A DNA stretch of 63,897 nt, filler included, from Collodictyon triciliatum (lineage: Eukaryota): NCBI GenBank assembly GCA_043381765.1. It is 10 parts of 10 records of this genome, joined end to end, with 100 filler letters (N's around TTAATTAATTAA, not from the genome) between each part and the next. Parts side by side here need not be neighbours in the genome. Positions count along the whole stretch, not along the records: positions 19,946 to 26,492 come from JBHJMP010004391.1; 9 more parts are not named here. One strand, written 5' to 3'. Position numbers and translations under genes: made by a program. Each line of letters starts with the position of its first letter. Positions within the stretch are counted from its first letter, which is position 1. The notes beneath the pieces were generated by a model. The model saw nothing but the letters and a program-made list of their open reading frames with translations. It had not been told where the DNA came from and ran no database searches. Below, piece by piece: positions 1 to 63,897 of this stretch.

Positions 1-13779: not shown

Positions 13780-16700
13780 ATGAACTCAACAACCGCTGCA
13801 TATGAACAAGAGACTCAGGTACACCTATGTTGTTGATTTGAAATGCTATTCATGGTTTGTCCTTCACCTTGATGTTTGCCCACTTCATAAAACGTATTGA
13901 AGAATAACAGTTACTCCGCCTGATTGTTATGCCCGCATGCTGGTCGATTTCTCTTACCTATCAAACTTTATGTTGAACTACACGCATTTTATTTTTCTAA
14001 CGTACAGGAACAGGCTACACTTGGTTTGAGAATGTATTTTTTCGGTCAAATGAGACGGCATCAAAATTGTATTTCTATGCTTTGTAGATTTTTGCCAACT
14101 TGCAAGAGTCTCTGGGCCGGCTGATGCGTTTGGAGATTCTGCCCTTCAATCCATATCCCAACCTTGCTGGGCAAATATATGAACATCACTTGCGGTATTA
14201 TTTATATATCACTATTATCGATGAAATACACCCCTTTTTATGATGATATGTTGATAAGATTACGCTTATTCGAATATATTTATATCTTACCACATAGCTC
14301 CTCTTTCTCAACAGCTGTCATATCTTTACTAATTCTTTATCCCTTCCCATTTTGCTAGGTTTTGGTCATCAAAGACTCGGAAATTCATCAATCCCTCCAC
14401 TATAGAGTCGCGTGCTTCTGTGAAGTTTCTCCATCATTCGGACATATATGTCGATAGAAATTCAATGTTATTTTACGATTTATTATAGTTTATGATTCGT
14501 GTGCTGATAATTCTCACGCATCCTAGTTCTTTATGTGCATCACTAAGTTTTCTTGAAAACGCACAGAAATATCAAGTTGTTGGAGTCGATTTTATGGTTC
14601 CAAGCAAAGGACTTTTTTGTTGCGGATATTCTCCGATAGTGAGGCAGTTAGACAGCATCAAAATTCATGAAATATTTCGAGATTGTGAAAGGGTTTTCAA
14701 TTTGAGGACTTTCTATCGCTCCTTGGAACGCTCGGTGATTAAATATTCAAATTGTTATTTACAGAGAAAAAATTATTCCAAACCCATAATAATTCCCAAA
14801 AAAAATTATGTCTACATAAATTTAAAAGATAAACAAATAATTATTAAACTTTTCAAGGTCAGCTTCCTAATTTCTTTTTCCTCATTATCAGGAACCAATC
14901 AAAATAAACTCTATCAAATCATTGCAAGTCCCGACAATATTAACCGGCTCAGTATACGATAAGTTGATGAGCCTAAATGTTCACGAAAGCTTGATTGTAA
15001 TTGCATATTTATCAGGGACATTTTCATATTGTGTGACTTAAACAATTCTATAAAAGAAAAGTAATGTACTGCACACAATTCATCATCGCAGATAGAGACA
15101 CACACAATCGACGAGGCAATATGCATCTTTGCACGGATTATCTACCAGGATGCAACGAAATACACGTCAAAGAAAGACACTATCTTTGGTGCAATTTTTT
15201 TCTCATCTTGAATATTACTCGGTCCTTCTAATATTAATCTTTTTAAACGATAGATGTCAATTTCGTTAAAGTGAAGTATGCAACAGTTCTGGAGAAAGTA
15301 CGAAGTAATATATGTTCCTTTACTTTATTTTCAATACAAAATTGCAAATTAACTAGGAAAAAATGCCTGCTATGAGTGTTCAATACATGAAGGACAACGA
15401 AGATGAATTCAATAGGTTTTGAATCATTTCAATACTCATGAAGGATATCGTTTATTTTACATAATACTTTTATCATTAACAATTTTACCTCTCTGGAAGA
15501 TTGGTTAACGAAATTGTGCTAGAGAAAGGAGAAATATGGTTGTCGGTTTGTATAATCGAACCATTTTGTCAAATTACTGTATTCTTTCAACCTTTCTGTT
15601 CCAATACGTTATTGGATTTAATAATCATGTTAATGGGCGAGTACCCTATTCCTTAACTATGCGTTCCTTATTTCCTCTATTATTTGAAGGGTAATTTACA
15701 TCTGAGTATATGTGAAAATCCAGAGTTTACAGGGATAATCAAGAAATATACTTTGCATTGGAAGCCATTAAGTGGAGAGTAAGCTTGAGTATATATTCAC
15801 TAGAAGTTTGAGAATCAAATACTGAAAACTATATATATCAAATACTAGTATGTACTGAAATAGTTTGTCTGCCTAGACTTGACTCCTTTCAATAATTTTT
15901 ATTATCAATCTGTTATCATTTTCCAAAAAAAAAAAAGGCTTGTCCAAAATTTTTGCTTCATGCCTTACCAACACATTTTTGAGGGAGTTTTTTATTCGAA
16001 AGTCGATCTAGAAGCTTATTTAAATTTGTTCAATGAAGCCTTCAACGCTTCCAATGCCACGGTTATGACGTAGGATGTTTATTTATGCATATGTGAAATT
16101 TAGTCATGTGAGTAGCTTGGTAAAAAAAAATTCTCGCTGTTGAATGTAATTTGCAATAGAAACTACTATCTCAAGTTTTCAGGAACACAACTGGCCAAAG
16201 GCAACACCTACCAAGCCCTAAACGGCTTGTTATATGCGAGTATTTTTTCTACCTATTTTTTATTTGTTTTTTGTTTTTTATTGCCTCTGCATTATCTGGT
16301 GTTTATTTTAATTTGCCACAATTAGGCATTTTTCAGAGCAACGGCGATTTAATGCAATCCATATCGAGGATTTTGAATAAGCCACTGCAAAACATTTTCA
16401 GTTTGATGTTAGATGTAAATATTTTTCGTGTTTTCTATGTTTCCAATAATACCTAGTTTCTTTGTCATTTAGATAGATAATATCTGATTCTGAATCTTGA
16501 ATTTAGCTGGTGCTTCTTCGAACTTCATTTGAATATTCATATGTATGTATATCCCCGATATCATAATCGATCGAAAATACTGCATCGAGAGTTTCTCTCC
16601 GTCTTTTCCAATTACACCCACGTTTGTGAAGTTGAAATTGACTTTACAGGAAGCCGATTTAACTCAAAAGGAATGGCTCATGCAAATTCAACGGAAGATC

Positions 16701-19316
16701 ATGCTCATTATGCATATTCCCATAAGGTCTGATGAAAACTGAATTCTATGATAATATAGTGATTGCGATAAAATGTTAATAAAAGGTGATGGTTAAATTG
16801 GTTCCATGTTGCCCTAGCGACGATATGTGGATATTACACAATGTACTTTTACACTTTGTAAATGCACTGCTCGATACGCTCGACCAGAAGTTGTCAAGTT
16901 CACTCGAAAATGTAAACTTAATAGTTTTGTCCCTTACCATAGTCTCGTGGAGAAAGATTCTAATAAAAAAAAACTCGATGAAATAGATGTCAGATTACCT
17001 TCACAGTCAAATCAGACTTCAAGATATTATCTATTCAATTGCATCTCATGCATTAAGATACTATGTTAATGGAAGCATCGGACACCTACCCGGGTTTAAG
17101 GTAGTAAAATATCAATACATATTGTTTATTCTCTTCAGGAATTGTATAAAGACAAATTTATGCAACTCATATTTCGAATTTGTGAAAGAAAATAATCGAT
17201 GGCCTCTATGCTGCTTATGGAAAACCAAAGCGAAATTTTGATAAAGTTGCGCCATTAGGTTTATTTCTTTCACCTCTAATTTTTTTTCGTAATCAGATTG
17301 ACTTATTTTCAAAAAAAAAACCTCGATTACTGATATTTGTATTTTAAGTATTATAATTTCAATTTATATTCAATATGGGAAGTCATCTCTGTGGAAAAGG
17401 AAACAATTAAGAATGTCCGCTTTCAGCGGCAAATCCCAAAACTTGCAAGGGAGAGTGTTTACATGCAATACGCGGTTGAATCTGAAATCGATCTTGCGCT
17501 TCAGACTAGTATGTGTCTTTAACTATTGAAACATGTCAATCCCATGAAATCATTTATTAGTGATTCCTTTTTAATGTTTTTCTGAAAATTCTGGTATTTA
17601 TGTTTTTCTAGTTACGAGAGAATTTGCCATCCAGCAGTACAGAAGGGATCATTTTCTTTTTCTGTCTATTTATCTAAAGTCTTTTGCGGTGAAGTACGAC
17701 ATCTTTGATCATTTCAACCGTTTCGAATTCAAAAAGTTCATTTGTTCGGTTTTTATTCGGTTTTTATTCTTAAATAAAACGATAATACCAGGTTTGATTG
17801 CTGTAAAGAAGGTGAAGATGTTGCGGTTATTAGGATAATGAATGATATTCAAGGGTTTTCCATCATTGGCGATTTTGTAACCATCGCAGGTAGACTAATT
17901 GATATTGCGGTGTATCAGAGAAAATTAATACGGGAATACTTTCTCTAGCCTGTAATTTTAAATTTAAATCCAGATACTTTTTTAAATTTTGTAATTAATT
18001 TGTTTCATTCATGCGTCTGTTATTCAATTATATCATAGCTGCTGGTTTCCCAAAAGGTTTCATCCTTGGCAATCCCTCGTCTCTAATTTTCGCCTCGCCG
18101 ACTGACTTGATTCCGGTTCATGAGTTTGTTGAATCCCTTTCGTCAAGAAACGTCCTAAATGAAATCAACATTCAGGGTGAAAAGGTATAAGTTTGCTTTG
18201 TATGAAAATTCCAGCACGGTTATTATCTTTGAAAGTAGATGCGTGATGTAGGTGAAAGTTTCCATTGCCCTTTGTGGGCCTTGCATCTACTGGGGGTCTC
18301 TTATTCACAACTTTACCACTATCGAATTTGAGGACCTTACCGTAATTGAGGTTTTATATTTACATTATTATTCTCATTATCAGTCTAATATCTGGTTGTT
18401 ATTTGGTTTTTGTTTTGGTATGTTTTAGCATAACCATAGAAAATAGAACATAAGCGTCGAAAATTTTCTGCGGTTTTGCCAAGAGTTCCTGGAGAAGAAT
18501 TTTTGCACTACCTCAAAGGATGAGAATATAGTATTTAAATGTATGTACTGGTATTTCTTGTTACAAATCGGCCTCATAAAGAAAAAAAGCCCTTATTAAG
18601 GTTGCATATGTCCAAATTTTATTTATTCATCAAAGATTTAATGTTAATATATGAATTCCATTTCTTCAAAAGGTATTCTGGTAGGGAAGAGAACACTTGA
18701 CCTCAAAAATTTAACTCAGGTAGTGTCTTTCTTCTCCTTTCTATCAGCTCATTCTCTTCCGATTGCATTTGTGTTGAGGCTTTTTTTTTTTTTTTGGCAC
18801 ACCTGAAACATTGGTGTATAAAGAGGCCCCAACTCATGAAATTTACAGATGACACCGGGAGACTGGCTTCAACTTGTGCAGGATATTGTAAATTCAGACC
18901 AAGAAATTCAGTATAATGTATGTTTGAAATAGAAATGGGTTACATATTGCCCGACTTTAGAATCTTGCAATTAGAAATCTTACACAATCGAACTATGAAT
19001 GCGGTTTAGTTTTATTCATCGTCCCCTGCTGGTTGTCGCTTAATCAAGAAAAATTTATATATCGTGTGTAAAACGGGCTCAGAGTTGCAGTTCATTGGAA
19101 ATATTTCCAGAATTCAGTCCCAGTATCACAAATCGCAGGCAGGCTTTAATTTTGGATGATGCAATTAAATGAAATACGAGTGGAGAATCGCAACATTAAT
19201 GGTAATTTAAAATATATAAACAGAGGATTTATGGAAGCAAAGATGACGGACAGAATTTCTCCAGGCTACTCGACCATCCTTTAACACCCACAAAAGATGA
19301 AGATGTCCTATCAAGG
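13780..19316 (+). CDS. Large multi-exon hypothetical protein, unrecognised
   Basis: Many short open exons bounded by GT-AG on the + strand (e.g. IFANLQESLGRLMRLEILPFNPYP; KYQVVGVDFMVPSKGLFCCGYSP); boundaries approximate, may be more than one gene. Confidence 0.45.
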
Positions 19317-19415
19317 TAACTACAACTATTAATCTTATAGAGAGCCACAACGTGAAAGATGCGAAGTAATGGCATTCATTTGTCATTTTTTAAAAAAAAT
19401 TATTGGTTTCTTACC

Positions 19416-19476
19416 TTTAAAAATGAGATTTTTTTATTCTTCCTTTCAATTTTGTGCAGACATTTAAAAATGAGAT
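19416..19476 (-). mobile_element. Retro-insertion family B, 14-bp TSD
   Basis: TTTAAAAATGAGAT at 19416-19429 and 19463-19476; minus-strand insert ends ATTGAAAGGAAGAATAAAAAA. Confidence 0.6.
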
Positions 19477-19949
19477 ACCATTTATAATCGTGGAATTTAA
19501 CGTAAAATTAACAGAATCATTAAAAACATCGGAGAATCTGCTTATGTAAGCTACTTATTGGGACGTAGCCAGACTTAAATTCATATAACGATTTTTGGTT
19601 TTTTCTCTTTCTTTTTTTTCTCTTTCTTTTTTTTCTCTTTCTTTTTTTTCTCTTTCTTTTTTTTTCTCTTTCTTTTTTTTTCTCTTTCTTTTTTTTTCTC
19701 TTTCTTTTTTTTTCTCTTTCTTTTTTTTTCTCTTTCTTTTTTTCTCTTTCTTTTTTTCTCTTTCTTTTTTTTCTCTTTCTTTTTTTTCTCTTTCTTTTTT
19801 TTCTCTTTCTTTTTTTTCTCTTTCTTTTTTTTTCTCTTTCTTTTTNNNNNNNNNNNNNNNNNNNNNNNNNNNNNNNNNNNNNNNNNNNNTTAATTAATTA
19901 ANNNNNNNNNNNNNNNNNNNNNNNNNNNNNNNNNNNNNNNNNNNNTTAC

Positions 19950-19988
<39 letters not shown>

Positions 19989-19994
19989 TATTAC

Positions 19995-20067
<73 letters not shown>

Positions 20068-20251
20068 ATAAATTGATATTAAACTTACCAAAAATTTAAT
20101 AATGCTATTTCTATTTTCTAGACGAGCTATTTTCATGAACAATTTGACGAAATATGACGGGCTGCGACGACGAGGTATCGAAGAGGTGGCTACTATCTAA
20201 AAAAGTATGACTCGGCTTTAGGAAAATCGATACCGCAACACAAAAACTCAT

Positions 20252-23200
20252 TCAATCTAAAGCCTTTACATCTGCAACTCCTGAGCTTACTGGAGAGATG
20301 GTTGCCGGATTTTCCAAATATTTTTTCTGTATATTAAAGTTAGTGTTCTGTATATATTACACAATTCTTGGCAATACCTTTTTGTCTTTCGTGTAAACAG
20401 CCCATTCTTCACAGAAGCTGTTGCAGATTATTGTAATAGGGAAGGCCATAGTCTATTTTAACAAATTTATCAAATTTATATATGCCGCCCGTTAAAATAA
20501 TTCAAAATTATGTGATACTGCATCATCTAGAGACCAAATTTACCAATATTCCCACGACAACTGTCATAGAAGCAATTAGTTTTCCAATCCATGTTTTTGG
20601 GATATAATCACCTACTCCGTTTTTAAAATGATATCAAATTCTTCTACTTGATTTTAATATATGCAAAATAAAATCTGATTAAAGTAGACTCACCGTATCC
20701 AACTGTACAAATTGTAACAATAGACCACCAAAAAGTTTCAGGAACGTTTTGAAATGAGCTCCTGGTCATTTTGACAAGTAATTTTGTTATTATATTGATA
20801 AAAGTCAAATTCAATTAATTTTCATTCATTTTGAAAATCTGAAAACGAAACAAACCGCCTTCCATTTAAATACCATCCTTTACTATCCACATAGATTCCT
20901 CTTTCAGCAAAAAACATCAAAGAAGATGAAAATATCACTTCAATTACTATTACAAATAGTAGTAGAAGCAAAACGTCGACATTACTCTTGACCGACTTCG
21001 TAGTAAACTATGAGAAATGAATAACATGATTGTATTTCAGTTTTTAAATATTGATTAAAATTCTTTGAAATATCAATATATACATTGAGTATTTGGTGAA
21101 TTCTAGAGTTCTTGAAAATCTTGAGGATTCGAACTAGTCTTAGAACTCTAAGTATGGTTAGGTTTGGCGCTTCCTTGAAAATAATATATTCTCAGTAACC
21201 CAGCAAATTGTTTTAAAAAAATAAACACAATTTAAAAAAAATTGATTTTTATCCATTGAACTGTCTTACAATCCCTGACAGCAACTCGATGTAAAACGGA
21301 ACCAAAGATAATAAGTCGATTATTGAGGCGAATTCTATAAACATACACGAGATTAAAATATTTCAAAAAACAGATGAAATCATACTGAACTATGAAGAAA
21401 GTTATTATGACAGGCATTCATAGCTAAGGCTGTTGTCAATAATAAAAAAAGCTATGTTTGTAATTACTCAATAAAGAAGCAAGAATTTTTGGCGAAAACA
21501 ATACTAGGGCTACAAACTCGACGGAAAATAGAGAAACAAAGATTGTGTTTATCAACCACCTTTTCATACAGGAAATAATTTAGAATAAAATTAAAAATCA
21601 CGCCGAAGCATTTATCCTTTATTTTATTTTAATAAATCAAATCAAAGCTGAAATTATGTTTAGCCAATCACCAGACACTGCCTCTACTTCCTTCGATTGC
21701 ATTCAAGCTTTCGTATGACACCGTAAATATTGATGATATGATCAAGAGCGTATAAAACTTTTGGATATTTGCTGCCTTTGGGTTATCAACTTAATTCAAA
21801 CGTGTTGAATTTTTCTTACTCAATAATACTGCAAATCAAGATAAACATACCAGAGAAGAGAAATTCGGATCTTTAAAGGTGTAATGAATTTTTCTTGGGT
21901 GGTAGCACGGTAATTTTCTAACTTTATCTTTCTTGAAATGAAGATTATGTTAGCATATGTGTGGTGTAATTATTATCAATATTAATTATCAATGTTGGAT
22001 TTCATAGTTGAATATCTAATTATTTATACTTCTTCCTTGATATTGCGCAATTGTCTCTTTTTCAATCGAATTTTTTCAAGAATTTTCGACTTTGGCTTTT
22101 TTGACCATTCTTTCGAAAAATTGTTGCCTAAATTTCAAATCAGCTTTATTAAAAAGTTACAAAGATCAAGCTTATTTTCTGGTTCGAAAAAAATCATCAA
22201 AACATGTGACTGAAACATAGGTATCAAGTAATATATATATTTGATTATACCTAATACTGCCACTGGAAAAGCTAAAATCTGTACATGGCCAAATTAATTT
22301 TTAAAATAATAACGTCATTCATATATATAATATGGAAATTTACAACAGTATTTTTGAAAACTTGGCGAATTAATACCGCTAATCCAAATATTGAAGTGAT
22401 AGATCCCCAGATTTTTCCTTGAGAAGTTTTGGGCGTCATGTCACCTTTCATATTATCGTATCATGCTTAGTTTTTTTAAAAAAAAATCGAATATACTGTA
22501 ATATATAACCATTCTTCTTTCATAACATTATTCAATTTACCGTAACCCAATGTTGACATTGTTTGAATACACCACCAAAAAGTAGATACCACTGAATTAA
22601 ATTTGCTACAATTACGTTTTAAATCAAAATAATGTCTTTATGTCACATTAAATAATGGTCATTAATTTGACTTTGGTTGCTGTAAAAAAAAATCATATTG
22701 CTGTCGTTATTCTTGTCACCTCTCCTCACAAATTCCGTTTTGATACTGAATGCAAAATTTTCCATCGTCAAACTCTCCTCTTTCGATGTAATACATTATG
22801 GATGATGCCAAAACAAGGAATACAGGTAGTATCAGCAACAGTAATTTAAATTCGCTTTTCGAATTTTTGACGGTCTTGAATACAACCTGAGCACGAAAAT
22901 AATCAATTTGTATCATGATCTTTGACATAAAATTTTAGATAACTGAATAAAATCGAACATTTATACTTTTCAGCTACATATGTAAACCTGAAAATCTTTA
23001 GAATACTTCCCTAGTCGTAGGACACGGAATATGCGTATTAATCTGAAAACTCTTAATAAAATAAGGCCGCTTGTGTTCTATGGTAAATAAATAATTAAAT
23101 AAAAATTTGGAAAAGCATACGGTAGATATTTTTTAAAATAATTCAACTTTAGAGGAAATCATGTCCATAAAGTAAGGAAGTATCGTCAGAAAATCAACTA

Positions 23201-25976
23201 TATTGAAGCCATCTATTGAAAAAATGCTTTAAGAACTTACTCATTTCAAGATACTAAATAACTGATATACTTTGCCCCTTACCTTTCATAAACTTTATTT
23301 TGTCATCAGTAGTCAAAAAGCGACCGACAATATCCAATATAAAAACAGAAATTACTGCTGTGTTCATAAAAAACCTACAGTGACACTAAATTAATGTGCT
23401 TTTCTAAAATTTGGCGAGCTTTGTATATGATTTGATGTCGGTTTATTTTTTCTTTTCAAATTATTTCAGAAAGTTATTATGACTTACATCAATCTTTTAT
23501 TTTTCTCATTAAACGGCTCCACTGTGCTCATTAAAAATAGGATTATTGAAAATGAAACGGTCAAGAACATGAAAGAGCTGATCAGTAGAGCCTTATTTTA
23601 ATTGGTGTTAGCGTTTAAAAATTAATGATATTAGCCCATTTTATGTTGTACCTTCTATTTAAAAACTCAAAATAGGAATAATTCTAACACTTAAGTTACT
23701 TTTTTGGAAGAATTTGGATTTGTCAGCATTTGGTTAACTTGACATTTCCATCCTATGACCTAGTATGGATAAAAAAAAATAATTTTAACTAACTCTGCTG
23801 CATTTATGATAGCCCAAGGAGGCAAATTTTGGACCTGTTGGCCTCTTTCATCCTCGGTGGATTCTTGGTCCTCGATTTCATTCTATTATTTAAAAGGTAA
23901 GGATTAAAAGAGTAATTTTCGTATCTTTTCTTAACTCTTTGGATTATCATTAAAATTTTAAACCTCATCGTTTTGCAGCTTTTCCCATTCTGAAGCAAAA
24001 TTCGAGCTGATTATAGTAATTGTAAATCCGACCCCCTTACCCAAATATAAGTTAACATTATGCTTATTTACATGGAAAATGCATGAAAAAGCACATTATT
24101 TTCATTTTTCACTTATTATGTGATTATAAATCTTACTATGGTGCCAAAAAATATTGCTATTGAGACAAATATCTTTCCAAGCGTGGTTGCAGGGATTATG
24201 TCACCTTCAATTGAATTAATTCTCAACACAAAACGTATGATAAAAGAAAATGGGACAATTGCACCATACCGTATCCAACTGTTGTCATGGTAATGATAAT
24301 TAACCACATCGAATCTTGTATACTCTGAATGGAACTAAGAGGATCAAAAAATTATCGATGAACTTTGAGTAAATCGATCATGTATAAAAGGTAAATTTGC
24401 TAGAATAACCTTGGTTTTCCGTCTTGTATCCACATTTTCATAATATCAGACCATTCTCCTCTTTCCGCATAATAAACGATTGTCGAAAAGGTGACAATAA
24501 CATACACCAGAATCGTGAGAGCTGATAGCAGTATGTTTCGACTCTGATAAAATGTCTGAATGACAACCTGAAGTTGTGAAAGGCATTTAATACAAAATTT
24601 CATAGTGATGTATGAAATCTTGTTCCAAAACGTGAACATATATAATATGTATCTTACAATTATGCTGGATGAGTATCTTCCCAGGCGAAATACTCTGAAA
24701 ATTCTGATGAGCCGAATGACTCTGATAGCTTTAAGTCCTGATAATTTCTAAGACAAAATAAATAAATGTATAAATTTTTCATAGAGAATCACAACATCAT
24801 ATACTTAATTCAAATCACTCAGTGGAATACTTAGACTTGATTCATGTCTTAAAACGTGCAATAGGAACAGTTCATTTATTCCAAATATATAGTAACTATG
24901 TATGTTTCAACTGCTTTGTAATACTGGCCTTACCACGGGTATAACCAATCCTATATAGAACGGAATTATGGAGACAATATCTATAAACGTGAAAGGATCT
25001 GCGGTTTTGAAGATAAAAATCACATTTTAGTTTGGTCACAGAGAATTTAGTTTTATTCTTTATACTTTATATGATCTTTCATTCTAATAGCACGCCAGTA
25101 TGTAAAAATTAAATTTGATGAAAAAAACAATTCAAGCCTTTTAGAAACTCTTTCATATCTCCACAGGTTGTCAATTTTCCCACAAAGTCTATGGAAAAAA
25201 CAACAGATATCACAATCTCTATTATGGACCTAACAAAAAAAAAAGGAAAGTGACAAACCCAAATGAGACAAAAAATAGTGAACAATCCACGATTTATTTT
25301 GATGATAAGGACTCTAATTTTTGACACTTAGAAGTAAATCATACCACGGTGGACCTGGATTGTCGCTGTAAAAGGACGGAAGGGTCTGGACACAGAAAAC
25401 AACGATGGACATAAGAATCAATGTCATCATAACAAAGCTCCACATCCAAGCCTATAAAAAAGAATATTGCTCATTTACATATGGTGTAAATTTTATTTAT
25501 TTTTAAAAAAAATTAGAGGTGAACAAATAAAACGGATGGATAGATATTTACTCGAAACAAAACAAGCTAAAATTCACATGTTGATTTTAATCAAAATTAA
25601 CTGTATTTACTTGTTTGGATGAAGAGGGTTCTGTTAGAAATATGTATATTTTTCCTCTCATATTTGGCGGTTCATCTATGCTTCTCTTTGTTTCGTATCC
25701 AACTTCTTTAGATTGGAAATCTTCGAGTCTCTGGATCCTTCTGGTTGTTTCTGTGTCGAATCCTACAAGTATATCATGTTTTGATTTATTCTCGGATATT
25801 TTATACGAAAATTAATGAATTTGATAAAAGCAAACGAAATGATTTGATTTTTCATGTGTTGTTCGCCTTCTGTATTAAATTTTATGCATGAATAATAGGA
25901 TGTAAATGGCAGGAAAATAAAAAATAACACAACATTATTGATAGTACATACCAGGGTCTTCTTCTATTTCTTCCAT
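20252..25976 (-). CDS. Voltage-gated K+ channel-like protein with three tandem 6TM domains
   Basis: Three S4 helices (KAIRVIRLIRIFRVFRL; LRVFRLIRIFRVLRL; LRVLRLVRILKIFK) and three pore signatures (TMTTVGYGD, TMSTLGYGD, TICTVGYGD); ATG at 25976, TGA at 20252. Confidence 0.85.
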
Positions 25977-26592
25977 ATGACTTTTGGCCAAGTATTAATA
26001 CTATCGCCTAAGATTGCTACAAAAAGCTTTCTGATAAAACTGTGAGTGAAGAGGAATATTTTCTTTCTTTTTTTTTTTGGTTTTGAGTTACTAACCCCCA
26101 GCAAAATGACCATTTTTTTCAAGAATGAAGAGAAGGGATAGAAAAGAAAAGAAAAGAAAAGAAAATAAACGAAATGAAAAGAAATGAAAAGAAATGAAAA
26201 GAAAATAAAGGAAAGGAAATGAAAAGAAATGAAATGAAAAGAAATGAAAGGAAAGGAAATGAAATGAAATGAAATGAAAAGAAATGAAATGAAAAGAAAT
26301 GAAATGAAAAGAAATGAAAAGAAATGAAAAGAAATGAAATGAAATGAAAAGAAATGAAAAGAAATGAAAAGAAATGAAAAGAAATGAAAAGAAATGAAAA
26401 GAAATGAAAATGAAAAGAAAAGAAATGAAAAAAATTAAAAAAATGAAAATGAAATGAAATGAAAATGAAAAGAAATGAAAAAATGAAAGAAANNNNNNNN
26501 NNNNNNNNNNNNNNNNNNNNNNNNNNNNNNNNNNNNTTAATTAATTAANNNNNNNNNNNNNNNNNNNNNNNNNNNNNNNNNNNNNNNNNNNN

Positions 26593-27336
26593 AATCCCAA
26601 TCCCAATCCCAATCCCAATCCCAATCCCAATCCCAATCCCAATCCCAATCCCAATCCCAATCCCAATCCCAATCTCAATCTCAATCCCAATCTCAGTCTC
26701 TGTCTCTGTCACATTCTCAGTCTCAACCTCATTCTCAATCTCAATCTCAATCTCAATCTCAATCTCAATCCCAATCTCAGTCTCAGTCTCAGTCTCAATC
26801 TCAATCTCAGTCTCAATCTCAGTCTCAGTCTCAGTCTCAATCTCAATCCCAATCCCAATCTCAGTCTCAGTCTCAATCTCAGTCTCAATCTCAATCCCAA
26901 TCTCAGTCTCTGTCCCAATCTCAATCTCAGTCTCAGTCTCAGTCTCAGTCTCAGTCTCAGTCTCATTCTCAGTCTCAGTCTCAATCTCAATCTCAATCTC
27001 AATCTCAATCTCAATCCCAGTCCCAATCCCAATCCCAATCTCAGTCTCTGTCTCTGTCACATTCTCAGTCTCAGCCTCATTCTCAATCTCAATCTCAATC
27101 TCAATCCCAATCTCAGTCTCAGTCTCAGTCTCAATCTCAGTCTCAATCTCAGTCTCAATCTCAATCTCAATCTCAGTCTCAGTCTCAATCTCAATCCCAA
27201 TCCCAATCTCAGTCTCAGTCTCAATCTCCGTCTCAATCTCAGTCTCAGTCTCAGTCTCAGTCTCAGTCTCAGTCTCAGTCTCAGTCTCAGTCTCAGTCTC
27301 AGTCTCAGTCTCAGTCTCAGTCTCAGTCTCAGTCTC
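26593..27336 (+). repeat. Degenerate hexamer array (TCTCAG/TCTCAA/TCCCAA) encoding (SQ)n
   Basis: Directly visible; in frame with the downstream ORF. Confidence 0.85.
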
Positions 27337-30300
27337 TTTCGAAATCGTTGCCAAAATCTAGGTCCCAATCTCGGTTTACTACTAATACAAGGAAGCTCTT
27401 TTCGAGATCGAGAACAAGTAAACAATTGAATATTTCTTCGACCAAGGATTTGAAATCAAATACGAATCGTATAAGAACTCGAACTTCCCGTAATGTAATA
27501 TCCAGAACCGGAAGCCAACCAATCCGGTCATATTGCTATACAAAATTCATATCTGTTTTATACGATGATTTGTTGTCCAGTATCAATTTACAATTTAATG
27601 GGACCACAGACAAAGGTCAAATCATCAATTATAAAAGCTGCGGCGACATTTTAAGTGAACAAACAATAGAGAAAATTGGATCAAAGTCGATATGCAGATG
27701 GAACTCAGGCACTGTTTTCAACATCATACCACAACTCACCGTTCCATTAGGTACTATGTTTGAAGTTAAAAGAAATACTTTATTCTGCTCCGAAGCTGTT
27801 AAAAACCATCATTATCGGTACAGTTCCATACACGGTTCTCTTTTGTTAAAGGCAACTACCATCATTAAACCCACTGCAATTTTGAGAGCGTTTGATTTCG
27901 GAGAGTGCACTGACTTGGTTTTGGACGGATCTTCCTCCATAGGGGGGAATAATGGAATGATTTTTAAATGGAATCTCTTCGAGAAAACACGTATTGGAGG
28001 CCTAAATCTATTAGAGAATTTCCTAAAGAATTCAAATTCATCAGTAGTATCTATTTATTTCCAAACAGAGCTTTTTCGGTCAATACCTGCAAACGAATTT
28101 TTCACTATCGAACTCTCAGTTACGAATATAATTAATCAAACAGACATAGCTCGCAAAACAATAATGAAAATGGTCGGAAATCCTCCTAAAATTCAACCTT
28201 CTCAGGCAAATCCAGATGTCATTGATCCGTCACAAAGAAATTCTTTTGGTATCTTGGCTGAGAGCAAACTGTGCAACAGCAAGATTGTCCCTACAAACGT
28301 AATGTGGAAGATAGAACAACCTTCTTTATTATCACTATATGACTTAGGACTATCAAATTACGAAATTTCTCAGAAATTTATAAGTTTCCCCCCGAAATCT
28401 TTGAATGATATATTTTACAAATACATTACTCTTGCTGTGATTGCGACAAACATGGAGAATTCTCAATCAAGTGAAGCCAAGGTCACCTTTTTTGTCAGAC
28501 CAGGTCCTTTGTCTCTTCAATTGATGGGAATCAATCAAGATATTGCTTATTCGCAAAGTCATAAAATCACTGCTTCTATCATAGACAGATCTGGCAATAA
28601 TGAGATTGTGAAATACAGATGGACATATCTGACAAAAAACTTTAATACCAGCGACCGTATCTTTTTCAATGGAGATACAATACAATTTACCCCCAATACG
28701 CTCGATTTAGGACTTCACGAGTTTACCTTGTATGCAGAGAAGGATTTCAGAAACGTCAGCAAAACTTTTTGGATTAATGTCGTAAATAGGGAACCTATAT
28801 CTTTGGTCATGCAAACGAGTATTGAAGGGAATATTATGAATCCCTCCGATGCAATTGAAATCAGGGTTAATACCAATAATCAAGGAAAAGAAAAAGAAAA
28901 AACCATATTTACTTGGCTGATTGATGATAAATTAATAGAGGAATCTCCACAAATTTTGTTCTCAAAAATGCGAAATGTAATAAGCATACTCCCAGGACGC
29001 TTCTCAGGGGGTCAAAAATACAAAATAGCCGTAAATGCTTCGACAGATTCAATTGTGAATGCAAGGTTTGGGTACATGGAAACTGAAATTGAGACCACTC
29101 TTCCCCCATTGCGTGGAATCGTTACATCAGACCCCCCAAATGGCACTGCCTTAGAAACACAATTTATTCTGTCCACCTCTGGATGGGAAGGAAGTCCTCA
29201 ATCTCTCCCATTTACATACGAGTTCAGCTACACCACAGTTCAAAAACCTGACGAACGTATCCTTCTGTCGTCTTCAGGGGAAAACCAGATACAAACGATT
29301 CTTCCATTGGGAAAAACTAAGGTATATGTGAAAGCCTTTAACAGATTTGGGGCATTTAGCGAACAATATGTCACAGTGGACACAATCAAACCGAATTCAA
29401 TAGATGATGCTTTGAAAAATATTGTATCTTCAAGTTATGATTCCTTGTTAAAATCAGACGATGCATATGGTATGATACAGGCTGCATCCACCATCTTATC
29501 TTGCATAGGTATGATTAAAAAATAGAACAATTACTTCCATATAAATTATTTACATACACTATATTTTGCTCGCTTTCAATCTTCTTTATTCTGATTCAGA
29601 TGTCTTATTCATTTATGCAGAAGAATTCATGGAAGCCCAAGATTTGAGAAGCTCTTCAAGTGGATACCAAAGGCAAATAACGTCAACAGTAAAAGAAATT
29701 TCGACAAAACTATTTCGCAATACTGTTAAATCCTTTACCCAAGTACCGACATCTGATAACCTACTGCAAAGTTCTAGCAGAGTATCATTTGTGATGTCAA
29801 AAATATTCTATGATGATAGCAATAGTATGTCCAGTATTTTTTCATTCAACAAACAAGTCGCTTCAAGTGCGAAGGCATACTGGTATTCAGGACAAAAAGT
29901 ATCAGCAAAAGCCATCATGGTACGATTCATTTATTTTCAAACATTAATCTTTCAGTTGTTATACTTTGAACAAAACCTCTGATACTTTTTTCTTACTGTC
30001 CTTTTGTGTGAGATGGAGATTTTGGATTTGATACTAAAATATCTTAATATTCTGTAAAATAACAATAAAACGATCATAGAGCATATCAAGAGTATCAGAC
30101 AATGCGCTATCTGTCTCCAAGCGTAAAGCTTACACCAAAGGTGTTGCAAGGCCAAAAATGATGGCAAAGTCACTTGTAGTAACAACTGTTGAAGACATTT
30201 TAACAACTCAAGTGGTCAGTTTATCACAACTTTTGACTAACCAAGTTGACATTCAGTCATATTCCAATTACGATGTAAAGTCTGTCAAAGGTAATCCTTG

Positions 30301-31605
30301 AAAAATCTCATAAATGTTCTTGTCCTTAACATTGCTGCACACATACTCTCTCTGTATACAACTATATTCAAACTATTTGCATTTATTTTGAAGTTATAAG
30401 CAAGTTTTAAACATAAAATGAATAGCTGAGACCGAAGAAGGCTCCTCTGTGTCAGTAAAAACAGACCAGTATGATGTTAGTATATCAAGTACGAAGAACA
30501 CAACGAATAGTGGCTCGCTCAGTTTGATAGTTATTCAAAGAGATATCTTCATACCACTGATAAGCAATCGCACATAGTAAACATTAATTTTTAAGAATTA
30601 TTTAAAAGAATAAACAAAAAAATTTATTTGTCATGTATATTATATCACTAGTAAAAATTGGATATTATTACTCAACTTTTTTCTTTACAAAATAACCCAG
30701 TGAATTGAGTTCAAACGTTACAATTGTGACCTCTGGCGAAGATATTCTAAATGAAACACGTATTGATGTCATTTACAATGTGTCAACCGCCACAGTAGTG
30801 AACTATAACCCCGCAAATGGTACTTTGTGTTTTGAAATCGAAGGACTGTACAATAATTCTCAAAATCTCAACTCGCTCACTTCCTCCGTGTGCGCATTGC
30901 GCAATTAAAAGAAAAAAAAAAGGGAATTTGATTATTAAAATCTTACAATGATAATAATTTTTTTTTCCTTTATTCGATTCAAAGTGTAGCGAGGTTATGC
31001 CATACAAAGGGGCGGGATGGGAGTACAATGATAATAAATGAATGGATAAATAAATCATAATCCTTTACTATATCATAAACGTAGAGACGACAGAATGTAT
31101 TTCATTTTCTGCATCGACTGGAGACTGGGAAAACTCAAGATGTAACACAACAAGGAACTCTCGAGGGGTGACGACTTGTACGTGTCCACTTCGGACAATC
31201 ACATCGGTCAGAGTCAAATCACTATGCATCAAATCACAATGCGGCAGTGAGGATGAACATAAGAGTAACTCTTCAGAGCCCGAAAATATAATTCCTAGCG
31301 TGATTGGAGGCGCATGTGGAGCCTTGTTTTTAGTTGCTGTTGTTGTCTACTTGAGGATTCGACGAAGAAAACATACCATCAAGAATCTGCAGCGCGACAT
31401 CGGAAACTATCGCATCGGGCGCGATACTCTGCACTCTGCTCCACAGGACGCTCGGAACACTTCCTCGGACACTTTTGCTGATATCCCGTTGGGTAATGTT
31501 GACGAGATGCCACCAGCACATCCAGAGCGCCCTTTCCAGTACAGTGGCTACATCACCGAAGAACAAGACCGACAGCTTGATAACATATTCAACTCCATCG
31601 TGTGA
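26593..31605 (+). CDS. Single-pass membrane protein: (Ser-Gln)n stalk, REJ/PKD-like region, GPS-like motif, TM helix; 5'-truncated
   Basis: In-frame SQ repeat joins the 725-aa ORF (LDGSSS; PP.RG...DPPNGTALETQF.L..SGW...PFTYEF typical of REJ domains); CISFS..GDWENSRC..TTCTC; TM IIPSVIGGACGALFLVAVVVYL. Confidence 0.75.
30944..31037 (-). mobile_element. Retro-insertion family A, longest copy (66 nt), 14-bp TSD
   Basis: TACAATGATAATAA at 30944-30957 and 31024-31037; minus-strand insert CTCCCATCCCGCCCCTTTGTATGGCATAACCTCGCTACACTTTGAATCGAATAAAGG(A)n. Confidence 0.8.
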
Positions 31606-31752
31606 TGCCAGTTAAAAGATAATTTTGAGCTGCTCGTCTTATCGATTCTCGGGACACCTAGTGTTCTCATGTCAACAGATATGTTATAAATCCAAATGTC
31701 ATGGAGCGAAACGTGATTTACATTTAGGATGGTATCAGTGTTTTATTTCTTT

Positions 31753-32788
31753 TTATTTATCCGTGGTGAGGACCACGAGGGGCTTGTTGTAGAATCGGCG
31801 ATAGTGGCCAAGACCCACATTGATGAGACCGCCGATGAAGCTGCCGACAATGGCGATGATGACAGGGTCGTGATTTGTGGAGCCGTCATCATTTGCAATC
31901 CACGAGATGCCGCACATGACGTCGGCGATATTAAAGATGACCCAGACAGTTCCTGCGTTACCCATCAAGGGCAAGAAGGTTTCGTTCATGAGGTGGCGAA
32001 GGTCGCGGATAAAGGAGCGCCAGCGATTGGCTGTGGTGCTTCTTTGGACATTGCGCTCCTCACGGCTCGACAAGGGCTCGCCCAGCATAAAGAAAGGGAA
32101 TGAGATGGATGTTATTGCAAAGAGGGCCACGTTGTGTTCGCGAGTGAGAAAATGGTCGGCATTGTCGATAGCATCGTAGCGGTCAATCATGGCCATCACA
32201 GCCACAGGGACGCCCATCAGCCCAAAAGCCTGGTAAGTGCGGCTGTGTTTGTGGTGAGGCACAATCAGATTCTATATGAAATACCTTGTGAGACGAGCGA
32301 AAAGATGAACATTGATAGCAAGAAAACAAAACAAAACAATAATAATAATAATAAAAGTGATTGATTGATGTTATAATAAAGCAAAAGATAAGCGAGCTTG
32401 GTGGTGACCCGTTTGGGAACAAAACCTCATAAACTGTGTAGAATCCGCCGCCACAGCAGATAAACCACCACCAAATGCGCGTCCCGTAAGTCATGCTCGT
32501 ATCTCCCACCACCAGAGACGAAAACACAAGGCCTCCAAAGCCGGCTGCAAAGCCGTGGAAGAAGGTCCAGAAGAAGCGGAAGTAATACATAAACTTCCCC
32601 CAGGCATTCCGAGGAACCTCCTGATCGACCAACGGTGTCTCCAGAATCGGGCTGAGTACAAGATGGTTTGAGTTCAGCGACGTAGTTTGGCGAGGAGAGC
32701 CCGGCGTGTCTGACAGGACACTTTGCGAATCATAGAGTAAGGATTGGCGCTGCAGCATCGAGCGGTTTCCATCTTCCAGCAAGGCCAT
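31753..32788 (-). CDS. Hypothetical multi-pass membrane protein (probably two exons)
   Basis: Two overlapping hydrophobic ORFs separated by an AT-rich intron-like stretch at about 32270-32400. Confidence 0.6.
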
Positions 32789-33055
32789 GGTGTCTGCAAG
32801 AGCGTTCTTGCTGGAGTTGGTGCGGCTTCAAGGTTACCTGCGTTGGTTGCCTGAAATCAGCGCTTCTGAAGGGAGTTGCAAGTGGACAGTCTTCACGCTT
32901 TGTTTTTTTTTATTTTTATTTATTTTTTATTCTCTTTTCTTTTCGGTCATCAGAACACACCCGCGCGTTTTTTGAAGGTGACGTAAACATAGGGTATGAG
33001 TTTGTGAATGGTTTAGTGTTCTGTTTATCTTTATTATTATTATTATTGCTCTTCC

Positions 33056-33087
<32 letters not shown>

Positions 33088-33089
33088 TT

Positions 33090-33131
<42 letters not shown>

Positions 33132-33238
33132 CTTTCTTNNNNNNNNNNNNNNNNNNNNNNNNNNNNNNNNNNNNNNNNNNNNTTAATTAATTAANNNNNN
33201 NNNNNNNNNNNNNNNNNNNNNNNNNNNNNNNNNNNNNN

Positions 33239-33327
<89 letters not shown>

Positions 33328-33471
33328 TCTCTCTCTCTCTCTCTCTTTATTTCCTTTGTTTCCTTTGTTTAGATCAGAATGTAGTTTCTCCTACAAAGAT
33401 ATTGTTTCTACGATTTGCACTTCGATGGGTGAGATGATTTCCGTTTATCTGTAATACCTACGTACATATGT

Positions 33472-35073
33472 GTGTATAAATCATGCGATGAAGTGATAAG
33501 ACCGCACGCGATATCCTTGTACCAGGTAGAATTTTCGTGGTCGGTCTTGCTCCCGATTGTTTTTGCTGTCATCTGGCCAAACACACTTACTCATATATGC
33601 CTGCTGGAGCTTTTTTCAAGCCCAGGATTTTTCATCTCGCGTAGAATGATGGAAAAATATGCACCACCAAATCTATCGGCAAAGTGTACGTATTTACAAC
33701 AATTTACCATCAAAGCCACTTCGCAATGCCCTCATCATCATCCTTTCCGAAGTATTGCTTTTTGTTTTTAGTTTTAGTTTTCTTTGCGTTTTTTTCTTTT
33801 TCTTTTTCTTTTTCTTTGTGATTTCACCCCACCCAAATAGTTATATCAAAGCCGATAAAACATGTATTAGTTTTTTTCCCTTTATTCAAAACATGTATTA
33901 GTTATCCTCGGTGGACTTGTTACTACAAACCTGTGCGACCTCGGGACTGGATTTGGGGTGTGGCTTCTTTCAACCGCTGCTGCTCGTGAAGAGAACGATG
34001 AAGGACTTGACTTTCGTGGTGGCCTCTCGCTTGGAGTCTTTTTTGGCCTTGTCATGATGAGGCTTGGTTCACGCGTTGGAACCGGAATGGAAGAGTGGGG
34101 GCTCGAACAACTTGCACGAATGCTCCCGGTAGGTCAGCAAACCGGGTTGACTGGTCGCATCCGATTGGCAGAAACCATTGCACTTTGTGGGGCTTCTTTG
34201 CTAACCGGTCTACTGCTCACCTTGCACACATCCTTTGGTGTTATCGTTTCTACGGTCATAGCTATGATGTTTCCTTTGGCTCGATTTCTCTCCATGCAAG
34301 GTGCTCTGGACGGAATTGCCGAACAAGCTCAGCCTCAAACATCTAACCCTTCATCGGCGTCGGGCAGTGTCAGTTCTCGTGCTTCATCGCAGTCCAAAAC
34401 GGAGGGGAGTGGAAAACTTGCACTCCTTCTTTTGGCATACGGTCTTCTTATGGTAACAGTACTCGGACTGCCTCCTCACTCGTCTCCTCTAGTTCTCACA
34501 TATCTATCTGACAGTCAGTTGGACCCACTTCTACTTGGGGGATTAGTCACAATTTACATCGCCATTCGCGCATTAGCTTGCTTGAACGGAGAAAACGGGA
34601 TTCCAGTAGGATTCATATCTTTTAATTTAGAGACTTTTGCTGTGCGTCATCCAAAAGTCGTGTCCATCGCATACGCCTTTCCTGTCTTTGCTGCAGCACT
34701 GGTTTTCCTTCTTGAGCCTCCAAATTTTAACTCAGCCTTTGTAGCGCTGATTCTTATAGCCGCACCAGCTCACTCTGCTCTTCTTACTATAACAACAAAC
34801 CAAATGGAGACACACGGGATTCACAATCACGCATATTTTTCATCTTGGTTACCGATTGTTCGTTCATTTGCACCACTACTAGCAGTGCTTCTTGCTGTGC
34901 CTTTTGCCACACCCGATGAGTTTGCAGCTCCAGTTTGGGCATCGTGTGTCATTTCTGCATTGGCCATCATTCTTGTCTTATACTTGTTACGGCCCTCTAT
35001 ATCTCAACCAAAAGCGACCTCACCAACCAATATTTCTGGAGATGCAAGCACTGCTGCTCGCCAAAATGCCTAA
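33472..35073 (+). CDS. Multi-pass membrane protein, possibly an MFS-like transporter
   Basis: 371-aa ORF with about ten hydrophobic segments in two halves separated by a Ser-rich loop; upstream exon(s) approximate. Confidence 0.55.
33857..33903 (-). mobile_element. Retro-insertion family A, 15-nt remnant, 16-bp TSD
   Basis: AAAACATGTATTAGTT at 33857-33872 and 33888-33903 flanks minus-strand GAATAAAGGGAAAAA. Confidence 0.7.
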
Positions 35074-35286
35074 CAATCACATTCAAGACAGAAATCATTC
35101 ATATGTTTACTACTGTGAATGAAGCGAAAAATAAAGATAACAATCAAAAGAACTCCTGTTTGTTAATCTTGAGTGTTTTTCTCTTCAATCCGTTTGTATA
35201 TAACCGCAGGAGACAACAGGTATAGTCACATGTTGGATGTATTTCCATCTATTACAACTTTTCCCCCTTCCGTGTGTACATGTATA

Positions 35287-35363
35287 TTTCAAGCTATACT
35301 CCATCATCTTGCGCTTATTGAAAGGAAGAATAAGAAATAAATAATTCTTTTCAAGCTATACTC
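35287..35363 (+). mobile_element. Retro-insertion family B, 15-bp TSD
   Basis: TTTCAAGCTATACTC at 35287-35301 and 35349-35363; insert contains ATTGAAAGGAAGAATAA followed by an A-rich tail. Confidence 0.6.
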
Positions 35364-35542
35364 GGAAATCATTGCCTCTATAAACACTTGCAAAATATAT
35401 TGCAAGTATTTTACCCTAACACGACGACAAAAGCAACACATACAATTATTGGCTTCATAGAATCCATTTCAAGAATTCCTTGCAGTTTTTGTTGATTTTA
35501 GATACCAACCAGAAGAAAAAAGAAGCTGGCCATCCATATTTC

Positions 35543-35599
35543 GTAAAGAAAATAATTTATTTTCCCTTTATTCGATTCAAAGTGTAAAGAAAATAATTT
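35543..35599 (-). mobile_element. Retro-insertion family A, 16-bp TSD
   Basis: GTAAAGAAAATAATTT at 35543-35558 and 35584-35599 flanks the motif. Confidence 0.75.
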
Positions 35600-35858
35600 T
35601 AAAATCCTTCGATAGCAAATGACAAGTTGACCATATACTCGTAAAAGGAAAACATGATGCATGATATTGATATATAAACACACTTTTGCGCGTATGATTC
35701 CTACATCTAGCTGCCATCTTTTTGCTATCGATCAATATTTACCTTTATTTTGTTCTTGCTTTACACTTTGTTTATAATATAATCATACCGTAGGTATATT
35801 TGGACAAAAAAAAATACAGCAAAAAGAAAAGAAAAAAAAAGGGAACAATATTCTGTCC

Positions 35859-38854
35859 ATGGAAGGCTTGTCACGAAACCCTTCGCAAATCACTGAAAGC
35901 ACCATAGGACACGAGGGAAAGGCAAAACCCTCTTCACCAGCATTCACTACTATTTCAAAATCGAAATCAAAGAAACTGGTGCCTGGTCAGGATGAGTCAA
36001 TACGAATCCGAGTTGAGAGAAAGGATGTATATTCCGAATCCTCAACCCCGACTCCTTTTTCAACCCCTCAACTTCATTCTCGAAAGCCCAATCATTTCAC
36101 GGACAAATTACAAACAAGGAAAGGGCAGAAGGAAACCAAAGACTCTACCATACAGAAGGGTGTAACGATGGACACTGTAACAAATACAACAGAACTCCAT
36201 ATTACTGAGCCAGTCAAGATTCATAGCATCCCAACTAAAAAGGAGAAATCTCGCACGAAGCCTCCTCCTCTAAAACTTGAATTTGACTTCAACAAAGTTG
36301 AGCAGAGGGTATCAAATACACTAGAAGGCCAACAATTTCATCAAATTCTTTCACAAGCATCAGTAAATCACCATGAATCTGGGGGACTACTCGAAAGCAG
36401 TCCAAAAGTGAATGAAAAGGATATTCAAAGGATGTATGCGAGTATATTTGAAGACAAAAGGGAGCTGGACGAATCGTATCACAAGGCAAATCAAAATAAT
36501 GATATTTCATATCCAAAAGAATCAGCGAGTTGCCGTCACGCGGATATGAAAATAGCTTCTATAAAATCACGTAAATCTATCATCACGACAAAAACAAAAA
36601 CCGACCTTCATTCCCAAGAAAATTTCGATATCGAAGAGTGCTATCCAACTAGACTCGGAGACTTGGATAGTACAGAACTAAACGATACAATGAATTCACA
36701 AGACTTTGAATTAACGCAATCTCCTGGGCGTCCCCGCCCTCGGGTATCACTGTCGATGTGTGATGGATTAAGTGGCATCCATTTCCAAGCTGCGCAAGAA
36801 ATACCCTGCAACGAATCTATTGAACTCCCTCCATTCACCGAAGAGAAAGGTTCAGACCAAATCTCCTTCCTAAATTGTGAGGCCATCGATTCTGCCGTGC
36901 GCAGCAGTCACCCCAGAGAGCTAAAAAAGGACGTTTGTGCTATTTCTCTATCTAAAATAACAGATTCTTCGGAGATAGCTAAGAGTTCAAATGAGTACAT
37001 CGATACAACACCTATGAAGAACTCTTGTAAAGATGCAGAATTTGATGAATTGGATACGATGGAGCGCCAAAGCTTGCTATCAGGTAATAGGACATATACA
37101 CGGATGAGATTATGGGGTATTTGATTTTCCAAACTATCAAATGTTAATACATACCATGAATTAATAATTAGCTTTTCTTGTTTTCTTACAGCAACAAAGC
37201 CAGTTTCGAAATGGAGTCAAACTATAATATTGGATGTTGGCGACTACGAAATCAAGGCTGGTGTTCATGGAATCCAAGAGCCGATGATAAGAATTCCCAA
37301 CGTTATCGGACGACCAAGATATGCGCGTGCTATGGGTGCAGAATCAAACAGTGGGTGGGATGATCTAGTTGACCAGGACTTACTTATTGGACAGCAGGCC
37401 CTCTCGCTTCGTGGTGTGGTATCATTACAATATCCTCTCCACAAAGGGCGGGTGAAATGCCGGGCGTCTATAGAGTCTGTTTTGAATCATTCATTGCAAA
37501 AAATCAACTGCAGGCTGGGTCTACTCAGGAATAGGCTTTCACGCACATCCGACATTGTCACATCTAGCGCAGATGACGAGACATGCCTTTTGGAAGACTC
37601 TGGAGTTGTCATTGTAATGCCAACGGCAGCAAGTCTTACAAATATGGAGTGGAGCGCAGAGTACTCTTTTGAAACAGCTGGGGCCAAAGGGTTGCGCCTT
37701 GCTCGCTCCGCAGGGATGGCATTGCATGGTAGTGGGAGAACATCTGGTCTTGTTGTGGAATCTGGACACTCGGCCACTTGCGTCACACCATTATACCATG
37801 GCTATGCGTTGACTCATGCCACAAAAACATTACCTTTGGGTGGAAGCGATGTTACGAGGGTTTTACTGAGATACTTGTGTGATGCCGGGGCGCCACTTCA
37901 GTCTATAGCCTCTCATTTCGATATTGCCAGAGGGATTAAAGAAAATTACTCCTACGTGTCAGCTCTTCCTCCGAGCCATCCTCATCACACTGCGGACTGC
38001 TCACCTTCGACTTTCACATTGCCTGATGGAAAAGTGAGTATTTTTTTTTATTGTTATTCTAATGGTTTGTTTGTTTGTTTGTTTGTTTGTTTGTTTGTTT
38101 GTTTGTTTGTTTGTTTGTTTGTTTGTTTGTTTGTTTGTTTGTTTGTTTGTTTGTTTGTTTGTTTGCTTGCTTTTTATTTTGTGACTGCTCACTTTCAAAC
38201 AGAAGCGATGTGATAATTTAGTTTCATCTTTGAAATGATTAAAAAAAAAAGCTCATAAACTATCAAAAGATTGAAAATCTGAAATAGGGTGTGACATCTT
38301 TTCCCAACTTGTTTGAGCTTAAAAAAACTCATATACATATCTTTCATTTCGTGTATCTGCAGGTTATTTCCATCACATCAGAAACATCTGCCGCCACGGA
38401 AGTTCTCTTCAATCCGTCCTTGGTTGGACTGGAAAACCCGCCGGTGCCGGATTTAATAGTAGACAGTATTACTAAATGCGATATCGACCTTCGGAAGGAC
38501 ATGTGGGATTCCATTGTTCTCAGTGGTGCGTAAATCTCTCCGAATTCGTTTCTAATGTCTCATTTCATTAGCTTTGTTAACATTTGCATAAAAAGTTGCG
38601 TCGGTATCATTCTTTCCATCTGTATAGGTGGCAATTCTATGTTTCCGGGATTCTCTGACAGACTTCACTTTGAAATTAAGACGCGTATGAGCCCGGCTTG
38701 CCACCTCAACATAGTCGAGACGCCCAACCAGGACTTGCTCCCCTTCAAAGGGGCTTCGTTGGTCTCGGGTTTATCATCCTTTCAAGACTCTTTCATCAGC
38801 AAAGAAATGTATGAGGAGCATGGCTCACGCATCGTACACAGGGTTAACTTTTGA
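35859..38854 (+). CDS. Actin-related protein with a ~408-aa N-terminal extension (exons 35859-37083, 37192-38033, 38363-38525, 38628-38854)
   Basis: IILDVGDYEIKAG..P..RIPNVIGRPR; GRTSGLVVESGH; PLGGSDVT; FTLPDGK; EVLFNPS; KCDIDLRKDM..SIVLSGGNSMFPGF.DRL; ISKEMYEEHG.RIVHR; splice phases consistent. Confidence 0.88.
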
Positions 38855-39267
38855 GACACTCGGAATACATATGAAAAGAATAAATTTGATAAAAGATTAA
38901 AACTATGTTGTTTTGCTCCATCTTGATTTTTTTTGATTTTTTCGCTCCACAATTAAAGCAGTGGTTTCTTGTGTAATGTTGGATGATTAGGGATTGTTAC
39001 TATTTGAATGAAGACAGTTATTTTTTTGAAAAAAAAGCTTCCCTTTCCACCGGAATAACACATTTTTTTTATATATTTAAATCCCTTCAAGAAGCCATTT
39101 ATATACGTATATGAAATGTTGTTAGTGGATATGTGAAGTGCAACATATATTTCATGTTTTCTGGTGTATTCTGAAGCTCATGAAAAATATTTCTATTCAA
39201 GTATGTAGCAATTACACTTTTATTATCCAGAGTTATGAGAAATGTCTATAAACAACTAAGTGGCTCG

Positions 39268-39682
39268 CTATTTTTTCAGAATAATTATTCGCTGTAGCTG
39301 GTGGGCCCCTCTAGCCCCCGCTAGAATTCGGAGGGCCCTTGTTCCAAGCATCTGGACGGATGGGTAGCGGCAAGTGGCTAAAAGCTCTAGGGCTGGAAGG
39401 CCATCCTCTTCAAAGAATATTGGGTGGATGGAAGCTGAAATAGAATGAATGAAAAAATCATGCTTGATTATTTTTTTAAAAAAATAAAATAAAATAATCA
39501 CAATGTCTTATCAATGTTTAGGTTCATTTGAGAGCTAAATAATGTACGATTGGTGTATATAACGACAGACCATCTTCTGCAAATCTGATAAGAGATAAGG
39601 CAATCCAATGATACACGTCTTCGTTCCTTACTGAGGAGTGCACAATCGATGTCAACAACCTCATCCATCCAGATTTATTTCT
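39268..39682 (-). CDS. Last two exons of a probable ARM/HEAT-repeat protein
   Basis: IFFEEDGLPALELLATCRYPSVQMLGTRALRILA resembles an armadillo repeat. Confidence 0.4.
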
Positions 39683-39685
39683 GTA

Positions 39686-39779
<94 letters not shown>

Positions 39780-40215
39780 NNNNNNNNNNNNNNNNNNNNN
39801 NNNNNNNNNNNNNNNNNNNNNNNTTAATTAATTAANNNNNNNNNNNNNNNNNNNNNNNNNNNNNNNNNNNNNNNNNNNNGTTTAGCAAAGGGGTAGCTTT
39901 TTTTTTTTTGGCTCAATGTTTGCAAAGTTCTGCTGTGGTTTAATAATGGAGTTAGGATGGGCCTGTTGTGCGACTTCTGAAAACGGGCAAGCACGAATGT
40001 GATTGTTGGGCTCAAGTCAGAGGAAGGGCACACATCTCACATGGGGCTCATCAGACTCTGTGAGAGCCTTTTTCATGCAAAGTTCGTCTCGCAAGGGGAA
40101 GAATAAGTCACAAAATGCAAAATAAAGACATCATTACATGATAAGATGGATCAAAACAAGTTTATCGCAAATATTTGACTTTATCAGGATTTCTAACAAG
40201 TAGAAGCTAGTATGC

Positions 40216-40289
<74 letters not shown>

Positions 40290-40431
40290 GCTCTGTGGAT
40301 TACAGTTGAAAGCAACATACATGCGTAAGCCTCTCTATGTAATGATAGTGAAAAACACCGTCTGAAGGAGGATTATAGTTTGTATGAATGCAGTTTCTGC
40401 TGCAGAGCAAAGTATTTTTGAATGCATATCA

Positions 40432-55754: not shown

Positions 55755-57101
55755 ATGAAAAAAGAGCACACTCTTTTTTTGCGCATCATATGTCTGGAAT
55801 CGTTTCCTTTTCTTTCGTCTATCTCAATTCTTTTCCTACAAAAACCAATTAAGCAATCAATTGACGAAGATACTGCATCACCCCCAAGCACCCAACTCGC
55901 ATTCCAAAACACCCACACATACAGCGAATATGCAAGTCCATCATCCACGCATAATCGACCAAGCTCACCCTCTTACACTTCGTATGGTCAAGGCCTTCGA
56001 GCAACATCCGTCATGACATTGCAAAACACTAAAACAAGGCAAGCCATACAAACCACAGAATTTTCTGAGCAAAAAAATTCGACAAATTCACCAATAGCTC
56101 AACGCATTCTGGTGAGTTGGCAGCTCTTTACTGTGATCATTGGGGCAGTGCAGCTGTTGTGGGCGCCAATAGGCAATGGTAGTTTAAAGATGACACAAGA
56201 TCCAGTTTCTCGAGCCCTACAAAAATATCAGTTCCCACCAACCTTTCTGAATCAGGCTTACGTTGCATGCCTCTGCTCATTAGTGGCTTTTGTAACATTT
56301 GGAGCGATTATGTCGTTTGTGTCAACAAAAATGCTTCTCCGGGTATTTGGTTCCACACTCTGCGTTTATGGGCGTGCCCTTTGGTACTTTACTATGATTG
56401 CCCTCGCCGTCCCAATCATCTCGACACTTCTCTCAATCTTCCTTTGTGAGCAATCATCATCGTCAGCACAAGGTTCTGCTGTTCACCAAATAGACTCAGA
56501 TATTCAATGCTGGTCTCTAGGACATATTTTCTTAATTGTTGCTGCATTACTTAGCCTTTTGTTATTTTACTATGCATTTGTGGCAAAAAGAATGGAAGTG
56601 TACTCGAAGCTGGAGCGTGCAAAAGCATCTAACATGGGTTTCTTTTTCGAGCGCAATCCAGTTCATTTCTTTGGATTATTGGTCACAAAGACAGTTTTTT
56701 GCTTGATAACGACATTTTTAGCTCCGATTCACAGCCATGCCTCTGTATCGATATATCTATCTACTCTTATCATATGCATAGTCCTAATAAATTATCGAAT
56801 ATCGTTTGCAAATATCCGTGCCCATGGTCTCCAGAGCGGGCTTCTAGTTGCTGCTTCAGTTTCTCATGTTCTGGCTCTTACCCAGATTCAAACAAGTCCT
56901 TTGGGATTAGTTGTATCATCTTGTGCAGTCTTTCTAATAGCTTATGTAGCTAGTGTAGCTCGTGCATGCTGGCCGAAGTACTATCTTTTACATACCGATA
57001 ACCGCGCATTCGGTAATTCGAAGTCTGGAGCTTTCAAAACTATGCCAGAGAACAAAAATATTTTTCTGTTGAAAGCACCGCTGTCGCCACCAGCAACACT
57101 G

Positions 57102-57184
<83 letters not shown>

Positions 57185-59388
57185 TATAGTACAATTACAG
57201 CATTCCAAATCGGCTCAATCATCCTTGGAATTAAACTCTACTCTAGATAACTGTCTCTCAAATCCGAGTTTGAGAATGAGACACCCCGATACAAGTGAAG
57301 ATTATGATAAAAATCCTGAAATAATTGCTGAGGGTGACAAACAAAGATGTCAAACTCTTGGGGGTCGTCATATGGCCGACAAATTAGATCTCACGAGTTC
57401 GGTGGGTGGTGCAAAATATCTTTTTCAAACAGCTTGGTGCCCTGTTTTTAAGGAGCCAGGGATTAAACACTCATCAACAAAATGGATATCTGGAATCCGT
57501 GCTCTTGTTTTAAGGTCTAACGAACTAGACCATAACGATATACGTATATTATGTTCGGCTCTTCATGACCAGAACTTGCCACTCGAAAGTATCGATCTGA
57601 GTCGCAACCTGATTGACTATTCGGGGGCAAAATACATCGGAACTCTCCTAAAAGAGCCAAATACTCGCATTAGGTTCCTAAACATGAATGAAAATCAATT
57701 GCTTGGAACTTTGGGATTCCAATCTATCATCGATAGTACGTTAAGTAACACTCAGTCTTTTCTTCGAAAGATGTGGTTTGATTTTTGTGGACTTGATTCA
57801 AATTCTGCATATGCATTGAGCAGGGCCCTTTCATTTGCATCTGCCAATCCACATTCTTGCGCTCTGGCCGAGATTAGTGTGAGAGGAAACTACTTACAGA
57901 CACAAGGTGCCAATATACTAGCCCCTTGCCTGCGAATAATATCCCCATGTAACCTTCGTATTCATATGGAATGGAACCATTTTAAGCGTGAAGGCGTTTC
58001 CATCCTGCTGCACGCCATGGCCCAAAACCAGTACACACAAGTATCTAATAGCACAACTTGGAACGTGGCGCGCCTAGGATTCCAAATGAATGGACTTACA
58101 AGAGCAGAAATGGCAAAAGTTATGGATGATGTTCGATTATGTTTGTATCAAGTCCAATCAACATGGGATGACATTTCTAACCATTCTTCATCTATTCATT
58201 CATCAATTGAAGAGGATGATAAGAAAATGGAGATGGAAGCCCAGGCTTCGTTACCAGACCCATATCCTGGAACTTTGGTGGATGCCATTGGAGGAGAGGA
58301 TATTCTTGTCAGAGTGGTTGATGATTTTTACTACAGACTCGTGACTGACCCTCAGTTAAGAGTAAGTGAATGAACCGATTTATCAGGTTCAATTTTTCAA
58401 GTGCATTTCATTTTAAACATCTGGTTTTGGTTGACAGTTAAAGAATTCCCCCAGAGTTTTTATTTTTTAAGAAAAACTTGCTTTTATTTCACCCCTTTTT
58501 TTCTATAGACCTTATTTTTCTTGCATTGTTTCTTTTTTTTTTTTTTTTTTTTTTTNNNNNNNNNNNNNNNNNNNNNNNNNNNNNNNNNNNNNNNNNNNNN
58601 NNNNNNNNNNNNNNNNNNNNNNNNNNNNNNNNNNNNNNNNNNNNNNNNNNNNNNNNNNNNNNNNNNNNNNNNNNNGCATCTTTAACTCTACAGAAATTAA
58701 TTGTTAAAGAGACTATCTTCTCTAGGTATTCTTTCGGGACATAAGTATGAATCGCATGCGACACTTACAGTATGCTTTTTTATTTGGAGGGATGGGTGGT
58801 CAAAAGTCCATCAACAACTCGAGTCTACGAAGGGCACATCGCCACCTAGGACTCACAGATGATCATTTCGATGCCACTGTAGGGCATTTGGTGGCTGCGA
58901 TATACCAGCAAAATCCTGCTTTTCCGACAGAAGCGTTGCTAAATTTGCACTCATATACAGAATCTTTGCGCCCTGACATTGCACAGGCAGGGGATTCCAC
59001 CGGGGTGCGATTCACAAACAGAGATGCAAAATCATTTCTTGAGATGTACACTCCAAAATCTAATCGAGACAATTCGAACGGGAATATCACCTGCCAGCAA
59101 TTACCACTTTCAGATTTCATTCGCTTCAAGTCGGCTGCTTTTTCGCCGTTCTCGATTTCATCTAACTCCATGTTAAACTTGAGCGGAATGGCAAAATCCA
59201 CACCAAATTTACATCTATCAGACTCTCTAGCACATCAAAAGATTCAATCACCCTCCCCTGCAGTATTAGAAGTATTGACAGGGTCAAATGTACTTGATGA
59301 GATTATATGTGAGAAAGACACAGCGCTAAGGACGAAGATAGATATCCAGATAGAGGACATAGTTAAACCTTTCTCGGAGACAGACTGA
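55755..59388 (+). CDS. Multi-TM protein fused to RNI-like LRRs and a group I truncated (2/2) haemoglobin (intron 58362-58725)
   Basis: Hydrophobic helices at about 56100-56970; LESIDLSRNLIDYSGAKYIG-type repeats; spliced globin LVDAIGGEDILVRVVDDFYYRLVTDPQLR/VFFRDISMNRMRHLQYAFL..MGG..LRRAHRHLGLTDDHFDATVGHL; phase-0 junction is in frame. Confidence 0.8.
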
Positions 59389-59796
59389 CCATGTCGAGAT
59401 TTGGTTATTATTTTCTCACTACAATACCAATCCATTTCCTCTTTTTCTTCTTGCTTGTTTATTATTTTTAGTGAAATTTTAGAATAAAACTTGATTTTAT
59501 GCAACCTCCCCTTGATGCATGATGCGCCCTTTTCTTACCCTCAGCAAAACCCTTGCATAAATAAAAAAACACATTTTGTGAAAAAACATACCATACATAC
59601 ATACATACATACATACATACATACATACATACATACATACATACATACATACATACATACATACATACATACATACATACATACATACATACATACANNN
59701 NNNNNNNNNNNNNNNNNNNNNNNNNNNNNNNNNNNNNNNNNTTAATTAATTAANNNNNNNNNNNNNNNNNNNNNNNNNNNNNNNNNNNNNNNNNNN

Positions 59797-59921
59797 NCGG
59801 GTTTGGCAAAAGTGGCGGTTCCGTACTCCGTAGACACATTTGTGGTTAATCAACATTTAGTTCTCCACATCAACATTTGTGTTGAAAATCGCCACCTTCG
59901 CCAAGCCCGAAACCGTTATAG
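59797..59921 (+). repeat. attC-like site 0 (left core cut by scaffold start)
   Basis: cgggtttggcaaaagtggcggtt pairs with aatcgccaccttcgccaagcccg; core GTTATAG at 59915. Confidence 0.75.
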
Positions 59922-59942
59922 GGCATTTTAAAAGACGACACC

Positions 59943-60617
59943 ATGCAGACAAGAAAACATATAGCTTGGAAGAAAAACCGAAAATTTGGTGACGTTTGGG
60001 GTGGACGAACTTTTCCAAAGCTTGCGGACAAAATATTTAATAGACAGCATAGTTTAACTGCACCAAAAAGTGACGAAACAACGCCAATTTATATAGTTGA
60101 CAATCCTTCCAGAGACTTCTACTTTCCTGTAACAGCAGACGAAATAAAAGCAACTCTTGACAAATTACCCAAAGACCACACCGACCATTTGACACATATT
60201 TGGTTGCAGAAAATTAAGAAGACATATTATGTAAACGGTGACACTTTTCAAGGTTCTTTTATTTGTGGTAGCAAAGTCTATTTAATAGTTATACATCCAT
60301 TTCCGACAGACAACAAAATGAGACTCGGAAAAACCAGACCATTACAAAAGACACTTAACTTTTACAAAAGCTATACGACAGATTTAAAAGAAGACAAAAA
60401 CGGTTGGTATTTACAATGGACAGAAGAAACGATTAGAAAATATTTTTTAGAAAGTTTGTTACTTCACGAAATTGCACATTCCTTAGATAGCTTTTATAAA
60501 AGATATTGGAGCAAAGCAACAACAACTAAAAGTGAAAATTTTGCCGACAATTATGTTGCTGTGTGGGCAGACAAAGTAAGAGAAACGTATAAACCAGATG
60601 AGAAAAACGCCCTATAA
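59943..60617 (+). CDS. Cassette 1: hypothetical protein with HExxH motif (possible zinc metallopeptidase fold)
   Basis: 224-aa ORF; LLLHEIAHS...ENFADNY; stop codon lies inside the CTATAAC core. Confidence 0.75.
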   Translation: MQTRKHIAWKKNRKFGDVWGGRTFPKLADKIFNRQHSLTAPKSDETTPIYIVDNPSRDFYFPVTADEIKATLDKLPKDHTDHLTHIWLQKIKKTYYVNGDTFQGSFICGSKVYLIVIHPFPTDNKMRLGKTRPLQKTLNFYKSYTTDLKEDKNGWYLQWTEETIRKYFLESLLLHEIAHSLDSFYKRYWSKATTTKSENFADNYVAVWADKVRETYKPDEKNAL

Positions 60618-60743
60618 CAGCACCTACAAGAAATTGGCGGTTCAGTTGTTTAATGAAGCTTTGTGCTTCGTATCAAATTCAGTGGTGGCAGACAGTTTTC
60701 GTCTCCGAAATCGCCAACTTCTTGTAGCTGCAAAACGTTAGCT
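60612..60743 (+). repeat. attC-like site 1 (132 bp)
   Basis: CTATAAC; gcacctacaagaaattggcggtt pairs with aatcgccaacttcttgtagctgc; aaaac GTTAGCT. Confidence 0.85.
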
Positions 60744-60772
60744 GTGATTTTAACGACCGAGACAAACTAATA

Positions 60773-61387
60773 ATGAATACTGCAACAGAAATAAAATTTG
60801 ACAAAGTAATTAAGGACGGATTTCACGAAATTTTAAAGCCACTTGGATTTAAAAAGAAGGCTAACAACTTTTATTTACAAAGACAAGAATTAGGACAATT
60901 AATCAATATCCAAAAAAGTTCCTTTTACTCAAAAGACCATATAAACTTTACAATTAATACAGGGCTATTTCTTCCTGAACATTGGACTGGCTTGACATAC
61001 AATGAAGGAAAAGAAATCCCAGCATTTCCGACTGAACCAGAATGTTTAATAAGGAAGCGAATTGGTAAACTCAGAAATCAACACGACACTTGGTATGACA
61101 TTGACGAGAAGATAGATGAGAATGCTTTGATAGTTGAAATGCGGGCGAACCTTTCAAAATATATTTTACCCTATTTCGAAAGAACAAAAACCAAAGAAGA
61201 CTTTTTAAATCTACTTGACAGCGAGAAATTAATTTTGGCACCTTTGGGTAAACTTATTGTTTATGCTGAATTAAAGCAATTTGAAAAGGCAAAGACAGAG
61301 TATTTGACATTTTTGAAGGAAAAAACTACCCCGCATTTTTTAGAAACTCTAAAAGAATACGCACAGAAATATGGACTTGACAAATAG
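60773..61387 (+). CDS. Cassette 2: DUF4304-like protein
   Basis: 204-aa ORF; LKPLGFKKKANNFY..INIQKS..FTINTG..RKRIG.L..DTWY pattern recalled for DUF4304, not searched. Confidence 0.7.
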   Translation: MNTATEIKFDKVIKDGFHEILKPLGFKKKANNFYLQRQELGQLINIQKSSFYSKDHINFTINTGLFLPEHWTGLTYNEGKEIPAFPTEPECLIRKRIGKLRNQHDTWYDIDEKIDENALIVEMRANLSKYILPYFERTKTKEDFLNLLDSEKLILAPLGKLIVYAELKQFEKAKTEYLTFLKEKTTPHFLETLKEYAQKYGLDK

Positions 61388-61396
61388 CAAAACCAC

Positions 61397-61528
61397 AGCT
61401 AACAGCCGTTTTGCAAAATCGGGGGTTTCGTCTTTCTTTGACATTGAAGTGCTGGATTCAAGCTTTTTGCATCTAAAGAAGTTTAGTGCTGAAAAACCCC
61501 GCCTTCGCAAAGCGGCAAAACGTTGGTC
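61397..61528 (+). repeat. attC-like site 2 (132 bp)
   Basis: AGCTAAC; gccgttttgcaaaatcggggg pairs with ccccgccttcgcaaagcggc; aaaac GTTGGTC. Confidence 0.85.
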
Positions 61529-61550
61529 GCAAGTAAATCGAAACTAACTT

Positions 61551-62312
61551 ATGCCGGAAGGAAATTGCAGACTTTGTACCAAATTTGGGAAGTTAACTTT
61601 TGAGCATGTTCCTCCGAAAGTTACTTTTAATAAGACTACACGTTATAAGGTGATTAATTATATGGATTACGTCAAAAAAAGTGATCCGTTCGAGCAAACT
61701 GCTAAAGGAAAAGTTGAACAAGGTGGTATTGGTTTTTATTCACTATGCAAAACTTGTAATAATTTTTTAGGGATTACTTATGTCCCAGCTTATCAGTTAT
61801 ATATAAACTCTTTCACTGATTTTGCAAAAAAGAAAGATTTAAATTCCTTTGAATTTACAATGCATGAATTTACTCCACTTAAAGTCTTAAAACAGATTTT
61901 GTCAATGTTCTTCTCAATTAATGATAAGAATTTTTCTGAAAATAATCGTGACTTAGCAAATTTTATTCTTGATCCAAAGTCTAAGAATTTGCCCAATCGG
62001 TTTAGAATATTTAATTATATAAATACAGAAGGACAATTGAGAAACCTTGGTTTAATGGCCTTAGGCAATTTAAATTCAGGTGGTATTATTGTAGCATCAG
62101 AAATAGCATTCCCACCTATGGGTTATCTTCTAACGGTTAACTTTCATGGACACTTACCCTATCATCAAGAAATAACTTCCTTTAATAAAAATGACATTGA
62201 AGAAAAAGTAGATTTTGATTTCAAGATTTATCGTCTACCAACACATCTGCCATATATACTAGACTATCGTGACAAAACAACAATTCAAAACAGTATAAAT
62301 AAGCAAAAGTAA
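61551..62312 (+). CDS. Cassette 3: HNH endonuclease-like protein
   Basis: 253-aa ORF; CRLC..LTFEHVPPK...LCKTCNNFLG zinc-binding HNH signature. Confidence 0.75.
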   Translation: MPEGNCRLCTKFGKLTFEHVPPKVTFNKTTRYKVINYMDYVKKSDPFEQTAKGKVEQGGIGFYSLCKTCNNFLGITYVPAYQLYINSFTDFAKKKDLNSFEFTMHEFTPLKVLKQILSMFFSINDKNFSENNRDLANFILDPKSKNLPNRFRIFNYINTEGQLRNLGLMALGNLNSGGIIVASEIAFPPMGYLLTVNFHGHLPYHQEITSFNKNDIEEKVDFDFKIYRLPTHLPYILDYRDKTTIQNSINKQK

Positions 62313-62322
62313 ACGAACCTGC

Positions 62323-62489
62323 GACCAACAAAAGGCTTTACGCAATTTGGGTTTCAGCAATGGCCTATCAGCTTTGATAGTGCTATTCAACTGTAGTAAT
62401 TTGGCTTTCAGCTAATCGCGTTTTTTAGTGGCCAAGCCAGCAGTAGGAACAATATTTCCCAAACTGCGTTAAGCCCGAAAACGTTATCA
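62323..62489 (+). repeat. attC-like site 3 (167 bp)
   Basis: GACCAAC; ggctttacgcaatttggg pairs with cccaaactgcgttaagcc; aaaac GTTATCA. Confidence 0.8.
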
Positions 62490-62678
62490 GCTACTCAGCT
62501 GCGTCGCAGATCCTAGCTGTGGGTTTTGGTTACCTTGGGCAAAAGAGCGAATGATTTTTCAAGGCGGCTTTAATCAACCCAGCTATTGAACAAGGCCAAA
62601 CTGGATAGCAGTATTATTAATGGAGTCTCTAATAGTTTCTGAGAGCGATTAATATAAATTCAATGAGCAGCTTATAAC
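62483..62678 (+). other. Cassette 4: ORF-less, structured cassette
   Basis: Bounded by GTTATCAGCTACTCA and TGAGCAGCTTATAAC; no long ORF; second copy at 63770. Confidence 0.7.
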
Positions 62679-62851
62679 AATAGGCTTTACGCAATTTGGG
62701 TTTCAGCAATGGCCCATCAGCTTTGGTNTTGCTTGCCAAAAGCGGGGCGTTCGCGGTGGCAGAAACTTTTCGGCTCCGAATAAAAATTTGTGGTAGCTTG
62801 AATGATGATGCTTCTAAAGCCCCGCCTTCGGCAAGCCCCAGAACGTTATAG
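62672..62851 (+). repeat. Composite attC-like site(s) joined at a single N (62728)
   Basis: Left part is near-identical to the site 3 left arm; right part is a separate hairpin gcttgccaaaagcggggc/gccccgccttcggcaagc ending GTTATAG. Confidence 0.7.
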
Positions 62852-62861
62852 GCAAGGCTAA

Positions 62862-63650
62862 ATGACGACACAGCAACTAAATAAAGTAAAGCAGACACTT
62901 GGATTTTTCTCTATGACCATTGCGTGGACATTGATGAATTTACTTCATTCCATTTATCTCGCTTGGACAGACGGCAAAGCGGATGACAGTGGTGTAATTA
63001 TTTTTTGGTCAGGACTTTTTATTACAATCTCTTGGGCAGTTTTTATAATCTTTCCTTTAAACAAGCTTGACCATTCGACACAGATTTTCAAACCTCTAGT
63101 CTTTCCTTTCATTGCAGCATTTTACGGAGCATTGACATATTCAATTATTGTCAGTGGACTGTTTCGCAGCCTTGACCTGGTAGTTATGTTTATGCCTTTA
63201 GCCTTGTTGACAGGTTTTATTTTCGGTTTTGTATATTCACAACTCATAAGGTTAGACAAATTAGTTGACTACCTTGTTAAACGACCATTAGCAAAGTCAA
63301 TTTTCTTTCTATCGCCAGTTATTATTTTATTCATTTTTTTATGGTTACTACCGACAATTGCCCCTTCATTGGTCTTTCGTTACATGCCTGATGAAATTAG
63401 ATATAAAATTATTGCTCGAACAATTCCCAAATTCAAAGTTGGAGACGACTTTGAACCCTTAAAAAATTCTCTTCCAGGTTTTCTTGACCACATTGACAAT
63501 GGAAGTGGAAACATGTCTGCAACAATGGAAAATTTCGGCTTTGCTTTACAAGTTCATTGCAACAAAATAATTAGACTTGAATACGGAAAAGACCAAAATG
63601 ATTTTGACGGAACAATTTATGGAAAACTTCAAGAGAAGCCCTGCCTATAA
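62862..63650 (+). CDS. Cassette 5: hypothetical membrane protein (about 5 TM plus a soluble C-terminal domain)
   Basis: 262-aa hydrophobic ORF; stop codon inside CTATAAC. Confidence 0.75.
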   Translation: MTTQQLNKVKQTLGFFSMTIAWTLMNLLHSIYLAWTDGKADDSGVIIFWSGLFITISWAVFIIFPLNKLDHSTQIFKPLVFPFIAAFYGALTYSIIVSGLFRSLDLVVMFMPLALLTGFIFGFVYSQLIRLDKLVDYLVKRPLAKSIFFLSPVIILFIFLWLLPTIAPSLVFRYMPDEIRYKIIARTIPKFKVGDDFEPLKNSLPGFLDHIDNGSGNMSATMENFGFALQVHCNKIIRLEYGKDQNDFDGTIYGKLQEKPCL

Positions 63651-63776
63651 CACGGGTTTTGCGTCAGGCGGGATGACGTTCAAACTTTGAGCTTTGTGCT
63701 TCTAATAAACTATAGTAATAAAATGAAACTTTGTGCTCCGAAACCCGCCCGAACGCAAAGCCCCGAAACGTTATCA
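63645..63776 (+). repeat. attC-like site 5 (132 bp)
   Basis: CTATAAC; cgggttttgcgtcaggcggg pairs with cccgcccgaacgcaaagccccg; aaac GTTATCA. Confidence 0.85.
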
Positions 63777-63897
63777 GCTACTCAGCTGCGGCGCAGATCC
63801 CGGCTGTGGGTTTGGTTACCTTGGGCAAAAGAGCGAATGATTATTCAAGGCGGCTTTAATCAACCCAGCTATTGAACAAGGCCGAACAGGATAGCAG
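63770..63897 (+). other. Cassette 6: second copy of the ORF-less cassette (cut by window end)
   Basis: About 7 differences over 128 nt relative to 62483-62611. Confidence 0.75.

Follow-up and report, generated by a model that had tools for sequence, protein, structure and literature searches.

A gene on one contig of Collodictyon triciliatum very probably represents the 5' three quarters of a single gene for a four-repeat, single-chain Kv-like voltage-gated K+ channel, and the fourth unit most likely lies beyond the contig end. The window, the whole 63,897-nucleotide stretch (filler included) that was analyzed, is a chain of ~6.6-kb contigs linked by N44-TTAATTAATTAA-N44 spacers. Since the contigs are only spacer-joined, the "scaffold end" is position 19946, just 306 nt past the proposed stop codon.

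Gene model and repeat structure

A minus-strand model of 31 exons was read in frame for 882 amino acids, from the ATG at 25976 to the TGA at 20252 (Table 1). Its 30 introns comprise 29 GT-AG and one GC-AG (donor after 25138). In line with the first-pass annotation, which had reported three S1-S6 units with an S4 and intact filters, the predicted protein consists of three Kv-like 6TM repeats, found at the coordinates given there. Repeats I, II, and III carry the filters TTVGYGD (24334-24270 + 24204-), STLGYGD (22605-22541 + 22444-), and CTVGYGD (20761-20694 + 20611-), and their S4 segments hold 7, 7, and 6 basic residues, respectively, in keeping with the basic residue at every third position expected of Kv-like channels.

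The exon plan is common to the three repeats, with shared intron positions and an extra S6 intron in repeat II only. Exon lengths in repeats I/II/III are 107/104/104 nt for S1, 92/92/92 for S2, 65/65/65 for S3, 90/90/90 for S4, 158/167/152 for S5, 65/65/68 for the pore, and 68/68/68 for the first S6 exon. The "GYG/D" intron, previously noted at one position in all units, is indeed in phase 1 within the last Gly codon in 3/3 repeats. Identity between repeats is 30 to 38% (97/253, 78/253, and 81/268 aligned columns). The proposed in-frame splicing of the linkers was reproduced, the quoted linker peptides being found exactly in the model; the linkers measure 20 to 60 residues, with ~36 and ~60 residues separating "EW" from S1. 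Inclusion of linker exon L1 is uncertain, since skipping it keeps the frame too.

Table 1. Exons of the channel gene and features of the contig that carries it (positions in the window)
Feature	Position	Strand	Remarks
Carrier contig of gene	19946..26492	.	6.5 kb; N44-TTAATTAATTAA-N44 spacer on either side, joining unrelated contigs
Simple repeat (TTTCA/TTTCT)n	26130..26492	-	At contig 5' end, upstream of gene
Exon 1 (MEEIEEDP-)	25952..25976	-	First in-frame ATG after a stop; donor CTG/gtatgt; start inferred
Repeat I pre-S1 exon (...RGKIYIFLTEPSSSKQ)	25611..25762	-	
Repeat I S1 exon	25345..25451	-	
Repeat I S2 exon	25138..25229	-	GC-AG donor AAAG/gcttga; 92 nt as in repeats II and III
Repeat I S3 exon	24934..24998	-	
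Repeat I S4 exon (LKAIRVIRLIRIFRVFRLGRYSSS)	24658..24747	-	7 basic residues
Repeat I S5 exon	24410..24567	-	
Repeat I pore-helix exon	24270..24334	-	Terminates in TTVGYG; phase-1 intron in last Gly codon
Repeat I S6 first exon (G)DIIPATTLGKIF...	24137..24204	-	
Repeat I S6 end (GVGFTITIISSNFASEWEKLQNDE)	23964..24035	-	Retention of next intron gives stop after two codons (..EV-stop)
Linker exon L1 (NEIEDQESTEDERGQQ)	23835..23882	-	Phase 0-0; donor weak, score 0.5
Repeat II pre-S1 exon (VIGWKCQVNQMLTNPNSSKK)	23700..23759	-	
Repeat II S1 exon	23488..23591	-	
Repeat II S2 exon	23283..23374	-	
Repeat II S3 exon	23148..23212	-	
Repeat II S4 exon	22988..23077	-	7 basic residues
Repeat II S5 exon	22720..22886	-	
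Repeat II pore exon	22541..22605	-	Terminates in STLGYG
Repeat II S6 first exon (G)DMTPKTSQGKIW...	22377..22444	-	
Repeat II small S6 exon (ILAFPVAVL-)	22251..22278	-	Extra intron, repeat II only
Repeat II S6 end + II-III linker (GNNFSKEWSKKPKSK...NIKEE)	22030..22127	-	Met-free
Repeat III pre-S1 exon (KDKVRKLPCYHPRKIHYTFKDPNFSSL)	21851..21931	-	Met-free; no in-frame ATG upstream; matched by HPRKLYFTFTDPEFS of P0157
Repeat III S1 exon	21672..21775	-	
Repeat III S2 exon	21468..21559	-	
Repeat III S3 exon	21270..21334	-	
Repeat III S4 exon	21084..21173	-	6 basic residues
Repeat III S5 exon	20856..21007	-	First Met of repeat III; 63% identity to P0157 repeat 3
Repeat III pore exon	20694..20761	-	Terminates in CTVGYG; 76% identity to P0157 repeat 3
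Repeat III S6 first exon	20544..20611	-	
Repeat III S6 end (TMAFPITIICNSFCEEWAVYTKDKK)	20378..20452	-	
Last exon of first-pass annotation (KKYLENPATISPVSSGVADVKALD, then stop)	20252..20326	-	Phase-0 donors before stop: after 20291 (CCA/gtaagc), after 20270 (GAT/gtaaag)
Candidate further exon	20089..20196	-	36 open codons, phase 0-0; acceptor ttttttag; strong donor TTG/gtaagt
(AAT)n microsatellite	19946..20070	-	Contig terminates within

When exons were compared singly with Pfam, matches were to Ion_trans and Ion_trans_2, and the curated cut-off was passed by two exons only, the other exons falling under it because they are short. These two were the repeat II pore exon (Ion_trans, PF00520, 25.3 bits against a cut-off of 25; Ion_trans_2, 24.4 against 22.5) and the repeat III pore exon (Ion_trans_2, 27 bits). 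Together with the charged S4 and the T-x-G-Y-G filter, these matches place the window repeats among Kv-like channels. The 59-residue N-terminus ahead of S1 had no Pfam match, the T1 domain (BTB_2, PF02214) included.

That the locus is a decaying or partial copy no longer making a channel is highly improbable. One donor is the non-canonical GC, that of L1 is weak, and GAAAATAG is duplicated at 20111-20134, two frames looking alike near the 3' end, all of which could be taken as decay; however, 30/30 repeat exons are open, filter and S4 charge ladder are undamaged in all three repeats, and exon lengths are kept between repeats. Moreover, the GC-AG junction of repeat I restores a conserved KDPFT motif, yielding FLKDPFTF where the relative P0157 (see below) has FFKDPFTW.

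The arrangement of methionines bears on another reading, in which three tandemly duplicated single-unit Kv-like genes have transcripts that end between units. The stretch between the final Met of repeat II, located in S6, and S5 of repeat III lacks any Met, and the repeat III exons are not preceded by an in-frame ATG; translation of repeat III alone with a voltage sensor would therefore be impossible. The repeat-to-repeat gaps are 98 and 204 nt, with all junctions in phase 0, and an ATG-bearing exon cannot fit the 98-nt gap, as this has no GT after its ATGs. Retention of the intron after either S6-end exon would lead to a stop within two codons (..NDEV-stop, ..KEEV-stop), the Met of QMLTNPNSSKK at the I-II junction offers a possible internal start, a Met directly precedes S1 of repeat II, and 30 to 38% identity would fit old tandem genes. 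Even so, separate genes are the least probable of the readings considered here.

Four-repeat relatives in Diphylleia rotans

A profile built from window pieces (A7) was searched against 1.84 billion proteins. It matched 6227 proteins at E<=0.001 (best E, 7e-62), with multi-repeat proteins ranked at the top; by these counts and E values, the likeness of the window gene to channels is far beyond chance. An exact look-up identified the top matches as unannotated EukProt Trinity transcripts of Diphylleia rotans: TRINITY_DN1150 (P0157), DN10099 (P0285), DN8850 (P0154), DN2710 (P0159), and DN4063 (P0165). In these five (1148 to 1439 aa) and in P0004 (1748 aa, Logan assembly), a unit HMM found four repeats in one ORF. 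GYG is present in 4/4 repeats of all six full-length relatives, with repeat III of P0165 reading TIGYGL. Pfam analysis of P0157, P0154, P0159, P0165, P0004, and P0010 (P0285 left out) gave four Ion_trans and four Ion_trans_2 stretches each (P0157, 452 bits over 4 stretches) and neither a T1 (PF02214) nor a cNMP-binding (PF00027) domain. The fourth repeat of the Diphylleia proteins has a weakly charged S4, and in the isoforms P0283 and P0005 GYG is still interrupted by a retained intron in the last Gly codon. Metagenome scans returned no close relative.

Each window repeat is most similar to the same-numbered repeat of these proteins. Identity to P0157, the closest paralogue, is 47/48/47% for repeats I/II/III, compared with 29 to 36% off the diagonal; with P0285 included, the same-numbered range is 44 to 48%. 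FastTree placed WIN_R1, R2, and R3 as sisters of P0157_R1, R2, and R3 (support, 0.94, 1.00, and 0.97) within repeat-specific clades R1 to R4, and IQ-TREE grouped WIN_R2 with (P0285,P0157)_R2 (aLRT, 99.1) and WIN_R3 likewise (aLRT, 98.8). Repeats 1 to 3 of P0157 carry the identical filter pattern TTVGYGD / STLGYGD / CTVGYGD. Conservation extends to the flanks of the II-III linker (NNFSKEW.. compared with NNFSEEW..; HPRKIHYTFKDPNFS compared with HPRKLYFTFTDPEFS), the junction at the small S6 exon of repeat II yields LAFPVAVLGNNFSKEW, matched by LAFPIAVLGNNFSEEW of P0157, and exon 1 shows weak likeness to VEEIIQPG of P0157. As the three units correspond by orthology to three different repeats of single-ORF relatives, the order I-II-III predates the species split, which again argues against three separate genes. 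Collectively, the internal triplication within one gene proposed earlier is upheld: an origin of one concatenated gene by internal duplication is supported by the shared introns, the in-frame linkers, the lack of a Met in repeat III before S5, and orthology to single-ORF transcripts.

The relative P0157 was modeled with AlphaFold2 on a 6-row alignment, giving a four-domain fold of moderate confidence (pTM, 0.64; mean pLDDT, 65.7) for this relative rather than for the window protein. Foldseek aligned the model to single-chain four-domain channels in nearly all of the best 50 rows (TM, 0.57 to 0.63 over 1230 to 1313 columns); the partners were Nav, Cav, and Nax, with one row titled only "structure of a channel." The model thus suggests that four 6TM domains of one chain surround a common pore; of such domains, the window gene shows three.

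The 3' end of the contig

The first-pass annotation favored a 3x6TM subunit with a 3+1 partner or another unusual stoichiometry and added the caveat that a fourth domain might lie beyond the scaffold end. A genuine 3x6TM protein ending at TGA 20252, which would require a one-repeat subunit (3+1) or another stoichiometry for a four-fold pore, now appears improbable, and the evidence favors the caveat. The 31-exon model does close at an in-frame stop with a 24-residue tail, and repeat IV was not found elsewhere in the window (best outside match, E 0.45). However, four repeats are present in 6/6 full-length relatives, orthology links the window repeats specifically to repeats 1 to 3 of these, and the contig stops just after repeat III, in a microsatellite. 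This (AAT)n tract is presumably the site of an assembly break inside an intron.

Nine proteins among the matches have three pores, and 8/9 are cut forms. All five in the 150 best matches are isoforms or contig ends; in a second set, 3/4 are Diphylleia partial isoforms and the fourth is P0169, an unchecked 1476-aa snail gene model that has T1 domains.

The two phase-0 donors ahead of the stop suggest that the last exon may be an internal linker exon. Splicing from the donor after 20291 or 20270 to the exon at 20196-20089 opens a phase-0 path beyond the stop, and the donor of this exon scores 7.1; with a matrix trained on the same gene's own donors, only 15/310 GT sites of the contig reach a score of 7 or higher, and 12/15 of these are annotated donors. 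The candidate exon did not resemble the III-IV linkers of any of the six relatives (z, -0.62 to 0.87; 98 to 392 of 500 shuffles reach the score), which counts toward a 3x6TM protein.

Because the Diphylleia proteins share only ~47% identity with the window gene, loss of repeat IV in this lineage is possible. A gene that ended at TGA 20252 after losing the repeat IV still present in its Diphylleia orthologues, with its three-repeat chain joining a separate one-repeat subunit, would make a natural 3+1 channel; we regard this as quite improbable, slightly more so than a 3x6TM protein in general.

Proposed architecture and known channels

In the four-repeat reading, the protein would be a 4x6TM single chain of ~24 TM segments, with repeats I to III on the contig and repeat IV past the 3' end in (AAT)n. 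Each repeat would contribute one voltage sensor (S1-S4) and one pore quarter (S5, pore helix, TxGYGD, and S6), and the four covalently linked repeats would fold round one central pore, as Nav/Cav domains do, so that neither a T1 tetramerization domain nor a partner subunit would be needed. GYG in all four filters, three of them with TxGYGD, points to K+ selectivity, and the Shaker-like S4 segments suggest opening by depolarization. By analogy with the Diphylleia proteins, the fourth sensor may be specialized and weakly charged.

The Diphylleia transcripts share with the window gene the repeat order, filter pattern, linker flanks, intron in the GYG Gly codon, and absence of T1 and CNBD, whereas the window gene shows only repeats I to III at ~47% identity and has shorter linkers that cannot be aligned. 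Our literature search turned up no paper describing four-repeat Kv-like channels that lack CNBDs. A two-repeat Kv-like family, according to PMC7576140 (2020), joins CNBD-free 6TM units in one polypeptide and forms a dimer of tandems; as in the window gene, its repeats are ~30% identical, form repeat-specific clades, and differ in S4 charge between units. It differs in taxon and in having exactly two repeats, whereas the contig shows three in frame and the orthologues have four; with four repeats, unlike in the two-repeat family, one chain would make the whole pore. There is no mention of Diphylleia in that paper, supplementary tables aside.

A natural 4x6TM GYG channel had been called unusual, which needs tempering. 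As described in PMC4749565 and PMC7576140, CNGK of sea urchin, zebrafish, and choanoflagellates is exactly such a channel, with four repeats in one pseudotetrameric chain and GYG/GFG K+ filters throughout, though its place is in the CNBD branch and each of its repeats is followed by a cyclic-nucleotide-binding domain (PMC4749565). The window linkers are too short for such domains, the orthologues lack them, and the window S4 and pore are Shaker-like, in contrast to CNGK. Nav, Cav, and NALCN are 4x6TM single chains too, and the P0157 model aligns full-length to Nav and Cav at a TM of ~0.6; however, sequence identity is 14 to 16%, their filters are DEKA, EEEE, or EEKE whereas every window repeat has the K+-type GYG in place of an acidic or DEKA-type ring, and the GYG-type repeats cluster with single-unit Kv-like channels. 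Animal Shaker-type Kv1-Kv4 channels are single-unit subunits assembling via an N-terminal T1, absent from the window gene, which resembles them in its S4 ladder (RVIRLIRIFRVFRLGR compared with RVIRLVRVFRIFKLSR), its pore helix and TVGYGD, the GDMTP where S6 of repeat II begins, and its long S4-S5 linker. The best PDB sequence matches of the S4 exon were Shaker and Kv1.2 (E, 0.002).

Gene model and continuity of the three repeats

Joining 31 exons by their coordinates gave an open frame of 882 codons on the minus strand, from an ATG at 25976 to a TGA at 20252; 29 of its 30 introns are GT-AG and one is GC-AG. The encoded protein contains three six-transmembrane (6TM) units, with filters TTVGYGD, STLGYGD, and CTVGYGD, and the S4 of each unit carries 6-7 basic residues, one at every third position. 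This bears out the first-pass annotation, which had proposed three 6TM Kv domains with an S4 and an intact filter in each, and the linker peptides proposed there were reproduced exactly. The units share pairwise identities of 38, 31, and 30%, with the pore signatures kept. All intron positions are common to the three units, as are nearly all exon lengths (107/104/104, 92/92/92, 65/65/65, 90/90/90, 158/167/152, 65/65/68, and 68/68/68 nt in repeats I/II/III), and the S6 of repeat II is split by one additional intron. The intron separating GYG from D, earlier noted at the same position in each unit, was indeed found there in all three; it is a phase-1 intron within the last Gly codon. The single GC donor, in S2 of repeat I, corresponds by homology to the GT donors of the other two repeats; its GC-AG junction restores FLKDPFTF, the counterpart of FFKDPFTW in the Diphylleia rotans protein P0157, the closest relative. 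An alternative GT donor 9 nt further on was rejected, because it would add three residues inside the conserved KDPFT motif.

The three units could be encoded by one gene or by three. Every junction between them is phase 0. A gap of 98 nt separates the exon that completes S6 in repeat II from the pre-S1 exon with which repeat III opens, and the model contains no Met between the last Met of repeat II and S5 of repeat III. The repeat III exons have no in-frame ATG ahead of them, and neither of the two ATGs within the 98-nt intron can serve, since stops follow them and no GT does. Repeat III, with its voltage sensor, could therefore be made only as a fusion to repeat II. The junction between repeats I and II is weaker evidence for one gene, because the donor of the small linker exon between them is poor and skipping this exon would keep the frame, and because a Met lies nine residues ahead of S1 in repeat II. 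Retention of either linker intron would lead to stops in the frame two codons on. The phase-0 junctions, the Met-less link between repeats II and III, and the orthology to single-frame four-repeat relatives described below support the earlier proposal that the units are linked in one concatenated gene.

Four-repeat relatives in Diphylleia rotans

Relatives were sought with a profile built from two exon stretches read through their introns (X at stops), chosen where neighboring exons share a genomic frame, and from three single exons; the placement was correct by eye. Searched against 1.84 billion protein representatives, this profile gave 6227 matches at an E value of ≤0.001, 525 at 1e-10, and 7 at 1e-30, topped by proteins with 6-13 matched stretches. 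Exact look-up identified the top matches, the nearest database proteins, as EukProt Trinity open reading frames (ORFs) of Diphylleia rotans. A word-index search of longer proteins with a 115-aa S4-S5 frame returned 101 candidates, none at an E value of ≤0.001.

The Diphylleia ORFs fall into five gene groups, whose longest isoforms are P0157 (TRINITY_DN1150; 1169 aa), P0285 (DN10099; 1213 aa), P0154 (1148 aa), P0159 (1160 aa), and P0165 (DN4063; 1439 aa). A unit HMM detected four repeats in each. Two more four-repeat Kv-like proteins were found, P0004 (Logan; 1748 aa) and P0010 (ENA, JGI; 1493 aa). A Pfam run covering P0157, P0154, P0159, P0165, P0004, and P0010 assigned four Ion_trans and four Ion_trans_2 stretches to each, and no T1 or cNMP-binding domain to any of the six. 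All four filters of each Diphylleia protein contain GYG, in the form TxGYG(D/E) save for TIGYGL in repeat III of P0165.

Of the best 150 matches, 123 proteins contain a single pore signature and 19 contain two; three signatures were counted in 5, four in 2, and none in 1. None of the five three-pore proteins is complete. Four are Diphylleia isoforms, shorter products of the four-repeat genes; the fifth, P0011 (ENA, JGI), starts partway through a repeat and takes up almost all of its 3126-nt contig. A second set of 131 proteins comprised 102 with a single signature, 18 with two, 4 with three, 2 with four, and 5 with none, its three-pore members being three partial Diphylleia isoforms and a snail gene model, P0169, with T1 domains. 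A 3x6TM subunit needing a partner in a 3+1 arrangement, as had been suggested, is thus unsupported, since the database search gave four-repeat proteins and the three-pore forms of Diphylleia are partial. The snail model (Gigantopelta aegis; 1476 aa) and another protein, P0014 (1004 aa), consist of two or three animal-type Kv units with a T1 domain in each, and are probably tandem genes merged in one prediction, not natural concatemers.

The window gene matches P0157 repeat by repeat: identity is 47% for I against 1, 48% for II against 2, and 47% for III against 3, versus 29-36% against the other P0157 repeats, and P0285 shows the same diagonal pattern. In a FastTree phylogeny of 43 repeats, the window repeats are sister to the corresponding repeats of P0157 (support of 0.94, 1.00, and 0.97 for I, II, and III), and the Diphylleia repeats form position-specific clades (R1, 0.93; R2, 0.95; R3, 0.99; R4, 1.00), the R1 clade including the long-branched P0010. 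In line with this, IQ-TREE (fast mode, SH-aLRT, 41 repeats) joined window repeat II to the second repeats of P0285 and P0157 at 99.1, placed repeat III with their third repeats at 98.8, and grouped repeat I with their first repeats within a clade of 97.4; the repeats of P0165 were unstable in placement. Neither tree resolved the deep branching among the four repeat clades or to single-unit channels. Global alignment of the window protein with P0157 is colinear across both linkers, whose flanks are conserved (NNFSKEW versus NNFSEEW; HPRKIHYTFKDPNFS versus HPRKLYFTFTDPEFS) and whose middles are unalignable. Because the repeats are orthologous one by one and the linkers colinear, the order I-II-III predates the split from Diphylleia, in which repeat IV follows in the same ORF. 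The four repeats of P0010 cluster together (1.00), and those of P0004 fall outside the Diphylleia repeat clades, so the four-repeat layout may have arisen more than once.

In two isoforms the sequence turns to junk directly past a GYG, that of repeat IV in P0283 and that of repeat III in P0005, as if the same phase-1 intron of the last Gly codon had been retained; its position therefore appears to be shared by Diphylleia and the window organism. A metagenome scan with the S5 exon of repeat III detected no relative; a scan with the family alignment gave 503, the best 80 loci having 28-40% identity over about 600-1250 nt. Metagenome contigs (JGI/IMG) also encode exon-sized ORFs of 48 aa (proteins P0162 and P0163) with 90% or more identity to the DN4063 channel, which places genomic DNA from a close relative of Diphylleia in some public metagenomes.

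The 3' end and the predicted channel

Two phase-0 donors precede the stop within the last exon (20326-20252), CCA/gtaagc after 20291 and GAT/gtaaag after 20270, scoring 5.3 and 5.4 against a median of 5.4 for the gene's own donors. Beyond the stop, 36 phase-0 codons run uninterrupted from an acceptor (ttttttag) at 20197 to the donor TTG/gtaagt, which scores 7.1; they form a candidate exon (20196-20089). On this contig, 15 of 310 GT sites score at least 7, and 12 of the 15 are donors of the model; the score is a soft argument, because the matrix was trained on the model donors themselves. An (AAT)n tract begins nineteen bases past 20089, and the contig ends within it. The path past the stop is what a linker between repeats III and IV would look like. 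The peptide of the candidate exon, however, does not significantly resemble the III-IV linkers of the relatives, which are not conserved among themselves either. A second frame over the same stretch, ending in IFRQIVHENSSSRK and a stop, is pre-S1-like and was rejected as an exon, because it stops before any donor. Nearby, a direct duplication of GAAAATAG gives rise to two frames, ..HENSSSRK followed by a stop and ..RLENRNSIIKFL, that both resemble the channel pre-S1 motif; the duplication could be an assembly slip or a real small duplication.

The locus is most likely a member, cut short by the contig end, of a family of four-repeat Kv-like channels that seems not to have been described before, comprising at least six Diphylleia rotans paralogues and this orthologue in the related genome of Collodictyon triciliatum. 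It should be annotated as truncated and not labeled a complete 3x6TM protein.

An AlphaFold2 model of P0157 from a 6-row alignment had a mean pLDDT of 65.7 and a pTM of 0.64, with 657 of 1169 residues at a pLDDT of 70-90 and none above 90. Foldseek aligned it over 1230-1313 columns, at TM scores of 0.57-0.63 and 14-16% identity, to single-chain four-domain channels, which filled nearly all of the best 50 rows (Nav, Cav, and Nax; one titled "structure of a channel"). A single chain would build the whole channel, each repeat contributing one sensor and one quarter of the pore. GYG in all four filters would make it K+ selective, and depolarization-activated, domain-swapped gating is suggested by S4 ladders resembling that of Shaker and by the length of the S4-S5 linkers. 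In repeat IV, seen in the Diphylleia proteins (the window gene shows repeats I to III), S4 carries just 3-5 charges, with His, and the S2 Glu is replaced by Gln; judged from these residues, the fourth voltage sensor of those proteins is probably specialized or silent.

Textbooks present voltage-gated K+ channels as the example of four separate subunits, and Nav and Cav channels as that of four domains in one chain. We know of no four-repeat Kv-like channel without cyclic nucleotide-binding domains (CNBDs). A natural one-chain Kv-type channel would be an independent replay of the step that gave the Nav and Cav channels. As a natural "concatemer," the family may be used to ask how single sensors contribute to gating, how a K+ filter tolerates pore asymmetry, and why assembly domains of the T1 type can be dispensed with. 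The Diphylleia sequences are public and seem to be unannotated.

One study refers to CNGK channels with four repeats in animals and choanoflagellates (PMC7576140), and another describes CNGK as a pseudotetrameric four-repeat channel with GYG or GFG filters and a CNBD in each repeat (PMC4749565). The present family shares the four repeats but differs in its absence of CNBDs. A search of the openly accessible literature found no four-repeat Kv-like channel lacking CNBDs; its matches to "concatenated Kv" were engineered constructs.

Contig setting and neighboring frames

The window is a pseudomolecule of contigs of about 6.55 kb, slowly falling in size, joined by N44-TTAATTAATTAA-N44 spacers, so neighboring "genes" across spacer marks are not genomically linked. 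At about 30% G+C and rich in short GT-AG introns, the DNA is eukaryotic on these grounds. The channel contig (19946-26492), in gene orientation, starts with a (TTTCA/TTTCT)n repeat and ends with the (AAT)n microsatellite; the plus strand of the locus has short stop-to-stop frames only. No K+ channel pieces were found elsewhere in the window (26 of 75 HSPs lay off the contig; best E value, 0.072), nor was a repeat IV on its other contigs (best outside E value with repeat IV queries, 0.45).

Coordinates of features in the window
Feature	Position	Strand	Remarks
Small linker exon between repeats I and II	23835-23882	-	
Direct duplication of GAAAATAG	20111-20134	-	Near the 3' end
Spacers	6554-6653, 13197-13296, 19846-19945, 26493-26592, etc.		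Every ~6.64 kb; paired 44-N runs around TTAATTAATTAA
REJ-domain open frame	27429-29522	+	Pfam PF02010, E 4e-29; next contig
Actin-family open frame	37125-38210	+	PF00022, E 2e-31; profile covered in part only

The REJ domain is of the kind present in polycystin-1-type receptors, and about 800 nt of repeats coding for SQ/TE-type dipeptides lie upstream of this open frame and in frame with it.

Follow-up and report, generated by a model that had tools for sequence, protein, structure and literature searches.

A probable integron-type cassette array with extended attC stems on a bacterial contig in the Collodictyon triciliatum assembly

Structure of the array

The window (the whole stretch of DNA analysed, 63,897 nucleotides from assembly GCA_043381765.1 of Collodictyon triciliatum) is a chain of unrelated contigs, amid which positions 59798-63897 form one short bacterial contig. 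We regard this contig, with a probability of roughly 0.85, as an integron-type array of a Bacteroidota bacterium, i.e. a row of mobile gene cassettes with attC recombination sites between them. It possesses six AAC...GTT sites with 20-bp inner stems, spaced at ~0.7-0.9 kb, and all open reading frames (ORFs) lie on one strand (Table 1). No resistance gene was recognised among the window cassettes in a Pfam search of their four ORFs. Cassette 4 has no ORF of at least 40 aa wholly inside it, and neither an Rfam family nor an unusual fold was found for it. The site type of attC 4 is the commonest in the metagenome contigs, with a depth of 100-197 vs 4-7 for cassette bodies. Cassette 6 resembles cassette 4 closely from the GTT onward and little upstream of it (87% identity across the whole alignment).

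From 62676 on, the attC of cassette 4 duplicates the 5' half of attC 4, and it stops at a single N (62728), where the 5' half of one attC meets the 3' part of a second. This junction is probably an assembly join that renders the site at the end of cassette 4 chimeric; among the contig pieces and joints listed from four metagenome runs, none crosses 62703-62731. Since the inverted-repeat arms of cassette 4 both lie left of the N and those of cassette 5 both right, the two pairs stand despite it.

Table 1. Features of the cassette array at positions 59798-63897
Feature	Position	Strand	Evidence and remarks
attC 1, partial	59798..59921	+	contig begins within site; R'' absent; L''/L' stem present; R' GTTATAG, G at 59915; model R1, 110 bits
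Cassette 1 (TT... to G)	59916..60737	+	stem arms 59915-59929 / 60604-60618; inverted-repeat search
Cassette 1 ORF	59943-60617	+	224 aa; HExxH motif; no Pfam family; TAA stop within R''
attC 2 (R'' CTATAAC ... R' GTTAGCT)	60612..60743	+	model R1, 130 bits; generic hairpin finder, -23.2 kcal/mol; folds
Cassette 2	60738..61522	+	stem arms 60737-60751 / 61389-61403; inverted-repeat search; adjoins cassette 5 in X3 record 18
Cassette 2 ORF	60773-61387	+	204 aa; DUF4304
attC 3	61397..61528	+	model R1, 124 bits; generic hairpin finder; folds
Cassette 3	61523..62483	+	stem arms 61522-61534 / 62317-62329: 10 pairs, A/C, 2 pairs; inverted-repeat search
Cassette 3 ORF	61551-62312	+	253 aa; no Pfam family
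attC 4, longer (167 nt)	62323..62489	+	model R1, 29.6 bits; generic hairpin finder
Cassette 4	62484..62727	+	stem arms 62483-62497 / 62664-62678 (13/15); depth ~5x other cassettes
Single N and L''...L'-R' part of a different attC, without R''	62728 (N); 62728..62851	+	model R1, 62730-62851, 48 bits; fold
Cassette 5	62846..63770	+	stem arms 62845-62859 / 63637-63651; inverted-repeat search
Cassette 5 ORF	62862-63650	+	262 aa; no Pfam family; TAA stop within R''
attC 6	63645..63776	+	model R1, 122 bits; generic hairpin finder; folds
Cassette 6, truncated by window end; second copy of cassette 4	63771..63897	+	sequence alignment

Pairing between the two ends of a cassette

The first-pass annotation had described five pairs in which the sequence following a GTT complements the sequence preceding the AAC at the end of the same cassette. 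All five were recovered, with 10/10 complementary positions at 59915/60609, 60737/61394 and 61522/62320, 13/15 at 62483/62664 and 14/15 at 62845/63637. That each GTT matches its own cassette end better than the AAC of its present hairpin likewise holds: when all GTTs were compared with all AACs, the ungapped Watson-Crick runs were 10, 10, 10, 5 and 10 within cassettes (the fourth being 13/15 paired overall) vs 4, 3, 3 and 6 in the present hairpins and 5 in that of the sixth site. Among wrong pairings the longest run, of 8, involves cassettes 1 and 5, which both carry GTTATAGG.

Beyond these earlier observations, 5/5 pairs have at position 11 an A in the start arm opposite a C in the end arm; four further pairs follow (in cassette 3 only two), so that the stem spans 15 positions in 4/5 cassettes. 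An inverted-repeat search independently recovered three of the pairs as 15 nt with 93% complementarity and a fourth as 13 nt with 92%; it missed the fifth, which has no 9-nt seed. Other inverted repeats of 10-13 nt are also present in this AT-rich 4.1 kb contig, and length alone is therefore no argument; the argument lies in the register, as every repeat begins with the G of an R' GTT and stops with the C of the R'' AAC that follows. Such matching cassette ends are the textbook scar left by excision and rejoining at GTT.

A family of sites with an extended stem

A covariance model built on four window sites, with the extension left out, yielded 117 matches (E<=1), spread over the window and 14 of 79 related Bacteroidota loci, and the attC family was found in 69 of 151 sampled Bacteroidota genomes. 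In the alignment fitted to this model, compensatory changes occur at all 20 pairs of the inner stem, whose cells are paired in 90.4% of cases, vs 63% after shuffling and 35-40% with the partner slid.

Across 78 cassettes, pairing between own ends was found in 78, 78, 78, 68, 63, 61, 64 and 64 at positions 1-8 and in 63, 46, 4, 65, 63, 57, 48 and 8 at positions 9-16, with A/C at position 11 in 64/78. In the same comparison, positions 5-7 of the sites as they now stand pair at shuffle level. The own-cassette stem is absent in 11/78 consecutive-site pairs, some of which bridge gaps of 3-8 kb or sites that were missed. A permutation test on 68 distinct family cassettes (window and 14 other loci) addressed positions 8-10 and 12-14, beyond the 7-nt box: mean pairing was 4.41/6 for own partners vs 2.50 (sd 0.13) for permuted ones, and 0/10000 permutations reached the observed value. 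The extension is a trait of the family: ten pairs are followed by a conserved A/C at position 11 and by four further pairs, with the end at position 16.

On the bottom strand the A/C at position 11 becomes a G·T wobble. The inner stem has 211 bottom-strand G·T cells vs 56 A·C cells. Folding of the circular form predicts the bottom strand to be stabler than the top strand in 65/71 cassettes (means -28.1 vs -23.5 kcal/mol). The predicted hairpin has a one-sided bulge of 3-4 nt in 40/63 folds.

The integrase beside related arrays

Neither an integrase nor an attI is visible in the window, where the array's contig measures only 4.1 kb, and the array is consequently tied to a recombinase only via its relatives. 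There, attI adjoins an integrase gene that is co-oriented with the cassettes, and cassettes are re-inserted at attI. The integrase has no IntI-specific insertion (against three canonical IntIs it is short of two segments, of 20 and 21 aa) but has an extra N-terminal region of ~80 aa, and its greatest similarity is to the archaeal XerA structures 4A8E and 5HXY. An 18-row tree places it in a separate clade beside the canonical IntIs and away from the two Xer paralogues of the hosts (support 100/99). In the literature we found no description of an integrase beside these arrays. This enzyme would presumably serve the window array too.

Crossover point and mobility of the cassettes

In the definition of the ACID paper, a cassette starts with the first T of R' and ends with the G of the R' that follows, so that its own attC is the site present in the circular form. 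The first-pass annotation had arrived at this textbook definition in proposing that crossover occurs at the GTT and that a fully paired site exists only in the circular cassette; folds, alternative neighbours and a duplicate all agree with it. When cassettes were circularised and folded in silico, the bottom strand of the circular form was predicted to be stabler than the standing site in 60/71 family cassettes, the predicted gain being ~10 kcal/mol in 4/5 window sites and 5.9 in the chimeric fifth.

A 1718-bp contig (run X3, record 18) links 60734-61518 of the window straight to 62842-63753, that is, cassette 2 adjoins cassette 5, with the joint within the common AACGTT. Among the 24 loose contig ends listed, 10 lie within 4 nt of a GTT/AAC boundary, and such intervals make up 2.4% of the stretch. 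Within the window, the resemblance of cassettes 4 and 6 likewise sets in at the GTT. In other genomes, homologues of cassette 1 begin at the same GTT beside unrelated neighbours. Finally, genome G001, that of a relative, contains a 1436-nt two-cassette block, beginning at the G of GTT, which is present with 100% identity at attI and 17 kb down the array. No circle junction appeared in the metagenome contigs, which do not reveal rare circles.

The further proposal that cassettes move as units stands in part. The stretch from GTT to AAC is constant between genomes; the inner attC, however, is often of the resident array's type. At two loci (L012, L010) the attC after the cassette-1 homologue is 96-98% identical to its array mates and only 57-69% identical to the attCs after cassette-1 homologues elsewhere. 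Between genomes, the inner attC mostly does not travel with the ORF, an outcome not predicted by a simple unit model.

An unlikely, though the best surviving, alternative is that the mobile unit is an ORF module from GTT to AAC instead of ORF plus attC. A recombinase without the domain for extrahelical bases would cut folded sites on either strand, at the G|TT of R' or the AA|C of R''. ORF modules would then be shuffled independently of the inner attC hairpins, and the 15-nt inverted repeat would be the ends always travelling with the ORF. Besides the resident-type attCs and the missing integrase insertion, points in its favour are the homology between genomic copies of cassette 1, which stops at the AAC (identity to the window in the 45 nt after it is 0.27-0.49 in 6/7 loci vs 0.53-0.87 before it), and metagenome sites of the attC 4 type, which follow other sequences and break at 62326 and 62675, just 5' of the AAC. 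Yet the sole recent event seen, the G001 duplicate, is a classical unit from the G|TT of attI to the G|TT ending the second cassette's own attC, and in the pair formed by the window and L053 the attC travelled with the ORF (81% identical). The bottom-strand G·T excess and the energy bias point to one preferred strand, and gene conversion among the near-identical attCs of one array would homogenise the shared part up to AAC/GTT without a second cut site.

Less probable still is an ordinary double-strand, Xer-like exchange at a conserved AACGTT, to which hairpins and cassette-end repeats would be irrelevant. The palindrome does stand at 5/6 window junctions, and the XerA-like integrase without the IntI insertion would suit such an exchange; but it explains neither the compensatory covariation of the 20-bp inner stem, nor the cassette-specific complementarity of sequences 0.7 kb apart, nor why G·T outnumbers A·C almost four to one on one strand, and the arm right of the GTT, differing in every cassette, could not be read by sequence. 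A third reading, in which small transposable elements insert beside hairpins and the bracketing repeats are their terminal inverted repeats, or in which these are chance or consensus matches, is contradicted by the permutations and by the cassette ends at other loci: 13-15-nt inverted repeats do flank each ORF, and others of 10-13 nt arise by chance in the contig, but the repeat sequence varies while complementarity is kept over 68 distinct start/end pairs, the cassette-1 homologues in L011 and L013 have other, still complementary ends, and Pfam recognised no transposase (none of its families in three ORFs, DUF4304 in the fourth).

Comparison with known systems

Among the closest counterparts of the integron-type array proposed here are sedentary chromosomal integrons, such as the superintegron of Vibrio cholerae with its ~125-nt VCR sites. 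Shared features are long one-strand arrays of promoterless cassettes mostly of unknown function, long attC sites resembling one another within each array, G|TT crossover in AAC...GTT boxes, complementarity between a cassette's own R'' and R' that only circularisation restores, a bottom-strand folding bias and, in the relatives, an attI adjoining the integrase at which cassettes are re-inserted. As opposed to these integrons, the relatives' integrase lacks the IntI-specific insertion, carries the N-terminal region and is co-oriented with the cassettes. According to Nivina et al. 2016, each arm of a classical attC site has 5-6 unpaired bases, and there are extrahelical bases besides, whereas the predicted hairpin of the present family has its one-sided bulge. 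Also different are the 15 positions of the R stem and the fixed G·T at position 11.

With the cassettes of mobile (class 1) integrons and their 59-base elements the array shares the argument that derives the crossover point from start/end complementarity, which reportedly goes back to Hall, Brookes and Stokes 1991. The boundary definition, as given in the ACID paper, is likewise the same. A difference is that sites there are described by Bouvier et al. 2009 as bounded by heptanucleotide boxes and 57-142 nt long. Unlike class 1 cassettes, those of the window include no recognised resistance gene, and 3/4 ORFs have no Pfam family.

For CTXphi, one of the elements that exploit XerCD, Escudero et al. 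2016 describe a recombinase without an I2-like domain and, as its substrate, a hairpin with a stem that mimics duplex DNA in place of extrahelical bases. The long, near-perfect R and inner stems of the present sites fit that picture of XerCD acting on folded single-stranded DNA. The substrate here, however, is a tandem cassette array and not a phage genome, and in the relatives a dedicated recombinase gene lies beside it.

Own-cassette complementarity of more than 7 bp also occurs in an Acidobacteria array (L057/L098, genome G156), where the runs in 12 cassettes are 10, 11, 8, 10, 11, 11, 9, 8, 11, 11, 9 and 11. Its sites measure only 60-72 nt, pairing mostly breaks at or before position 12, and A/C at position 11 is found in 0/12. 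The IntI of this genome exceeds the TIGR02249 cut-off (469 bits), and the contig that encodes it also carries the same attC type, 9.4 kb away. The suggestion that the extra 3-8 bp of complementarity hint at how cassettes are created was not upheld: with stems of 8-11 bp also in the array of a genome that has a canonical IntI, we found no clue to cassette creation, and the fixed letters at set positions make the extension look like a recognised structure.

Proposed mechanism and implications

Under the integron-type explanation, which we consider well supported overall, each attC would be an imperfect hairpin whose base stem is complete in the free circular cassette, formed by the last 15 nt up to and including AAC (R'' side) and by GTT with the next 12 nt (R' side). 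On integration of the circle, the recombinase would cut the bottom strand within AAC, corresponding to G|TT on the top strand. Such a cut would leave the distal R' at the opposite end of the linear cassette, its 5' end, beside the attC of the previous one, which would leave each cassette bracketed by its own inverted repeat and the standing hairpin badly paired. The stem length, with its 10 pairs, bottom-strand G·T at position 11 and 4 pairs, is a feature of the attC family. Recombination would proceed on a single strand, the bottom one, as the G·T excess and the predicted folds suggest.

Most likely, the long stem provides the recombinase subunit on the R side with a full-length duplex arm and favours bottom-strand folding, a role in which the wobble may share. 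Both the recombination sites and the integrase found next to related arrays differ from those of classical integrons; as this integrase is without the domain regarded as necessary for recombining attC sites, its chemistry may differ from that of classical integrons as well.

The cassette-bearing contig

The window joins ten contigs of ~6.5 kb through N44-TTAATTAATTAA-N44 linkers, and has longer N runs at 55220-55685 and 58556-58675. The last contig (59798-63897), whose 5' end lies inside a recombination site and whose 3' end is cut by the window limit, contains six sites in which AAC and GTT flank an inner stem of 20 bp, and the ORFs in the spacers all lie on one strand. These six sites, and the wider family to which they belong, possess the imperfect R''-L''...L'-R' layout with conserved AAC and GTT that characterizes attC, and the anatomy of the contig is that of an integron cassette array. 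No integrase lies among the six attC sites in view (4.1 kb, with both contig ends incomplete), and the array may or may not be a CALIN, a cluster of attC sites without a nearby integrase. Most of the nine preceding contigs (1-59797), which measure ~6.54-6.55 kb and are apparently sorted by length, begin or end in simple or low-complexity repeats (TAA, AG, ATT, AATCCC, poly-T, ACAT). The cassette contig accordingly has the appearance of a bacterial passenger, the assembly around it being fragmented and either eukaryote-like or mixed.

The only Pfam match of the array contig is DUF4304 in cassette 2, and none of the cassette ORFs matches a recognised transposase family in Pfam; in Rfam no family reached its gathering score anywhere in the window, the array contig yielding four sub-threshold matches at chance level. 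The cassette-1 protein (see Table) has 203 homologues, found in cassettes of Bacteroidota as well as in genomes of Planctomycetota, Acidobacteriota, Myxococcota and Alphaproteobacteria, and is a possible small metallopeptidase, since an H-E-x-x-H...D motif is invariant across 29 aligned homologues. Cassette 4 and its second copy, cassette 6, have no ORF of 40 aa or more wholly inside and no Rfam family, and their predicted RNA fold is no better than that of shuffled sequences (z 0.27); their contig depth in four metagenome runs is ~5x that of the coding cassettes. Short repeated ORF-less cassettes are also present in related loci, with three copies of 106 nt (GTT to AAC) in L005 and others of 283 nt in L003. 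Among the contig pieces and joints listed for the four runs, none crosses 62703-62731, so the single N in the chimeric site is probably a scaffolding join in a repeat, and as it fuses the 5' half of an attC 4-like site to the 3' part of another, 'cassette 4' is not a verified unit.

Table. Coordinates of features in the array contig and in the integrase genes of related arrays
Feature	Position	Size or type	Remarks
Cassette-1 ORF	59943-60617	224 aa	Pfam: no family
Cassette 4 and its second copy, cassette 6	62484-62727 and 63771-63897	ORF-less	alike from GTT on, unlike before GTT; 87% over the whole alignment
Chimeric site	62676-62851		single N at 62728; 5' half copies attC 4, followed by a different L''
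N-terminal region of the array integrase	L017 (related locus) 3375-3620, and orthologues	~80 aa	conserved motif ARWS...K.WH.PD, absent from canonical IntIs

Complementarity of cassette starts and ends

The first-pass annotation had pointed out that the sequence following the GTT of a cassette complements the sequence preceding the AAC at the end of the same cassette, and the five pairs on which it relied were all recovered, with 10/10, 10/10, 10/10, 13/15 and 14/15 complementary positions. In a full matrix of GTT against AAC, the perfect runs within one cassette measure 10, 10, 10, 5 and 10, versus 4, 3, 3, 6 and 5 in the hairpins as they stand in the linear array, and a repeat search retrieved four of the five pairs independently. 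That annotation overlooked position 11, where all five pairs have an A at the start opposite a C at the end, followed by 2-4 further pairs. On the bottom strand this combination is a G·T wobble, and the stem is therefore continuous over 15 positions in four of the five window pairs.

For a wider view we used the alignment of the 29 cassette-1 homologues to retrieve 79 loci from a genome collection, the closest of which all belong to Bacteroidota (Chryseobacterium, Kaistella, Flavobacterium, Pedobacter and many metagenome-assembled genomes, MAGs). A covariance model of the sites was built on the bottom strand from four window sites of similar length, leaving out the long attC 4 and everything past the 7-nt boxes. 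At E<=1 it gave 117 matches, spread over the window and 14 loci. Cassette orientation is shared by 99 of the matches; AAC and GTT could both be located in 89 of these 99, which define 78 cassettes between consecutive sites. Watson-Crick pairs between the two ends of the same cassette number, for positions 1 to 16, 78, 78, 78, 68, 63, 61, 64, 64, 63, 46, 4, 65, 63, 57, 48 and 8 (n=78). The A/C combination at position 11 is found in 64 of the 78; among 68 distinct cassettes the start has A there in 67 and the end has C in 55, and at position 16 most have A on both sides. Over positions 8-10 and 12-14 a cassette end pairs with its own partner at 4.41 of 6 positions, as against 2.50 with permuted partners, a value reached in none of 10000 permutations (68 cassettes), while pairing at positions 5-7 of the sites as they stand is at the level of shuffled partners. 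The positional counts and the permutations thus describe a stem with a sharp end that mixes fixed letters with cassette-specific covariation. The own stem is absent in 11 of the 78, some of which span 3-8 kb and probably include missed sites. The extended stem is a trait of the attC family.

Terminal inverted repeats of a transposon or MITE would also bring complementary sequences to the ends of each unit, an origin that we reject in view of 68 distinct end pairs, which keep their complementarity while the sequence varies, and of cassette ORFs that match no recognised transposase family.

A stem longer than 7 bp is not in itself unusual. The arm of a Xer-type site is about eleven base pairs long, and on an Acidobacteria contig (L057) runs of 8-11 connect the ends of the same cassette in 12 of 12 cassettes; the genome in question encodes an IntI of 469 bits, over the cut-off, and a matching type of site (60-72 nt) lies 9.4 kb from the IntI gene. 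As runs of this length also occur in an IntI-type array, the suggestion that the extra pairing hints at how cassettes are created finds no support. What distinguishes the present Bacteroidota attC family from other stems of more than 7 bp is positions 11-15 together with the fixed wobble. This Acidobacteria contig and the other flank (L098) form the useful IntI control. The flanks of IntI genes in three genomes (G156, to which this contig belongs, G157 and G159) were scanned with a generic AAC...GTT hairpin finder, which recovers the four complete sites of the window, and no array was detected on the flank sides fetched first. The many hairpins in high-GC loci were treated as false positives rather than attCs, as they show no pairing between the ends of one cassette.

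Crossover at GTT

The interpretation that crossover takes place at G|TT, and that the original R''/R' pair is restored only in the circular form of a cassette, holds for all five window cassettes and agrees with the counts in the family, with neighbours that change at AACGTT and with a duplicate at attI. Complementarity of this kind is reportedly how the crossover point of integrons was first worked out, so that on its own the feature is a correct rediscovery. The core interpretation is right but textbook: the ACID paper defines a cassette in this way, and Nivina et al. 2016 give a corresponding account of the R box, for which they cite Hall, Brookes and Stokes 1991.

Parts of the array stretch are present in 20 of the 24 public metagenome runs listed, and half or more of the sampled words in none; the four runs compared in detail are Logan contigs, which cannot reveal rare circles, parts of the window left uncovered are not evidence of absence, and runs with a small share carry no information on habitat. 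A 1718-bp contig of one run (X3) continues from window 60734-61518 directly into 62842-63753, i.e., it places cassette 2 beside cassette 5, the joint being ambiguous within the six letters AACGTT. In four runs, 10 of the 24 loose ends among those listed fall no more than 4 nt from a boundary at GTT or AAC, and the depth over the attCs is 10-30x that over the cassette bodies. Joints that lead back towards an upstream part of the array were rejected as circle junctions, since attCs that recur with different cassettes in between account for them; in another run (X1, record 3), for example, two attC 4-like sites lie 470 nt apart.

Cassette 1 alone can be traced across genomes. Cassettes 2, 3, 5 and 4 have no homologue in the loci that were fetched, so its homologues have other neighbours everywhere. 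At six of nine loci the ungapped match to the window improves across the G of GTT, with identities of 0.38-0.76 over the preceding 45 nt and of 0.80-0.98 from the G onwards; two of the remaining loci have an early indel that breaks the ungapped comparison, and the third (L053) has a further GTT at the adjacent junction. In the Kaistella locus L005 (~6700-6725) the cassette-1 homologue starts at the usual GTT, the preceding ...TTTGAGA is not an attC and no site was found in the 2.3 kb upstream; this start may represent an insertion at a secondary site or an interrupted array.

An apparently recent event is preserved in the type strain Flavobacterium urocaniciphilum DSM 27078 (G001), where a 1436-nt block of two cassettes occurs twice in one array (locus L088, contig C8, 34542-35977 and 17237-18672) with 100% identity. 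One copy directly follows the attI-like ATATAAACAA and the other lies 17 kb down the array, and the identical stretch opens with the G of GTT and stops five letters inside the R' that follows. A circle of two cassettes integrating at attI would leave just such a duplicate, which looks like a recent integrase-mediated copy.

Between genomes the picture is different. In copies of cassette 1 the 3' homology stops at the AAC, the next 45 nt being only 0.27-0.49 identical in six of seven loci. In two of the loci (L012 and L010) the next attC shares 96-98% identity with other attCs of its own array and only 57-69% with those following cassette-1 homologues elsewhere; in the pair formed by the window and L053 the attC travelled with the ORF (81%). 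Homology that ends at the AAC and attCs that are particular to their array therefore indicate that the GTT-to-AAC stretch has been uncoupled from the inner hairpin over long times, which would result from gene conversion among near-identical sites or from a second crossover at R''. The view that cassettes move as units thus stands for the recent Flavobacterium event, which is a classical unit, and needs qualifying for exchange between genomes, where the attC mostly did not accompany the ORF.

Predicted folding of the sites

In the alignment fitted to the model, all 20 pairs of the inner stem show compensatory change, and 90.4% of its cells are paired, compared with 63% in shuffles and 35-40% with slid partners. 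Two of its positions are mostly G·U on the bottom strand, and the stem displays fixed wobble and mismatch positions rather than clear bulged bases. Circularising and folding the window cassettes in silico, a check proposed in the first-pass annotation, gave -33 to -37 kcal/mol for the circular bottom strands against -23 to -27 kcal/mol for the sites as they stand (DNA parameters). Across 71 cassettes of the family, the predicted stability of the circular bottom strand exceeds that of the site as it stands in 60 and that of the top strand in 65. Inner-stem cells contain 211 G·T versus 56 A·C combinations on the bottom strand, and the bottom strand is thus predicted to be favoured for folding. 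Positions that carry G·T on one strand only suggest a choice of strand without extrahelical bases.

Of 63 minimum-energy folds of the circular form, 40 have a bulge of 3-4 nt that is confined to the R'-L' arm. Classical attC sites, as described in Nivina et al. 2016, contain extrahelical bases and an unpaired central spacer with 5-6 bases on each arm, and differ in this respect from the one-arm bulge of 3-4 nt predicted here.

The integrase and attI of related arrays

At the related locus L017, a 356-aa ORF immediately precedes the array, with which it shares the strand, and is followed by an attI-like region and the first cassette. Its product passes the NCBIfam model NF040815, 'site-specific tyrosine recombinase/integron integrase' (231.5 bits, cut-off 220), which is also the name that NCBI gives to the array integrases, but fails the integron integrase model TIGR02249 (204.6, cut-off 265); the cut-off of the latter was reached in none of five genomes with such arrays. 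Among proteins of solved structure, archaeal XerA are its best matches, and it aligns with VchIntIA (2A3V) only at VchIntIA residues 10-186 and 246-318. In an alignment with three canonical IntIs, two segments (20 and 21 aa) are missing from this protein and from two orthologues, all of which possess ~80 extra N-terminal residues (see Table), for which no Pfam family scored above threshold (sub-threshold DUF5710, 16.5 bits, cut-off 26.5). An integrase with the IntI-specific additional domain was accordingly not found in the relatives, and the 4.1 kb of the window array hold no integrase. We infer the link between the window array and this integrase from the relatives.

The arrays reach up to the integrase in F. 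urocaniciphilum, Kaistella palustris DSM 21579 (G002) and a Pedobacter MAG (G003). In three genomes an attI-like ATATAAAC(G/A)A|GTT lies ~95 nt past the stop codon of the integrase, so that an attI beside the integrase is present in relatives, and it is there that the duplicated cassette block of F. urocaniciphilum is located. On a 61673-bp contig of K. palustris (L005 and L090), cassettes occupy the first 7.5 kb, starting inside an attC, and the integrase and array the last 8.6 kb; this may reflect an array broken up during assembly or a circular contig. Several integrase genes adjacent to arrays have in-frame stops, namely one TAA in the Pedobacter MAG (L089), one TGA and one TAA in G052 and one TGA in G084. 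These genes, which stand beside long arrays, may be decayed or may reflect sequencing errors in MAGs.

Among 151 evenly sampled Bacteroidota genomes the integrase was matched in 22 (E<=1e-70), 21 of which also have sites, and in at least 11 of the 22 gene and sites are co-oriented on one contig within ~12 kb. A tree of 18 sequences, which carries a long-branch warning and is too small to tell early branching from loss of the insertion, groups seven array integrases in a clade (100/99) whose neighbours are three canonical IntIs and from which eight host Xer paralogues are separate. We reject chromosome-dimer resolution by Xer at dif as the role of these sites: the array integrases form a clade of their own (100/99), and at least 11 of the 22 carrier genomes have the gene beside arrays.

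Distribution and significance

The site model matched 69 of the 151 Bacteroidota genomes in the sample, and 50 of the 69 had at least two matching places. The array is a widespread integron variant of Bacteroidota, whose sites, like the integrase of its relatives, depart from the classical defining features. According to the IntegronFinder 2.0 paper, only In0 elements were earlier known from Bacteroidetes, to which one complete integron, in Salinibacter, has now been added, and Bacteroidota are not among the eleven taxon models of Ghaly et al. 2021. A search of mostly open-access literature returned no description of Bacteroidota cassette arrays with an insertion-less integrase. Ghaly et al. 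2022, with reference to Messier and Roy 2001, treat the IntI-specific domain as a defining feature. In the 'integron-like' subgroup of Smyshlyaev et al. 2021 the insertion 'is not fully conserved'. The I2 insertion is thought to be necessary for attC recombination.

A more far-reaching, tentative reading (probability about 0.4) is that these arrays constitute a phylum-wide, undescribed class of Bacteroidota integrons, served by a dedicated IntI relative that either never had or has lost the I2 insertion, and that their attCs compensate by imitating duplex DNA. The imitation would be achieved by an R stem of 15 positions with a fixed bottom-strand G·T at position 11 and a one-sided 4-nt bulge, and further inwards by the 20-bp stem with additional fixed wobbles. 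Escudero et al. 2016 describe such a hairpin in CTXphi, which imitates duplex DNA and has no extrahelical bases, and propose that a Xer-like ancestor gained an I2-like domain; the arrays would then be a living example of the stage that these authors envisage on the way to integrons, in which a Xer-like recombinase acts on folded cassettes.

If true, this may explain why surveys that require the IntI-specific domain have recovered almost no complete integrons from Bacteroidota. The exact two-cassette copy at attI in a cultured type strain looks like recent activity. If the array integrase was responsible for it, cassettes can recombine without the I2 domain, which would then not be required in general, and the origin of integrons from Xer-like ancestors would become testable in culturable, harmless bacteria.

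Follow-up and report, generated by a model that had tools for sequence, protein, structure and literature searches.

Integrons, the textbook system of gene capture and shuffling, take their definition from IntI and attC. Can a row of genes separated by palindromes that depart from classical attC belong to the same kind of system, and which organism and which recombinase would then stand behind it? The question is raised by a separate contig at positions 59798–63897 of the DNA stretch analysed here (63,897 nt, filler included; hereafter the window), on which six cassettes lie on the + strand with six imperfect palindromes between them (AAC-to-GTT span about 124 nt). The reading we favour, with a probability of roughly 80%, is that this contig comes from the interior of a sedentary integron-like gene-cassette array in a bacterium of the Bacteroidota, served by a recombinase that is not a canonical IntI.

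Anatomy of the array and origin of the contig

The whole window strings together some ten contigs, each roughly 6.64 kb in length, with runs of N and TTAATTAATTAA linkers between them, the linkers being present 9 times against 0.08 expected. The single "scaffold" assumed by the first-pass annotation is therefore a concatenation of contigs, and the finding is confined to the last of them, whose start lies within an attC and whose other end is truncated by the window boundary. All covariance-model matches of the 63.9-kb window fall within 59797–63776, and a pattern for the right arm of the sites matched 4 times in the window against 0 expected.

The Bacteroidota origin proposed from the sequence held up. 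Among the 120 site-pattern-matching stretches listed, 102 carried Bacteroidota lineage names and Ignavibacteria accounted for 3 further ones. Scanning bacterial genomes with a covariance model of the sites, as had been suggested, proved equally informative: the model built from the window sites (R1; genome matches counted at E ≤ 1e-8) found sites in 64 of 151 sampled Bacteroidota genomes against 1 of 151 of another phylum, many sampled genomes being MAGs. Taken together, this supports a bacterium of the Bacteroidota phylum as the source of the contig, which is probably a contaminant or an associate within an assembly of strung-together unplaced contigs.

Table 1 Cassettes and sites of the array contig (window coordinates; CM, covariance model)
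Feature	Position	Strand	Details
attC0, cut 5' by contig start (R'' missing)	59798–59917	+	R' GTT 59915–59917
Cassette 1 (ORF + attC1)	59916–60737	+	ORF 59943–60617, 224 aa, HExxH motif
attC1	60612–60743	+	AAC 60616–60618, GTT 60737–60739; AAC to GTT 124 nt; CM 127.4 bits
Cassette 2 (ORF + attC2)	60738–61522	+	ORF 60773–61387, 204 aa, DUF4304
attC2	61397–61528	+	AAC 61401–61403, GTT 61522–61524; CM 118.2 bits
Cassette 3 (ORF + long attC3)	61523–62483	+	ORF 61551–62312, 253 aa, no family
attC3, long variant	62323–62490	+	AAC 62327–62329, GTT 62483–62485; AAC to GTT 159 nt
Cassette 4, ORF-less, copy 1	62484–62678	+	about 195 bp
attC4, composite	62676–62847	+	AAC 62676–62678, GTT 62845–62847; 172 nt; N at 62728
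Cassette 5 (ORF + attC5)	62846–63770	+	ORF 62862–63650, 262 aa
attC5	63645–63776	+	AAC 63649–63651, GTT 63770–63772; CM 120.2 bits
Cassette 6, ORF-less, copy 2, truncated by window end	63771–63897	+	

The single genes between the sites comprise four ORFs of 204–262 aa, all on the + strand as first described. The ORF of cassette 2 matched Pfam PF14137 (E 7.8e-27), that of cassette 3 gave a weak hint of HNH_5 in Pfam (E 0.061), and those of cassettes 1 and 5 had no family in Pfam, NCBIfam or PADLOC. Cassette 4 contains no ORF of 20 aa or more and no Rfam family, and its RNA fold reached a z of 0.27. This ORF-less cassette is present twice, behind different sites, the two copies being about 93% identical from GTT on and differing in their upstream arms.

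Several details noted at first sight were also correct, namely three equal AAC-to-GTT distances (60618–60737, 61403–61522 and 63651–63770), cores that depart from GTTRRRY (GTTATAG, GTTAGCT, GTTGGTC and GTTATCA), and stop codons within the left core, where the TAA of the ORFs ending at 60617 and 63650 lies inside TATAAC. The truncated attC0 scored 106.3 bits with R1 (- strand), the 23-nt stem arms of attC1 are 87% complementary, and the long attC3 reached just 27.5 bits. In the composite attC4, R'' and the left arm match the attC3 left arm at 91% identity, and the part past the N is a 132-type site without its own R'' (102.2 bits for 62728–62851).

Cassette 1 has 14 metagenome homologues (53–83% identity) flanked by R1 sites, and this cassette, of roughly 725–780 bp, is all that four long metagenome loci have in common with the window or among themselves. 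This shows that cassette 1 spreads as a modular unit, bounded by sites and with differing neighbours.

Crossover signature and folding of the sites

In the window, the 13–15 nt after each GTT pair with the 13–15 nt preceding the AAC at the end of that cassette. The resulting inverted repeats are 93% complementary in cassettes 1 (15 nt, 59915–59929/60604–60618), 2 (60737–60751/61389–61403) and 5 (62845–62859/63637–63651) and 92% in cassette 3 (61522–61534/62317–62329). The sequence following GTT thus complements the sequence preceding the AAC of the next site, not of its own: among 86 adjacent pairs from many genomes, pairing with the next site was 78–93% complementary at positions 1–6 and 65–76% at 9–12, and same-site pairing at variable positions was 29–38%, equal to random pairs. 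At the level of sequence, this offset complementarity shows the integron signature of a crossover at GTT, which is predicted to lie within the invariant C-GTT-A block. Together with the homologues of cassette 1 moving as site-bounded units, it bears out the initial identification of an integron-like cassette array; the anatomy of array and sites, the crossover region and the strand asymmetry are likewise shown.

In relatives, the sites are 132 nt long (model R1), and 105 of 181 have an AAC-to-GTT span of 124 nt; the AAC and GTT themselves are invariant in 114–115 of 116 aligned sites, within the wider consensus nTAAC/GTTAn. The view that structure and length are conserved rather than sequence was therefore right on structure and length but not on sequence, since the sites score >100 bits across the phylum. 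Across the 116 sites, 86.9% of the cells are paired, a share that falls to 65.0% on shuffling, and covariation is seen in 22 of the 23 stem pairs; in an alignment of the six window sites, compensatory changes were found in 17 of 24 predicted pairs.

Classical attC sites are described as imperfect palindromes flanked by inverse cores RYYYAAC/GTTRRRY and carrying extrahelical bases, which bulge out unpaired from one arm close to L'' (PMC5027507). The sites described here are non-canonical, as the first-pass annotation had held, in lacking bulged extrahelical bases and in having an asymmetric spacer and an R box of at least 12 bp. Their R box pairs TAAC with GTTA and reaches this length in the free cassette; the spacer has 5 nt on one side and 1 nt on the other (GTTTT and T); and inward of it the hairpin forms a 23-bp stem with a conserved C/A mismatch, followed by a variable head of about 66 nt. 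No consistent bulge column was found across 116 aligned sites. In place of bulges, the sites have a 1x1 C/A mismatch (column 17/192, where 72 of 115 are unpaired), and column 183 of the site alignment is an invariant T with G or C across from it. The window folds contained 1x1 mismatches in attC0 to attC2 and one bulge in attC5.

The bottom strand out-folds the top in all four sites folded on both strands, for instance in attC0 (-23.6 kcal/mol, z -3.95, vs -21.4), attC1 (-25.0 vs -20.2) and attC5 (-21.7 vs -16.7); the bottom strand of attC3 folds at -24.6 kcal/mol (z -2.39). G-T wobbles are kept on the bottom strand alone (column 30/183, 94 of 116 sites), and 133 of 181 sites have, at R-box position 8 of the top strand, an A facing a C. 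We infer that the folded single strand is the recombination substrate.

Recombinase and attI junction in related arrays

No recombinase and no attI occur within the window, so the link to an enzyme rests on relatives. The suggestion to look for an array-linked tyrosine recombinase and compare it with IntI was fruitful there: arrays of relatives begin some 90 nt past the end of a tyrosine recombinase gene of the same orientation (here type B, with type A for the canonical IntI of the phylum), which forms its own clade and lacks the IntI insert. Homologues lie within nine 8-kb site-bearing stretches. Sites were present in 20 of 20 genomes with a full-length recombinase match (≥390 bits) versus 44 of 131 others (Fisher p 4.7e-9, a statistic that ignores phylogeny), and at least 10 of these 20 carried the gene on one contig with a site, 0.3–7 kb away. 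The association is incomplete in both directions: 24 of the 64 site-positive genomes had no type-B recombinase at E ≤ 1e-60, 12 recombinase-positive genomes had no site, and the homologue in genome G002 had no site within 10 kb. Orientation also varies, the gene being divergent in genome G004, and shorter paralogues without the N-terminal domain lie divergent beside arrays in three genomes.

We predicted the attI junction as GTT plus the reverse complement of the R'' flank of the first site. Of 9 co-oriented loci, 7 contained the start of the first cassette predicted in this way, with 10–11 of 12 positions matching. Four of these 7 have the attI-like junction 90–98 nt past the stop codon of the recombinase gene, preceded by a small hairpin and a TATAAA-like box. 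These loci demonstrate recombinase linkage and an attI junction in relatives; by extension, the window's own organism would carry a type-B recombinase.

The type-B recombinase scored 191.9 bits with TIGR02249 in two stretches, under the cut-off of 265, compared with 380–497 bits for full-length type-A recombinases. Its best family was XerA-like (NF040815, 221.1 bits), its best solved-structure match XerA (4a8e, E 1.2e-39), and its best Foldseek matches XerA and IntI4; it also matched PF00589 (Phage_integrase, E 4e-42). The catalytic residues R219, K244, H308, R311, H334 and Y343 are invariant in a 31-sequence alignment. This enzyme would perform the recombination chemistry. IntI carries a specific additional region near patch III, designated intI_Cterm (PMC4889954). 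In the array-linked enzymes of relatives, VchIntIA residues 209–247 have no counterpart and the roughly 41-residue IntI-specific insert, by which the extrahelical bases are held, is missing; the KxKDR-to-LRH segment measures 66–67 aa in 8 of 8 type-B sequences versus 108 aa in those 4 IntI rows, out of 14, in which both motifs were found. In the tree, type B forms a clade of its own (88/97), separate from IntI (100/100), and its grouping with IntI sets it off from the XerC/D-like paralogues that these genomes also carry (100/99). The enzyme has an extra N-terminal domain (beta-beta-alpha-beta-beta), which may substitute for extrahelical-base recognition.

In the mechanism we propose, each cassette would consist of a gene lacking a promoter, or of an ORF-less segment, plus a downstream site of about 132 nt, whose bottom (-) strand would fold into a hairpin of R box, asymmetric spacer, 23-bp stem and variable head. 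A tyrosine recombinase would swap strands at the invariant C-GTT-A block, so that recombination between two sites would excise a cassette as a circle and recombination between a cassette site and an attI-like site would insert it, the latter site being placed, by analogy with relatives, about 90 nt downstream of a recombinase gene that points into the array. Cassette joints in short metagenome contigs (90% likeness) may reflect just shared repeats.

Arrays of these sites can be extensive. Genome G001 has 337 sites on a single strand over 506.8 kb (median spacing 855 bp), and G004 has 73 over 216.8 kb. The longest ORF of a cassette was on the top strand in 211 cases and on the bottom strand in 29 in G001, where 63 of 303 cassettes had no ORF of 50 aa or more; the corresponding figures for G004 were 36, 11 and 2 of 49. 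To our knowledge, 337 sites over 507 kb exceeds what is reported for Vibrio. The remark that classical integrons are rarely reported in this lineage needs a correction: IntI genes are not rare, exceeding the TIGR02249 cut-off in 50 of 151 sampled Bacteroidota genomes, and what has gone unreported is their arrays. In the literature searched, we found no description of the sites and arrays of the present type, and IntegronFinder 2.0 gives only In0 and one complete integron for Bacteroidetes (PMC9024848), although 64 of the 151 species sampled here have R1 sites.

Alternative readings and known systems

It is unlikely that the contig belongs to an ordinary integron array (a CALIN fragment) with divergent attC sites served by a canonical IntI in trans or in cis, the Xer-like gene being incidental. 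Such an account would draw on the AAC/GTT cores and TAACG...TGTTA ends common to sites beside TIGR02249-class IntI, on the frequency of IntI in the phylum, and on the site-positive genomes without a type-B recombinase. However, none of the five array-bearing genomes (G001–G005), including G001 with its 337 sites, has an IntI over the cut-off, and IntI and R1 sites do not co-occur (both 19, IntI only 31, sites only 45, neither 56; odds ratio 0.76). Moreover, IntI-adjoining sites score 17–44 bits with R1 and, in 3 of 3 folded, show a pair of single-base bulges, spaced by 6 bp along the 3' arm of the bottom strand, which the window sites lack, and the attI junction is positioned behind the type-B gene.

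We consider it extremely unlikely that the palindromes are self-spreading REP-like or terminator-like repeats with no mobility of the genes between them. They are indeed intergenic, GC-richer hairpins downstream of genes, abundant and sequence-conserved across the phylum, but this candidate is contradicted by flanks that pair with the next copy across the gene, which would be pointless for independent repeats. In addition, homology between unrelated arrays or copies stops at the AAC/GTT cores, all G001 sites lie on one strand with co-oriented ORFs, and a recombinase and attI-like junction head arrays. A third reading, in which the contig is a chimera across repeats of several organisms in a contaminated sample and the cassette order is not real, is very unlikely for the contig as a whole, although part of it may be a chimeric assembly because attC4 is aberrant and contains an N. 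The concatenation of short contigs in the window is compatible with it, as is the read coverage: none of the public runs held more than 0.32 of the sampled words of 59798–62727, and cassettes are split among runs, cassette 2 being covered by contigs of two runs and 61506–62362 (cassette 3) by contigs of two others, each with 0–3 differences. Even so, each cassette and site is individually real and found elsewhere, and 4 of 5 cassette-to-site junctions of the window have the matched R'/R'' pairs of intact cassettes.

Beyond the favoured reading of a Bacteroidota array with its own recombinase, we see even chances for a wider one, namely a second, IntI-independent integron lineage native to Bacteroidota, present in about four of ten sampled species, missed by standard finders and storing cassettes in arrays that can run to hundreds of sites and take up about 12% of one genome. 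Its recombinase would have branched off near IntI, either losing the extrahelical-grip domain or never having possessed it, and would read mismatches and wobbles of a folded strand, perhaps via the new N-terminal domain. If so, integron biology has overlooked the cassette metagenome of Bacteroidota in freshwater, soil and the sea, and surveys of integron distribution and of environmental cassettes miss much of what is there, the phylum running a parallel system with another recombinase clade and another way to mark the active strand. The joint presence of insert and bulges in type A and the absence of both in type B, within one phylum, would amount to a natural experiment on folded-site recognition, and arrays of 0.2–0.5 Mb would raise questions about their stability and the role of their mostly unannotated cargo. 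The window itself is a small fragment, yet it led to the family.

Classical integrons, e.g., the Vibrio super-integron, share with this system the promoterless, co-oriented single-gene cassettes each ending in an AAC...GTT palindrome, the GTT crossover, which assigns the R' flank to the following cassette, the better-folding bottom strand, the tyrosine recombinase and attI-like junction at the head of the array, site sequences conserved within a host clade, and diverse cargo of mostly unknown function with some ORF-less cassettes. They differ in site structure (bulges, as opposed to a C/A mismatch, an invariant T opposite G/C, a 5 nt/1 nt spacer and the long R box), in the IntI insert (intI_Cterm/I2 region) that the recombinase described here lacks while scoring under the TIGR02249 cut-off, in its extra N-terminal domain, and in its gene being co-oriented with the cassettes in most loci rather than divergent. 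An integrase gene oriented with the cassettes is also a feature of the reverse (inverted-integrase) integrons of Treponema, which, unlike the present system, have a true IntI with an additional domain and conventional attC sites.

Within the phylum, type-A integrons (In0 in IntegronFinder) resemble the type-B arrays in their TAACG...TGTTA ends, site length (about 121–131 nt) and similarly asymmetric spacer; they differ in the two bulges of their sites, the 108-aa segment with the IntI insert, arrays divergent from intI (two stretches), and the lack of co-occurrence with type-B sites. Xer recombinases, among which XerA is the best family and structure match of the type-B enzyme, likewise have no IntI insert. 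Xer enzymes (XerC/XerD, archaeal XerA; dif/pdif) act on double-stranded dif sites of about 28 bp, whereas the sites described here are 130-nt hairpins in arrays and the type-B clade groups with IntI.

A cassette array on the last contig

The last contig of the window (59798–63897) holds a real feature, an integron-like cassette array of Bacteroidota type. Four ORFs of 204–262 aa lie on its + strand, each followed 3′ by an imperfect palindrome with AAC at its start and GTT at its end, and direct inspection of the window sequence bore out what the first-pass annotation had described: identical AAC-to-GTT distances in three sites, four variants of the core, and two TAA stops within TATAAC. The contig opens partway through a recombination site and continues for ~2.5 kb past the end of the window, which truncates it; no recombinase was found within the window. 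In integrons, crossover occurs between G and TT of the right core (R′), DNA 3′ of GTT belongs to the next cassette, and this post-GTT sequence pairs with the left core (R′′) of its own cassette's site. A right-arm pattern had four matches in the window against zero expected, and the complementary pairs of the contig are listed in the table. We extended the pairing test to 181 full-length sites, drawn from the window as well as related loci and forming 86 adjacent pairs: the 12 nt after the upstream GTT and the 12 nt before the downstream AAC were 78–93% complementary at positions 1–6 and 65–76% at positions 9–12, whereas same-site pairing stayed at the level of random pairs (29–38% at variable positions). 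Independent REP-like or terminator repeats would have no reason for such next-site complementarity, which speaks against this alternative.

Features of the window, with positions along the whole stretch
Feature	Position	Strand	Remarks
Poly-T, ~20 nt	58536–58556		beside assembly gap, preceding contig
(CATA)n microsatellite, ~27 units	59590–59698		beside assembly gap, preceding contig
Complementary pair	59915–59929 / 60604–60618		15 nt, 93%
Complementary pair	60737–60751 / 61389–61403		15 nt, 93%
Complementary pair	61522–61534 / 62317–62329		13 nt, 92%
Complementary pair	62845–62859 / 63637–63651		15 nt, 93%
ORF-less cassette, ~195 bp	62484–62678 and 63771–63897 (second cut by window end)	+	two copies, ~93% identical
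attC4, composite site	62676–62847	+	R′′ and left arm 91% identical to left arm of attC3

Most of the cargo lacks a family assignment, a typical trait of chromosomal cassette arrays. The cassette 2 protein (DUF4304) has the sole Pfam name among the window cargo, NCBIfam names none of the cargo ORFs, and no family was accepted from Pfam, NCBIfam or PADLOC for the ORFs of cassettes 1, 3 and 5; a PADLOC match to Csx23 (E 0.0039) was weak and distrusted. The cassette-1 protein (ORF 59943–60617) carries an HExxH motif, LLHEIAHS. Against ~1.6 Mb of related arrays, the window ORFs gave one weak DUF4304 match, and neither the other ORFs nor the ORF-less cassette matched anything there. The two copies of the latter sit behind two different sites, their identity beginning at GTT, and the cassette had high contig depth in four public sequencing runs. 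Its reading as a structured RNA was set aside (fold z 0.27, no Rfam match), and all four Rfam matches to the contig at E ≤ 1 lay far under the gathering score. In attC4, the left arm is followed by an N at 62728 and then by a site of the 132-nt type lacking an R′′ of its own; this composite may have been left by recombination or may be a chimera of the assembly.

The linker TTAATTAATTAA recurs between the N runs (nine copies at ~6.64 kb spacing in a motif count over the window, against 0.08 expected), indicating that about ten contigs, sorted by length, were joined to give the window, which is not a single molecule; the linker is a six-frame stop. The pieces at 1–59797, with few long ORFs, a poly-T run, a (CATA)n microsatellite, and no Pfam family for the two ORFs scanned, appear non-bacterial, and the cassette contig probably represents bacterial DNA carried along in the assembly of another organism.

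Structure, distribution and mobility of the site family

In all four sites compared, the − strand folded more strongly than the + strand (−23.6/−21.4, −25.0/−20.2, −21.6/−21.1, and −21.7/−16.7 kcal/mol); attC4, which carries an N, lies outside this comparison. Across 116 aligned sites, 86.9% of cells were paired, against 65.0% when shuffled and 38–49% when slid, and 22 of 23 stem pairs covaried. Among the 116 sites, column 30/183 holds a G-T pair in 94, its T being invariant, and column 25/186 has G-C 61 times and G-T 46 times. At R-box position 8, the top strand has A in 176/181 sites, opposite C (133) or G (41), and several bottom-strand G-T wobbles correspond to A-C mismatches on the top strand. 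Such a wobble pattern makes sense only for one folded strand, suggesting that a single folded strand is the working form of the site. The bottom-strand consensus, TAAC-G-TTTT-(23-bp stem)-~66 nt-(stem)-T-GTTA, implies an asymmetric spacer, with 5 nt facing 1 nt.

A passage in PMC5027507 describes the extrahelical bases of classical attC sites as bulging from one arm. No consistent bulge of this kind occurs in the 116 aligned window-type sites. At the fifth pair or so of the stem they instead carry a 1 × 1 C/A mismatch, five pairs in, which is unpaired in 72/115, the invariant T opposite G or C being their other mark; the first-pass annotation was right that classical boxes with extrahelical bases are not obvious here. 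Its further claim, that structure and length are conserved rather than sequence, held for structure and length only: R1, a 132-position covariance model built from five window sites, gave more than 100 bits to many foreign sites whose length was exactly 132 nt, so that sequence is conserved across the phylum beyond shape. The covariance-model scan of other genomes that it had proposed returned R1 matches (E ≤ 1e-8) in 64/151 genomes of the phylum against 1/151 in the phylum to which a control genome belongs, each phylum being evenly sampled, and R1 matched nothing in the 59.8 kb of the window outside the cassette contig. An exact-pattern scan with one genome per species hit at least 120 stretches; by record titles, 102 of the 120 matches listed are from Bacteroidota and 3 from Ignavibacteria, and 10 of the other 15 listed, which lack a model match, are probably chance matches. 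Isolate draft genomes also carry sites, examples being Chryseobacterium gregarium DSM 19109, Cytophaga aurantiaca DSM 3654 and Thermoflexibacter ruber DSM 9560.

One array lies in a closed 4.27-Mb MAG chromosome (G001, CP058707.1), where a profile of 116 sites found 337 sites on one strand over 506.8 kb (3,475,741–3,982,499; 11.9% of the genome) at a median spacing of 855 bp. To our knowledge, this exceeds any known integron array. The longest ORF per cassette lay on the array strand in 211 cases versus 29 on the other, and 63/303 cassettes had no ORF ≥50 aa, in an assembly with ambiguous bases. In a second genome (G004), 73 sites extend over 216.8 kb, interrupted by two large gaps, the longest ORF of its 49 cassettes being on the array strand in 36 and on the other in 11. 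On one contig (G082:C56, ~2,850–68,300), sites of opposite strand flank a recombinase gene of type B (defined below) on both sides, which suggests two arrays around one such gene.

Comparison with metagenome loci indicates that cassettes move as units. Homologues of cassette 1 occur at 14 metagenome loci with 53–83% identity; judged where flank was available, three (L193, L195, L196) have R1 sites on both sides and three more (L194, L199, L202) on at least one. What four long metagenome loci have in common, among themselves as well as with the window, is only ~725–780 bp, running from just before GTT up to AAC, and none of these four holds any other window ORF. Of the words sampled from 59798–62727, no public run contained a fraction above 0.32, cassette 2 occurring on contigs of X1 and X5 and cassette 3 on contigs of X3 and X4; window parts left uncovered by these contigs do not count as absence. 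The run contigs diverge from the window at 59918–59920, 60615–60620, 60740, 61525, 62326, 62485–62486, and 62675, i.e., at the cores, which lends weak support to cassette units since the contigs are short and break at repeats. Joints skipping 62486–62675, on short contigs with 90% likeness and sides of 24–35 nt, may reflect merely shared repeats.

The array-linked recombinase

None of five array-bearing genomes had an over-cut-off match to TIGR02249, the integron integrase (IntI) family, and the best sub-threshold match lay 3–9 kb past the last site in three of them (G001, G003, G004). The G004 protein (361 aa) scored 221.1 bits on an XerA-type family (cut-off 220) and 191.9 bits on TIGR02249 (cut-off 265), and consists of ~90 unassigned residues followed by SAM-like and catalytic domains. 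Among solved structures, XerA was its best match; VchIntIA aligned in two pieces, leaving chain residues 209–247 unmatched, a region presented in part of PMC4889954 as IntI-specific and as the basis of the IntegronFinder intI_Cterm profile. KxKDR and LRH are 66–67 residues apart in 8/8 array-linked enzymes and 70 in one Xer paralogue, but 108, with an ALDRKYPNA...W.WQ.VFP segment, in the four IntI proteins of the phylum caught by a regular expression. A maximum-likelihood tree was built from 30 proteins and does not include proteobacterial IntI. In it, the array-linked enzymes formed one clade (88/97), hereafter type B, and IntI another (100/100), both apart from the XerC/D-like paralogues that those genomes also encode (100/99); the tree does not fix the branching order of type B, IntI, and two long-branch paralogues.

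Type-B homologues were found by tblastn inside nine 8-kb site-bearing stretches (L032, L018, L081, L118, L083, L045, L001, L059, L016), those of L083 and L016 being broken, and a further one lies within the array of L057 on the opposite strand. At E ≤ 1e-60, 52/151 genomes had a type-B match: 40 with sites and 12 without, against 24 with sites only and 75 with neither (odds ratio 10.4, p = 4.8e-10, ignoring phylogeny). Sites are present in every one of the 20 genomes whose full-length match reaches ≥390 bits, and in at least 10 of these, among 150 of 318 sites listed, gene and site share a contig at 0.3–7 kb. The two follow-ups suggested at first pass, a search for a recombinase beside such arrays and its comparison with IntI, both gave an answer in relatives, namely a type-B enzyme in its own clade and without the IntI insert. 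At most loci the array lies downstream of the gene, which is oriented toward it; in G004 the gene is divergent. Shorter paralogues that lack the N-terminal domain are likewise divergent from the arrays they adjoin in G049, G012, and G062, and the G002 homologue has no site within 10 kb. In G001, the type-B gene lies 3.3 kb beyond the last site.

For the junction between gene and array, the expected cassette start, had the first cassette entered at an attI, was taken as GTT plus the reverse-complemented flank that precedes the first-site AAC. Seven of nine co-oriented loci contained this 15-mer at 10–11/12 matches, most often missing at position 8, the conserved mismatch, and we estimate the chance of such a match at ≤~0.005 per locus. 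The junction lies 90–98 nt past the recombinase stop codon in four loci (L081, L118, L045, L131) and 178, 685, and 2604 nt past it in L001, L032, and L130, respectively. A small hairpin and a gTATAAAyAA-like box lie on the 5′ side of this attI-like junction.

The first 85 residues are predicted by AlphaFold2 to form a beta-beta-alpha-beta-beta unit with two near-invariant tryptophans (pLDDT 83.9 for the whole enzyme and 80.0 for these residues alone). Pfam matches to DUF5710 or HARP were weak and under cut-offs, the best Foldseek match, to the SMARCAL1 HARP domain, reached only E 0.45 and is a hint at most, and VIA-align gave Z < 4 for all 999 chains. We conjecture that this domain takes part in reading the hairpin. 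A 538-aa type-B recombinase (L018, 3401–5017) has three such domains in tandem. Some array-linked type-B genes are cut off or have in-frame stops (L001 6058–7071, L083, L016; G052:C28:112239–113204, G084:C2:776961–777992); truncated or stop-bearing integrases are known from old chromosomal integrons.

Relation to classical integrons

A literature search of open articles, excluding supplements (which may list Bacteroidetes CALIN or In0) and subscription journals, returned no description of these arrays, and an earlier one may exist elsewhere. In the portions consulted, PMC9024848 (IntegronFinder) reports that Bacteroidetes had yielded only In0 before a single complete integron was found, in Salinibacter ruber; a section of PMC8618304 counts Bacteroidota among phyla with integrons, and an excerpt of 10.1101/2024.07.02.601686 among clades earlier found without. 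PMC13674405, PMC13616975, PMC11386340, 10.1101/2024.05.13.594038 and PMC7370490 had no bearing on the arrays.

Canonical IntI (type A) is present in the phylum: 50/151 sampled genomes exceed the TIGR02249 cut-off, in agreement with the Bacteroidetes In0 elements mentioned in PMC9024848. IntI was not enriched among genomes with R1 sites (both, 19; IntI only, 31; sites only, 45; neither, 56). Sites in IntI-adjoining arrays (L179, L180, L184; G061, G113, G021) measure 121–131 nt and reach only 17–44 bits on R1, while sharing TAACG...TGTTA ends with R1 sites. All three that were folded have two single-base bulges, 6 bp apart, in the bottom-strand 3′ arm, which is the classical integron arrangement. 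Taken together, the comparison pairs, within one phylum, an insert-bearing enzyme with bulged sites and an insert-less enzyme with unbulged ones. The window sites belong to the unbulged, type-B kind: they themselves score as the training set, and their nearest foreign relatives include first sites behind type-B genes (L081, 111.8 bits; L032, 112.9; L083, 112.1).

Bulged extrahelical bases are one defining feature of classical attC, which the window sites lack, and a specific insert is defining for IntI, which the array-linked recombinase of relatives lacks. Given both, we do not file the array as a classical integron, though it would be integron-like in its working. Many of the over-cut-off IntI genes lie 220–430 nt from a contig end.
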